A program made the translations under genes and the position numbers. DNA of 64,000 nucleotides. Source: a virus. The DNA lies in the IMG/VR virus record IMGVR_UViG_3300050010_000483, positions 20,592 through 84,591 of that record, one strand, 5' to 3'. Below, piece after piece: positions 1 to 64,000 of the stretch. How positions within the stretch are numbered: the first letter of the stretch is position 1; the number at the start of each line of letters is the position of its first letter. A model generated the notes under the pieces. That model was not told where the DNA came from, searched no databases, and saw only the letters and a program-made list of their open reading frames with translations.

Positions 1-2
1 TA

Positions 3-89
3 CCAAATGGTGGAGCTTCCGAGAAACCAACATTGAGGCAGCTTGCCGCTCAAGCTTTTGCACACGAAAACATTATCGTCAACCGATAA
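3..89 (+). CDS. 3' end of upstream gene, probably capsid scaffold/prohead protease (partial)
   Basis: Open frame from the window edge reading PNGGASEKPTLRQLAAQAFAHENIIVNR*. It lies immediately upstream of the decoration and capsid genes. Function inferred from position only. Confidence 0.45.
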   Translation, partial: PNGGASEKPTLRQLAAQAFAHENIIVNR

Positions 90-119
90 TACAAACAAAA
101 CAAATTTTAGGATAAAACT

Positions 120-722
120 ATGCCAACACTAAGACCATTCAGAGATTATGATGAAAAAGATGTTCTCAATTTCTTTGCCTACTCAGGTAACGTAATTGAT
201 TCAAACTATCTTATTTTAGCAAACAAAGGAACTATCTGTACCATTACTGGTATTGGTTTTACTCCTTCAGTCAACGAGCCAATCCAGATGCTCGGTAACT
301 TTGGTTCATTTAGCGTCAACAACTTTGTTGCTCAACGTTATGGTGCTACTGCTTTCGTAACAGCCGCCAACCCAGGAACAATTCCTGTCGGCATGACGTT
401 GTTTGATGTTCGCGAATTGGATGAAAATCAATTGCCTCTCAAATACAACCCCCGCAAAGCTGCTGAAATGGAAGTCGTTATTTCTGGTCAGGTTGTTCCT
501 CTCGTCACTCGTGGTACATTCATGTACAGCGGTATCCGTGTCTCAGGTAGTGTCCCTGTTACTGCGGGTGCCCCTGCTTATTTGGGTTACAACGGTGAAA
601 TCGCAACCTCTGGTTCTACTGTTATTGGTAAGTTTTTGGGAACGACTGGTGCTTATAGTACGGGTCTTTTCACCGCTTCCGATCAGAGTGCTATCGCTCT
701 TGTCTGGTTGAACTTGCAATAA
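120..722 (+). CDS. putative capsid decoration/cement protein
   Basis: 200-aa beta-rich ORF directly before the major capsid gene. GMTLFDV...VVISGQVVPLVTRG...AYLG.NGEI...IGKFLG resembles beta-tulip head decoration proteins. AGGA lies upstream. Confidence 0.6.
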   Translation: MPTLRPFRDYDEKDVLNFFAYSGNVIDSNYLILANKGTICTITGIGFTPSVNEPIQMLGNFGSFSVNNFVAQRYGATAFVTAANPGTIPVGMTLFDVRELDENQLPLKYNPRKAAEMEVVISGQVVPLVTRGTFMYSGIRVSGSVPVTAGAPAYLGYNGEIATSGSTVIGKFLGTTGAYSTGLFTASDQSAIALVWLNLQ

Positions 723-759
723 TCTGTATTTAATAAAACACAAAAGGAAAAAATAATTT

Positions 760-1884
760 ATGCAAATCAAACTAAAGAATACTCAGGAGCAGGTTGAATT
801 GATTAAGGCCATCGCCTCAAAGGACACTTCAATCGCCCGTCAGGCCACCGAAGCTGTTGCGGCTTTTCTTGGACCAGTCATCCATGAAGTCTTGATGACC
901 GCTGGTACTGTTTCCAAGATTTACAACGATGTTCCTTATGACGAGGATAGTGACCCATCCATCCCATTGGATTTGTTCTACAATGAAACCTCTGGTTACA
1001 TTACCGTCTGGTCTCAGAACATGGCTGGTGGTATGCCAACTTCACAGATTGAAGGCGTTAAGGAACTCAAGTTCGGTTCCTACCGCATTGACTCTGGTGT
1101 TTCTTTCAACAAAAAATATGCTCGCAAGAGCCGCTTGGATGTCATTTCCAAGGCTATTGAACGCATGGTCAACGAAGTTTTGATTAAGCAGGAACGTAAC
1201 GGTTGGGCCGTTGTTCTAAAAGCTCTTGCTGAAGCCAAGACAGCCAACGTTGCTTATGGTCAATTGGGCCACATCATCAACGCTACATCTGCTGGAAATT
1301 TCTTGCTTGCTGACTTGAACGCTCTCTTGGTTCGTATCAAGCGGATCAACGAATCCTACTCTGGTAACACGGCTGTTCAGCCCTACACCAACGGAATTAC
1401 GGAAATGTATATTTCCCCTGAAATTAAGCAGGCTATCCGTGCATTTGCTTACAATCCAATCAATACCTCATCATCTGATTCTAGTGCCGTCGGCGGTATC
1501 CGTGGTCAGTTCTTGTCTGAGAATCTCCGAGATGAGATTTACAAGAATGCTGGGTTGCAGAACATCTATGGTGTCAATTTGATCGAGTTGATCGAATTCG
1601 GTGTCAATCAGAAGTATAATGCGTTGTTCAGCTTGTTCTATAACAACGCTGGTGGGTCCTTTACTCCTGCTACACAACAGATTGCTGTTGGTATTGACAA
1701 TACTCGCGGTGCTTTCCTTCGCCCAGTTGCTCGTCAGTCTGAATCGGGTGGTACTTTCAGTGTCATTCCTGATGGTCAGTATGACATGTACGGTAGCCGA
1801 GTTGAGAAGGTTGGCTTCTACGGATTCCTTGATGAATCTCGTGTTTGTTTGGATGCCCGCGCGGTCGCTGGAATAGTAGTTTGA
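760..1884 (+). CDS. major capsid protein (HK97-like fold, inferred)
   Basis: 374 aa with strongly biased, high-expression-like codons (GCT, GGT, AAC), AAGGA upstream and a strong terminator after it. The C-terminus VGFYGFLDESRVCLDARAVAGIVV is typical of capsid proteins. Position in the head module fits. Confidence 0.8.
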   Translation: MQIKLKNTQEQVELIKAIASKDTSIARQATEAVAAFLGPVIHEVLMTAGTVSKIYNDVPYDEDSDPSIPLDLFYNETSGYITVWSQNMAGGMPTSQIEGVKELKFGSYRIDSGVSFNKKYARKSRLDVISKAIERMVNEVLIKQERNGWAVVLKALAEAKTANVAYGQLGHIINATSAGNFLLADLNALLVRIKRINESYSGNTAVQPYTNGITEMYISPEIKQAIRAFAYNPINTSSSDSSAVGGIRGQFLSENLRDEIYKNAGLQNIYGVNLIELIEFGVNQKYNALFSLFYNNAGGSFTPATQQIAVGIDNTRGAFLRPVARQSESGGTFSVIPDGQYDMYGSRVEKVGFYGFLDESRVCLDARAVAGIVV

Positions 1885-1904
1885 AATTAGTTTTACTAAT
1901 CATA

Positions 1905-1930
1905 GCCCCACAGAAATGTGGGGTTTTTTT
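1905..1930 (+). terminator. rho-independent terminator after the capsid gene
   Basis: CCCCACA-GAAA-TGTGGGG hairpin followed by a T run. Confidence 0.85.
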
Positions 1931-1950
1931 ATTCACATGAGTTTAATCTT

Positions 1951-1956
1951 GTGTAA
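1951..1956 (+). promoter_or_regulatory. GTGTAA putative late-promoter motif
   Basis: GTGTAAtatatg 11 nt before the ATG at 1968. The same hexamer recurs upstream of many virion genes. Confidence 0.6.
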
Positions 1957-1967
1957 TATATGTCAAT

Positions 1968-2438
1968 ATGAGCGATACAATTCAATTTACATCAACGGTA
2001 TCTTTAACAGCAACCCAGTCGGGCCAGTTGGGTGTTAATAATAACAACCCCCAATTTACATTGGACGTTTTTGGCTCAGCAAATGTTAGTGCAAACGAAA
2101 ATGTTTCTGGAGCTTTGACTGTTGGAGGAGGAATCATTAATGCTGGTAGTTATATTAATCCCCCACTAATTTTGACTGGTGGCGTAAGTGGTAATGTTGG
2201 CGGATATTCTTATGTGGTAAGTAGCGGTATTGCTGCAAACACTGGATATTTTCCAAATATTGCAACAACTGTTGGTCAAGAAATTTGTATGACAAACAAG
2301 GGTGGAACATTGCAAGTGACAGGTATTAGTCCAGGAAATCAATTCTTTAATACAGGAATAATTACAAATGGTTTCAATGTAATATCAGGAACCACCCGTT
2401 TCTTCTTTAATGACGGTACTCACTGGAACGTCCAATAA
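1968..2438 (+). CDS. small fibre-like virion protein
   Basis: 156 aa, G/S/T/N-rich. GQLGVNNNNPQFTLDVFGS is a fibre-shaft-like motif and the C-terminus is FFFNDGTHW. Confidence 0.55.
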   Translation: MSDTIQFTSTVSLTATQSGQLGVNNNNPQFTLDVFGSANVSANENVSGALTVGGGIINAGSYINPPLILTGGVSGNVGGYSYVVSSGIAANTGYFPNIATTVGQEICMTNKGGTLQVTGISPGNQFFNTGIITNGFNVISGTTRFFFNDGTHWNVQ

Positions 2439-2455
2439 AAAAGTTTTGAAAAATA

Positions 2456-2481
2456 AACCTCACAGAAATGTGAGGTTTTTT
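2456..2481 (+). terminator. rho-independent terminator
   Basis: AAACCTCACA-GAAA-TGTGAGGTTTTTT. It shares the CACAGAAATGTG core with the terminator at 1905. Confidence 0.85.
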
Positions 2482-2513
2482 ATTATTTATATCTAAAATC
2501 CATATAATAATAT

Positions 2514-2864
2514 ATGAAAGCAAAAAAACAGGCAATAGAATGTCACGGCAAAGTTGAAAATTTTGAAGCCACTACTTTGGAACAAGTTTGGGCTGGCAAC
2601 AATGAACTTTCTCGTTACGGTACAACTGACGCCTCTGTTTACGAAGAACGGTTGAACAACATGACTCGTGTTGATCTTGAACATGAGGCGCGTATGAAAG
2701 GCAGTATTATCGTTGCCGAAACAACGCGTATCAAGGATCGTTTGATGGCTGATTTCCGTTCTTATGTTTCTCTTTTGAGAAAACCAGTATCTCAGGCTGT
2801 TACAATGCGGGCTGATCATGCCATGCAAGCTGCCGCCCTGAAAGTTTTGTCCGAAGGACGTTAA
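2514..2864 (+). CDS. hypothetical protein
   Basis: 116-aa charged, helical ORF filling the gap between a terminator and the next motif. TATAAT lies 5 nt before the ATG. Confidence 0.7.
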   Translation: MKAKKQAIECHGKVENFEATTLEQVWAGNNELSRYGTTDASVYEERLNNMTRVDLEHEARMKGSIIVAETTRIKDRLMADFRSYVSLLRKPVSQAVTMRADHAMQAAALKVLSEGR

Positions 2865-2880
2865 CTACTGCCATGAAAGC

Positions 2881-2886
2881 GTGTAA
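2881..2886 (+). promoter_or_regulatory. GTGTAA putative late-promoter motif
   Basis: GTGTAAttcatg 8 nt before the ATG at 2895. Confidence 0.6.
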
Positions 2887-2894
2887 TTCATGGT

Positions 2895-5015
2895 ATGTCA
2901 CAGGAAAGTCTTGTACGGCTAAAGCAGATTAATAATCCAGAACTCTCTGGATATATCCTGAGTGTTGTTACACAGGGCAGTCAAGCTGCTGGGCTACAAT
3001 ATTTTCGACTCAGCAGCCCATCTGCTGGAACGTTCTTATACGATTCTACCAATAATTTCTACGAGCAGGGATTTCAATTTGGTTATCCTTCAAATATCTT
3101 TCTTATAGATTTTTATGGTACGAGTAATATTGCTCCTGTTCCATATGGAAAACCATATATTTACGGATTTGACATCTACGGTGGAGCAATTTTTTCAAGT
3201 GGTAATCGGGTAATTACCACTGTTGACACGGGAAATTTTATTTCCTATGGACAATTGTTACGTACGAGTGGCAGTCTTGTCAATACCCTTTTAAAGTACT
3301 GTTACCCTAATTTACCGACGAGTGTTACCAACGGAAATATTGAAAATACTTTTCTTCCCTATGGAATTGATCTTAATAATGAGTGGTTGATTGGCGACGA
3401 TACAATTCCTTCTATTGACTGGCAAAATAGAGTATTGTCGGGTGACTGGAATGTCCAGTCTCTTACAATTGGTGGACAGCCCGTTACAACTGGTGGACAA
3501 AATATCACTGGTGATTTTATTACAACGGGACAAACGGGAATTTTCGCACCAGAAAATATTGGTCTACCAACTGTGGGATACTATGGTTCTCAGTCTAATG
3601 GTTCGACCGCGGGACTCACCGCTGGTCTTCGTCACGAAGATGCCCTTGATCAGATTGATTTGATTTTGGGACTATTGGCTCCTGCGAAACCATTAAATCT
3701 TTCTCAATCAACGTTTTTGCTAACGGGCAGAACTTACTCGGCATACATGCAGGGCTCAAATACTTTAGTTAGTAATGTTGTGAATAATTTCCGTTTTACG
3801 GGATATGCGACGGGTTTCTATAATGGCGCAGCGGGCACACTATCGGGTTTCATTAATGGAATTTTGACGGGGCAGGATATTCTGACTACTGGAAATGATG
3901 TCGGTAATTATACGGGCCTGACTATTACTACTGATGCTGATTATTGGGGTGGAACATTTGGTAAGGCTGGATTTTGGTATTATTTGAATGCTCAAGTTAG
4001 TCCCATTTCACCATTAAACAGCGGTATGTTTACAACTCAATTAGTTCATTCTCAGACTGGACCCACAAACATTATCACTGGTTATTGTGATTTTTCTCAA
4101 ACAGCAAAAACAGTTTTGAATACTTTTAACACGGGAACGGCAACAACCCGCATGACTGATGGGGTAATTTCACTGGCCCCAAATGATCAAGTTCTAATTA
4201 ATTTCAATGTATTAAGCGGGGTTGGAGCTTTTTATGCAAATCCAATTGCCCAAGCCTCTTGTTCTCAATTGTCAACAGTTAACGTCGCTCCAACAGGGGC
4301 ACCTGCAAGTGGAACAACTTTAGTTTTATCCACAGTTTTAACGGCGGCCAATAATGCCTACACAACTGGTGCGACTATTAATTTGACGGCATATAATTCC
4401 GCTGGTCAATCTTTTTCCATTGCAAATCAAACAAATGTCCGTGTTGATACAGTTTCCAATCAACAGGCTCAAAGAACAACCGCTGGTTCAGGATTGTATC
4501 CTACTATTGGATTTAATGCATTATACAACAACAATATCAGTATAAGCGGCAATGAAGAACTTCAAATGATTAATGGGGCTTTACAATATCCTCCATCAGT
4601 TGACTATAGAATTTATCTTCCATCAGGAGTAAACTATACCAATTTACCAGCGGGTACCTACTTGGGATATCGTTGGGCCATGTTTAACATGGGTCAAGTT
4701 ACAAACGCTTCAAACGTCCAAGTAACATTCAATAATGCAAATAATTTTGGAAGTTCTGCCATCGTCAGTGATCTTTTGTTGTACGTACAAGTTTCAGGAC
4801 AAACGGCTGGATGGATTAATGGTAATTCTGCTTATCCTGGGGTTGGTAATCCAACTAACAATGGAGATTCAGCTTTGGTAGTTGCTTTAAGCTTAAGTAC
4901 CGTTAAACTGATTACGTTTGGTTCAGTTTCATTGACTGGTCCCGTGTATATTAGAGTTGGAATTCCAAGCGGTAGTAATAAGAATTTTTCATCTATAAGT
5001 TTAGTACAAGTATAA
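2895..5015 (+). CDS. virion structural/fibre protein
   Basis: 706 aa, T/G/S/N-rich beta protein with few charged residues. It shares a segment of about 107 aa with the next ORF. Confidence 0.65.
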   Translation: MSQESLVRLKQINNPELSGYILSVVTQGSQAAGLQYFRLSSPSAGTFLYDSTNNFYEQGFQFGYPSNIFLIDFYGTSNIAPVPYGKPYIYGFDIYGGAIFSSGNRVITTVDTGNFISYGQLLRTSGSLVNTLLKYCYPNLPTSVTNGNIENTFLPYGIDLNNEWLIGDDTIPSIDWQNRVLSGDWNVQSLTIGGQPVTTGGQNITGDFITTGQTGIFAPENIGLPTVGYYGSQSNGSTAGLTAGLRHEDALDQIDLILGLLAPAKPLNLSQSTFLLTGRTYSAYMQGSNTLVSNVVNNFRFTGYATGFYNGAAGTLSGFINGILTGQDILTTGNDVGNYTGLTITTDADYWGGTFGKAGFWYYLNAQVSPISPLNSGMFTTQLVHSQTGPTNIITGYCDFSQTAKTVLNTFNTGTATTRMTDGVISLAPNDQVLINFNVLSGVGAFYANPIAQASCSQLSTVNVAPTGAPASGTTLVLSTVLTAANNAYTTGATINLTAYNSAGQSFSIANQTNVRVDTVSNQQAQRTTAGSGLYPTIGFNALYNNNISISGNEELQMINGALQYPPSVDYRIYLPSGVNYTNLPAGTYLGYRWAMFNMGQVTNASNVQVTFNNANNFGSSAIVSDLLLYVQVSGQTAGWINGNSAYPGVGNPTNNGDSALVVALSLSTVKLITFGSVSLTGPVYIRVGIPSGSNKNFSSISLVQV
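3228..3545 (+). repeat. diverged duplicated segment, copy 1 (copy 2 at 5503-5823)
   Basis: TGNFISYGQLL...ENTFLPYGIDLNNEWLIG...DWQNRVLSGDW...GGQNITGDFIT aligns with the equivalent stretch in ORF 5017-6096 at both DNA and protein level. Confidence 0.9.
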
Positions 5016-5016
5016 T

Positions 5017-6096
5017 ATGCCCAGTATCACACAAATTGCCGACATTTTATTCAAAAAATGGATGGGCCTTGGCGACACTCAATCGGGAAGACAGTTCTTT
5101 AATGAACCGATTCGTGGACGTGTGTTCGTGGTTAATTCACAAATTTGGGGACAATCTAACCAAATTCCAAATACCGCTCCAACAAGTTCGTCTGGTATTG
5201 TTCAATATGTCACGGAATATCCGCTAACTGCTGTAGTTGGCACCACAAACTCTTTTTCTGGCGCATTGTTACAAAATACAATTCCATTCAACTGGGGTGA
5301 TGGAACAAGCTACAATTACAAACTTTACGATAGCACTTATTCCCAAATTGCTTTTGGCGTAAATGATTGGACGGTAGACACGGAGGCGGGAATTTTAATG
5401 TTTAACAATGGTGTGCCGCCAAACATGCCTCCATTGATAACGTTTTATCGTTACAGTGGAGTTATAGGCATAAACACTGGCAACTTTATAACAACAGAAC
5501 AAACAGGAAATTTCATTTCATCTGGACAATTATTAAGTGCAAGCGGCGATCTTGTCAATACTATTTCAATGTATGGTAACTCTAGTTTGCCGATAGGTTG
5601 CGTTACTAGTGGAAATCTTGAAAACACTTTTCTTCCCTATGGAATTAATCTTAATAATGAGTGGTTGATTGGTAACAATACACTTCCTTCTGTTGACTGG
5701 CAAAATAGAATATTATCGGGCGACTGGAACGCCCAGTCTCTTACCGTTGGTGGACAACCAATTACAACTGGTGGACAAAATATCACTGGTGATTTTATAA
5801 CATCGGCACAAACAGGTCAATTTTATTCTTCAGCTAATCCATCAGGATTTTTAACAAAGAACAATGTGTACTCATTCAAAACAACACTAATAAGCGGGAT
5901 TAATAGTCAAACCATTTCATACGGGCAGACTTTTGTCACTCCACCATTGGAAGTTTCATGTACGTTTCAAAATGACGTGGACAATTATGTTTACAGCTAC
6001 GCTATTTCCAGTGTAAATACAAGTGGATTTATTATCGGATTTTCCGATTATTTGTCGAATGGCGGATATATCCTTAATACTCAAATCAACTTTTAA
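5017..6096 (+). CDS. virion structural/fibre protein
   Basis: 359 aa. N-terminal ADILFKK...NEP...IW...IP domain, then the shared segment, then a small C-terminal beta domain. Coupled to the upstream gene through TAATATG. Confidence 0.65.
   Translation: MPSITQIADILFKKWMGLGDTQSGRQFFNEPIRGRVFVVNSQIWGQSNQIPNTAPTSSSGIVQYVTEYPLTAVVGTTNSFSGALLQNTIPFNWGDGTSYNYKLYDSTYSQIAFGVNDWTVDTEAGILMFNNGVPPNMPPLITFYRYSGVIGINTGNFITTEQTGNFISSGQLLSASGDLVNTISMYGNSSLPIGCVTSGNLENTFLPYGINLNNEWLIGNNTLPSVDWQNRILSGDWNAQSLTVGGQPITTGGQNITGDFITSAQTGQFYSSANPSGFLTKNNVYSFKTTLISGINSQTISYGQTFVTPPLEVSCTFQNDVDNYVYSYAISSVNTSGFIIGFSDYLSNGGYILNTQINF
5503..5823 (+). repeat. diverged duplicated segment, copy 2 (copy 1 at 3228-3545)
   Basis: Near-colinear match to 3228-3545 with mixed substitutions. 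Confidence 0.9.
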
Positions 6097-6102
6097 TAAA
6101 TT

Positions 6103-8730
6103 ATGATTCAATCATTTGATCAGATAAGACTCTCTAACCAGTTAATGAACGCAATGGGTGGCCAATTGGTCGTCGCTGGTCAAAACGTTGTCTATTCAGG
6201 GCTATTGGCAAGCAGTTGTAATTTCCTGCAAAACGAAATTACATCGCTTTCAGGGATGTTGACAAGCACACTGCAAAACGAAATTCTATTGTCGAGTTCA
6301 AATTTCCTTGGTAATAACGCTGGTGCTTTGGCCAACAATTCAGCTTTCAGCAACTGTATTGGTAATAATGCTGGTACTTTAGCCAACAATTCAGCTTTCA
6401 GTAACTTCATTGGTAATAATGCTGGTACTTTGACTAACAATTCATTTTTCAGCAACTTCATGGGTTATAATGCTGGTTCTTTGGCCAACAATTCAGCCTT
6501 TAGTAACTTCATGGGTTATAACGCTGGCGCTAATGCTACAAATGCAAATTCCAGCATTTTCATTGGTAATAACGCTGGTGGGGCCGCAATTGGCAATAAT
6601 ACCACTGGATTAAACAATGTTATTGCGATTGGATGTAATTCTGCTTACCAGGATAATGTTTGTAACGCCTCAGGTTATTCATCAATTTTAATTGGTGACT
6701 ATACGCAGACTTCTGGTTTTAGCAACAGTATCACCATCGGTCGCGGAACCGCCAACAGCAATAGTGGCCAGTTTAACATTGGCAACCTACTGTTTGGCAA
6801 TGGTATTTATACTGGTACGGGAAATTCCAATCAGGCACAGATTGGTCAGGTTGGTATCGGTACCAACAATCCTGCGGCAACTTTGGACGTCAATGGCAGT
6901 GGTAACTTCAGCAGTGGTTTGTATATCAGTGGTGTAAACATCACATCATATTTTGGTACATCCACGGTTTCGGACGCCACTGGTATATTCTTACAGGGTG
7001 AAATTACTTCATTATCGGGTCACGTTATAACTCTAGTAAGTCTCGTGGCCGCCAATCTAGCAATCACTATTGGGGAGTCTACCCAATTGCAGATTAACAA
7101 TTTGTCTGGTTCATTGTCTGGTTTATTAAATGATTCTGGTGTATTTTTACAAAATGAAATTACATCTCTATCTGGAACTCTCACTGATTCACTTGGTATC
7201 GTTACCTATGACGATCAAGTTGTTCACACTTCTGGTAACGAAATTATTTCTGGTATCAAACTGTTTACAGGATTTATTATCGCAAGGGAAATCGTTGCAG
7301 ATTCTGGACAAATTGGTACATTCAATATTTCTATTGGTACATCTGCTGGTTCGACTACTTCTGGACCAATAGGTACATATAATATTTATTTTGGTAATTA
7401 TGCTGGATTTGACAATACTGGGGCTGGAAACAACGTGGGTATCGGTTATGGTGTTCTGGGAAACTCATCAACTTATTTATCTGTTGCTATTGGTTCCGAT
7501 GCTGGTGACAAGACCACTGATTCAACTCGCTGTAACTTCATTGGTAATGGCGCTGGTTCTCAAACTTATACTACAGATTCAAGTAACTTTATTGGTTGTA
7601 ATGCTGGCGCTAATGCCTCAAATGTAAATTCAAGTAACTTCATTGGTGATACCGCTGGTTCTAGTGCCACAAATGCAAATTCAAGCAACTTCATGGGTTA
7701 TGATGCTGGTTCTTTGGCCAACAATTCAGCTTTCAGCAACTTCATTGGTTATACTGCTGGTGCTCAAACTCATAATTTATCTGCCTGTAACTTCATTGGT
7801 TATGGCGCTGGTCTTCAAACTTATAATTCAGATTCAAGTAACTTCATTGGTAATAACGCTGGTGCTTTTTCCTCAAATGCAAATTCAAGTAACTTCATTG
7901 GTCATAATGCTGGTGGGGCAGCGTATGGTTACAATACCACTGGATTGAACAACGTTATTGCAATTGGATATAATTCTGCCTATCAGGATACTGCTAATAA
8001 TGCCTCGGGTTATTCATCAATTTTAATTGGTGATTATACTCAGACTTCTGGTTTTAGCAACAGTATCACCATTGGTCGCGGAACCGCCAATAGTAACAGT
8101 GGTCAGTTTAACATCGGTAACTTACTGTTCGGTAATGGTATTTATACTGGCACGGATACTTCCAATCAGGCACAGATTGGTCAGGTTGGTATCGGTACCA
8201 ACAATCCTGCGGCAACTTTGGACGTCAATGGCAGTGGTAACTTCAGCAGTGGTTTGTATATCAGTGGTGTAAACATCACATCATATTTTGGTACATCCAC
8301 GGTTTCGGACGCCACTGGTATATTTTTACAAAATGAAATTACGTCTCTATCTGGAACTCTCATTAGTTTATCTTTAGGAACGACAACTATATTGACAGGA
8401 GCGATAAGTACATATTCTACCCTGAATTCTTCTAGTCGTTTAATTAACTGTGATTTTAATTTACCAAAATCATTTGTCACTTTGACGGATGGGATGGGAC
8501 CATTCGTATGGACATTTACAGGTGTCAATGTTCCTGCTGGAAACAATTATGCTGCTACATCTTTGTTTGTGAATAATAATGTTACTAGTACCACTGGTTC
8601 TCTTGTATTTCCTTCTGGATGGATTTGGCTTGGGTTGATGCCAATATACCTTGCCGCTGGAAAATCGGCTTATTTAAATTTGGAATCATTTGGTGAAAAC
8701 ATTGTAGCAGCCTGGGGTACTCAATATTGA
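6103..8730 (+). CDS. tail/head fibre protein with beta-roll repeats
   Basis: 875 aa with 17-aa SNFIGxNAG repeats (adhesin beta-roll-like), two GQVGIGTNNPAATLDVNGSG shaft motifs and LQNEITSLSG coiled-coil repeats. Confidence 0.75.
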   Translation: MIQSFDQIRLSNQLMNAMGGQLVVAGQNVVYSGLLASSCNFLQNEITSLSGMLTSTLQNEILLSSSNFLGNNAGALANNSAFSNCIGNNAGTLANNSAFSNFIGNNAGTLTNNSFFSNFMGYNAGSLANNSAFSNFMGYNAGANATNANSSIFIGNNAGGAAIGNNTTGLNNVIAIGCNSAYQDNVCNASGYSSILIGDYTQTSGFSNSITIGRGTANSNSGQFNIGNLLFGNGIYTGTGNSNQAQIGQVGIGTNNPAATLDVNGSGNFSSGLYISGVNITSYFGTSTVSDATGIFLQGEITSLSGHVITLVSLVAANLAITIGESTQLQINNLSGSLSGLLNDSGVFLQNEITSLSGTLTDSLGIVTYDDQVVHTSGNEIISGIKLFTGFIIAREIVADSGQIGTFNISIGTSAGSTTSGPIGTYNIYFGNYAGFDNTGAGNNVGIGYGVLGNSSTYLSVAIGSDAGDKTTDSTRCNFIGNGAGSQTYTTDSSNFIGCNAGANASNVNSSNFIGDTAGSSATNANSSNFMGYDAGSLANNSAFSNFIGYTAGAQTHNLSACNFIGYGAGLQTYNSDSSNFIGNNAGAFSSNANSSNFIGHNAGGAAYGYNTTGLNNVIAIGYNSAYQDTANNASGYSSILIGDYTQTSGFSNSITIGRGTANSNSGQFNIGNLLFGNGIYTGTDTSNQAQIGQVGIGTNNPAATLDVNGSGNFSSGLYISGVNITSYFGTSTVSDATGIFLQNEITSLSGTLISLSLGTTTILTGAISTYSTLNSSSRLINCDFNLPKSFVTLTDGMGPFVWTFTGVNVPAGNNYAATSLFVNNNVTSTTGSLVFPSGWIWLGLMPIYLAAGKSAYLNLESFGENIVAAWGTQY
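6298..6579 (+). repeat. 51-bp (17-aa) tandem repeat array 1
   Basis: Five full units plus a partial sixth of SNF[LIM]G[NY]NAG..ANNSAF. Confidence 0.9.
6541..7020 (+). repeat. about 480-bp intragenic duplication, copy 1
   Basis: Matches 7876-8355 at offset 1335. 6825-6989 is identical to 8160-8324. Confidence 0.9.
7531..7914 (+). repeat. 51-bp (17-aa) tandem repeat array 2
   Basis: Seven full units plus a partial eighth of [SC]NF[IM]GxxAG. Confidence 0.9.
7876..8355 (+). repeat. about 480-bp intragenic duplication, copy 2
   Basis: Matches 6541-7020. Confidence 0.9.
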
Positions 8731-8802
8731 TAAATTACGCATCTATAATAGAATCTTATTATTGGGAGAAATTGCTGTTCTTTACGCCAGCTATTAAAAA
8801 AC

Positions 8803-8808
8803 GTGTAA
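8803..8808 (+). promoter_or_regulatory. GTGTAA putative late-promoter motif
   Basis: GTGTAAtttagg 13 nt before the ATG at 8822. Confidence 0.6.
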
Positions 8809-8821
8809 TTTAGGTTGTATT

Positions 8822-9151
8822 ATGATTACTTACGATTTAAACATTATTCAGGGTGATTCGTTCGCCACAACGGTGCCCGTTACCGATGTGAGTGGGAATC
8901 CCTTGAATTTAAATAACTACCAAATGAGTGGTTTTTATCGTAATTGGTTTTCAGCATCTGGTATCACAAGTCTAAACCCAAGCGGAGACGGAATAACAAG
9001 CGGATTGCTTTATCTCAACATTCCTTCAACAGGAACAGCGGCTTTACCCGTTGGTATTGGAGTCTACGATGTCAAGTTCACGGATTCTGGCAATAATTCA
9101 TTCAGAGTCTATGGTGGCCATGTTTACGTTTCACCACAAGTAACTTATTAA
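8822..9151 (+). CDS. small Ig-like virion protein (BppU N-terminal-like)
   Basis: The pattern YDLNIIQGDSF...GNPLNL...YDVKF...RVYGGHVYVSPQVT is typical of small phage beta-sandwich structural proteins. Confidence 0.6.
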   Translation: MITYDLNIIQGDSFATTVPVTDVSGNPLNLNNYQMSGFYRNWFSASGITSLNPSGDGITSGLLYLNIPSTGTAALPVGIGVYDVKFTDSGNNSFRVYGGHVYVSPQVTY

Positions 9152-9152
9152 C

Positions 9153-9734
9153 ATGAAAATTACCGACATTGCCAATGAAATTTTTTTAATTAATGGTTCC
9201 CCCACAACCACAAGCATACCAGCAATTGCCTTTTGGGTTCGTCATCAAATCGGACGACTAAGCACATTGCTCTATGAAAATTTTCAATTTAATCCGAATA
9301 CTCTTGAAATTTGTCATGAGGACTGGAAGCAGGGAACTTGCTATCATTGTGAACCCTGGAATATGAATTGTCCCCCAAACAGTCCACTAACACCCGTTTA
9401 TGAGGGTTTGGGTTTTCCCGTGGTCGCAATCATTAATCAAATGTATCGAGTTTATGACCTTGAAGTTCAGATTCGTACTCAGATGAATTTCATAAATAAT
9501 CAAAGCGATATTATCAGTGTTGAAGATCAACATACGGTTATCATGAAAATTAATCGTAATTCTCTAAGCCAAACTCTCAATAATATTCGCAAAGACGAAA
9601 TCAAAATGCTTGACGAGCTAGTTATGCACTATCGTTTAAACAAAAATCGCCCAGCCGATGTTTCTGGTGATGATACAGTACCAGGATTTTACGATGCCTA
9701 TTGGTCAGCCTATCCAGCTTATATTAGACGATAA
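9153..9734 (+). CDS. putative head-tail adaptor/head completion protein
   Basis: 193-aa helical ORF, first of four coupled genes before the tail tube. Positional inference. Confidence 0.5.
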   Translation: MKITDIANEIFLINGSPTTTSIPAIAFWVRHQIGRLSTLLYENFQFNPNTLEICHEDWKQGTCYHCEPWNMNCPPNSPLTPVYEGLGFPVVAIINQMYRVYDLEVQIRTQMNFINNQSDIISVEDQHTVIMKINRNSLSQTLNNIRKDEIKMLDELVMHYRLNKNRPADVSGDDTVPGFYDAYWSAYPAYIRR

Positions 9735-10186
9735 TGCAAAATCTTCTTACATCTTCTCAATTGGCAATTTTGAGTGGGGACTTTGATACCGTTTTTACAA
9801 CCATGTGTCGTGGTAAAACCGTCACGGTGGTAAAAGAACCGCTTAAAACAACAGTTTCCAGTCCAATCACACAAAATAATGTGTTTGGTTTTGGAGAAAT
9901 GCAGGCAAATTCTGTTTATGACTATACTCCTGTTACTGGTGTTTTTCCAGCTTTTATAATTTATCCCAGAGATTATCAGACATCTTTGAATTCAGAAATT
10001 GATATTCGTGTGGGTTCTGAACCAATAAAAATTAAAGTACAACAGGATTGTCGAGACTTTATTTATAATGGTCGAACATTACATCTGATTGCCGATAATA
10101 AAACTTTTTATCTGGATGGAGAAGCCAGATTGCAATTATTTTTAAATGGTAATTACTATTTCTTTAATTTAAAGGAAACCAAGTAA
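9734..10186 (+). CDS. putative head closure/stopper protein
   Basis: 150-aa beta-rich ORF with a TAATG overlap. Positional inference. Confidence 0.5.
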   Translation: MQNLLTSSQLAILSGDFDTVFTTMCRGKTVTVVKEPLKTTVSSPITQNNVFGFGEMQANSVYDYTPVTGVFPAFIIYPRDYQTSLNSEIDIRVGSEPIKIKVQQDCRDFIYNGRTLHLIADNKTFYLDGEARLQLFLNGNYYFFNLKETK

Positions 10187-10803
10187 TGACAACTTTTACC
10201 TTTAAAATTAACAGAGAAAAAATGAAGCTCATTGCTGACAAGGCCATGGGTAAGGCTCCTGCTATTAAACAGGCTGCTGAAAAAGTTTTCTTCGCCGCTT
10301 TTCTCAAAGCTAAAAAGGGAATGTTACAAGCTTTTGATCGTCACCCTGTTACACAGGAACTTTTAAATGGACCAACCGCCGAAAATATTAGTGATACTCT
10401 TGGTGGTGGCTATGGAAATCTTTTTGCATTTATTGGTTTTGATGTTGGTGATACCCCAACGGCCCCATTGAAAGAATTACTGGATGTCGGCACTTCCTAT
10501 CGTATTTCTGTTTATAAAAATCGAACTTGGTATTTCAAGGTTAAGTTTCCCAGCAGGGGAAGTATTGAAAAAGCCACGCCCATGCCGTGGGAAGTGGGTA
10601 ATAGTTGGGCCGAAGGCATCGAAAAGGGTATTAGTGGTTTGAGTAATTTCATGTATAAACATTGGGAGGGTGGACGCTCTCAAGAGGGTTTTCAATTAAA
10701 ATATCTAAACTTAAGTAATATTGGTTTTAAACCACAACCATATTTATCAGAAATTTTGAACAGTTTTCGTAAAAGCATGAACGACAATAAAGGAATTGCC
10801 TAA
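10186..10803 (+). CDS. putative neck/tail completion protein
   Basis: 205-aa basic ORF with a TAATG overlap, in the position of HK97 gp10-like genes. Confidence 0.45.
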   Translation: MTTFTFKINREKMKLIADKAMGKAPAIKQAAEKVFFAAFLKAKKGMLQAFDRHPVTQELLNGPTAENISDTLGGGYGNLFAFIGFDVGDTPTAPLKELLDVGTSYRISVYKNRTWYFKVKFPSRGSIEKATPMPWEVGNSWAEGIEKGISGLSNFMYKHWEGGRSQEGFQLKYLNLSNIGFKPQPYLSEILNSFRKSMNDNKGIA

Positions 10804-11630
10804 TGTTACCAGCCCTGGAAAATAGAATAATGAGCAATTTAATGTTGTTTCTTGACAACCGCCTTCAAAACGTGGGTCAAGGATACAATAATTATAGTAG
10901 CTTGTTCTATTCGATTCCCAGCAATGTTAATGGATGGTATGCTTATGCCGCACCCTTCAAACAGCTTTGCAATGACACTTCTGTATCTGGCGTAACGGTT
11001 ATGTCGGGTGTTTATGTTAATGGGACATACACACCAGTTGGTTCTGGACATTTGGCTGCGATAAATCATTATGATGGAGTTGTGTATTTCAATACTCCGC
11101 TGCCAAGTACAACCACAATTAGTGGAAATTATGCTATCAAAGAATTCAGCATCGAGATTACAGATCAACAAGAGTGGAAGTTACTTTTTGAAACCAAGTA
11201 TGTTTCAAATAATAGGTTTAATCAAACTTTGAGCGGACTTCCCTTGGATACTAAAACTTCGCCAATCATTTTTTTGATGCTTCAAAATAACGATAGTATT
11301 CCTTTTGGATTTCATCGTATAAATAACGCCCAGACTTCAATTCGTGCAATTGTAATCGCTGATACAGAATATCAGAGAATCGCTGCTTGTGGCCTTTTAC
11401 AGACGGTAAATCAGTATTATTTGCCCATGGTATCAGGACTGCCATTCGATGTACTTGGGAATATTACAGGAACTAATTATAACTATACGGGTTTGGGGCA
11501 AGACCCAACCTATTCCCCTTGGATTCAGAAGGCAAAAGGGGTAGATATTAATCAAAAAGGCGATTACCAGAACATTTATAAAAAAATGGGTATGGTTGAT
11601 TTCGTTATAAGCACAGTGACCCAGAATTAA
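10803..11630 (+). CDS. putative tail terminator protein
   Basis: 275 aa immediately before the tail tube gene. It has a PIIFL...IRAIVIAD terminator-like core with a beta insertion. Confidence 0.5.
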   Translation: MLPALENRIMSNLMLFLDNRLQNVGQGYNNYSSLFYSIPSNVNGWYAYAAPFKQLCNDTSVSGVTVMSGVYVNGTYTPVGSGHLAAINHYDGVVYFNTPLPSTTTISGNYAIKEFSIEITDQQEWKLLFETKYVSNNRFNQTLSGLPLDTKTSPIIFLMLQNNDSIPFGFHRINNAQTSIRAIVIADTEYQRIAACGLLQTVNQYYLPMVSGLPFDVLGNITGTNYNYTGLGQDPTYSPWIQKAKGVDINQKGDYQNIYKKMGMVDFVISTVTQN

Positions 11631-11682
11631 CTTCCCAATTAATAAAAATCACTGTAAATAATCAAGAAGGATAATAATCTAT

Positions 11683-12564
11683 ATGCCAATTTCAAGAGCA
11701 CTTTATGTAGGTCAACAAGTCGCGATCACCTGTAACAGCGGTCAGAATACCGTTTATTTGCCGATTTCATCCGCTTCTTGCGAAGTAAGTGAACCAGTTG
11801 ACTCAATCAGTTCATTCGGTCATTTAATGTCTCTCGCAACCGCGCAGACTAACTTGACCACTTGTAAGTCTACTCTCAAAACATATCTTTTGAGCGGTGC
11901 AAATGTCGAAACGACTGGTAGTGGACCAATCACAACTGGACTTTCTACACAAATTATCCAATGGCTTACGGGCGATGCAATCAACGGAAATTTTACTCAG
12001 ATTTCTGTTTCTCCAAATGGTTTTACGATGTCTGGAATTTTAGCTTCTCTTTCTGCTGATATTGCATTGGGTGGGTTTGGTATGAGCGATTTGACTTTTC
12101 ATGGAGTTGGGCAACCATTTTTTTCTCCCGCTCCAAGTTCATCAACCTCTGTTGAACAGTCTAACATGCCAACATCCATTACCCCTTTGACAACAATTAG
12201 TATTGGTGGTTCTGTTACTGGGGCTGGTTGTGCTTCTTCATTCAAATTCTCTTTAGACATGCCAACTGATAATTTGGCCTGTTTGGGTTCTGACCCCAAC
12301 CAAGTTCAAGGTGCAACTCAAAGTTCATTGATCGCTACAAAGCCTCCTTACAAGGCGACGATTACCGTTGAGGGTTACGGTGTTGACGTTAGCTCTGCTC
12401 AGACAATGTTGAGTGCAGCTATTACTGGTGTGTATAACTTGGGCAGCGTAAACATTCAATTGCCTCACCCACACGTTACTAGCAAGAGCTTTAATAACGC
12501 TGTTGGTACAGCCGCTGCGAGCTATTCCTACGTTTGTGAGGATACCATAGCGTTCTTCTCTTAA
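11683..12564 (+). CDS. major tail tube protein
   Basis: 293 aa, S/T/G-rich, with two related halves (SASCEVSEP..ISSFG and SFKFSLDMP...LACLG). High-expression codons, AAGG upstream, terminator downstream, and it precedes the chaperones and tape measure gene. Confidence 0.7.
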   Translation: MPISRALYVGQQVAITCNSGQNTVYLPISSASCEVSEPVDSISSFGHLMSLATAQTNLTTCKSTLKTYLLSGANVETTGSGPITTGLSTQIIQWLTGDAINGNFTQISVSPNGFTMSGILASLSADIALGGFGMSDLTFHGVGQPFFSPAPSSSTSVEQSNMPTSITPLTTISIGGSVTGAGCASSFKFSLDMPTDNLACLGSDPNQVQGATQSSLIATKPPYKATITVEGYGVDVSSAQTMLSAAITGVYNLGSVNIQLPHPHVTSKSFNNAVGTAAASYSYVCEDTIAFFS

Positions 12565-12583
12565 TCAACAACTTACAACAATT

Positions 12584-12612
12584 TAAGCCACCGAATTTTC
12601 GGTGGCTTTTTT
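12584..12612 (+). terminator. rho-independent terminator after the tail tube gene
   Basis: AAGCCACCGAA-TT-TTCGGTGGCTTTTTT hairpin with T tract. Confidence 0.85.
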
Positions 12613-12653
12613 GTGTTTATTTTGCACAAAGTGATATTATTCTCTTGAATTTA

Positions 12654-12659
12654 GTGTAA
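12654..12659 (+). promoter_or_regulatory. GTGTAA putative late-promoter motif
   Basis: GTGTAAaagata directly before the ATG at 12666. Confidence 0.55.
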
Positions 12660-12665
12660 AAGATA

Positions 12666-13037
12666 ATGGACAAAGGCATGAATTCGCCCGAAAACAATCT
12701 CATTACTGTCTTTACAGCCAAGGAAATCACGTCTCTGTATAAGTTATTCTTGGAGATCATTGAAGACCTTGAGGCAGATAATCGGGCAATGCTTGGTAAA
12801 ATCGCTGAAAAGACCTCTCCACAAGTCGCTGCTGACATCAATTACTTCACCCGAGAAAAATACGAACAAATTAGAAAGAGGGTCTTGGATAATGGTAACG
12901 AAACCTCTCGTAAACTTCTTTCATTCTTAGACTTTTTTGAATTTACCATCAATGCTCAAAAAGTTGAAGATGCGGCAAAACTAAAACGGAGTATCGTAAA
13001 AAAGATTATTATTTCCTCACCCATTTCAGTAGAATAG
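12666..13037 (+). CDS. hypothetical helical protein in the tail module
   Basis: 123-aa charged ORF between the tail tube and the chaperone-like genes. Confidence 0.7.
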   Translation: MDKGMNSPENNLITVFTAKEITSLYKLFLEIIEDLEADNRAMLGKIAEKTSPQVAADINYFTREKYEQIRKRVLDNGNETSRKLLSFLDFFEFTINAQKVEDAAKLKRSIVKKIIISSPISVE

Positions 13038-13056
13038 TTTGGTTAAAGGCATTATT

Positions 13057-13884
13057 ATGGAAAAGACTCTAAAGTTTTTATATGAAACCTTCGTAAAGAA
13101 GCAAGTAAACGAATCCGTTACTGAACCTCGTCAGGAAGGCAGTGAAACGGTTCAAATTACCCGAACCGTCAAAAAAGTCAAACCAGTAAAGTTCGCAATT
13201 CTCAAACCAGATCGCCGTCTCTATAAGGATGCTGAAATTTTCTACGCAAGAACACTCGCCGATTATCTCAAAAAGGGCCTCCTGCCTTATTCTCTTGTCG
13301 CCAAACGTTATTCCAATGATGGTGGCCCCTTAACTGATAGTGAAAAGAAACATATTGACACCCTCACTGATGAATTGGGTAAACTTCAAGTGGAATTTTA
13401 TGGTCTCGCTAACACCGAAGACCTGAATCTTCAAAAACGCAAAAATGAAATTTTGATTCGCATTAATCGTATTAACACGGAAGTCAGTAACATTCAAAAC
13501 GCCTATACTGATATTTTTGACAGTACCGCGGAAATGAAGGCCCGCAACGATTCGATTGAGTGGTGGGTTATGTATCTGATGTATGGAGAAAATGAAAAGG
13601 GGGAATTAGTTCCCACTTTTAGCGCGGGCGATTATGAAGAGCGCATCAAAACACTTGAAAATATTGAAGATGAAGCGGACCCGTTCAAACTTGAGGCAAT
13701 TAAAAAACTATCTTATTTGATTAGTTTTTGGTTCACTGCCCGTAATGCAATTTCCGACAATGATTTCAAGTCCATGGATCGTTTGTACAGCGACACCATG
13801 ACAATCTACAAAGTTGAGGAAAGCGGTGAATCAGTGAAAGTTGATGAAGTAAGTCCTCCAATCACACAAGTTCCGCCCGTATAA
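13057..13884 (+). CDS. putative tail assembly chaperone
   Basis: Charged coiled-coil protein between the tail tube and tape measure genes. The ATG at 13057 (MEKTLK) is preferred over the TTG at 13039. Confidence 0.55.
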   Translation: MEKTLKFLYETFVKKQVNESVTEPRQEGSETVQITRTVKKVKPVKFAILKPDRRLYKDAEIFYARTLADYLKKGLLPYSLVAKRYSNDGGPLTDSEKKHIDTLTDELGKLQVEFYGLANTEDLNLQKRKNEILIRINRINTEVSNIQNAYTDIFDSTAEMKARNDSIEWWVMYLMYGENEKGELVPTFSAGDYEERIKTLENIEDEADPFKLEAIKKLSYLISFWFTARNAISDNDFKSMDRLYSDTMTIYKVEESGESVKVDEVSPPITQVPPV

Positions 13885-13885
13885 T

Positions 13886-14764
13886 ATGGCGTCTGATGGT
13901 ATCTCAAATTTTGAAGAACTAAAACTTCTGTATCAAGAAATTGTTGATGGATACTCTCCCTCGGAAAAGGGGGAGTATTTTTTTAAACATTTTTCTGATC
14001 TTGATACAATAGACATTTTGCGCCATAAACACGCCCTCTACAATGGATATATTCGTAGTGGAATCCCATCACAAAAAGAACGTCTTGCCCAGTTGATTAA
14101 ACAAGAAGAATGGAATCAAAACAAAGAAGATAGAATAACCAGCCTTCGTTTTATTATTGGAGACAATGAAAAAAACATGGAATCTACTATTCCACAAATG
14201 CAGGCTGGATTGAAAATGGCCCTTGATCGAGACAAGGAAGAATTGGTTTCTTTACTCACGGAGAAATATATGTTATTGGGTACAACTGCTGATGAACTTA
14301 GTAATCAAGAAGTTACTCTATTTCAAATTTTTTATAGTCTTCGTAAAAATAAGGCGGGCGATCCTCTTTATTCTTGGCCAGACTATGAAAGTTTACCTGT
14401 CGAAACTCAAGAAAAATATGCTAAAGAATTTGAGGCAACACTTAGTAGATTTGCTGATAACCGCATTAGAGAGTTAGCAGTAATGCCATTTTTCATAAAT
14501 TCTTTCTCGTATTCAAAGGAAAACATCTACTTTTTCTTTGGTAAACCCTTATCTCAACTCACTCAATATCAAAGTTTTCTTCTCTCTCTTGGACAACGTA
14601 ATCTGAGTATTCTTGAACGGGGAGAGGGTAGTCCTCCTGATCTTATTGGTAATATCACTCCCAATGATATTGTCAAATGGTATGATGTGCAGTATTCTGT
14701 AATATTAGGGAGAAGAAATACACAACATATTGATAAATCAAATACCAAAAGAAGGGAAGTTTAA
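13886..14764 (+). CDS. putative second tail assembly chaperone
   Basis: 292-aa helical ORF directly upstream of the tape measure gene, with an FFGKPLSQLTQYQ motif. Confidence 0.55.
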   Translation: MASDGISNFEELKLLYQEIVDGYSPSEKGEYFFKHFSDLDTIDILRHKHALYNGYIRSGIPSQKERLAQLIKQEEWNQNKEDRITSLRFIIGDNEKNMESTIPQMQAGLKMALDRDKEELVSLLTEKYMLLGTTADELSNQEVTLFQIFYSLRKNKAGDPLYSWPDYESLPVETQEKYAKEFEATLSRFADNRIRELAVMPFFINSFSYSKENIYFFFGKPLSQLTQYQSFLLSLGQRNLSILERGEGSPPDLIGNITPNDIVKWYDVQYSVILGRRNTQHIDKSNTKRREV

Positions 14765-14815
14765 GAGCCCCAATCATAAATACCTATTTTCGGTCATCTC
14801 TGAATGTCTATATCC

Positions 14816-14821
14816 GTGTAA
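14816..14821 (+). promoter_or_regulatory. GTGTAA putative late-promoter motif
   Basis: GTGTAAtcatag 22 nt before the tape measure ATG. Confidence 0.6.
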
Positions 14822-14843
14822 TCATAGATAATAGGGAAAAGTT

Positions 14844-17800
14844 ATGTCAGAATATGCCGCAGAAGTAGGAGTTTTATTTAAACCAGATATGTCGCTCGTT
14901 GATCGGGCGGTCATGGAATCTGCATCAAAATGGGGCAGAGCTACAAATGGTCTTGGTAAAAACTTTCCACTTGGAAAACTAACGGGGGACGCAAGCGAAT
15001 TCCACAAGTCAATGGATGCCGCTAACGCTCGTGTTTTGGCTTTCGGCGCTTCAATGGGTTCCATCATGGTGGTCAAAAAAGCTTTTGACCTCTTGGTTGA
15101 TTCTACCATCAATGTTGAAAAACAACTCGCAGAAGTAAACTCTCTATTTAATTTGGGACCACAAGGTCTACAAAACTTTTCATCTTCATTATTTAAGATC
15201 GCCAATCAAATGAGCGTCAGTTTCTCGGACGCCGCCAAAGCCGCAAGTATTTTTGCCCACCACGGTTTGTCAATGGAAGAAACCTTGAAACGTACTTCTG
15301 CCGCTCTTGAACTTTCAAAACTTTCTGGCATGAGCATGGAAGAGTCTGTTCTTTCGTTGACATCCACAATCAACAGCTTTACCAAAGAAGCTTTGGATGC
15401 CCAAGACGTTGTTGATCGTCTTACTGCTGTTGGGGGTAAATATGCCGCCAGTTCTGATGAAATTGCCGAGGCTTTGAAACGTGTCGGTGCATCTGCAAAC
15501 GACGCGAATGTAACTTTCAATCAGACCATTGGTTTGATTACCGCCGCTCAACAGATTACTGCTCGTGGTGGTAGTGTTATTGGCAACTCTTTCAAGAGTA
15601 TCTTTACTCGTTTGCAACGTCCTGCTGTTTTGGACGATTTGGCCGCCGCTGGTGTTCAAATCCGCGATCTACAAGGTAAGATTTTGCCAATAGTTTCAAT
15701 TTTGAAGAATTTAGCTGTCTCTTACGACACGCTTTCTTCTTCTCAGAAATCTTTTGTTTCTGAAACCGTTGGTGGCGTCTATCAAGTGAACGTCCTCAAA
15801 GCTTCTTTAAGCGACATAAAGGGTGGAGCTAGTATTTTTGAAGGAGCGATGGATACAGCAGCCAACTCGGCTGGTGTTGCTCAAAAACGTATTGCTATTT
15901 TGAATGAAACTTTAGCGAGTTCAATGGTTCGTACTCAAAACGAAATGACTCGTTTGGCTGCAAACACTGGTAATATTTCTCTTACCCCAGGTTTAAAAAG
16001 CGGTGTTGGTGGTTTGAAATCTGGTGTTTCATGGATGGCTGATATGATGGACTCCAATAAAGCATCAAGTGGCAGCACTGGTCAACAAATAGGGGCAAAT
16101 TTATTTCAAGGCATTGCTCGTGGTATTGGTAACGTACTTGCGGGTCCAGGTATCCAGTTCATTACAACTGTTTTTGCAAAATTAATGACCCGTCTGGCTA
16201 AATTCATTAGTGATTCTTCCAAAGACCTGCTTGGTGTTAATTCCAAGGAACAAGAACGAGAAGCCATTAATGCGAACATCGCAAAGTGGCTTGGAAATCA
16301 AGAAGGCATTTTGGAAAAAATTGCCAGCGGTGAAATGACAATTGTTGAGGCTACTCAGCTTCGACAAAAACATCTTGAAATCATCCTAAGAACCTATCAG
16401 GACATTGCTACGATTTCTGGGGCAATAACTCCAGGCAATAACCCAACAATTAGTATGGGTGGGGAAGGACACGCCTCTGGATTTATTCCAGATGTTCGTG
16501 GTGAGGTAGCCGCCGCAAGCCAAGGTGGATATGCGGCTGGTAGAGTTGTCGGTACTACTATTCGTAATGGTAGTAGTTCGTTTAACTCAACAGTAAATAC
16601 TGCTGAAACAAAGTCTACTATTAATGTGGGTGGTACTGGTAGAATGGCTGATTTTATTAATCCGCCACTAAACAGTCAGGCGGGCCAACAACATCGTGCG
16701 AAAGCCATTAAGGTTTTGGGTGTAGACCCTTACTCTTTACCACAACGTTCAGTTAATGCTGAAGGTTTTATTCCTTCTAAACCATTTGCAATGTGGGAGA
16801 TTAACAGCGGTAATCTTCTTGGAAAATATAAAACTAGGACTGGTGCTATGAAGGCAGCAGATCGTTATAAAAATTATGACGGTGATTCTTATACTTATGG
16901 CAATGTAGTAGGAACATTTTCTTCTGGAAGAATTGAAGATTATCAAGCATTCATTAAATATAGAAACTCAATTCCTAGTCCATTTGCTTTGGGTCCATTA
17001 AATTCTGCTAGTGGGTATGTTCCTAATTTATCTTTGGATGATATGCAGGCCAGACTCAAGGCCATCGGTATCAATGACTGGCGATCTCTGAAACGTCCTT
17101 TTGCAACGCAGTATAATAAAGCCGCCAACAAAGACTATCCAACTGTGCCAGATTTTGATCTGTCAATGTTACCAGAGAGTTATTTGGGTGCCGTTACAAA
17201 ACATTTCACAAACCATGATGACGTGGCAGCTTTATTACGTTTTGCTCAGACGCAAATCTTTAAAAAGAAACTTATCATTCAGACGAGTAGCGGACAAAAG
17301 CGTCTGCCTTCATCTATTGGTGCTGATGCACTAAAATCTACTTTCTGGAACAATGCTGAGATAGCTGATACTAATGACGGTCTTTGGGGGGCCTTGCGTG
17401 GAAGTCTGGCCAACTCTGATACTGCAAATGTATTACCATTTTTACGCAAAGGTACAGGAATTCACAAAGACAATCTTGCTAGTTTTATTAGTTCTATTCT
17501 TGGACAAGGTTTTGAATCTCCAAATACAGATGAAGGTGAAGATGTTAACATGGATGTTGCGACGGCCCAACGTCTCTTGAGTCGTTATTCAGGAACATTT
17601 CCAACAGTGGTTGGTTATGATTCTATTAATAATCTTTCCCCAGCGGGTGATTTGCCAGACTTTGTAGGTAAACTAAAAATTGGTAATACAAAATTTGATA
17701 TAAACACTCCAATTTTTGGACACAAGACTTTCGTACAAAGGAACTTGGCGGAGGCTAAAAACATTGCATCTTTGATCGGTGGGGGTGATTTTGACAATGA

Positions 17801-20800
17801 TACTTTAGCAACAGTCTTAGGTAAGATGTTTGACAAACGCAGCAAGAAGGAAGCGGAAAGTGCTGGAATATTCATGGGTTCTGCAAATGCAGCAATTGAT
17901 ATTCCCGCTCCACTAAAGTCTATTTTGTCTCAAACCAACATTACTGGTGATGTTTCTGGCATTGAGCTAAAGAGTAGTCTTGAAGAAGCCAAAAGACATG
18001 CAGCCAGCAAAATTTTCCGTAGTTTAATCGGTGGTACAGAAGACAGTAATTGGTCTGGACCTATTGAGGCTCCATATCGTCTAGCTGGTGTTCCAAAATT
18101 TGGTACTGGTAAAACTGGTATTTTGGATTATAATCAGTTTGGTTCGTCAAGCAAAAATGAAATGTTGTTGGCTGCTGTTCAAGCGGCTTCTCAAGGAAAA
18201 GCCATTAAAATTATTCATGGGGCGGGTACGTATGCCACACAACATGCCGCAGACGTTTCCGAAGGTATTGCTCGTGGAAAAAATTACATAAAGTCGGCTG
18301 ATGATCTTTCTCAATACGATCAAATCGTAATGAATAGCTTTATTAGAAAATCCAGTGGTTTGACCAAGGGATATTCTGGTCTTTTGTATTCATTAGCTTC
18401 AAATGTACAGGGTTTGGGTCTTCCAGAAAGTTTGAATGAAAAACAACTTGGTGAATATCAATCTTTAAGGACGTTGATGAGACAACGTTTGGGAGACAGA
18501 TATTCTGGTGCGGCTGGGGGTTTTGTACCTGATGGTAATCTATCAGACATGTTGAAAAATATCTTCCATCCATTACATGAATTTCAGGCTTATAAAGAAG
18601 TTTCAAGACAGGCTCTTGATTTTGTAAACAATAATGGTTCGATTACCACTAAATTACCATCTGGGTTTGATCGTGAATTTTTGGCATCAGCTTTAGCCAA
18701 CAAGACTGTCGGAAAACCATACGAGGCTGATTTGGCGAGTCTGCAAAAAGTTGGAGTTTCTTCAAGTTATTTTGATGTTGTTCATGACATGTTCGGCCAA
18801 AAAGTCAACTATAAAGAGTTAATGTCTCGTGTTAAATCTGGTGAATATGCCAGTGGTTATATTCCTGCTGTTCTTTCTGCTTTAAAAGCAGAAGACAAAG
18901 CAACAGGGGGAAACGCCATATTATCAGCGAGTTATAAATTGGCTAGTAGTTCAAACCCTCTGGGTTTTGCGGCTATTGACAGTCGTTCTCAACGTAATGC
19001 TGATGAAGCAATTAGACAACATCAATCTTTGGGTCAGAGTTTGGCTTCGATTAAATCTGTGCCTCATTTGGCTCTTGATGATGGTTCAACTGGTTTTGCT
19101 GGATCAAGTATTTTCAACTCTATAGCCTTGGCCGTCGGGTCTTTTGCAAATAGTAATCGCACAGAATATCATTCTCTTGGTGATATTATCAAGAGCGTTT
19201 TTGGTGGTTTGCCATCAAATCTCAAGACCGTTGTAAATCCATCTTTTGAAGAAGTAGCCAAGAAAGTTTCGTTACTGGATTCGACAATCAAAACAGCACA
19301 ATCTGAGGTTCTATCTCCAAAACAGAAGACTACTTTTCAAGGGCAAGAATATAACAATTATAACGCCCTGACGGAGGTTTATAATACTCAACGCAGAGGA
19401 TTGACTACTCCTGATTACGAGGCTTATCAAAAAAATAAAGATGATTCTCGTTCAAGCCTCCAGGCCTTGGGTTGGAGACGCTCGATTTTGTCCAGTATGG
19501 CTGGTGGAGTTCTTACTCAAGGGGTTGATAGATTCTCTCCAAATGCTGGGGCTGCTGTTCAAGAATTTACTTCTGGTTTGACTCAATCGTATCAAGTTTT
19601 AGCTGCATTCCCTAATGAATTTGGTAAAGCTTTGCGCATGGGTGTGCTGGCTGGTTCGGCATTGAGTGCCATTGATTTGTTTGGTAAAGGTCTCGCCACA
19701 CAACAGAGGGCTTTTAATGAATCTCAAACCAAGTATCAAAACTTGGCAGTTCAGATTGATGGACTTTCTAACGTTTTGAATAATTTTGACCAACTGTTGA
19801 ATGATTCATCTGTGAGTTTTGAGACTTTAACCCGCGAGAGTCGCAAATATACAGAATTGCTTGGTCAAATGTCTCAGACACCAGAAGGTTCTTTCGCTGC
19901 TGAAAAAGTCATGAGTGCGGGAAGTAATACTGCGGCTATCGCTGCTTTGCAAGAATACAAGGCTGGTAAATCCCGTGATCTTGATAGACAGGCGGCTTTA
20001 TTGGGTCTAAAAGAATATGGAGACAAACGTACATTTGGCGTCGGAAACTATAAGATTGGTAATCCAATGGGATTTTCCAACGACATAGAAAAAACCGAAT
20101 TAACTCAAAAAATTAGTGATGCGGCCAAAACTGGTATTGAAGCTCTCAGTGAAAAAGAAAAAGCTAATCTTGTTAGTTCAACTTCTCAGGGATTTGGTAA
20201 CTTTTCTACACAACTTGGCAACGTGGGACCAGTCGCCTCTAAGTTCATGTCATCAATGAACCCAGGTACTCGGACTGCCGTTTCCCAAGAAATGTTCAAT
20301 CAACTACTCACAGAGAATGTTGTCCAACAGGCTCCAGTTCAAGAAAAACTCAAGGATTTGCGTGATCGCAATGCAATTCGTCAATTGAATTTGGATTCCG
20401 TTCGACGCCGTGCTGCATCAGAAAAACGTCTATTCATTGACCAAGGTTCCATGATTGCAGGAAATGAACTCGACTTGCGTGGAATTCAGTCTCGTGGCAC
20501 CTACAATACTGCTGAGATTACTTATGGCGTTGGTCAGGCTATGAATCAGTACTATTCTTTAAATACAGGAGAACGAACGATGGCTCAACGTCAGGCCATC
20601 ATGGATACAACCCGCCTGCAAGCAGAGGGTCAATTCAAATCACAAAGTATCAAGGCACAAGCCACAAGAACTGTCGCTTCTGGTTTGACTCAAAACTTTG
20701 AAGAATATTTGGGTCATACTGATTTAACTAAACTTTTACAAGCTCCAGGTCAAGCTCCTATTGGTGATATTGAACAATTCAAAGCAAACTTAATTGATGC

Positions 20801-23800
20801 CACCAACAAAGGTATTGCATCCACGGTTAAGAGTGGAAATTTCGATCAATTCAACAATAATGGTGTTTTTGATATTGAAGCGATGAAGAAAGCTATTGCT
20901 GCAAATGGAGTCAACGGTAGTACACCAGAGGGACAAAAAATGCAGAAAGCTATTTCTGACTTTCTAAGTAATAAAGACACTGAGGAAATTCTCAAGGCGA
21001 TGCAAACGGCATCACTTGACCTGGTAAATTTGGGACAAGATCAAAAACTCGAACTGGAAAAGATTCAGTCCAATACATTTGCGACAACAAAAGTTTTCGA
21101 TTTCAAACAACTTAGTTCTTTTCTTGGTGGTACAAAAAACTTGACAGATCGAAGCTTCCGCCGTGAAGAAGAAAGAAAAGTTGAGCGTGGTGCTTTCTTG
21201 TTAAATCATGGAAGAACCGCAGAAGCTCGCGGACAAGGTGGTCATGACGTTCTTGAATTCTTTAAAGACAACAATGTTCCGATAGACTTAAAGGGCAACT
21301 CTTCCACGTCTAAGTTGATGCAACAAGCATGGAATGCCGCCCAAACAGGTCTTTCAACGACGTTATCACAATCAATCGGAAGAATCACTGATAGTGATAA
21401 TCGCCTGAATGGCGGACAATCGAACTTTGGTTCAATTTTTGGAAGTTATGATGTAAATGCCGCTGCCAATGCAGGTTTGTCTGCTGAGTTCAAACCTGAA
21501 AATCCCGCCATTACTAGTGGAACTGCCGCCACAGTACCAAACGCCATGAAAACGTTTGATGATAATTTAGACAGTTCGATTCAATCAATTAAGAATTTTG
21601 GAGAGTCTTTAAATCAGACTGCCGCCAATTTCCTACAGGCTCAACAAGATATTAAAAAGGCCGCAGAAGAAATAGATACCGTTACTAAAACAGACACAAA
21701 TAATTTCCAAACATTCATAAATAATTGGACAGCTAATAATCAGTCTCAATCATTACAAACAAATCTTTCTCAAGAAAAGAAAGGGATTAACTGGGGTGGA
21801 CTTGGAAGTGCTGCTATTACCACAGTAGCTACTGCCATTCTTTGGACTCTTTCGAGTCGTATTTCGAGTGGTTTCTTGGGTGGAATCTCAGCAAAAATGG
21901 GAATTGGTGGCTCGAAGAAAGTCGAAGAAGATATTGCTAAAATAGCTACGACTGTTGAAAGCAAAGGTTCATCAGTTATTCGTGAAAGTTCTGATTTAAT
22001 TAAAAATGGAATTCCAAGTTCTTGGAAAAAAGAACAAGAAAATCCATTGATACAAAAACCCGTCGCTTCTATGGCTCCTGTAGCTAATCAAAAAATAGGT
22101 CCATTAAATGCAAACAAAACAACCACTGGGGCATCAGATGCTTCAAAGGTAAATGAAATTTTGTCTGCTAATCATTCTGAAACTATTGGACTTGTTGGTA
22201 AACAAGAAATACTTCACAATGATTTGGTATCTTCTTATTCCAAAATCGAAAAGTTCCGTGAAGAAACTTTAAAAAAAGCCTCTCAACAAATAAAATTGGG
22301 ACGATATACAGGTATTGCATCTATTGATTCTAAGATTCAAGCACATGAATTTGGTAATATTAACAAACAAGAAATTTATCAACTACTTGACAAGACAATA
22401 AAAACTTCTGAACTTCCAGGAGGAAAAAAACTATTAAAAACTCATTCGGACATACAAAAACAATTTAACGAAAATCAAGGAAGACAAAGAATTTTACGAG
22501 AGAGAAATGCCACTATTCAACAACAAGCAGCTAAAACATCTTTGAAAAATACCATTAAAGATACATTTAATCCTGGAGTTTCTTCGGGTGTAGATCATGG
22601 TCCTTTCCACCCAAACGATTTCATGGGAACTTCTGATATTAACACGAAATATACAGAAGAACAACTGGCTGAGTTTGCACCATCAGCAAAACCTAGATAT
22701 TTATCTCGTATTGGAACATCTGTAAGTAATTTTGTTGGTTTTAAACCATATCCTGGAAAATGGTGGAAAACTTCTTGGAAACCTTCTGGAAAATCAACTC
22801 TTTTTGGCAATCCTTTTAGTGTCGCTGGTTTTAATGCAGCCTCTAAATTGGGTAAAAGTGTAAAAATTGGTGGAGCAGGATTGGGAATTTTGGGCGCGGC
22901 TTTATCAGCTAAAGAAGCTTATAATGATTTTAGTACAGCACATGACACAGCAGATTACACTCGCGCTGGCGGTCACTTGGCTTTAAATGCCCTTTCATTT
23001 GCTGGTCCAGTAGGATTAGCGGCCTCGTTAGGAGTAAGAGCGTTAGATAATACTATGCATGAACGTTGGGATTCTCAGCAAGATGTTGCAGATGCAGAAA
23101 ATAGAGGAAAACAAATTGATATGAGAATACGTTTGTTACCTCGTGAATTAGCTCAACGCAAGCGCAAAAAAGCTTTAGCTGTACAAGCTGGCATTCAAGA
23201 ACAAAATGAACAACAAGATGCGATTACTGCTCAAGCTGAAATGAACCCTGCTTATGCTCAGGGTGCGGCCAATCTTGGTTTGGGTCATCTCCAAAATGAT
23301 CTTGGCCACGCAAGGGGACGCAATGGTATTGACTTCACAAAACTCTCTCCTGAGAGTATGAAAAACCTTGACATGATCTGGCACTCAGAGCATCCTGATA
23401 AAATGATTAACGGTAAGTATGTTCGTTCTATGCCAACAGCCGCTACAGGAGGATATTCAGATTTGGCTAACAGTTTGTTTGATGGTACAGACAACAACAA
23501 ACATCGTCAAGCTTTAACGACAGCTTATGGTCGTTCCCTTCCAACATTATTAGATGGTGGTTATGGAACATCTAATTATGATCGTACTAAAAATAGAGTT
23601 ACTCAAGACAATGTTCAATCATCTGTGGAAAATAAAGCCCTGCAAAATATAATGATGGAACAAAGACAATTAAAAGAAGATTCGGCGCAAAATAAAGTAA
23701 ACAATTCTAATAATACTCCAGATAATACCCAAGAGCGTTTGATTTCCGTTTTGGATAAACTTGCTAATGCTGCTAATGGTTCCAACAGTACACCAGCTAA

Positions 23801-23966
23801 AGTTGATTCTAATATTACAGTACAAATTTCTTTGGCTGATGCCGATAAGATTCCTGATACATTGATGAAGCAATTAATTGCTCCTTTACAGAAACAATTG
23901 TCTGATTTGCAAAATCAAACTAACATACTAAGCAACAGATTCGCTCCTAAACCAGCGAAGGTATAA
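14844..23966 (+). CDS. tail tape measure protein (TP901-type N-terminal core) with internal extra domains
   Basis: 3040 aa. The N-terminal 500 aa show the typical tape measure core (EKQLAEVN...ALELSKLSG...IAEALKRVGASA...GGSVIGNSFKSIFTRL). It has long helical stretches and hydrophobic Gly/Ala segments. Confidence 0.9.
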   Translation: MSEYAAEVGVLFKPDMSLVDRAVMESASKWGRATNGLGKNFPLGKLTGDASEFHKSMDAANARVLAFGASMGSIMVVKKAFDLLVDSTINVEKQLAEVNSLFNLGPQGLQNFSSSLFKIANQMSVSFSDAAKAASIFAHHGLSMEETLKRTSAALELSKLSGMSMEESVLSLTSTINSFTKEALDAQDVVDRLTAVGGKYAASSDEIAEALKRVGASANDANVTFNQTIGLITAAQQITARGGSVIGNSFKSIFTRLQRPAVLDDLAAAGVQIRDLQGKILPIVSILKNLAVSYDTLSSSQKSFVSETVGGVYQVNVLKASLSDIKGGASIFEGAMDTAANSAGVAQKRIAILNETLASSMVRTQNEMTRLAANTGNISLTPGLKSGVGGLKSGVSWMADMMDSNKASSGSTGQQIGANLFQGIARGIGNVLAGPGIQFITTVFAKLMTRLAKFISDSSKDLLGVNSKEQEREAINANIAKWLGNQEGILEKIASGEMTIVEATQLRQKHLEIILRTYQDIATISGAITPGNNPTISMGGEGHASGFIPDVRGEVAAASQGGYAAGRVVGTTIRNGSSSFNSTVNTAETKSTINVGGTGRMADFINPPLNSQAGQQHRAKAIKVLGVDPYSLPQRSVNAEGFIPSKPFAMWEINSGNLLGKYKTRTGAMKAADRYKNYDGDSYTYGNVVGTFSSGRIEDYQAFIKYRNSIPSPFALGPLNSASGYVPNLSLDDMQARLKAIGINDWRSLKRPFATQYNKAANKDYPTVPDFDLSMLPESYLGAVTKHFTNHDDVAALLRFAQTQIFKKKLIIQTSSGQKRLPSSIGADALKSTFWNNAEIADTNDGLWGALRGSLANSDTANVLPFLRKGTGIHKDNLASFISSILGQGFESPNTDEGEDVNMDVATAQRLLSRYSGTFPTVVGYDSINNLSPAGDLPDFVGKLKIGNTKFDINTPIFGHKTFVQRNLAEAKNIASLIGGGDFDNDTLATVLGKMFDKRSKKEAESAGIFMGSANAAIDIPAPLKSILSQTNITGDVSGIELKSSLEEAKRHAASKIFRSLIGGTEDSNWSGPIEAPYRLAGVPKFGTGKTGILDYNQFGSSSKNEMLLAAVQAASQGKAIKIIHGAGTYATQHAADVSEGIARGKNYIKSADDLSQYDQIVMNSFIRKSSGLTKGYSGLLYSLASNVQGLGLPESLNEKQLGEYQSLRTLMRQRLGDRYSGAAGGFVPDGNLSDMLKNIFHPLHEFQAYKEVSRQALDFVNNNGSITTKLPSGFDREFLASALANKTVGKPYEADLASLQKVGVSSSYFDVVHDMFGQKVNYKELMSRVKSGEYASGYIPAVLSALKAEDKATGGNAILSASYKLASSSNPLGFAAIDSRSQRNADEAIRQHQSLGQSLASIKSVPHLALDDGSTGFAGSSIFNSIALAVGSFANSNRTEYHSLGDIIKSVFGGLPSNLKTVVNPSFEEVAKKVSLLDSTIKTAQSEVLSPKQKTTFQGQEYNNYNALTEVYNTQRRGLTTPDYEAYQKNKDDSRSSLQALGWRRSILSSMAGGVLTQGVDRFSPNAGAAVQEFTSGLTQSYQVLAAFPNEFGKALRMGVLAGSALSAIDLFGKGLATQQRAFNESQTKYQNLAVQIDGLSNVLNNFDQLLNDSSVSFETLTRESRKYTELLGQMSQTPEGSFAAEKVMSAGSNTAAIAALQEYKAGKSRDLDRQAALLGLKEYGDKRTFGVGNYKIGNPMGFSNDIEKTELTQKISDAAKTGIEALSEKEKANLVSSTSQGFGNFSTQLGNVGPVASKFMSSMNPGTRTAVSQEMFNQLLTENVVQQAPVQEKLKDLRDRNAIRQLNLDSVRRRAASEKRLFIDQGSMIAGNELDLRGIQSRGTYNTAEITYGVGQAMNQYYSLNTGERTMAQRQAIMDTTRLQAEGQFKSQSIKAQATRTVASGLTQNFEEYLGHTDLTKLLQAPGQAPIGDIEQFKANLIDATNKGIASTVKSGNFDQFNNNGVFDIEAMKKAIAANGVNGSTPEGQKMQKAISDFLSNKDTEEILKAMQTASLDLVNLGQDQKLELEKIQSNTFATTKVFDFKQLSSFLGGTKNLTDRSFRREEERKVERGAFLLNHGRTAEARGQGGHDVLEFFKDNNVPIDLKGNSSTSKLMQQAWNAAQTGLSTTLSQSIGRITDSDNRLNGGQSNFGSIFGSYDVNAAANAGLSAEFKPENPAITSGTAATVPNAMKTFDDNLDSSIQSIKNFGESLNQTAANFLQAQQDIKKAAEEIDTVTKTDTNNFQTFINNWTANNQSQSLQTNLSQEKKGINWGGLGSAAITTVATAILWTLSSRISSGFLGGISAKMGIGGSKKVEEDIAKIATTVESKGSSVIRESSDLIKNGIPSSWKKEQENPLIQKPVASMAPVANQKIGPLNANKTTTGASDASKVNEILSANHSETIGLVGKQEILHNDLVSSYSKIEKFREETLKKASQQIKLGRYTGIASIDSKIQAHEFGNINKQEIYQLLDKTIKTSELPGGKKLLKTHSDIQKQFNENQGRQRILRERNATIQQQAAKTSLKNTIKDTFNPGVSSGVDHGPFHPNDFMGTSDINTKYTEEQLAEFAPSAKPRYLSRIGTSVSNFVGFKPYPGKWWKTSWKPSGKSTLFGNPFSVAGFNAASKLGKSVKIGGAGLGILGAALSAKEAYNDFSTAHDTADYTRAGGHLALNALSFAGPVGLAASLGVRALDNTMHERWDSQQDVADAENRGKQIDMRIRLLPRELAQRKRKKALAVQAGIQEQNEQQDAITAQAEMNPAYAQGAANLGLGHLQNDLGHARGRNGIDFTKLSPESMKNLDMIWHSEHPDKMINGKYVRSMPTAATGGYSDLANSLFDGTDNNKHRQALTTAYGRSLPTLLDGGYGTSNYDRTKNRVTQDNVQSSVENKALQNIMMEQRQLKEDSAQNKVNNSNNTPDNTQERLISVLDKLANAANGSNSTPAKVDSNITVQISLADADKIPDTLMKQLIAPLQKQLSDLQNQTNILSNRFAPKPAKV

Positions 23967-23968
23967 TT

Positions 23969-25654
23969 ATGGCCGCTTTTGTTCAACAAGGATTAAACAC
24001 TGGATTAATTGGTTACACACTTCGGAATGAGTTCCTTGGTGAGACGATCTATTACCGTCAAAACCAAATTTTTGATTATGAAATCTACTCTGTTGATAAT
24101 GTAACCCTAAGTCCAAATACAATTCAACAGAATTTACTTTCGGCTTTTTCCATTTACTCTGGAAATATTCAGGTTAAGGTTTTTGAGGCCCCCGTCACAT
24201 ATCAGTTCCCAAATGATGGTATTCGGGCCGCAAAATTCCATGCACGAGTTGAAGTAAAAACTTACGACCCATCAATTACGACTGTTCAGACGGAATTGAA
24301 CAATACGTACTATACGGGGCTGGGCAATTCATTTTGGAGTGGTTTTGGTCCTCAACTAATTGATTTTAAAGAAGAATTCGCTTTTGCAAAACAAGAAGAC
24401 GGCACGAACTCTTACAATCATAGCCTGTCTTTTTCTTTGTTGACAGGAACAAAAGCCGAGGCTGTTTCTCTTGCCTCTGGATTATTTGTCAATGACCCAT
24501 ATACCACATTTGGTATTATCGCCAATTCTGGTGGAGCATATATTGCCAATAGCAATAATTACATTGACTATTATCAAGAAAGTTACGATCTAATTCGTCA
24601 GAGTTATCGTTTTAACAAACGTCGTGATGTTTTTCCAACAACTGGTTATAGTGGTTTCTACAACTTCAATCATACCATGGAAATGAAAGAAAACGGTATT
24701 GTTGAAGTCTCTGAACATGGTGCTGTACAAGCCGCATTATCATTCAATCAAGTCTATGCCACAACTGAAGCATTAGTGGGTGGTTCATATTCTCGTTTGA
24801 ATCCTTTTTATCTTACTTATAGTCCTTTGGCTTCTCCGACAAATACGGCTGGATATGGACTTGTAGTAGAGCCAATGAAAATTGTCAAAAATTACAATCA
24901 ACAAAAATTCACATCAGAATATGATGTTACCTATACAAATGACCCCGAATATGCCGTCAACGGTGCCAGAAGCGTATCTACGATTGAATTTGATGTAGAC
25001 CCCATGGGGACTACAACAATCAAACATAATTTCGATTTCATGGGTAACAGACGTTTGAGCAATTTGGACTTTTTTTCATTGATTAGTAGTGCCACGGGCT
25101 CATCCCCAGGATTGGTGAGTAATTATTATGCTTCTCAAGGATACGACTATAATTCCAGTCTTCCGATCAACCTGATACGTTCCAATGCCACATGGCCAAA
25201 CCGTGATAATAAAGCCTCAGTCTCAATGGAATATTCATCACATCCAAAGTTTTTTAGAACAGTGAATGGCATTACATTCAATTATCTTGATAGTACAATC
25301 GAAAATATGGTGCCTTCTGACATCATGCAAGAATACAAGATTATCAATCGCCCATCAAAGACAAGTGTATTAAACTATGCTTATCAAACAGACAAAGGAC
25401 AGATCGTTATGAAACTCGAAGGTGGTATTGGTCGAAATCCCAATGAGTTTACGACAGGATTCAGAAATGGATTTGGTGGTTATTTAACGGCCCTATACAA
25501 GTATGGTATTGGTCTTTTTGCGCAGCAATTTATGACAAATATTCCAACAGCTTTCACATACTATCTTTCTGACATAAAATACTCTTTAAATCAGGATGGA
25601 ATTCTTACGATGACACTGACGTTTACGTATACCATGAAGAAATACGAGTTGTAA
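23969..25654 (+). CDS. tail tip/baseplate protein
   Basis: 561 aa, aromatic- and beta-rich, first gene after the tape measure gene. Confidence 0.55.
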   Translation: MAAFVQQGLNTGLIGYTLRNEFLGETIYYRQNQIFDYEIYSVDNVTLSPNTIQQNLLSAFSIYSGNIQVKVFEAPVTYQFPNDGIRAAKFHARVEVKTYDPSITTVQTELNNTYYTGLGNSFWSGFGPQLIDFKEEFAFAKQEDGTNSYNHSLSFSLLTGTKAEAVSLASGLFVNDPYTTFGIIANSGGAYIANSNNYIDYYQESYDLIRQSYRFNKRRDVFPTTGYSGFYNFNHTMEMKENGIVEVSEHGAVQAALSFNQVYATTEALVGGSYSRLNPFYLTYSPLASPTNTAGYGLVVEPMKIVKNYNQQKFTSEYDVTYTNDPEYAVNGARSVSTIEFDVDPMGTTTIKHNFDFMGNRRLSNLDFFSLISSATGSSPGLVSNYYASQGYDYNSSLPINLIRSNATWPNRDNKASVSMEYSSHPKFFRTVNGITFNYLDSTIENMVPSDIMQEYKIINRPSKTSVLNYAYQTDKGQIVMKLEGGIGRNPNEFTTGFRNGFGGYLTALYKYGIGLFAQQFMTNIPTAFTYYLSDIKYSLNQDGILTMTLTFTYTMKKYEL

Positions 25655-25655
25655 T

Positions 25656-27272
25656 ATGTTTGATATTTTAGTTCAATATAATGGAAATACAATTTATCCA
25701 ACACCATTGGTTCAACAGAACTATCGGTTCTTAGATTGTGGGCAACGCTGGGGTAATGTTCTTGAAATTGAACTTCAAGGATATGTCACTGGATTAACAT
25801 CAACAGGTAGTATAACTGGTCTGATTAACATTTTTACTGGACAATTTGGAACATTGAATGTTTATCAAACATCTGAGAGTTCGCAGCAACAAATTTACTC
25901 TTGGAATAATCTAAACATCGAAAGTATCGAATTTCCAAATAACAGTTATTTAGTAAACTCTTTTGTTCCTTATCATATTAAAATGCACCAATATAATGTT
26001 CCTAGTGGTGTATTGGACCCTGTCAATGAGTATTCTTTTAATCAAGGCGAGGATGGCACTGTCACTTTAACTCATAAAATGGGTGCCCGTGGTGTTAAGA
26101 ACAACATTGATGCTTTCGACAATGCCATTGCCTTCATCAAATCAATTTCTGGACGAAACGCCTTTCAAACAGCTTTTATTCCAAGTGGAGTTGGAGCTTT
26201 GATGTCTCTTTCTGAAAATATTAATCGTGCCGAAGGAGCATATTACCTTACAGAAACTTATAAATATACAACGGGCATTAATCAACCTTATTGCACCTGG
26301 TTTAATGCATCTGTCACAAATAGTCTTGATAATGAATATCTTTTGGTAAATTCCGAGTTAAAAATTCAAGGTTCTCCCGTCCAAAATAATTTATCTCAGA
26401 TTGAGGCGCAAATTCCCGCTGGTCTTGATAGTTCGCTAAGTCTATTAAATCAGATGGGAATTAATACTGGACTGCTTTTGACTAATTCTATGTCGGTCGT
26501 AAGAGATTCTGGTTCTGCAACGATTACTATCAAACGAGACTTTATTTCTGGCTATTATGCTTCGGATTTTAACGGATTTTTTGACTATGTAATTTCAATT
26601 GATGAAGATTGGGTTTTGCCAAAAGAAACATGGAAAGTTGAAGGAGAATTTATTTGCAAAGGTCCATTGGACTATAAAAAACAACAATTGGCTGTATTCA
26701 AAAATACAATGGGAAACGTCCCAAATTATTTAATGGGATTGATTAGCGGTTCTGAAATTTTTTCAGAGTGGCATAATGATAACAATCTTCCCTCTTCCCT
26801 TTATGAACTATCGGTGAAAGAGAATACGGGCATTGCAACCTGGCAAGCTTCTTTAACCATGTATGACGGGACATATCCAAGTGGAATTGTAATGCCAAAA
26901 TATGCTGTTGATGTGTCTCCATCAAAATGGGCCTTTGATTTACTCCCATCGGCAAATATTGAAGGCCATTATGTAGTCCAAGATTTACAAATGGCCACTC
27001 AAGCCCATCTATCCTTTAACGTTTCATGTGATTCTGATGTTCCTTGGATTGCTGCACCATTAATTTCGGGATACCTTGTTCAATTAGAGGAAATTTATAT
27101 CAACAGCGGAGCCATTACAAGTCAAACATTATCCACGGGGCTGGTATCGGCATCAAACACCAGAGAGTGGATTGGCACGGATAATTTGAGTACTGGAATT
27201 TTGAACACAAAAGTTGTTGGTTCTTATGTTTCCAATTATCTTCGTCAACCTGGATATAGCTTTGGATATTAA
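25656..27272 (+). CDS. tail tip/baseplate protein
   Basis: 538 aa. YSFNQGEDGTVTLTHKM resembles FAFAKQEDGTNSYNHSL in the preceding ORF, suggesting a shared fold. Confidence 0.55.
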   Translation: MFDILVQYNGNTIYPTPLVQQNYRFLDCGQRWGNVLEIELQGYVTGLTSTGSITGLINIFTGQFGTLNVYQTSESSQQQIYSWNNLNIESIEFPNNSYLVNSFVPYHIKMHQYNVPSGVLDPVNEYSFNQGEDGTVTLTHKMGARGVKNNIDAFDNAIAFIKSISGRNAFQTAFIPSGVGALMSLSENINRAEGAYYLTETYKYTTGINQPYCTWFNASVTNSLDNEYLLVNSELKIQGSPVQNNLSQIEAQIPAGLDSSLSLLNQMGINTGLLLTNSMSVVRDSGSATITIKRDFISGYYASDFNGFFDYVISIDEDWVLPKETWKVEGEFICKGPLDYKKQQLAVFKNTMGNVPNYLMGLISGSEIFSEWHNDNNLPSSLYELSVKENTGIATWQASLTMYDGTYPSGIVMPKYAVDVSPSKWAFDLLPSANIEGHYVVQDLQMATQAHLSFNVSCDSDVPWIAAPLISGYLVQLEEIYINSGAITSQTLSTGLVSASNTREWIGTDNLSTGILNTKVVGSYVSNYLRQPGYSFGY

Positions 27273-27280
27273 GGATTATT

Positions 27281-27286
27281 GTGTAA
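27281..27286 (+). promoter_or_regulatory. GTGTAA putative late-promoter motif
   Basis: GTGTAAtgatag 19 nt before the ATG at 27306. Confidence 0.6.
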
Positions 27287-27305
27287 TGATAGATGGATAA
27301 AGGTT

Positions 27306-29162
27306 ATGAATACTGGGGCATTTTTTACATGTTTGAATCTCTTGGGAATTGAGACGGGTAACTCCGTTCAATTACAAGGGATTTATTCTCCTGCCTCGGG
27401 TACTTCTTCATACCTTTTCAATCAATTGTATTCAACGGGCTATCATATCTATAATGGAAACTTATTCGCTGGGGCAACACCATTGATTAACGTTTACAAC
27501 AATCCTGTTACTAACAATTATTTTTCTGGAAATAACGGTTTCCGCGCTGGCTATCAACATAACGGTAATTTCAGTGTGTTAATGGACATTCAATACAGTG
27601 GATGTAATAGATTTTCAAATCAATCTTCTTGTATCCAAAACGTATTACTTTCAACTTGCGATACTTCTGCTGGATTTGGTTCTGGTTTCGCCATCGTGAT
27701 TAATGATGCCAATCGTTTGACATTGAAGTCTCAAAATATCAATTATACTCTCTCGCAAGAATTGAGTGTGAGAGATTTTGTTTATGTCTCTCTAACCGAA
27801 AATCAGTATGTCAACTTTGGCATTTACCGCCCGTCTGATAATTTTCTTTACGTGGAAAATGTCAGTGTACCTTATGGTTCGTTGAACACAAATGCCATTT
27901 ATTTTGGCAACTTTCTAAGCGGTAGTGATTCAAGATTCACGGGATTTTTTGGAAATATCAACACTATTCTCTTATTCAGCGACGATCTCTCAATGGGAGA
28001 TGTGACAACTTGCGCCACTTGTAATATGGTTTCTGGATACACTTCTGTGGCGACAAATCAAACTTTTTCTGGATTTCAATTGACTGGCATGGCGTATTCT
28101 GGTGTTCAATATTATGTTCAAACGGGTTCATCTTACGTTACAGGATATGTGACCAGTCATACTGGTGGACAAATTCCAATAGTCTATCCGTCTGGATTGA
28201 TGACTTTTTTGACATCTGGTGAAGTGACAAGCCCTCTTTTTAATCAAGTGGCCCTGCAAACCAGTGGACAGACCATTCAATTTCAATTTGACCCAACAAT
28301 CTTGGCTGGATTTAGTACATATCAAGTTCAATTTCAATTACCTTTGACATCGGGTGACGTTTTAGAAATCTCAACTTATCCTCAATATAATAGTAACGTT
28401 GCTTTGATCACCACCAATAATCTATATCCATCAAATACAGGATACATTCAGATTTTTGCCAATGGTCTTGCTGAAACTCTGAATCAAGATTACATTGTTA
28501 ATCGTAATCAAATGAGCGGATTCAATGAAAGTGATTTATTGAGTTATGATGTATTGCCCACTAATGGATATGTAACTGCTTATAGTGGTTATTGGCAAAA
28601 TGAAAAATTACTTTTGAGCGATGAAAATTATTTTCCTTCTGAACCCCAGTATTATGAACCTACTGGCTCTCTCTCTGGACAGGTTTTGATTACTGGACTA
28701 TCAGGGATTTGCGTTGGGAATCCTTTCTATCCATCTTTTGGTTATGACATTTTCATGAACGGGCAGAAACTTGTATCAGGATTACAGTATGCAATTTCTT
28801 TGTCTGGTGCTGGATTTGTAGTTTCTCTTTCTGGTGATAATCTGGCTCCCGTTGACATGACTCCTCTTTATCCTCCTGCTGGTGGTCTTCCAACAGGAGC
28901 ATATGCTCAAGGTAATGAATTATCCTTTTTGCCTTATTGGAATAATGTTCAAAAGCAGATTATTTTTATTAATACTACTGTAGCTACCACAGGTTTAATT
29001 GGATTCTCAGAACAAATTTGGGTAAATGGTATTAGACAAGTACGTAATAATGACTACTTTAGAGTATCACCTTGTTCAACCATTAATGAAACGATTACAT
29101 TTCCTGCATTAAATTTTACCATTTATAATAGCGAAAACGATGGTGGTTATTGGAATTTTTGA
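27306..29162 (+). CDS. virion protein with a LamG/ConA-like N-terminal domain
   Basis: NFSVLMDI...VLLST...GFAIVINDANRL...IYFGN...FFGNINTILLFS is a LamG-like pattern. Start moved from the TTG at 27279 to the ATG at 27306, which follows AAGG and the GTGTAA motif. Confidence 0.6.
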   Translation: MNTGAFFTCLNLLGIETGNSVQLQGIYSPASGTSSYLFNQLYSTGYHIYNGNLFAGATPLINVYNNPVTNNYFSGNNGFRAGYQHNGNFSVLMDIQYSGCNRFSNQSSCIQNVLLSTCDTSAGFGSGFAIVINDANRLTLKSQNINYTLSQELSVRDFVYVSLTENQYVNFGIYRPSDNFLYVENVSVPYGSLNTNAIYFGNFLSGSDSRFTGFFGNINTILLFSDDLSMGDVTTCATCNMVSGYTSVATNQTFSGFQLTGMAYSGVQYYVQTGSSYVTGYVTSHTGGQIPIVYPSGLMTFLTSGEVTSPLFNQVALQTSGQTIQFQFDPTILAGFSTYQVQFQLPLTSGDVLEISTYPQYNSNVALITTNNLYPSNTGYIQIFANGLAETLNQDYIVNRNQMSGFNESDLLSYDVLPTNGYVTAYSGYWQNEKLLLSDENYFPSEPQYYEPTGSLSGQVLITGLSGICVGNPFYPSFGYDIFMNGQKLVSGLQYAISLSGAGFVVSLSGDNLAPVDMTPLYPPAGGLPTGAYAQGNELSFLPYWNNVQKQIIFINTTVATTGLIGFSEQIWVNGIRQVRNNDYFRVSPCSTINETITFPALNFTIYNSENDGGYWNF

Positions 29163-29198
29163 TATAATAGGAATATGAAAAACTGGAGGAAAAATTAA

Positions 29199-32100
29199 GT
29201 GTCGTATCAATTACTACAAGGCATAAGTGTTTCACCACAAGGCAATTCAAATCTTGGTAGGTTTAGCAAAACACTGGTAAATGGAACTTGGCCAAGTTCA
29301 TTTGCATTCGGTGGGTGGATTTATAATGCGACATCAGAGGTGGGATTTAGCAATCAACCTTCTGAAATCAAACTTAGCATTGTTCTTGAAGTAACTAATC
29401 GCGCCCAACAATATGCTTTTTTCGACATTAAAGACACAGACCTTCAATGTGGCGCAGGAAATGGCAGCGATGAAAATTGGTACAATATTAATTTTAATGG
29501 TGTTCAATTCAATAACTTTTACTTATATGAGTATGAAATAAACATTGAGAATAACGAAAAAATCCTTTCTGTCACTTTCAAAGACTATTCGTTGATCTTG
29601 GATAAGATTTATGTTGGATTAATTAAACGTCAGGGAGATCAGTTTGTTTATACTGATGAGGCCATTCTTTCCTTTCCTGTTATTTGCCCTGATTGCGTGC
29701 TTGCTGGTAATAGTATCAATGCTTGGGCAAACGTCAATCGCCCGCTTTCTTATGGTTCCTATGTGGGTATTGGAGGAAACACCTATGACAATTTTGCCAA
29801 TATACCCGTTCAAGGAAACATTTATTTGAACTGGCAGCTTCTTTTCTCCCAAGCTCCAATGCAGCCCCACTTCGATTTGAATGGCGGATATCTTATTATT
29901 GGTACGGAAGAAGCCACGGAAGCACGTTGTGGTGATTTAGCGCCTGTTAGTTATAATTTCAATGAATTACTCGCCTCATTGCGTGCCAGAGGAATGCAAT
30001 TTCAAGGGGCCTTTCCTGTTTCAATTCAGGATGCCGATTACATTTATCATCAGAACTACGTTGGTTCTTTGCGTGAGGTTTTACAACAGTGGTGTTCGGA
30101 CTTGGGATATGATTTCTATTGTGTTGGCAAGACTTTTGTGGGCATCAACTTAAATCAGGCCTTGGATATTTCGGCTGTGGTTTCAATTGTGGACCCGACC
30201 ACAACTTTGGGTAATGCGTTTGCCCTAAACCAAAATGCCGCCATTACAGCTTTTAAAACAACAAGTACTCTGCAAAATACATTTAAACAATCTGTCATCG
30301 TTCAGAATAATCGTGCCCGCGACGAAAAGGTTTCTTCCAAGGCTCCAAAACGTTACGTTGGAATTTTGCCTTTGCATCCGATTGATTTTAACCGACACTC
30401 AAATGACATGATAATTCGAGCCAATGCCTTTGGAAACGAATTTATTGACAGTGCTTGGACAAATAATTTTGAACCTGGAAGCAACAATCTAAATCGAACT
30501 CTGCCAGAATTAGATGGACGTACATTTGGAGATATTGATACTTCGATTGCATTGACTAAATATGATGCAAACCTTCGAGATATTTTTTGTCAAGACCGAG
30601 CCATCTATGGAGAAACAGCTGAAATTCAAGCTTCAAATTTTAGGGCACTGGGAATGGTACCTTTGATTCAATTGACTGGCGATGATGCTGCCATGTGTAT
30701 TGAAAAATTGATTCCTGAAAATGGAGATGCAATTTCAAATATTTGTCGAGACAAGAGATTTTATCGTGTCTATTTAGGATACTACTACGATCAATTTAAA
30801 CAAGACATCATTAGTTGGGAACAGCAGGCCGCCGAAGCCATGTATAAGTATGGTTTCATTGCCCGCGGTCTTATTAATGGATTTCCATATTTCCCAATGA
30901 ATTCTTTGAATGACGAAAGTCCTACCAGCGGTTTGTATGGGGATTTGGGAACATCATTGGTGCGTATCCAACACACGGTTGAACCTTCAGCCCAACAATA
31001 TTATGCTTTGCGTCAGGCCCCTTTTAAGGATTTGATTCTATATTCAGGCGTTAATACTCCTTCAAATGTTAGTTTGAATATTCCTCTTGTGTCAAACAAT
31101 TTGACTCGTACTGGACTTTTTCCAACTGGTTTATTTTATGCGTCTCTTGATAATGAATGGGGTACAGATGTTGAGCATTTCAAACGAGCCATGACGCTTA
31201 ACTTGGTTGACCCGTGCGTTGCTCAATTCGCACAGTCTCCAAGTTATACTCAGATTACAAATAATATTCCAACAAGAATGCAAGATTGGAAACTAGATTA
31301 TTTCAAACCACTTGCCGATCCAGATTTGGAAAGTCTTGGTCAGTATGCCGTATCTGCTTTGAGTAGTATTTCTGGACAAACTGTTTATGATAAAACCGTA
31401 AGAACCTATTACGATCAACATTATCTTTTGAATCAAACTTGTTCAAAGTTATGTATCTTGGTTTTGACCGATACGCGTCAACATCCAAATATCTACGCAA
31501 AGTTTACCCCAAAAGGAACTGAATTCACAAACTTCTATGCGCTACAAGCATACAGTGATAAATTACGTCTGGCATTATTACGTCAATTGCAAATTCAAAC
31601 CCCTGATGATTGTTCGTTGCCATTATTGCAAGAAATCTGCCGTAATTATCTTTCTGGTCAATTTCAGATTGGCCCAACTGGTAATCCAATGTATGGTTGT
31701 GTAATTGATGAAGATAAATTCAATTGGTTGATTGATGGTTTCACCTATGAGTATTTGAGTACCTCAAACTCTCGGGGATTAAATATTCAGATAACAAAAA
31801 ATCCTATCCGTAATAGTGATACTGATCTTTTGGTAAATACATTTGCAAATGCAGATATTAATGGAGATTATTATTTTTCGGATGTTGTGAATAATCAGTT
31901 ACAATATAAAACTAGAACAATAAACTATAATATCGTCTACCCTGTGACTTGCAATTCTGCTGGTGGTTCGGCATCCCCCACTGGGGATGGAATCTATGGT
32001 TATTACAATGGTATCTTGACTTCTCAAGTAGATATTGATAATCGTACTCCTGAAATTGTTGATATATTTGGGACGCCAGTAAATGCACTAAATAACAATA

Positions 32101-32489
32101 CAGCTTCGTTGAAGATTATTAATGAATCTGTTGACCCCGATTTACAACCACTACTTGACCCATTCAGTTCCCGTTTCTTCTCATACATGACGGTCATTAC
32201 TGGGACGGGTTCCATTGTAACAAACGCCCAACAGTACTATCAATTCGTAAAAAATCTCAACAACTACGAAATGACTACGCCCTGGAAAACGGTCGAAATG
32301 AGTTTGGCTGGCTCGCCAAGTTCATTTGGGGCATTTTTGCCGTATCTAAGTCCAAATAGTGGTCTCACTAAAATCTCAATGAGTGTAAATGATAATGGCG
32401 TGACGACTAACTTAAGTTTTTCTGATAGATCGAAAATTCTTCCCCGCCAGGAGAGCGTGTTAAACAAAATCGTAGCCAGATTGAAATAA
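29199..32489 (+). CDS. putative baseplate hub/central tail protein
   Basis: 1096 aa, GTG start with GGAGG 9 nt upstream. LSVTFKDYSLILDK...YVGSLREVLQQWCSDLGYDFY is a hub-like pattern, and it ends in KISMSVNDNGVTTNLSF. Confidence 0.6.
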   Translation: MSYQLLQGISVSPQGNSNLGRFSKTLVNGTWPSSFAFGGWIYNATSEVGFSNQPSEIKLSIVLEVTNRAQQYAFFDIKDTDLQCGAGNGSDENWYNINFNGVQFNNFYLYEYEINIENNEKILSVTFKDYSLILDKIYVGLIKRQGDQFVYTDEAILSFPVICPDCVLAGNSINAWANVNRPLSYGSYVGIGGNTYDNFANIPVQGNIYLNWQLLFSQAPMQPHFDLNGGYLIIGTEEATEARCGDLAPVSYNFNELLASLRARGMQFQGAFPVSIQDADYIYHQNYVGSLREVLQQWCSDLGYDFYCVGKTFVGINLNQALDISAVVSIVDPTTTLGNAFALNQNAAITAFKTTSTLQNTFKQSVIVQNNRARDEKVSSKAPKRYVGILPLHPIDFNRHSNDMIIRANAFGNEFIDSAWTNNFEPGSNNLNRTLPELDGRTFGDIDTSIALTKYDANLRDIFCQDRAIYGETAEIQASNFRALGMVPLIQLTGDDAAMCIEKLIPENGDAISNICRDKRFYRVYLGYYYDQFKQDIISWEQQAAEAMYKYGFIARGLINGFPYFPMNSLNDESPTSGLYGDLGTSLVRIQHTVEPSAQQYYALRQAPFKDLILYSGVNTPSNVSLNIPLVSNNLTRTGLFPTGLFYASLDNEWGTDVEHFKRAMTLNLVDPCVAQFAQSPSYTQITNNIPTRMQDWKLDYFKPLADPDLESLGQYAVSALSSISGQTVYDKTVRTYYDQHYLLNQTCSKLCILVLTDTRQHPNIYAKFTPKGTEFTNFYALQAYSDKLRLALLRQLQIQTPDDCSLPLLQEICRNYLSGQFQIGPTGNPMYGCVIDEDKFNWLIDGFTYEYLSTSNSRGLNIQITKNPIRNSDTDLLVNTFANADINGDYYFSDVVNNQLQYKTRTINYNIVYPVTCNSAGGSASPTGDGIYGYYNGILTSQVDIDNRTPEIVDIFGTPVNALNNNTASLKIINESVDPDLQPLLDPFSSRFFSYMTVITGTGSIVTNAQQYYQFVKNLNNYEMTTPWKTVEMSLAGSPSSFGAFLPYLSPNSGLTKISMSVNDNGVTTNLSFSDRSKILPRQESVLNKIVARLK

Positions 32490-32506
32490 ATTATTGGATA
32501 TTATTA

Positions 32507-34507
32507 ATGCAGTTCACGGGCACAAATTTTTTGTATTTGCCAATGGTAAACAGGTTTCAGTTTACCTTTGCGGATATTACTGTCTCGGACTGGTCACAAT
32601 ACTCCGTTACTCTTGACTGCATCAGTGGTTCTTATCCAACTGGTTATAATACAAACTCATACATTAACCTATTCTTTTTAAGCGGGGGCGACGTTTTCAT
32701 GAGCGATGGTACGCTGGGTTTAAATACGAATCGAATTATTGCATCCTATACAACTGGGGTGCCGTTTGACGTGTCTGGCTGGGTCAACATGGCGTCGGGC
32801 ACTTATATCAATGTGGATGGAGCAGAAGGATTTCAAAGCAGTCTAATGACCAAATATGGCGGCTCTGGCAGCTTTGGACAACTTAAGATCATAAATAGCG
32901 GTAGCGGAACATTTGCGTCGAATATTTTTCTCATAGGAGATCAGATAAACTACTCATTTTCAGTACAACCTATTCCAGCCAATGGGGCATCCACGGGGAG
33001 TTTGATTAGTAACTATAATGGTATGATTTTTGACTTGAATTTGTACTTCTATCAGTCAAATCAACCGATCTTGACATTTTCTGGCTCTCAAAACATTTCA
33101 GGCGTAAATAGTCAAGTAAATAATAGTTATGTGATGTTTGATAATGATGCTGATTTCCGTACAATTGGAGGAAACGCCTTGGCAATCGTTGGAACTTTAC
33201 AAGGACAAGTAACCGTACCTTTCAGTTATTTTAAATTTATTAATGATGTGGTGACATTATCAATCACCAGTCAGAATTCTGGTCAAACGACATTTGGAGG
33301 ACAATTTAATGGAATTTGGGAAAACAATCAATTCACATATCAAGATTTCCCAAGTGTTTTGACTTTAAATTACATCGTTTCCAACAACGATACATTTGGT
33401 AATCCAAATCCATCAACATTTTTCTTGGATATCAATATGGGTTCTGGACTTCCATATTCATACATTTCAGGATTTAACTTGACATCGAATGGGGAATATC
33501 TTTATACTCCAACAGTTTTGTTTACAGGATACTATGGAATTACTGGTATTCAAGAAGCTTTTGCACCACTGTTATTTTCAAGCGGATGTAGTGGAAATCT
33601 TCCCATATCTTTTCTGCCATCAAATGGTAGTGGTTCAGCGGCATCAGGTTTACTATTAACAACGGCTGTACAATTGCAAAATCTTTACTTCGCAGGAATT
33701 CAAACCTATTATATCGTAAATGGGTATCAGATTTTAAATCAAGGTTCTGGTTACACATTGGCCCCGAAGGCAATTGTAAATACGGGATTTTATGGAAGTA
33801 CTTGTTATGATGTTCCTGCGAAATATCCAAACGTATTTCCTGTGTTTGCCGCTTTCGACACTTCTGGGACCCTGCTGCCTTTAGCAAGTTATTTAACGGG
33901 TACGGCCATGACAACCACTGGTTTGGTTAGTGAGGGTACAATACCTGGACTAATTGTAACAGGAATTGATATTTCAAACATTGGTTCTGGTTACACGCCA
34001 TCACAATTTCCATTCATCAGTTTCATCAGACAACCAGGAGATACACTTACCAAAAATGCTTCTGGAAATTTTGTATTGACAACCTCTGGTTACTCAAATC
34101 TAAATCAATATACTACCGTACAACAATTAATTCAAAATCAAGATTTTACGACAGTCACTCAATTTTCTGGAACGTCAATTCAGCTTGATCCTACTCAGCA
34201 GATGGTCACTTACCAGATTGCTGTATCTGGTTGTCCATTTACACAACCATCATCAGGAGGATATATTGTATTTAGCACAGATGGTGTGAACTATAACATT
34301 TCGGAAGACCCAATTGTGTTTGCCCGCACTTTCTCAACGGACCCATTAAGCTTAAAAAAAAATAACATAAATTTTACAGGGGTGTATACTCAAGTGGTGC
34401 CACTGGGAAGCGACTTATCATTTTTATTGACACAAAATCAACTAGATATGCTTTATACATCTTATTCAAGTAGTCAAACGCTCGACTTGGGAGATTTAAA
34501 TTTTTGA
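32507..34507 (+). CDS. virion structural protein
   Basis: 666 aa, extremely S/T/G/F-rich, with GSGYT repeats (NQGSGYT, NIGSGYT) as seen in phage structural proteins. Confidence 0.65.
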   Translation: MQFTGTNFLYLPMVNRFQFTFADITVSDWSQYSVTLDCISGSYPTGYNTNSYINLFFLSGGDVFMSDGTLGLNTNRIIASYTTGVPFDVSGWVNMASGTYINVDGAEGFQSSLMTKYGGSGSFGQLKIINSGSGTFASNIFLIGDQINYSFSVQPIPANGASTGSLISNYNGMIFDLNLYFYQSNQPILTFSGSQNISGVNSQVNNSYVMFDNDADFRTIGGNALAIVGTLQGQVTVPFSYFKFINDVVTLSITSQNSGQTTFGGQFNGIWENNQFTYQDFPSVLTLNYIVSNNDTFGNPNPSTFFLDINMGSGLPYSYISGFNLTSNGEYLYTPTVLFTGYYGITGIQEAFAPLLFSSGCSGNLPISFLPSNGSGSAASGLLLTTAVQLQNLYFAGIQTYYIVNGYQILNQGSGYTLAPKAIVNTGFYGSTCYDVPAKYPNVFPVFAAFDTSGTLLPLASYLTGTAMTTTGLVSEGTIPGLIVTGIDISNIGSGYTPSQFPFISFIRQPGDTLTKNASGNFVLTTSGYSNLNQYTTVQQLIQNQDFTTVTQFSGTSIQLDPTQQMVTYQIAVSGCPFTQPSSGGYIVFSTDGVNYNISEDPIVFARTFSTDPLSLKKNNINFTGVYTQVVPLGSDLSFLLTQNQLDMLYTSYSSSQTLDLGDLNF

Positions 34508-34508
34508 T

Positions 34509-35417
34509 ATGGACGGACTAGACGAAAAAAGAAAAACAGCAACAAACTCTCAATCTGAGATTATTGATGCACGAGTTATTGCAAACTATGGAGACCCAGG
34601 CCTGCAAGAAGACTATCAATTTGATCTATTGAGCCAATATGTCATAGTCATGTCAGAATCTTTCTATCGTGTTCCAACAACTGATCGTTGGTGGAATATG
34701 ATTGCTGTTGTTCAGCGGCCAAAACATCTTTGGATTACTACTAACCAAGTAACCACTCCATCCACCCAACAAAGATTGGACGCGGAAGGTAATGTAAATG
34801 TCGGTTTGGCATCTTCATATTCCATTCAAGGAATTCAAGCCATTAATCAACCATATGCACTGGGAGAGCAGATTAAAATTAAACGACTTCAAAGTCCTTA
34901 TACGCAATACAGATTTCCGAGCTTTTTTAATTCACAGTTTCAACAGTGGGGAACAATGTATTCTTCCTATGGGTCTTGGCATACTCAAGGTTCAACTTTA
35001 CCCTACATAAATAGCGATAGTAATAAGGTTGCGGCATTGCAAACCAAGACAATAATTCCCGCTGGAAATCAATTGTTTTATTTTAATCTGACGAAGTATC
35101 AATATGAAGCAGCGATATTGACAATTGCCGACCCTTCTGTCGCGCAAAGTATGACATCAATTTTTAATGGGTCATGGAATGGGGCCACCCCTGTTTATAC
35201 TGCCAATGGGGGATATTTATTCAACAGTGCAGCGTCCATTGTAATTGCCTCATGCGAGTATGAGGATATTAACATTGGAAATAAATATCGAGTGAATGAA
35301 AGTAATTGTATACCATTGGCTATTATGACCCCAAACAATTTTCCTAGTCCGAAAACTAGGAATGCGGGAACAATTGCTTATACACCGAGTTATTCGCCTG
35401 TTGCGATTGCGTCTTAA
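34509..35417 (+). CDS. hypothetical tail-associated protein
   Basis: 302-aa ORF coupled to the upstream gene, last of the + strand run. Confidence 0.65.
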   Translation: MDGLDEKRKTATNSQSEIIDARVIANYGDPGLQEDYQFDLLSQYVIVMSESFYRVPTTDRWWNMIAVVQRPKHLWITTNQVTTPSTQQRLDAEGNVNVGLASSYSIQGIQAINQPYALGEQIKIKRLQSPYTQYRFPSFFNSQFQQWGTMYSSYGSWHTQGSTLPYINSDSNKVAALQTKTIIPAGNQLFYFNLTKYQYEAAILTIADPSVAQSMTSIFNGSWNGATPVYTANGGYLFNSAASIVIASCEYEDINIGNKYRVNESNCIPLAIMTPNNFPSPKTRNAGTIAYTPSYSPVAIAS

Positions 35418-36202
35418 CCTGACGCAGCTTCAGCTTCTTTTTTTAACTTGTCCGCTTCGCGTTCAGCGGCTTTCTGCTTGATACGAGCAACCAACTCTAA
35501 TTGTTGATAGCGGGGAATGTCAGACAGGGCGGTAAATTTTTCTGCTCCTTCTACCTTTTCTTCAATTAGTTTGCGTTTGATCGTCTCAAAAGATACTCCA
35601 AACTGTGCAACAGTGGCTCTCAAAAGACTCAAAACGGAATCTTCCTGTTGGGGGTCATTGGAAGTATCGCCACCAATTTCGTCGGCAGATACAATATTAA
35701 TGTTCAAGAAATTACGAACAGCACGGCAAAAAGCACGGTTTTCAGCAATCGCTGCTAAAAAGTTCTTGCCAAGACCATTAACATTGAGATCACACGCATC
35801 CCCAGCAGATGAAAAAGATACTGCTCTACCTTCTGTTTCATAGTTACCAATCCATGTAATAGTGCAAACGGAAGCTACATAACGATCATTAGGAACTGTG
35901 AGAGAATGAGAAACTTGAGTATAACCACGAGTCTTGGCCAAGTCTTTAATTCCACCAAGAAGAATAAGGATTTCGGTATCTTTGAGGCCATCAGTGGTTT
36001 CTGGCACGGGTAATCCTTTCTTGATGAAATTTTGCTTGTGAGGAACAAGAAATTCTGGTTTAATCATCCTGCGCCAATCAATCGTTCCATCATCACGATA
36101 AACATACACGACACTGGTATCGCAAATCAAACCATGTTGGTTGCGAGAAAATTGCTTTTTAGGAATACAGGAGGGAACAATTGTTTGGGATTCTGTGGAC
36201 AT
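35414..36202 (-). CDS. putative single-strand annealing protein (Rad52/Sak-like)
   Basis: ILLGGIKDLAK.RG...FSSAGDA...AIAENRAFCRAVRNFLNI..VSADEI matches the helix-bundle signature of Rad52-superfamily annealases. Confidence 0.55.
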   Translation of the reverse strand: MSTESQTIVPSCIPKKQFSRNQHGLICDTSVVYVYRDDGTIDWRRMIKPEFLVPHKQNFIKKGLPVPETTDGLKDTEILILLGGIKDLAKTRGYTQVSHSLTVPNDRYVASVCTITWIGNYETEGRAVSFSSAGDACDLNVNGLGKNFLAAIAENRAFCRAVRNFLNINIVSADEIGGDTSNDPQQEDSVLSLLRATVAQFGVSFETIKRKLIEEKVEGAEKFTALSDIPRYQQLELVARIKQKAAEREADKLKKEAEAASG

Positions 36203-36203
36203 A

Positions 36204-37385
36204 TTATTTGAGTTTGATGATTGTATAAAAAGATAAATCTTTCCAAAAGGATGGACAATTAATTATCGGGGAATATTCAAATTCGTTCTGTAGCACCACG
36301 GTATTTTCTCGGGCAGCATGGCTTGCAAAAGCCATTCCTTTTGAAAAAATAAATTTATTTGAACGATAGAACAACTGCGTTCCCTTTGAGAGGATAGATT
36401 TGATTTTTTCTTCATCTGGCACGGGAAGAATATTAATTTTTCCAAGTTCATAGTAGTTGATTTTTTTAACATCAATTTCTTGTTGAGATAGTTCTGTAAT
36501 CAATAGTACGTCAATACCAAGATTTTTCACCTGTTTGACAAACTCTGGTTTATCGTCTTGAGTAATACGATATACCAGCATTCCAATTTTAGATTTGAAA
36601 TGACGCAACAGATTAAGATTAATTGGCTTATCTGTTACTACCATTGACTTACCGAAATAATTCAATTGAGCGGTAAAAATGTTTTCGTCATAGTGAAGAT
36701 CAACTCGTAATTCAACAAGTTCATTTGGATTATTAAGGGCCATACCTGAATCAGGAATCAACTCTCTAATCATTTGACAACTGTAACGTTCACCCGTATA
36801 GACTGTTTCAAAAGCGACAACTTCTTTTAACTCTAATAGGTCTAAAACAGCCTGAGCAATTTCTTCTGGTCTAATGGTATTAATGGATTTTGGATTTTCT
36901 TGTGGTGAGTAAGATGGTTTCTTATTACCAACTCGTTCATATGCTTTGAATAAACGATGCTTTTTTGGATTACCAAAGTGAGGACCAGAAATCTCTGGTG
37001 TATTATTACTATAAATGGAAACGATAGGCTTGTCATACATCGAAGCCAAATGCACTCCAAAACTATCAGGACCGAAATATAGCAAAGAATTTTTCACGAC
37101 GTATGCGAATTGATGAAGTGATGTCTTTCCACGAAGGTCAACAACCTTCTTGTATGGACGTTCTTTATCCAATCCCGCCTGAACAATAGTGACGCCATGT
37201 TTCAACAAAAATGGATACAAGATGTCAAGAACATCCTGCCAATAGTGATAATTACGACTATCGTATAGAGTCTCCGCCTGAAACGTTATGAACTTTTCAA
37301 TCGGAAGTGGAATGTAGGTTTCCAAAATGTGCGGGCGATCAATTTTCGCACCACAATTAACTGCGTAGGTATCAAGTAGCCTCAT
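36204..37385 (-). CDS. glycosyltransferase, GT9 (heptosyltransferase-like) C-terminal lobe plus extra domain
   Basis: SRNYHYWQDV...IVQAG...DLRGKTSLHQFAYVVKNSLLYFGPDSFGVHLASMYDKPIVSIY is the GT9 nucleotide-sugar-binding lobe. Confidence 0.75.
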   Translation of the reverse strand: MRLLDTYAVNCGAKIDRPHILETYIPLPIEKFITFQAETLYDSRNYHYWQDVLDILYPFLLKHGVTIVQAGLDKERPYKKVVDLRGKTSLHQFAYVVKNSLLYFGPDSFGVHLASMYDKPIVSIYSNNTPEISGPHFGNPKKHRLFKAYERVGNKKPSYSPQENPKSINTIRPEEIAQAVLDLLELKEVVAFETVYTGERYSCQMIRELIPDSGMALNNPNELVELRVDLHYDENIFTAQLNYFGKSMVVTDKPINLNLLRHFKSKIGMLVYRITQDDKPEFVKQVKNLGIDVLLITELSQQEIDVKKINYYELGKINILPVPDEEKIKSILSKGTQLFYRSNKFIFSKGMAFASHAARENTVVLQNEFEYSPIINCPSFWKDLSFYTIIKLK

Positions 37386-37403
37386 AATAAATATTTTTTA
37401 AAA

Positions 37404-39350
37404 TTAATGCAAATCAAAATCAATTTTATCGCATCCTCCATGCAAATATGTCAGCATCCTTTGAGTTTGCACATATGGCTGATAGGCGACATTGAAATAT
37501 CCAGCATGAGTGGCATTACCCTCAAGCCAGAGTAAATTATCCATCTGAGGATTATATTCCAACCAGACATCCATATATGGATTACCATCAAGTAGTTCTT
37601 TGAACTCTTTTTTAGTGGCCACATAGAACGTCCAATCAGGATAACGGGCCTTAATGGATTTAAACAATGCAGTCACCAAAAAGATGTCACCAGCAGATTC
37701 AGGCTGAACCAGAATAACGCGCCCTTTATCATCTTTACGAAGGAGAGATTCAAATGAAACTTGTTGTTGATTTTTTTGATTGTCATCAGTGGCAACCTTG
37801 CGAAAATACTGTTCAATATCAGAACGCTTTATTCCTTCTTTCAACTTTATCATCCAATACTTGAGGCCCTCATCGTTATCAAAAATATCATTCTTGAGGA
37901 TATTTTTGTACATAAACAGCAACCAAGATTTGTCATCAGACATTTCAGGAATTGAACAGAATGGGTCTTTGAATTCATGGTTCTCAACAAAATAATCATC
38001 TTGAGCCAAGGGGGCCGAATCAATAAAAGCCTCCAAAATAGGACCAAGAACTTCAATAGAAAAGTTATCAAGCACCCATCGACGGGCTTTTTTACCCATT
38101 TCTCGACGTTGGGTGAGTTTCATTTTTTCAACTTTGCCAAGTTGCTTGACAATGCTTGATGGATATGTTGAGGCTTTTATAAACTGGCTGCCAGGTTCAC
38201 GATACTCAGCCCAGTCTAATGGCAAAGAACCAGCTTCGTCAACACACATATCTTCGCCGCAACTATAATTGGTTACAAGAGTTATGAGTTCAGTAAGTTT
38301 AGCTTCCTGAATCGGAATCTCTTGGCCACCAGAAGTAAAAGGATGACAGTATACATCCATTAAATTATAAACTTCATTAAGTTCACTTTCATCAATACCA
38401 ATAGTAGGATGAGTAGTGACAAACTGTTTTTCAGCTTTACATGTTGGGCAAATATGTTCTGGACCATTAAAAGCTTTAACCTGATAATTGCGACAGTTTT
38501 TACATACATAAGTTGTCAGTATTTCATCCATGGGTACATTATGTTCCTTACATAGAGTCGGAATATCCCAACCTTCTGTCCAACAAGTATGTAATAGAAG
38601 TCTACTGGTGATATCTGGATGTTCTTGTTTAAAGATTTTATATCCTTGTAGGAGATTCGGAACAGATTTTCTCAACTGATTACGAAATACAAAACCAACT
38701 ACAAAAGCGTGATCTGGAATACCGAACTTAGTTCTGAGCGCTTTTCGTTTCTCGTCCGATAGACGGTGAAATGAATGGGTATCAATTGGACCGCGGACAG
38801 TTTTAACATGCGTATGTCCAAGTTTATGCAGGGCTTTGGTCGCAAAATCGGCCCAAGACCAATAATTTTGAACTTTTGGGGCAAGATCAACAGCTTTGGT
38901 TAGGATTGGCAATGAATCCAAAGTTGTCCAAAGGACGCTAGGAATTTTTTTAAACCATTTTTTATCAACAGCAAAGTCTATACCCCAAATATCTTGCATT
39001 CCTATAAAAATATCTGGTTTTTCTTGTTTAACTGCTTGATCGAGAGCAAAAGCCCCGTACCCAGCCATACGTTCAATATCGCCCCAGGAACGTGGGTCGT
39101 TTTGGCGTTTAATTTGTTCCAGTTGTTGGGCGTTAACGGAAGCAATCGTTTTCCATGGCATTCTATCTGTGTCATTTACAATTTGAGTATCAATAGAACC
39201 AACGGCAAAATTAACAAGATCGTATTTTTTCGTTTTAAATAAGTATTCGAGAATAACCCTATTAACTTTTCCAAAACCAGTGAATGCAAGGGGGTGGTCT
39301 GATTGTATGAACACTTTTTTGCGACGATTTATAATGGGCGTTTCTGACAT
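37404..39350 (-). CDS. multidomain glycosyltransferase (GT4-like GT-B + Zn ribbon + GT9 N-terminal lobe)
   Basis: TGFGKV...RNQLRKSVP...LNEVYNLMDVYCHPFTSGGQEIPIQEA is GT4-like. It contains CKNC..CPTC and ends in PESAGDIFLVTALFKSIKARYPD...LLDGNPYMD. Confidence 0.8.
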   Translation of the reverse strand: MSETPIINRRKKVFIQSDHPLAFTGFGKVNRVILEYLFKTKKYDLVNFAVGSIDTQIVNDTDRMPWKTIASVNAQQLEQIKRQNDPRSWGDIERMAGYGAFALDQAVKQEKPDIFIGMQDIWGIDFAVDKKWFKKIPSVLWTTLDSLPILTKAVDLAPKVQNYWSWADFATKALHKLGHTHVKTVRGPIDTHSFHRLSDEKRKALRTKFGIPDHAFVVGFVFRNQLRKSVPNLLQGYKIFKQEHPDITSRLLLHTCWTEGWDIPTLCKEHNVPMDEILTTYVCKNCRNYQVKAFNGPEHICPTCKAEKQFVTTHPTIGIDESELNEVYNLMDVYCHPFTSGGQEIPIQEAKLTELITLVTNYSCGEDMCVDEAGSLPLDWAEYREPGSQFIKASTYPSSIVKQLGKVEKMKLTQRREMGKKARRWVLDNFSIEVLGPILEAFIDSAPLAQDDYFVENHEFKDPFCSIPEMSDDKSWLLFMYKNILKNDIFDNDEGLKYWMIKLKEGIKRSDIEQYFRKVATDDNQKNQQQVSFESLLRKDDKGRVILVQPESAGDIFLVTALFKSIKARYPDWTFYVATKKEFKELLDGNPYMDVWLEYNPQMDNLLWLEGNATHAGYFNVAYQPYVQTQRMLTYLHGGCDKIDFDLH

Positions 39351-39395
39351 ATTTGTTTTATTTTTTTTAAAAAATCTTTTACAATTTTCCTAATT

Positions 39396-39983
39396 TTACA
39401 GACCCGTTAATTCATCCGTGGAAGATTCAACGGCTATTGCTTCATTGGAGGGGGCTTCGGTAACTCCTAAAAGAGTCTCTTCAGGGCGGGAACCAGCATA
39501 TTCTTTGGCGCGATTCAAGTCTCTGGCAAAATGCTCATGCATGACAAAAATTAGAAATTCACGAATTTCACGAGCCTCAGCAAATGTCAAACCAATATAA
39601 AACGGGTTAGTGAAAGTGGTGTCTTGTTTGCTTTTCACTGTAATCGAGAAAGAAAAACCCTTTTGAATTGGATTATCTCCATTGGTTAGCCAGGGTTCAA
39701 ATTTAATGGTTTTTGGATTTTCTTCATTATCGTGGAAAGCGGAAAACGGACGTTGGCGTTCGATACAATCGAGAATAGCTGCAGCCTCGACAAAGGCAAG
39801 TTTAACGTTAACTTTCTTGGTTGGGTCGGTCAAAGACCCTTTGAAGGTTCCTGTCTTGGATGCGTCATCCCAACCGTGTTGCTTGATAAGGGTTGCAAAA
39901 ACGGTATCGTTCCTGTCAGAATACCAAAATGAGGCAGCGAAACCTTTCAACGATTTAGATGGGTGATATACATGAATAGCCAT
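39396..39983 (-). CDS. putative ssDNA-binding protein, Whirly/PC4-like fold
   Basis: KGFAA...VKLAFVEAAAI...FHD...KTIKFEP...GFSFSITV...YIGLTFAE parallels the Whirly motifs, and the C-terminal tail is acidic. Confidence 0.55.
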   Translation of the reverse strand: MAIHVYHPSKSLKGFAASFWYSDRNDTVFATLIKQHGWDDASKTGTFKGSLTDPTKKVNVKLAFVEAAAILDCIERQRPFSAFHDNEENPKTIKFEPWLTNGDNPIQKGFSFSITVKSKQDTTFTNPFYIGLTFAEAREIREFLIFVMHEHFARDLNRAKEYAGSRPEETLLGVTEAPSNEAIAVESSTDELTGL

Positions 39984-39992
39984 AATATAGAA

Positions 39993-39998
39993 GTGTAA
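39993..39998 (+). promoter_or_regulatory. GTGTAA putative late-promoter motif for 40039-49596
   Basis: GTGTAAtcaatg in the 55-bp divergent intergenic region. Confidence 0.55.
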
Positions 39999-40001
39999 TC
40001 A

Positions 40002-40030
40002 ATGATAGGATAAACTTGGGCAACCGTCAA
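40002..40030 (-). promoter_or_regulatory. sigma70-type promoter for the 39983-35414 operon
   Basis: Minus strand TTGACG-17 nt-TATCAT, 18 nt upstream of the ATG at 39983. Confidence 0.7.
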
Positions 40031-40038
40031 GAAAAAAA

Positions 40039-43000
40039 ATGGAAATTACAGGACAACCATACGTTGAGGTTCAGAATAATATTTTAAGCGGCTTCTATTA
40101 TTTAAATTTTAATAATGGCATCCAACCAAAATTATATGAATTTTCGAGTCCTGCCTACCCCATTAGCAATTTTAATGCACCTTATGATGCAATACTGCCT
40201 GCTCCACAGGGGTCATTAGGTTTATTAACGGCAGTTGGTAAACGTCTTCGTTCTGACGCAGATTATAGCGAAAGAGCTTCTGATAGGGCGGGTAAACTAT
40301 ATTTTTCAGACACAGCAACTTTATATGGAACCTGTCATGGTTTTGGACGAGATTTTTTGACATTTTATACTGGATTTAATTTTTACCAGGCATTCTATCC
40401 AGCAGGATACTTTTCGCCGCCTTATGGAGAATCACTTTCCATTTTTAAAGCAAATTCCAACAGCGCACAGGCAAATTCCAATGCCACACAAGCTTTGAAT
40501 AATGGTGCGTGCAGTAATATTAACATTACCGAATATAATGAAACTTTTGGTATTGTTTCAATTACTGATTCTGATGTGGGAGATGTCACAGACAGTCTCT
40601 CTGCAAACATGTATGCTCCAATTTATAGTGCGGCAGAGGTTTGTCCCCCACCAATTTCAATTACAAGCTATTATGATGAACTTAATTTTAATCAAATTCA
40701 AGGTACTACCACTCAACTTGGTGCGGGAACCTTTTACAATGGAAATCCTATTCCTACTTCTCTGGATATATTTAACATCAAGTTAAATAGTAGATACAAT
40801 ATTACTGGGGCTGGGGATGGACGAATGATAGTTTACTATAAGAATGGTACAAATATCTTTAAGCCACAAGAATCATATTCTGCTTCTAATCAGGAAAACC
40901 TGCTGAATAATGTTTTATGTTTGGCTGGTATCATGGAGAATAATACATCTGCTGGTGCTGGTACAAATGGGGATCAAATGATTCAGGCTCCTGATCAGAA
41001 TTTAGGTAATGCTGGTAGTCAATCATTCATTAATCAGGGTACAGATACGGCCTGGAATTACTGGCACTTCACTTTTAAAGAAAATGCCGACACGCTTCCA
41101 TTTTCAAATAATTTTAGTGCAATCAATGGTGGTGAACCAGTCTCTGCAACGAATGAGGGGGCCAATGAAGGTACTCAATTATTCCTTCCTGTTCTATCTA
41201 GTTCAGATGCTTATTGGCAAAATCGTCAGTGTCCTGACACTGTTGACTTTCTTCCCTGGACATTTGGCGCATCTATTTATGCGTGCCCATCATATCATTT
41301 TGATGTTCCATATTATGCTGCGATTAAAAAGTTCGGATTCTACGGTACACGTTTCTTAAACACTTGTAATGCCCTAAATCTTACAAATACATGGAATGGC
41401 GTGGCTAATGCTATTGAATTACCCGCCAGCACAACGAATGTACCCATTGCTGAAAATCTTGCCGAACCAGCGGGAGTTGATGCCAAGGGGTCATGGTCTT
41501 TTGCTGTATATGATAACCTACTAAATACCGCGAAAGCTGAAGAAAGATTCTCAAACATGTTTGCTTTAAACAAAGGATTTTTCCTTTGGGCAAACACGGG
41601 TAATTATACTTCCGACCCAAACTTTTTGACACTGTCTCAGATCAGTGGATTTGGGGCATCGTTCTCTGCATTAATTGGACAATTTTCCGCCATGTTTACT
41701 GGCGGACTATCTTCGTTTGTTAGTGGAGTTCCAGCCATTATTGTTCAAAAAGTTCAAGCGGGTAATGGTGTAACTGAACTTGCGTCATCAACTTATGTTG
41801 GTAATAGTAATAGCTATAATGATTTGATGTTTTCAAATCAACCCTATCAAAACTTTCTTACAAACATAGGTAACTTTTTTCCGACAAGCGGCCTTCCATA
41901 TCTAAATATTTTTGCCAATCAATATGGTTCATTTGTCATGGATCAAAATGGTAATCCCAACGAGTCATTTTATTCAGGCATGATTTCTGGTAGAGAGCAA
42001 AGAACTCTCACTAGATACATGGAAAATACAGTGCAAGGAAACCCGATTGATTTATTTCCAATCAATCATATTTTGTTTTCCTTTGATTCTGCACGAGAAT
42101 ATCTTGAAAATACAGGATGGAACCGTGGTTTGGGTGGATTTGCCAATACTCAACTCCCAGTAATCAATCAAAGATTTTTTGAAGGGGCATATGGAAATGC
42201 CAGTCAAATTACTGGATTGCTTCAAGTATTGGATTCATTGAATTTTATTGACAATACATCGTTCTATCCAGGATTTTTCAATGACATTACTGTCAACAAA
42301 GACATTCCAACCCCAAGCTATGTTCCTGTTGTAAGCGGAATTATTCTCGATAATCAGGGAAGAAGTTTCTCTTCCAGCGGATGGCTTGCCTTGGGTTATA
42401 ACGAGATTGGAAAACTTGATGGCAATTTTTCTTGTTTCACCCCCATTTTTGTTCAACAACCTTTAGATAATGTATTTACAAAGATTGGACAAGCACCAAC
42501 TTTGCGTGCGATGGCGGTTGATTACCACTCTATTCCTGATGATAAAATCACGCCACGTTATCCTGAAATTCTTTATTGGGCATATAATTTAAAACTAGTT
42601 GATGATAAATTCAACAATCTGTATCCAGTACAATATAAATGGCTGCGCGTACCGATTAGCCAATATGCTGGCTGGTTTATGTCGGGAATCTTGACTGGTG
42701 ATTATGCCAGTGTAACTGGCGATTGGTCTTGTCTGGAAAATGGTGGATCAAATTGTACGATCTGTCATCTAAATCAAAGTTCTCCAACGGGAGTTTTGGG
42801 GACAACCGATCAATATACTTTTTTGAAAGGTGTAAACTATGGAATTGATGACCAATACTACTATATGTGTGTTGCGTCGGGAAGATTTGGTGTTCGTATT
42901 AGTGAACCTACCACGCTGACAATTGAAAACTGGACAAAATTTGATGTATCACTCAAACTGGGTTTGAATCAAAGTAATATGCCTCTTTCGTTAAATTTCA

Positions 43001-44862
43001 TCATCAATGATGTGAATGGGGAAAATCATAGCATCACATTTGCTCCATTGGAACCAACAGTTGCCTATCAGGGTTATCAAGCTGACCCATATGCAATTCC
43101 AGAAGCCGTTATTGAAGAAAAAGTCCCGCCGCCAAATGCTGGTTATGGAGACGTATCAGCTTTTAAATGTGTTGGACCAATTGGATATGTTGGGGCGACT
43201 AGAAGTTATCAACCAGATACTTTGGAAGATACTCGTGGTGTTCGTGGGGCATGGGGACGTTTCATTGAATACGGTTCTCTTATTTCATTGGGTAAAGCTC
43301 TGAGTCAATTGGAGGGCGATCTTCTTTATGGATATCAACATTTGCCCAAATGTGTCAATTATGAGATGCCTTATGGTAATCGTGGTGCCATAGTTTCAGC
43401 GCAACTAGGAAGTTATTATATTAGTCACTGGACACTTGACCAACAAGCTGTTGCAGCTACGGCGGATACAGTAGGAATGATTTGGACAAGTCTAACAAAT
43501 GTAGCTCAACTTTATCCACCAATTACAACTCGTGGATTACCTGGAACTGATCCTTATATTGCTGGTTTCGCCATCGGACAGTGGCAATGGGGAAACAATT
43601 TGGGGGCAATTAAACGTTTTGGATATTTATCAACTCCAGCTTCCCAAGATTTGGTATTTACTGGGCCAGGTTCTCCATCAACCGCATCAACTACTTCACA
43701 GTTATTAAATCAAGTGAAACAAAAGATTTTGTCTCCAAATGATCTGGCTGGTTCAAATTGTGGCTACTCTATACTAGGATTAGGTAGAAATATGCTATAT
43801 TATTTGGAGGCATACGACCGTTTCTATCTATTATGTGACGATGCGAAAAAGAAGAATGTTCAGGATATCTCCTTTATTTGCCCAGGACTTAGGGCAACTA
43901 ATTCTGCCATTCAATATTGTTGGTTGGGACATCCATCAAATACTTATGTCGAAAGACATCCAATGTATGGTCCTTATGCCTATCAATGGAAAGTCAACCG
44001 TCACAATCGTGATCGCAATGGTAATGGTATCTCCGAAGGATTTTACTCAATGGAATATAGGACAAAATATACCCTATTGTATGACGCCCCAGCCATCTAT
44101 GGTTTGTATCTCAAAAAAGATGCAAGTCAAATGTACAAAAATAAGGTTAATGATATGATCTCCTATCGAAACGCTCTATTTCCTGGGGATGTTGACATTA
44201 CAAGTCTTCGGGGAATCTGGCTTGGAGTTGGTGGTAGTGAAGGTGATTATCTAACTTATGGAAATATGTTTTGCTCATCTGATACGGACGCAAATTCAGC
44301 CCTTTGCCAATATATTAGTCAGGCCCAAAGTTTTGGAAGTAGTCCAGATTTTCAAGCATATGGTTGTGATGCCGCCCAATTAGCTTTAGGCCAATGTTTT
44401 GACCCCTGTCTGAGTATGCGTTATGGTCAGGGATTTTTAGCTGGGGGAAAGGTACAGAATTTATTTGGTGATAAACCAACTACTTCTCAAAACGTCAATA
44501 CAGCAGCCACGATAAGACTGGTTGCAAGTAGTAATTTGGATAAAAATGGAAACATTATCACAACTGATGAACAATCTGTAATAGACCCAAATATTTACTT
44601 CCGCAGTCCAATTAACACCCCGCACGCCCGTGCGTGGAGGGGTTTAAGTTCAATTCCTGAAATCACGATCAATCCACAAAATATTGTTGGAATGAGTCCT
44701 TGCAAGGATGGGGGCACAGATCATTGTAATTATATCACTCCTACCGTACATTTGAATACAAGTACCATATTACTCACTTCTTCATCGGCTTTTGTTGTTG
44801 CAAAAAATTATGCTGCAAACCTCTATGAATCATATAATATAGCTGGCAGCAATAACGATTAA
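40039..44862 (+). CDS. giant virion protein with an embedded Ig-like domain
   Basis: 1607 aa, N/G/Y/S-rich and containing Cys. PIFVQQP...GQAPTL...YKW...DDQYYYMCVASGRFG..ISEPTTLTI is an Ig signature. Confidence 0.65.
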   Translation: MEITGQPYVEVQNNILSGFYYLNFNNGIQPKLYEFSSPAYPISNFNAPYDAILPAPQGSLGLLTAVGKRLRSDADYSERASDRAGKLYFSDTATLYGTCHGFGRDFLTFYTGFNFYQAFYPAGYFSPPYGESLSIFKANSNSAQANSNATQALNNGACSNINITEYNETFGIVSITDSDVGDVTDSLSANMYAPIYSAAEVCPPPISITSYYDELNFNQIQGTTTQLGAGTFYNGNPIPTSLDIFNIKLNSRYNITGAGDGRMIVYYKNGTNIFKPQESYSASNQENLLNNVLCLAGIMENNTSAGAGTNGDQMIQAPDQNLGNAGSQSFINQGTDTAWNYWHFTFKENADTLPFSNNFSAINGGEPVSATNEGANEGTQLFLPVLSSSDAYWQNRQCPDTVDFLPWTFGASIYACPSYHFDVPYYAAIKKFGFYGTRFLNTCNALNLTNTWNGVANAIELPASTTNVPIAENLAEPAGVDAKGSWSFAVYDNLLNTAKAEERFSNMFALNKGFFLWANTGNYTSDPNFLTLSQISGFGASFSALIGQFSAMFTGGLSSFVSGVPAIIVQKVQAGNGVTELASSTYVGNSNSYNDLMFSNQPYQNFLTNIGNFFPTSGLPYLNIFANQYGSFVMDQNGNPNESFYSGMISGREQRTLTRYMENTVQGNPIDLFPINHILFSFDSAREYLENTGWNRGLGGFANTQLPVINQRFFEGAYGNASQITGLLQVLDSLNFIDNTSFYPGFFNDITVNKDIPTPSYVPVVSGIILDNQGRSFSSSGWLALGYNEIGKLDGNFSCFTPIFVQQPLDNVFTKIGQAPTLRAMAVDYHSIPDDKITPRYPEILYWAYNLKLVDDKFNNLYPVQYKWLRVPISQYAGWFMSGILTGDYASVTGDWSCLENGGSNCTICHLNQSSPTGVLGTTDQYTFLKGVNYGIDDQYYYMCVASGRFGVRISEPTTLTIENWTKFDVSLKLGLNQSNMPLSLNFIINDVNGENHSITFAPLEPTVAYQGYQADPYAIPEAVIEEKVPPPNAGYGDVSAFKCVGPIGYVGATRSYQPDTLEDTRGVRGAWGRFIEYGSLISLGKALSQLEGDLLYGYQHLPKCVNYEMPYGNRGAIVSAQLGSYYISHWTLDQQAVAATADTVGMIWTSLTNVAQLYPPITTRGLPGTDPYIAGFAIGQWQWGNNLGAIKRFGYLSTPASQDLVFTGPGSPSTASTTSQLLNQVKQKILSPNDLAGSNCGYSILGLGRNMLYYLEAYDRFYLLCDDAKKKNVQDISFICPGLRATNSAIQYCWLGHPSNTYVERHPMYGPYAYQWKVNRHNRDRNGNGISEGFYSMEYRTKYTLLYDAPAIYGLYLKKDASQMYKNKVNDMISYRNALFPGDVDITSLRGIWLGVGGSEGDYLTYGNMFCSSDTDANSALCQYISQAQSFGSSPDFQAYGCDAAQLALGQCFDPCLSMRYGQGFLAGGKVQNLFGDKPTTSQNVNTAATIRLVASSNLDKNGNIITTDEQSVIDPNIYFRSPINTPHARAWRGLSSIPEITINPQNIVGMSPCKDGGTDHCNYITPTVHLNTSTILLTSSSAFVVAKNYAANLYESYNIAGSNND

Positions 44863-44865
44863 GGT

Positions 44866-47800
44866 ATGGGAAATTTAATGGAAATCTTTGGGATGGCCAG
44901 TGTCGCATCCTATTTAAGGGGACTAACCAGTTCTTTGGAAACGTCTCGTATTCAAGGAATGGTTGATGGAATCACTGTTGGATTTGGAATGCCAAGCACT
45001 GACGGCGATACCTTATTCTTCTACTATCAATCTTCACCAGATTTGCCATCAACGGCTGGCTTTGACAATGTCAGTTGGTTTGCTCTTTATCAACAAGACG
45101 TTGAAAATATTATCAATAAGTTCTTACCAAATGAAGCAGAAATCAACCGTTTGACGTTGAGTATTGCCGTTTACTCTATTATTTGGGCTTATGCATTGAA
45201 TACCGCAATTCAACCAGGTGATCTTGTTCCAATAATAGGAAGTACATTAGTTTCCGTGGCTCAATTGGCAAACAATAATGCCCCGTTCAAAACAGTCAAA
45301 AATGGAAATACAACAACAATAATACAACCATTCTCAGCAGAGATTATTGCAAGTCTTACTAATAAAGACTATGCTGCTTCTCTGGCACAAGTAGCCGCAT
45401 CCGCGAAAACCAGTCAAACTCAATTGGCCAATTACAATTGGTTTGATGTTTCTAGTTTCTTTGCGAAACCAGATTTGCAAGTTATGAAAGACATCGAAAG
45501 TCAGTATTATTATATTTCTGGTGTCCTTAATTACATGGCTCCACAAGAAATTCCTCCAGATTGTATTGGGGATCAGATAATTCTTCAAACTTACACTGGG
45601 GAGACAAATACAACATTCATTCGTAATACCCCATGTAAACAGGTTAGTTCTTATGTTGGTCCACTAGAGCAGTTGACATTTAACCGAACATTTAGCGATG
45701 GACCATGTTCTAGTGGAGATTTTACTTTGGCTGTAAAATCTGGATATTTTGATTTTGATCAAAGTATTCTTCCACCAAAAGATTATTTGAGTAATGCAAT
45801 TAATTTGTATTCATTTTATCAGGATACAAATGGAAATTATATTCCTCTTTGTACTAGCCCAACTTTTATTGATGCTAATGGACGTTATGATATTTTAAGC
45901 GAACTTTCGGCTAGTCCTGGAACTCTTAGCTGCGTTGATGTGCCTCAGAGAATGCATGTGGGTGATGAACTTCCGCGCCGACAAGGCAAATATAATAGTC
46001 ATGGTAAATGTATTGGATGGACATTAGTAAATGTCACTGGCTTTAAATATGTTTCATTTGAAATCCCTTCAACAGGTTTTAATCAAAACCTTTCTTACTA
46101 TAAACTAAATCCTGTTCCAGCAATCTCTGGAGTTCTACAACGGGCATTAAATTTAAATCCTAATCCATATGTTGCAACTCAAATGGGAGACTTTTATTTC
46201 CCATTTACATTGGACATTTATGAAAATCAACACTGGTATGTTGGTCCACCACAATTGAATGGAACAAATACTTTGCCATCATTTGCTTTTTATCAGCATT
46301 TTGACAGTACAAATTTCAATGACAACATGAAAATTGTCATGTTTCCATGTCTAAGTTCAAGCGATGGTACAACGGCAGGAGATACTTCAAGAACATTTTC
46401 CATATCAACAATGATGGCTGCAAGTGGATCAAACGACGCTCATTTTCCCTACAAAAATCCTTATGGAACAGCCACATTTTACACGGGAATTTCATCAAAT
46501 CTTGCTGGTGCAGATACTATTGCCAAACAATGTTTTGGCATGGGAGATGCTTTTGAAGGTCAGTATACAATTACAAGCTATCCAGCTTGGAATTCAAATT
46601 TCAGTTATACTGGTTATGCAGCGACGTCTAGCAATGGACAAGTTGTTGATTTATTAGATGTCGCGCAAGAATATAATGGATTTATTTTAGGAAGTCCTGT
46701 TCAGTACATGCAGTACATTAATGGATATTCTGGAGCAGAAGGCGTCAGTTCTATTAGTCAATTGGTTGCATTAGATGGTTCTGGTAATTTCGTCAACTAT
46801 TATTATTTGGATGAACGCCTTTATTCTAATGTGATTCTCGATGCGGGAATTTGGAATTATTTTGCACCAGTTCCATCTCACATGGATGGAAATTCGACAA
46901 GACTTTTTTACACTCAACAAGTTGAGAATTACCTTCCGCGTTATTCTTCTGGACCTTTTGCTTCGTATATGGAGTCATTTCTATATCCAAATGCAAATCA
47001 GACCGCCCGTAAATATGGGATAAAATCTAATGGATTTCCAGTTTCTATCACTTTTGATGTTGAGATTAGAGAAGAGGCTATAAAAGAAATTTATGGCACT
47101 TTCACTATTTTGCCAAATGGTAATATTTCAACCTATCCAACCTTTGTTACACCAATTCGCTCGGTGTCAACCAATGGTAAGAATATCAATCCCGTTACAA
47201 ATCAAGGAACTGGAATTCCTTTGATGTATACAATTTTTCAATCGAGCGATATCTATCAAGTTTCAAATTATGATTTCACAACTTGGGCTATTGGTTCTGA
47301 TTTTGAATATACAGCCAAGTTACCCGTAGTTGATATAAATTGGTCTCCAAATACTTATAATTATGATAATGTTTTAAATCCTCCATTAGGATACAACAAT
47401 AACACTTACACGAGCGACATGAACGGGAATCTTGTTGGTAATCTATTCAAGAATGGAGTTCTACAAACTGGAAATGGAGGACAGGCTCATACAATCATTA
47501 CTGGGCCAGGGCAAATGGTAAAAACAGTTTATGATGAAAACCCCACTGCTGTTGCTCTTTATCATGGATTTCACAGTTGGGAACAAGCAGGAACAATTAC
47601 CTATGTTCCTCCCATTTATAATCTTGCCAGCGGAGATTTATTTGTAAGTCCTCAGTTGTTAAATGCTTTCCCTGAAATGCAAACATTTCTTGGATATATT
47701 GCCGTGGATTTTAACAATCACCTGTATAATTTGACTACTGGCACCGATCCAATATTTAATCAATATGTTGGAGGACGAGTTGGTGGTCCAAATCAAGAAG

Positions 47801-56048: not shown

Positions 56049-58384
56049 ATCGTATCATTTTCTGTGGTTGTTGTTTCGTCTCGAACCAAAAACGTAGAAT
56101 TTGACCAACTAATCGTATCCCTTAGGGTTCCGCGCTCTTCCACTTCAAAATTCTCAATATTGATATTGATGAAATTTTTTACCCATTTCTTTTTGCCGTC
56201 AGGAAATCGTCGAAGAATACGATTGTTATAACCTGTAGCCTCTCGCCCTTGTTCACGAATAACAATTTCAATAAGTTTATGACTACCACTATGTGGAGTA
56301 TCCAAGGCTACCTCGTCAGGAGTACGTTGGCGAAAAATCCAAACGCCAGAAGCAAAATGAGTGATACGGTCAGAAAGACCAATTGAACGTTCGTCATCTT
56401 GCATCTCTGCACTGGCGCGGTCTCCAACAACACCCTCACGATTGTTTTGACATGCAGTTAAAAACGGAGAATCAAGTTCCTCGGATAGTTTTTTGATAAA
56501 GTCAACTTTATCCCCCATTTCTTGATATTCTCGGCGAGATTTTTCATCATTACCTATGATCTTAATATAATCGTAGATAAATAAACAGTCTTTGCCACGG
56601 CCAACATACTTGTAGTACCAGCGGCGGCAGATCGCTGCAATTTCTTCAATTGGTTTATTTCCAACGGCCATGTGATAAACCTGATTATAATCCTGATCAA
56701 GAGCTTTACCTATTGAACGGACTTTTTGAACATATTCGTTATTTTTGCGCCAGTTACCTGTTTTAAGGTGCCAGAGACCGACCTGAGTCTTGGCCGCACC
56801 AGAACGGTATTTGACTTCATAACGAGACATTTCTGTGTCAAGAATGAGAACTGGAATTTTTTGCGTTTTACTAATTTCCATGCCTAATGCTGCAAGAAAA
56901 GTACTATTATGAGTTGGTATCATGGCCTTCCCGCAAAGAAATATATGAGATTTATGTTCGACCTCAATACAAACAGTATTTCCTCTTCCAAAGGGTCGGG
57001 CCTTAATATGACGATTTGGAAATTTTTCTTTACAAGAAGGTAAACAGGCCCCTTTATAATGAAAATTAATTCTATATTTCCATACAAAAGCTTTACCGTA
57101 TAACTTTGCGGGATTCTTTCTTAAGTAGGCTTTAATCCCAAGAGAATGAATCAATTCTAATATTTGTTGAGATAATTGTAGATTTTTATTGCAAAATTCT
57201 ACTCTTCCCGTCTTAGGGTCTATACAATCATTACTATCTATCAAACCTTGTAGTAATTTTCTTCTTTGCTCGATAGATGCTCGGAGATAAATACTGGGAA
57301 TATGTTTATTGCTGATTAAATCAAATTTACAGAGAAAGGTAAGATAATCCGCATGACTTCTCGCAAATGTTCCATTTCCCAACCAAATACCTAAAATATA
57401 TGGGTCAATAGGAAGATTTTGTTTTGGTAAGACAAGAGCCATGGATAATGGCAGTGATGGAGTTTGGGGTCGGATATTACGACTTTGGGTAATGTTATAC
57501 TGATACAATGATTTTGTATCCATTATTTCCCACGGATAATCTACTCTTTTACGGATTGGCCATTCATGGGCTTCATCACAAATGATATGCTGTTTATCAC
57601 AGGTTGTGACTTTGTATAATTGTCTATTTTTCCAATAAGCTTTATTAGTTACTTTGGTAATTTGTCCATCTAAAGTAAAAACCTCATCACCAATATTTAA
57701 ATCTTTTATTTTAACAAAACCTTTAGGCGTCGGAATAGGAGTATTCTCTTCTAAAGCTTTCCCAGCCTTGGCGCGAGCAGCAAAAATATACAAGTTCTTC
57801 CTTCTAAAGCCACCGTACAAACGATTGAATTCAGGAAATGGCGTTGGAATACCAATTTCTTCCATGGGATTGTTACCGCGTTCCTCAACTTCATCATAGA
57901 ACCCATCGAATAATCTTTCTGGTTCATTATTTATGTCAAACGAATTAATTTTCTGCCCGTAGAGAGCGTCAATTTCACCAATAGTAGCGTCCAACTCATT
58001 ATTAACGTTTTTATTGATGGTATCCTTCATAATATCCAAAGTAACCTCTAGGTCTCTCAGGACTCGGAATTTTACCAACTCGCTGGCGGCGCGGATAGTT
58101 GCTTGTGGAGTGACTGGGGTAAAAGAAATTGACTTGATATAATCAAAAATATCAATATCATCCTTGAACGAGATTCCAAGGTTTTTGATTTTTTGAGCAA
58201 GAAGTACTCTGTCAATCTTTTCGTTATTAACGAAAGCCTGGCGAATACATGAATAAATTACGCTGTGGGGTTTTGCAACGAAATCATTTTCGCCGACAAA
58301 TCTATCCACATCTGCGATTACCTCTGGATTGTTAATCAGACCGCTTAATACGTGTTTTTCGATTTGCAATGAAAATAAAGCCAT
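56045..58384 (-). CDS. dnaB: replicative DNA helicase DnaB, intein-containing
   Basis: IEKHVLSGL, GIPTPF..FN...GGF, Walker A AARAKAGK/ST split by an intein, LDTEM, IYDYIK and CQNNR. Start set at the ATG at 58384, next to a sigma70 promoter. Confidence 0.9.
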   Translation of the reverse strand: MALFSLQIEKHVLSGLINNPEVIADVDRFVGENDFVAKPHSVIYSCIRQAFVNNEKIDRVLLAQKIKNLGISFKDDIDIFDYIKSISFTPVTPQATIRAASELVKFRVLRDLEVTLDIMKDTINKNVNNELDATIGEIDALYGQKINSFDINNEPERLFDGFYDEVEERGNNPMEEIGIPTPFPEFNRLYGGFRRKNLYIFAARAKAGKALEENTPIPTPKGFVKIKDLNIGDEVFTLDGQITKVTNKAYWKNRQLYKVTTCDKQHIICDEAHEWPIRKRVDYPWEIMDTKSLYQYNITQSRNIRPQTPSLPLSMALVLPKQNLPIDPYILGIWLGNGTFARSHADYLTFLCKFDLISNKHIPSIYLRASIEQRRKLLQGLIDSNDCIDPKTGRVEFCNKNLQLSQQILELIHSLGIKAYLRKNPAKLYGKAFVWKYRINFHYKGACLPSCKEKFPNRHIKARPFGRGNTVCIEVEHKSHIFLCGKAMIPTHNSTFLAALGMEISKTQKIPVLILDTEMSRYEVKYRSGAAKTQVGLWHLKTGNWRKNNEYVQKVRSIGKALDQDYNQVYHMAVGNKPIEEIAAICRRWYYKYVGRGKDCLFIYDYIKIIGNDEKSRREYQEMGDKVDFIKKLSEELDSPFLTACQNNREGVVGDRASAEMQDDERSIGLSDRITHFASGVWIFRQRTPDEVALDTPHSGSHKLIEIVIREQGREATGYNNRILRRFPDGKKKWVKNFININIENFEVEERGTLRDTISWSNSTFLVRDETTTTENDTI
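56906..57757 (-). mobile_element. class 3 intein (284 aa) in the DnaB P-loop with a degenerate LAGLIDADG domain
   Basis: Starts ALEENTPIPTPKG after GK and ends IPTHN before Ser. Block B CDEAHEW, block F VCIEV, and endonuclease remnants LGIWLGNG and LQGLIDSND. Confidence 0.9.
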
Positions 58385-58389
58385 GCAAT

Positions 58390-58418
58390 ATCTTAGCAAA
58401 AACTTTGGTTTTTGTCAA
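58390..58418 (-). promoter_or_regulatory. sigma70-type promoter for dnaB, leaderless transcript likely
   Basis: Minus strand TTGACA-17 nt-TAAGAT, then 5 nt to the ATG at 58384. Confidence 0.75.
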
Positions 58419-58711
58419 GAGACTTCAGAATTTTCTTCATCACCATCGTCGCAGTTCATACCTCTAGCCTCAAGATAATCTTCCCTTGCCCCTTCAATGT
58501 ATAGGTCTTGAAGTGCTGCCGCTGAGTCAGTCATGTACTTTTGCATGGCCAATGCATGAATATTTGTATCAAAAAACATAGTCTGTCTTGGCATACCGTT
58601 CTCGTCAAAATAAAACACAACAAACCCACCCACACAATGCTCTTGCAGTTGGTGAATAAGTTCCTTGGTGATAATATTTTTAGATGTACCCTTCGGTTTA
58701 GATGTTCCCAT
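58415..58711 (-). CDS. hypothetical protein with an acidic tail
   Basis: 98-aa ORF filling the gap between the nuclease gene and dnaB, preceded by a GTGTAA motif. Confidence 0.7.
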   Translation of the reverse strand: MGTSKPKGTSKNIITKELIHQLQEHCVGGFVVFYFDENGMPRQTMFFDTNIHALAMQKYMTDSAAALQDLYIEGAREDYLEARGMNCDDGDEENSEVS

Positions 58712-58719
58712 ATCCTAGA

Positions 58720-58725
58720 TTACAC
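58720..58725 (-). promoter_or_regulatory. GTGTAA putative late-promoter motif (minus strand)
   Basis: Minus strand GTGTAAtctaggatATG, 8 nt before the start at 58711. Confidence 0.5.
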
Positions 58726-58727
58726 AT

Positions 58728-59141
58728 TCATAGGGATATTTGAAATTTCTCTTTGATAAATTCTGGCGAAAGTTTGTCAATTTCATCAAAATTTACTTCA
58801 ATTAATTTAAAATTATTTTTTTCAAGCCATTCCGTCTTTTGAACATCGCGCTTGATCGAAGCTAAATATTGAATCGGCTCATGGTTATGAAAGTAGTGTA
58901 ATTGAGAATGTTGAGGGCCATTTACTTCGACGGCAATTCTATACGTTGCATTTAGCAAATCCACTTTCATTAATGAACCATAAACGGGAAATTCCTCATA
59001 GCAAATACATCCCAACCAATATGGTTTGAAAAACTGCTTTGTTCGGAACTGAATCTTGGATTTACACTCGCCCTCCCAATCAATACGAAACCTGGCCACA
59101 TTTTTATGAACTAAACGGCCCTTGATGTTATAAAGTCTCAT
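58728..59141 (-). CDS. small restriction-fold endonuclease (DUF559/Vsr-like)
   Basis: EEFPV...VDLL...IAVEVNGPQH...RDVQK..WLEKNNFKLIEV pattern. Confidence 0.75.
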   Translation of the reverse strand: MRLYNIKGRLVHKNVARFRIDWEGECKSKIQFRTKQFFKPYWLGCICYEEFPVYGSLMKVDLLNATYRIAVEVNGPQHSQLHYFHNHEPIQYLASIKRDVQKTEWLEKNNFKLIEVNFDEIDKLSPEFIKEKFQISL

Positions 59142-61396
59142 TAGGCATGTAGTGCCTTGATGCGGTCCAGGACAACTTTCAATACTTTGGGATTAGCCTC
59201 GAAATAATCAGAAAACTGTTCGAGCCCCTGATGCTTGGATTTTAGCTCAAGACGGGGTGATAAAGGTAGTTCGGCACCATCTTTATTTTTTTTATTCTTT
59301 TCTTTGATGATTTCATTTTCTGCATCAATTGATTTGTTGGCTTCATCAATCCATTTCTGAACAATGTCAGAAATATCAATCCATGCACCTTTTTTGGTTA
59401 CAAGGTCGTACATGAATAAAGCATCAAATAGTTCCTTCTCAACCCAAACAGCATTACCAATGCGTCCCTTTTTGATTGGAATTTCAAGTCTGTATCCCGT
59501 TTCATCAGAAGATGATTTACGAAGGTCAATCTTGGCGTTTACGCCCAAAATTTTATTCTTAATAGGGTCTGGTTTCTCCTTTTCATTTTCGAGGATATAG
59601 TGGCTGGCAGCACGTGGCTGATAATACAAAGCATATGCAGCCTGGTGATTGAGTGCGTGAGTTTGATTACCTTCCATCAAATTGGGGACATCCTTGGCAT
59701 ATCTGTCGAGTTTGAATGTCGCAGAATATTGTGTGATCATAATCAAAAACCCATTGTATGCTGTAATCAGATGACACAAATGACGAAAGAGTTCCTTCGT
59801 AAGATAATTGACACCAGCAGGCCTCTTGTCATCAGACACCTTTGCATCGAACGACGACTTCAAACGAAGCATGTCAACACTATCAATGATGACGCATAAG
59901 TGGCCGCCAGCCTCATGAATTTGTTTGAATTGGCCGACAAGAATGTCACAAATAGTATCAAAACAGTTTGAGTCAAGAATAAACACAGAACCATAATCCC
60001 AATTATTTGGGTCTTTGGTAAAGGACATTCCTGTTCTGCCTTGAATTTCCTCGCCGAATTTTGCCTCGGCATTAACGTAGAACGTCTTTGATTTTGGCAT
60101 GGTGTCCATGAAGTTTTTTGCGAACAACATGGACTGGGATGTATTGTGGGTTAGATTAAATCCATCAGTTACATACAAACTATCGAAGGAATCTATTTTA
60201 ATGCAAACACATTCATCCTCACCAAATGGTTGAATATCTTCAATTGTTTTCTCTAATTCAGTAGTTCTTAGAACACAGCTATCCAGTTTTCGTTTTAACT
60301 TAAAGGGTTTAAAATCAGAAAAACTAATTATAATCCGATAACTTTTTCTACCATTTAATTTCACACCATTATAATGATAGGAAGGAATTCTGTCGGTGGC
60401 TGTTACTCTTGCCCCTAAACTTCTAGCTAAGAAAATAACATCTTCTGAAAGTTGTTTTGAAGAGGTGGAATATTCTAAACTGGTATTTTTGGAGACCCCG
60501 TTCCCTGTATCCATTAGTCCCATAAGAAGATTTTTTCTATCTTCAATGCTTGAAAATAGATATTCTTTTGGAATATGCTTTTCCCAACAGTATTTATTAT
60601 TAAGATTAAAACTAGAAAGAATATCTCTTATATTTGGAAAAATAAAATAGTAACCAAACAAATAATTTAGTTCTAATTGCAGAATAAAAAGGGAGTCTTT
60701 CAAGAATGATGACATTATATCTAATATATCAAGATTAGACGCAATAAATCCAACGCAATTTTGACCGTGAATGGATTTTATAAATGAGCCATCGCCAAGA
60801 AGTGCCCCAAAAACATATGGGTGTATTGGAAGGGGACGTGGCATTTTACGGAATTCGATTGGCTTGACATAGGGAATGGTATGATTATAATGATTACCAA
60901 CCATGAGAGTTTTTTTAAGTTGATGGGTGGTTTTTACACAGCCATTTCTTCCACAATTCCTGTCGGAATATTCTCTTGTCAACCAAAGATGCTCGTCACA
61001 GCAAATAACTTCGGTCTGATCTGAAAAAATTACTTTATTTACTTTTAATTTTCCCTGTGGATAAACTCCCAAAATTTGATGAGCTTTTCCATCGGACCCA
61101 ATTACTAATTGACCTTGTTTTAAGTCTCCCATCCTTTTCCAACCAGTTGGAGTCAACACTTTAGAATTGACTGACTCGGCCTTTCCGACCTCTGCGGGGC
61201 CGCCAATACGAATGACCGACCCAGTTTTAATCTTGACGTAACTATCAAGTTTTAGAGAGCCAGATGAGATCAAGGTTGGGTGTGAAACTACTGAATTAAA
61301 ATGAGTAGATTCTGTTTCCTTAAGCTGGGACACCAATAGATTCTTGGAGATGTCGTCCATCGTCTTTTCGCTTGGAGAGTTTGTTTGTTTGGCCAT
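59141..61396 (-). CDS. recA: RecA/UvsX-like recombinase, intein-containing
   Basis: ISSGSLKLD, Walker A GPAEVGK/TS split by an intein, YVNAE, Walker B VIIDSV and ITQ. Confidence 0.85.
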   Translation of the reverse strand: MAKQTNSPSEKTMDDISKNLLVSQLKETESTHFNSVVSHPTLISSGSLKLDSYVKIKTGSVIRIGGPAEVGKAESVNSKVLTPTGWKRMGDLKQGQLVIGSDGKAHQILGVYPQGKLKVNKVIFSDQTEVICCDEHLWLTREYSDRNCGRNGCVKTTHQLKKTLMVGNHYNHTIPYVKPIEFRKMPRPLPIHPYVFGALLGDGSFIKSIHGQNCVGFIASNLDILDIMSSFLKDSLFILQLELNYLFGYYFIFPNIRDILSSFNLNNKYCWEKHIPKEYLFSSIEDRKNLLMGLMDTGNGVSKNTSLEYSTSSKQLSEDVIFLARSLGARVTATDRIPSYHYNGVKLNGRKSYRIIISFSDFKPFKLKRKLDSCVLRTTELEKTIEDIQPFGEDECVCIKIDSFDSLYVTDGFNLTHNTSQSMLFAKNFMDTMPKSKTFYVNAEAKFGEEIQGRTGMSFTKDPNNWDYGSVFILDSNCFDTICDILVGQFKQIHEAGGHLCVIIDSVDMLRLKSSFDAKVSDDKRPAGVNYLTKELFRHLCHLITAYNGFLIMITQYSATFKLDRYAKDVPNLMEGNQTHALNHQAAYALYYQPRAASHYILENEKEKPDPIKNKILGVNAKIDLRKSSSDETGYRLEIPIKKGRIGNAVWVEKELFDALFMYDLVTKKGAWIDISDIVQKWIDEANKSIDAENEIIKEKNKKNKDGAELPLSPRLELKSKHQGLEQFSDYFEANPKVLKVVLDRIKALHA
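60143..61180 (-). mobile_element. class 3 intein (346 aa) in the RecA P-loop with a LAGLIDADG domain
   Basis: Starts AESVNSKVLTPTGW after GK and ends NLTHN before Thr. Block B CCDEHLW, block F CVCIKI, and FGALLGDG and LMGLMDTGNG. Confidence 0.9.
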
Positions 61397-61772
61397 AGTT
61401 TAAAAAATCTTTCAAAGTTCGGAGTTTGTTTATTATAATAATATCTTCTCCTATTTTACCAGAAGCAAGAGGGATTTCTTCTTTTTTTGGAAGGGAACTT
61501 TCTTGATTTTTTTTAAATTCTAGCAGTTGATCTGATAGATAATTTTCTCCCAAATTTACCGTGAAGAACAATAATGAGTCAACCTTATACCCTTCTGGTG
61601 GAGGAACTACTAATAGGAAGTCTTTACCGTACTTCGCAATCAGGCGATTGCAAATTTTCATTTCTCGACCCCAAATTGCAGGGATTTTACACCCCTTCAT
61701 ATTAGTTACAAGACGAATGACAATCTGTTGCTGAATAGAAAGTTTACGCTCTTTTTTGATTGGCCCGCTCAT
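61320..61772 (-). CDS. hypothetical protein
   Basis: 150-aa basic ORF bridging gmd and recA and overlapping both. Confidence 0.6.
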   Translation of the reverse strand: MSGPIKKERKLSIQQQIVIRLVTNMKGCKIPAIWGREMKICNRLIAKYGKDFLLVVPPPEGYKVDSLLFFTVNLGENYLSDQLLEFKKNQESSLPKKEEIPLASGKIGEDIIIINKLRTLKDFLNYGQTNKLSKRKDDGRHLQESIGVPA

Positions 61773-62910
61773 TTATGTCAGAGCTTACCATACGTTTGGC
61801 CAGTTCGTCAAGAGAAATTTTTGGCTTCCAACCCAAATCCTTTTGGGCCGCAGATGAATTACCAAGTAGTAATTCTACTTCATTTGGACGATAAAATTTT
61901 GGATTAACCCGAACGAGTATTAGGTACCTGCCATTTGGCTGAACTTGGGCAAAAACGTCTTTTTGAGGGTCGTATGGAGCGGAGCCACACAAAACATGAC
62001 CATTAATCCAAGAACCTTCAATTCCAGCGTGTTTAAAAGCAAGTTCAACAAATTCTCGGATGGTATGAGTTTCACCAGAGGCAAGAACATATTCTTTAAT
62101 GTTTTTTGCTAGATCATAATACATTGTTTGTATTCCGTCAAATTCACCAATCCAATGTAAATCTTTGTTGAATTTTTCCTGATTAAGCATTCTCCAAACA
62201 CCATCAATGAAATCCTCAGCATGACTCCAATCACGGCGGGTATCAAGATTTCCAAGTTCAAGAGGTTCAAAAGACTGTTTATTATCAAGAGCCTCTTTGA
62301 TACGAGCTACCCCTTGAGTAATCTTTCGAGTAACAAATTCAGGTCCACGACGTTCTGATTCGTGGTTAAAAAGAAGCCCTTGAATGGCATACAAATTGTA
62401 TGATTCTCGATACACCTTTACGAGAAAGTGGGCAGACGCTTTTGCGGCTCCATAAGGTGATCTTGGACGAAAAGGATGTTTTTCATCCTGTGGAGAATAT
62501 ATTACATCCCCAAATTGTTCGCTACTACCAGCATTGTAGAAACGACATAACGGTTGATATTTACGAATCGCCTCCAAGCATTTCAAAACACCAACCGCAC
62601 CAGCCATAAATGTTTCTTCTGGAATTTTCCAACTAATACCAACGAAAGATTGGGCAGCAAAATTAATAAAATAATCAGGTTTGATTTCTTGAATAATTGT
62701 ATCAATTGAGCCTCCGTCGCCCAAATCTCCAAATACCACATTAAAATTTGGATTAGTTAGAAGATGATTGTAATTCTTGGTATGAAGATTTGATGTGCGG
62801 CGTACCATCCCAAAAACTTGGTGTCCCAAGTTTAAGCAATATTCAGCCATATACGAGCCATCCTGGCCCGTTAATCCCGTCACAATGATCTTTTTTTTCT
62901 CAGTTCCCAT
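61744..62910 (-). CDS. gmd: GDP-mannose 4,6-dehydratase
   Basis: IVTGLTGQDGSYMAE, NFAAQSFV, AGSSEQFG, PRSPYGAAK, LFNHES.RRG.EFVTRKIT, LGNLD..RDW and RPNEVELLLG. Confidence 0.95.
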   Translation of the reverse strand: MGTEKKKIIVTGLTGQDGSYMAEYCLNLGHQVFGMVRRTSNLHTKNYNHLLTNPNFNVVFGDLGDGGSIDTIIQEIKPDYFINFAAQSFVGISWKIPEETFMAGAVGVLKCLEAIRKYQPLCRFYNAGSSEQFGDVIYSPQDEKHPFRPRSPYGAAKASAHFLVKVYRESYNLYAIQGLLFNHESERRGPEFVTRKITQGVARIKEALDNKQSFEPLELGNLDTRRDWSHAEDFIDGVWRMLNQEKFNKDLHWIGEFDGIQTMYYDLAKNIKEYVLASGETHTIREFVELAFKHAGIEGSWINGHVLCGSAPYDPQKDVFAQVQPNGRYLILVRVNPKFYRPNEVELLLGNSSAAQKDLGWKPKISLDELAKRMVSSDINERANQKRA

Positions 62911-62957
62911 GTTTATAATACAGGAATAAAGTCAATATAGTATGATTTATTTGGCAC

Positions 62958-62982
62958 AAAAAATCCATATGTTTCTGGATTT
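62958..62982 (-). terminator. possible weak terminator
   Basis: Minus strand AAATCCA-8 nt-TGGATTT followed by Ts, just after the stop at 62993. The stem is AT-rich. Confidence 0.3.
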
Positions 62983-62992
62983 GAAATAATAT

Positions 62993-63649
62993 TTAGAAAT
63001 TGATTAAACCACCACTGAATAAACACTGCATGGCTGTATTTGACGCCGCTTTGTATTGAGTAGCGTACTCTTGATTGAAATTACCAGTAATCACTTGACC
63101 AGTAACACATGGACCAGGGCTTTTGGCCGTATCAAAATAGAATGAAGTGCTGGCAATGAAACTTTGTTTCCATTCCCAATTATTCAAAACGTATGATTCA
63201 AATTCGTTGACAGTGAGACGAACATCTTCATAAATTGAAGACGCCATCATACTGATGGCGCGATCATAATCACGCGAGTGGTCTTCTGGATACACCAGTC
63301 CCAAATGGCCATTAATTGAGATGGAGGTAAAGTCAATGATGTCAGGTAATTTCTCTTTTTTATCAATCTTATCATTAATCTTGTCAATGGCAGTTTGAAT
63401 ACTGGATTGAAATTCAGTAACCTGCTTAAGCAATTTCTGTTGTTTCTCGGCAACCTTTGCTTTTGCCACTTCCCAATAACCAATAATTGCGTGGGCTAAG
63501 ACAACATCATGCTTGGCTTTATTTTCAATCAAAGCCTCAAGCAGCTTTGATTTATTCATAACAACTTCATTCATATTGGCAATTGGAGATTCTCCTACGT
63601 CAAAAATTTTGGAGGGTTTTATAGCAGGTATTTTTTTTATCATAGTCAT
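62993..63649 (-). CDS. hypothetical coiled-coil protein
   Basis: 218-aa ORF with PEDHSRDYDRAISM...EFESYVLNNWEWK. Function unknown. Confidence 0.75.
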   Translation of the reverse strand: MTMIKKIPAIKPSKIFDVGESPIANMNEVVMNKSKLLEALIENKAKHDVVLAHAIIGYWEVAKAKVAEKQQKLLKQVTEFQSSIQTAIDKINDKIDKKEKLPDIIDFTSISINGHLGLVYPEDHSRDYDRAISMMASSIYEDVRLTVNEFESYVLNNWEWKQSFIASTSFYFDTAKSPGPCVTGQVITGNFNQEYATQYKAASNTAMQCLFSGGLINF

Positions 63650-63676
63650 AATAGTTATGATTGTGTTTTTGAGTTT

Positions 63677-64000
63677 TTATTCAATAAAATTAAAATCTAT
63701 AGTAAAATCTGATCCTCTTATTGCATTTGGATAATCCAATCCTTGAATTGGATATTTTCTATGTAAAGGAGTTTTTTTGTCTATTAAATTATTATTTAAT
63801 AACGTAATTTCTAGGATTTCTGGGCAAGAAAAATCTTTATATTGAAACATACATCCACAATTATTTGCGTGAACATGAGTAATAGTAAAATAAGATTGTA
63901 AATTACTAATTATATCAACAAATTGACGATAATATACCTTAATATTATGAATTTCTAACACAATAGCACTCAACGTTTTAAAATGTGATATTGGATAATA
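63677..64000 (-). CDS. C-terminal part of a FkbM-like methyltransferase-family protein (partial, runs off the window)
   Basis: IVLEIH...FTITHVHANNCG...PEILEITL...YPIQGLDYPN resembles the C-terminus of FkbM-like proteins found near glycan genes. Confidence 0.55.
   Translation of the reverse strand, partial: YYPISHFKTLSAIVLEIHNIKVYYRQFVDIISNLQSYFTITHVHANNCGCMFQYKDFSCPEILEITLLNNNLIDKKTPLHRKYPIQGLDYPNAIRGSDFTIDFNFIE

Follow-up and report, generated by a model that had tools for sequence, protein, structure and literature searches.

A fixed junction peptide fences exchangeable modules in giant tape measure proteins of uncultured phages

Tape measure proteins (TMPs) are ejected first at infection and sometimes carry one enzyme. 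To our knowledge, the site after R1127 in pb2 of phage T5 is the only TMP cut site that has been mapped. The cut there yields pb2* and pb2C (PMC10038345, Linares et al. 2023); this single site lies close to the C-terminal end, and a metallopeptidase part comes after it. According to PMC12617516, lambda gpH is cut into gpH* and gpHC during tail assembly, with the cut site unmapped and the protease unknown. A different kind of addition is the Mt3 peptidoglycan-hydrolase motif of mycobacteriophage TM4 (PMC1796659), likewise a non-ruler domain inside a TMP; it is a single embedded motif and is not known to have a repeated fencing peptide.

Phages and conjugative elements also encode polyvalent proteins (Iyer et al. 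2017, PMC5512222), which combine many unrelated domains in one polypeptide; these domains are proposed there to be delivered together with the DNA and separated by processing through embedded zincin-like peptidases. Tape measure proteins are nowhere named in that source, and it describes no junction peptide.

Here we describe a TMP in which, unlike in the TM4 protein, a series of exchangeable modules is accompanied by a constant junction peptide and by two bracket domains that are conserved. Such an array is a different design from the single-enzyme TMPs, and we found no published description of a junction-peptide TMP family in the literature.

Architecture of the protein and its family

The protein is encoded by an uncultured phage from peat, within the 64-kb stretch of DNA that was analysed (the window). 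The following features were assigned, all on the plus strand.

14844..23966, +, TMP gene, 3040 aa with no cysteine (open reading frame, TIGR01760 and PF10145 matches, 11 PHROG TMP families)
15075..16097, +, TP901-type TMP core, aa 78-418, within conserved block c0 (aa 1-543) (TIGR01760)
16473..16490, +, junction peptide copy 1, ASGFIP (aa 544), then DV; matches, in alignment, the first copy seen across the family
16500..16736, +, conserved small domain c1, aa 553-631 (motif-trimmed HMM, E 2.3e-23; alignment A2)
16758..16775, +, junction peptide copy 2, AEGFIP (aa 639), then SK; most of the relatives' BLAST blocks stop at aa 644-645
16776..17006, +, module 2, aa 645-721, an orphan with no credible homologue found
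17007..17024, +, junction peptide copy 3, ASGYVP (aa 722), then NL; blocks of P0003, P0004, P0006 and P0009 begin at aa 713-722
17025..18512, +, module 3, aa 728-1223; matches solely TMP-sized proteins and is found only in giant TMPs
18210..18242, +, lost Walker A place, aa 1123-1133, I-I-H-G-A-G-T-Y-A-T-Q (block of alignment A5)
18513..18530, +, junction peptide copy 4, AGGFVP (aa 1224), then DG; blocks of P0003, P0004, P0005, P0010 and P0014 end at aa 1225-1230
18531..18848, +, module 4, aa 1230-1335, movable, with homologues at differing places in relatives
18849..18866, +, junction peptide copy 5, ASGYIP (aa 1336), then AV; blocks to six relatives begin at aa 1327-1336
18876..19058, +, conserved small domain c2, aa 1345-1405 (motif-trimmed HMM, E 6.1e-10; alignments A3 and A5)
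19056..19073, +, sixth, weakened junction peptide, S-V-P-H-L-A, aa 1405-1410 (alignment A5)
19074..23963, +, presumed ruler, the long C-terminal part (aa 1411-3040), which has colinear counterparts in relatives

Judged by its family profiles, the protein is a TP901-type tail TMP. Both matches lie above the curated cut-offs: TIGR01760 at aa 78-418 (118.3 bits, cut-off 28.8) and PF10145 at aa 120-307 (E 4.5e-30; 105.5 bits, cut-off 33.2). The gene order fits a layout in which the TMP gene, as the longest of a putative tail block, would lie between small conserved genes upstream and large tail genes downstream, and the neighbouring open reading frames have no recognisable family. Six of them, upstream of the TMP gene, co-occur with it in 57-73 of 80 loci; a protease could not be recognised in any of the conserved neighbours. 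Three further peat or permafrost runs, belonging to three studies, have contigs that cover all 30 bins of window positions 16000-19600, with no differing letters and no joint. Therefore, the DNA of the module region is real and not an assembly artefact. No module variants of this TMP were seen in the three other peat runs.

A first-pass annotation of the DNA had noted five in-frame copies of A-x-G-[FY]-[IV]-P right after the canonical tape measure core. All five are present where it placed them, the first at aa 544, behind the TIGR01760 match as it had said, and their spacings of 95, 83, 502 and 112 aa are as it gave them. From the protein composition, 0.005 copies would be expected by chance. 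The six frames of the 64-kb window hold no further A.G[FY][IV]P, and the degenerate DNA pattern finds the same five matches and no others in the whole 84.6-kb record. The fifth segment, described earlier as "70+ aa", turns out to be the conserved domain c2, ending in the weakened sixth copy. At this site the relatives have G-[FK]-[IV]-P-N-L-A, with P1407 and L1409 invariant (alignment A5); by this alignment, the glycine and the aromatic residue are removed by a deletion.

We defined the family as TMPs in which the core is followed by [AS]-x-G-[FYH]-[IV]-P(-N-[FL]) at least twice. Its hallmark is [AS]-x-G-[FYH]-[IV]-P-N-[FL], of which the window protein, with five copies and one weakened one, has an attenuated form: the N-[FL] positions are weakened in four of the five copies and retained in one, while G-[FY]-[IV]-P is kept. 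In 80 related TMPs, 311 motifs were observed against 4.18 expected, and among 275 unique contexts G and P are present in 100%, N in 89% and F in 84%. The strict motif has 277 copies inside the TMP reading frames of the family loci and none outside the TMP in about 354,000 aa of other frames, since the four copies scored as "outside" all fall within the true TMP reading frame of L062. At least 554 relatives were confirmed in IMG/VR, and 50,697 deposited phage records gave no family match. This is a very large TMP family of uncultured phages.

The conserved domains c1 and c2 were followed with profile HMMs from which the motifs had been trimmed. Domain c1 occurs in 84 and c2 in 80 of 93 family TMPs; the window protein has both, in the family order. 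In all 77 TMPs with both domains, the gap between them ranges from 17 to 1962 aa (median 290). When 80 TMPs were cut at the motifs, 385 segments fell into 80 clusters, usually in the order c0, c1, c3 or c5, c2, tail, with up to six extra modules in some members. Block c0 is common to 79 of the 80; the exception, L075, has no motif and was therefore left uncut. The modules are optional, because in L002 c1 is directly joined to c2. Every boundary of the c1-to-c2 region carries one junction peptide, and the motif brackets c1 and c2 on both sides. Five parts follow one another in a TMP of this family: the TP901-type core, then c1, then a bay whose unrelated modules vary, then c2, and last the long C-terminal part presumed to be the ruler.

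The modules and their exchange at the junction peptide

The window protein has three private modules between c1 and c2. The segments had been called unrelated, which is correct at the sequence level: a self-BLAST gave no off-diagonal match at E<=1. Crude composition and Chou-Fasman means did not separate them. For module 2, neither the 80 loci nor 1.84 billion representatives contained a credible homologue; its sole match, P0016, is a fibronectin-like repeat protein and was rejected as spurious. The C-terminal half of module 3 is related to P-loop NTPase-like modules. Its relatives carry G-P-M-x-x-G-K-T-T, and P0003 and P0015 give weak AAA and ATPase_2 matches at the Walker A place. In the window the Walker A lysine is gone, so any activity of module 3 would not be ordinary nucleotide hydrolysis. 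In P0012 a homologue of module 4 (aa 622-764) immediately follows c1, whereas P0004 has one at aa 1515-1631 and P0005 one from aa 1332 on; another is present in the fragment P0011, with the motif on both flanks. On reasoning only, the lumen of a tail tube should be too narrow for three copies of folded modules of 500 aa, which speaks against delivery by the tail.

The first-pass annotation had further suggested effector or anti-defence domains as cargo. This found no support in the window, where the three private modules have no Pfam, PHROG or PDB family match and no family besides the TMP core was detected in the protein at E<=1. The relatives resemble polyvalent proteins in having weak GNAT, ParB_N, GHKL ATPase and P-loop matches, all below curated cut-offs. 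We also considered the window TMP itself as a polyvalent protein and rejected this assignment, as it shows neither several recognisable effector or enzymatic domains nor an embedded zincin-like metallopeptidase. No peptidase family was found in the window TMP, in 52 modules or in the TMPs of six relatives scanned whole.

A property common to ruler and modules is the avoidance of cysteine. Across the family TMPs, 8 cysteines occur in 230,529 aa, with 86 of the 93 proteins free of cysteine, and the module bays contain 3 in 49,605 aa. The other reading frames of the same loci contain 0.66% cysteine and the other large ones of the window 1.11%. The modules therefore avoid cysteine as strictly as the ruler does, which suggests a shared route.

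The comparison of homologues that the first-pass annotation had proposed was run here, and it bears out a cassette layout: homologues retain the motifs but differ in how many segments lie between them (0 to about 10) and in which ones. Four near-identical pairs (L037/L045, L059/L068, L028/L008 and L032/L040) have swapped an inter-motif module. Their identity is mostly about 80-100% in the N-terminal core and after the next motif, and about 10-30% between the two motifs; several of the pairs diverge again along the C-terminal part. In L037/L045 and L059/L068, the two pairs viewed as DNA, identity switches on or off at the motif codons. Across the family, a motif is found no more than 5 aa away from 36.2% of 10,412 internal HSP ends, compared with 4.9% of random positions, in a set of pairs that are not independent. 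The homology of the window protein to its relatives likewise breaks at the junction peptides, with blocks ending at aa 644-645 and 1225-1230 and starting at aa 713-722, 1224-1227 and 1327-1336. From phage to phage, as these sequence comparisons show, modules come and go, change place and are exchanged at the junction peptide. Of the earlier proposal of a protease site or recombination joint, the joint is thus borne out by module exchange in relatives, and the protease site is suggested by analogy to T5.

A proposed processing signal and its alternatives

At its cut, T5 pb2 reads A-N-S-F-V-P-R, followed by A, and is cleaved one residue past F-V-P. This is the only [FYHW][IV]P in the 1219 aa of pb2, and the chance of one lying within 5 aa of a given site is 8e-4. 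The T5 and window sites share A-x-[GS]-[FY]-[IV]-P, a pattern relaxed after the T5 site was seen; the invariant G of the family is S in T5, and the family's N is R there. Because the T5 cut lies one residue past F-V-P, cleavage at the family motif, and hence a protease site at the junction peptide, is plausible by analogy. The two proteins are alike in lacking cysteine and in having an extra functional part split from the ruler by a cut site, here a putative one. They differ in that the window TMP has five or six putative sites, in the N-terminal half, fencing several unrelated modules. Beyond the peptide, no sequence similarity was found between T5 pb2 and the window TMP, and the c1 and c2 profiles match neither pb2C nor the C-terminus of lambda gpH. 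Like the window TMP, gpH has no cysteine, and gpH itself is cleaved; unlike the family, it has no [FY][IV]P anywhere.

We tentatively propose, as a reading with a little less than an even claim to being right, that the peptide fencing these swappable modules is a processing signal, and that the modules travel with the TMP and exit at infection. On this reading, a role in processing would be what keeps the peptide conserved as protein sequence, and the cut would fall, by analogy with T5 pb2, one residue beyond the proline. The modules would ride in the tail together with the TMP and exit the virion alongside it. We infer this delivery from the ejection of TMPs and from the near-total lack of cysteine that the modules share. 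Points against the proposal are the S and R of the T5 site, the missing [FY][IV]P of lambda gpH, the failure of the c1 and c2 profiles to match pb2C or the gpH C-terminus, the absence of a recognised protease among conserved neighbours, window modules that match no known family and have lost Walker A, and the lack of module variants in three other peat runs. If N-[FL] matters for cutting, most window sites would be dead, since it is lost in four of the five copies.

It is also possible, although somewhat unlikely, that the peptide remains uncut and serves, as a short linear motif within flexible linkers, in structure or docking, the modules staying covalently on the TMP. It could bind an assembly chaperone, the lumen of the tail tube or a protein of the host envelope, or it could serve module-module packing; with a motif on both sides of c1 and c2, the ends of each module could be brought together. 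A strictly conserved element of 6-8 residues in K/S/G-rich surroundings, which the family logo displays, is typical of linear binding motifs, and the motif is confined to the TMP. In addition, the window keeps G-[FY]-[IV]-P without N-[FL], which is easier to explain for a binding core than for a cut between N and F. Docking is disfavoured by the parallel with T5, which speaks for cleavage, by the lack of a known partner, and by the mid-motif proline, which fits a regular beta-strand poorly.

A stronger form of the processing proposal, which we regard as unlikely and which extends the T5 analogy, takes the junction peptide as a general TMP processing signal, cut as in T5, and the modules as a cysteine-free set, reprogrammable by recombination, that a very large group of uncultured phages would load into the tail lumen and release as separate effectors in the host at infection. 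The TMP would then be a polymorphic effector-delivery system built into the tail ruler.

It is improbable that the peptide is mainly a recombination joint at the DNA level, with little function of its own, and that the modules are spacers or assembly-time domains and not cargo. Such a joint would account for the break points of exchanged modules at motif DNA, for the lack of recognisable activity in the window's modules, and for a lean of the motif codons to one DNA consensus beyond amino-acid need (CCT 67% at the motif against 33% gene-wide, GGA 57% against 46%). However, G and P are fixed in all unique contexts although third codon positions vary, and the five window copies share no DNA beyond codon demands; selection thus acts on the peptide. 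Moreover, 18 bases are short for homologous recombination, and cysteine avoidance is unexpected for mere spacers made and used in the cytoplasm.

Finally, it is very improbable that the modules are removed by cleavage as the tail assembles, to work in the cell that makes the phage or to be thrown away, the tail retaining the C-terminal ruler alone and nothing being delivered: T5 and lambda TMPs are indeed processed during tail assembly, as PMC10038345 and PMC12617516 report, and large folded modules would, on reasoning only, not fit the tube lumen, but the T5 fragment stays in the tail (PMC10038345) and the modules' cysteine avoidance, as strict as the ruler's, suggests the same route.

The junction peptide is a concrete and testable candidate for how TMPs are cut, a question that PMC12617516 leaves open. 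For phage engineering, it marks natural sites that tolerate foreign domains in a virion protein. If the processing proposal is true, the tail ruler would be the carrier of a changeable protein set, as a parallel to head-packaged polyvalent proteins and MuF-linked toxins, and the tail may carry this cargo into the host.

The repeated peptide and its tape measure gene

The whole finding lies within one large open reading frame (ORF) of the window, which encodes a tape measure protein (TMP). TIGR01760 (tape_meas_TP901) matches residues 78–418 (118 bits vs a cut-off of 28.8) and PF10145 matches residues 120–307 (E = 4.5e-30). The first 400–650 residues match eleven PHROG families, every one annotated as TMP. 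The gene and the order of blocks in its product are as follows; c0 is the core block, and c1 and c2 are conserved small domains that bracket the modules.

14844–23966, + strand: TMP gene, 9.1 kb, a single ORF of 3040 aa
c0: core block
c1: aa 553–631
module 2: aa 645–721
module 3: aa 728–1223
module 4: aa 1230–1335
c2: aa 1345–1405
presumed ruler: remainder of the protein after c2

The first-pass annotation had described five in-frame copies of A-x-G-[FY]-[IV]-P (window positions 16473, 16758, 17007, 18513 and 18849), spaced by 95, 83, 502 and 112 aa and separating unrelated segments. All five copies and their spacings were confirmed, where composition predicts 0.005 copies, and self-BLAST finds no similarity among the segments. 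The motif is absent from every other frame of the window. The residues following its proline are D-V, S-K, N-L, D-G and A-V, and a sixth copy, weakened by deletion to S-V-P-H-L-A, closes c2.

Scanning IMG/VR with an alignment of the window TMP and two homologues gave at least 554 confirmed relatives, from which 80 loci (L001–L080) were kept. Motif counts refer to 80 TMPs, comprising 79 of these loci and the window, with L062 left out. This set contains 311 instances of G-[FYHW]-[IV]-P, where 4.18 would be expected. The number of copies per TMP ranges from 0 to 8, and 45 of the 80 have four, near aa 540, 622, 890 and 960; P0010, a protein-database match to the window modules, has up to 12 matches. 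Across 275 unique motif contexts, the G and P are invariant, the next residues are N (89%) and F (84%), and S or A stands before in 81%. The usual family form, [AS]-x-G-[FYH]-[IV]-P-N-[FL], lies amid K/S/G-rich sequence, and the window's lineage carries N-L where the family has N-F after the proline. TMP ORFs contain 281 copies of the strict motif, and the other frames of at least 100 aa in the same 81 loci, roughly 354,000 aa in all, contain none. The junction peptide is a hallmark of this TMP family and is confined to the TMP in the loci examined. It is conserved at the protein level and not at the DNA level.

In L001–L080 and the window, the motif codons are biased toward GGA TTT ATT CCT AAT TTT (CCT at 67% vs 33% gene-wide), with p-values inflated by kinship. 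This bias may point to homogenisation of the joints at the DNA level. It also fits repeated recombination at the motif, though third positions still vary.

The source of the window is an IMG/VR virus record 84.6 kb long, with a completeness of 55% by CheckV. Fourteen DNA runs from peat or permafrost contain the same stretch. Window 16000–19600 is identical across contigs from three such runs belonging to three studies (2018–2020); no joints or variant letters were seen there in these three runs, a result that says nothing on other populations. In one RNA library, contigs extend over 15 of the 30 bins of this region; since DNA carry-over is possible, expression is not taken as proven. The family has no match among 50,697 deposited phage records by megablast or tblastn. 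In bacterial and archaeal genomes, the sole match is one 2.3-kb MAG contig, and therefore no host is assigned. Searches of PMC and bioRxiv (motif, TMP processing, cargo, polyvalent proteins) returned no description of this TMP family; the polyvalent-protein paper PMC5512222 never mentions the tape measure.

Elsewhere in the window, an 872-aa ORF (49593–52211, − strand) encodes a DnaE-type DNA polymerase III alpha, in which NTPase, finger, HHH and OB domains are recognised. Because the match already begins at aa 47, an N-terminal PHP domain would not fit. Two giant ORFs lying side by side, 1607 and 1576 aa long (40039–44862 and 44866–49596, + strand), lack any Pfam family at E ≤ 0.001.

Module exchange between two bracket domains

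Splitting the TMPs at the motif and clustering the pieces reduced 385 segments to 80 clusters. The standard plan consists of c0 (~540 aa), c1 (~82 aa), one middle module, either c3 or c5 (~250–290 aa), c2 (~73 aa) and a long C-terminal part. Six loci (L005, L012, L074, L079, L006 and L049) have three to six extra unique modules between c1 and c2. The modules are optional, since L002 joins c1 straight to c2. HMMs built without the motif detect c1 in 84 and c2 in 80 of 93 TMPs, and c1 precedes c2 in all 77 that have both, across a gap of 17 to 1962 aa (median 290). Module 4 of the window follows c1 directly in P0012 and lies about 900 aa past c1 in P0004, both protein-database matches. The common module c3, absent from the window, retains G-T-V-F-E-x-A ... 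I-D-F ... Y-E-A-K (e.g., L058 aa 760–840).

The window shares about 30–37% identity overall with its nearest relatives, and the homology blocks follow the motif boundaries. Most terminate at aa 644–645; those of module 3 start at aa 713–722 and end at 1225–1230, those of module 4 run from aa 1223–1227 to 1339–1356, and those of c2 begin at aa 1327–1336. Of the 10,412 internal BLAST end points in 84 TMP regions, 36.2% fall no more than 5 aa from a motif, compared with 4.9% of random positions, a descriptive figure and not a probability, as the pairs are related. The cassette layout proposed in the first-pass annotation is thus supported: the modules between c1 and c2 differ in number and kind, and homology breaks at the motifs.

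Exchange at the peptide is seen in four pairs of loci, L037/L045, L059/L068, L028/L008 and L032/L040. Protein identity is about 80–100% over most of the N-terminal core, falls to about 10–30% from motif 2 to motif 3, and is higher again beyond; several of these pairs diverge once more farther into the C-terminal part. At the DNA level, identity between L037 and L045 is random up to the G-F-V-P-N-F codons and about 98% precisely from there, and that between L059 and L068 ends directly past the motif codons. This switching of identity at the motif codons, seen between relatives, supports the suggestion that the motif is a recombination joint.

Other possible relationships did not hold. The likeness of c1 and c2, which might have indicated duplicates of one domain, is due to the motif alone, because the hhalign match drops from 97% to 0.2% once the flanking motifs are trimmed. 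Kinship of c1 or c2 with the C-terminal part of the T5 TMP (pb2C) or of the lambda TMP (gpH), despite a by-eye likeness in G-G-Y-x-P-G and E-x-V, found no match by hmmsearch or hhalign. A PDB sequence search returned weak FlgE matches only for c1 (E = 0.04), none for c2, and nothing credible for the whole-TMP profile. L062 is not a TMP split at the motif, as its frame change falls at a poly-A run 37 aa past the last motif. In L062:12880–13300, homology continues in the downstream frame after the poly-A shift, which points either to an error in the sequencing or to a slippery site.

Possible cleavage at the peptide

The motif had also been proposed as a protease site. The T5 pb2 cut, the only TMP cut site known to have been mapped, is placed after R1127 by Linares et al. 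(PMC10038345), and the T5 record reads A-N-S-F-V-P-R/A-E-G-G at this point (slash, cut). In the 1219 aa of pb2, [FYHW][IV]P occurs just once, as this F-V-P; the probability that such a tripeptide falls no more than 5 aa from a given site is about 8e-4, for a pattern set after seeing T5. Unlike pb2, lambda gpH contains no such tripeptide; according to PMC12617516, neither the gpH cut site nor the mechanism of TMP cleavage is known. The T5 parallel, a single analogy, is suggestive of a protease site at the motif but does not prove one. A T5-like cut would fall between N and F/L in the family, and would follow D, S, N, D and A at the five window copies. No protease is recognisable among the genes adjoining the TMP, and these neighbours have diverged too far to be named.

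Nature of the modules and their possible route

A full HMMER search of window TMP aa 636–1341 against 1.84 billion representatives gave 15 matches, 14 of them giant TMP-like proteins or their fragments. The fifteenth, P0016, was a candidate homologue of module 2 but is a fibronectin-like tandem-repeat protein, and the match is spurious; module 2, 77 aa long, is an orphan in this search. Mean composition and Chou-Fasman values fail to separate modules from ruler.

The C-terminal half of module 3 aligns with relatives bearing a Walker A motif (G-P-M-x-x-G-K-T-T), after which comes a hydrophobic strand with D as its last residue. The clean form is present in seven relatives (P0002, P0003, P0005, P0006, P0008, P0013 and P0015), and Pfam detects the P-loop weakly, in P0003 and P0015 (AAA, E = 0.013; ATPase_2, E = 0.05). 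The lysine-threonine is lost in P0004 and in the window (I-I-H-G-A-G-T-Y-A-T-Q). Module 3, the only traceable window module, looks catalytically disabled.

Among 52 modules from 22 TMPs, all Pfam matches are sub-threshold, with GNAT families in 3, 2 and 1 members and ParB_N in 2; PHROGs add a single match each to a polynucleotide kinase and a phosphoheptose isomerase. The module at P0003 aa 1373–1491 resembles a GHKL (Bergerat-fold) ATPase (HATPase_c_3, 24.1 bits vs a cut-off of 25; topoisomerase VI B, E = 1.7e-4). From these weak enzyme-family matches, some relatives probably carry enzymes as modules. The window's three private modules find no match in Pfam, PHROGs or the PDB, and none of them can be given a name.

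Strict cysteine avoidance is rare among cytoplasmic enzymes. Only 8 of the 230,529 residues in the family TMPs (from L001–L080, P0002–P0015 and the window) are cysteine, and 86 of the 93 proteins contain none. Cysteine makes up 0.66% of the other ORFs in these loci and 1.11% of the other large window ORFs. T5 pb2 and lambda gpH likewise have zero cysteine, as does the window TMP. That the module bays (3 Cys in 49,605 residues) share this scarcity suggests that the modules face the ruler's constraint, which could be, for example, unfolded passage through the tail and an oxidising periplasm. A role of the modules as cargo or effectors is plausible.
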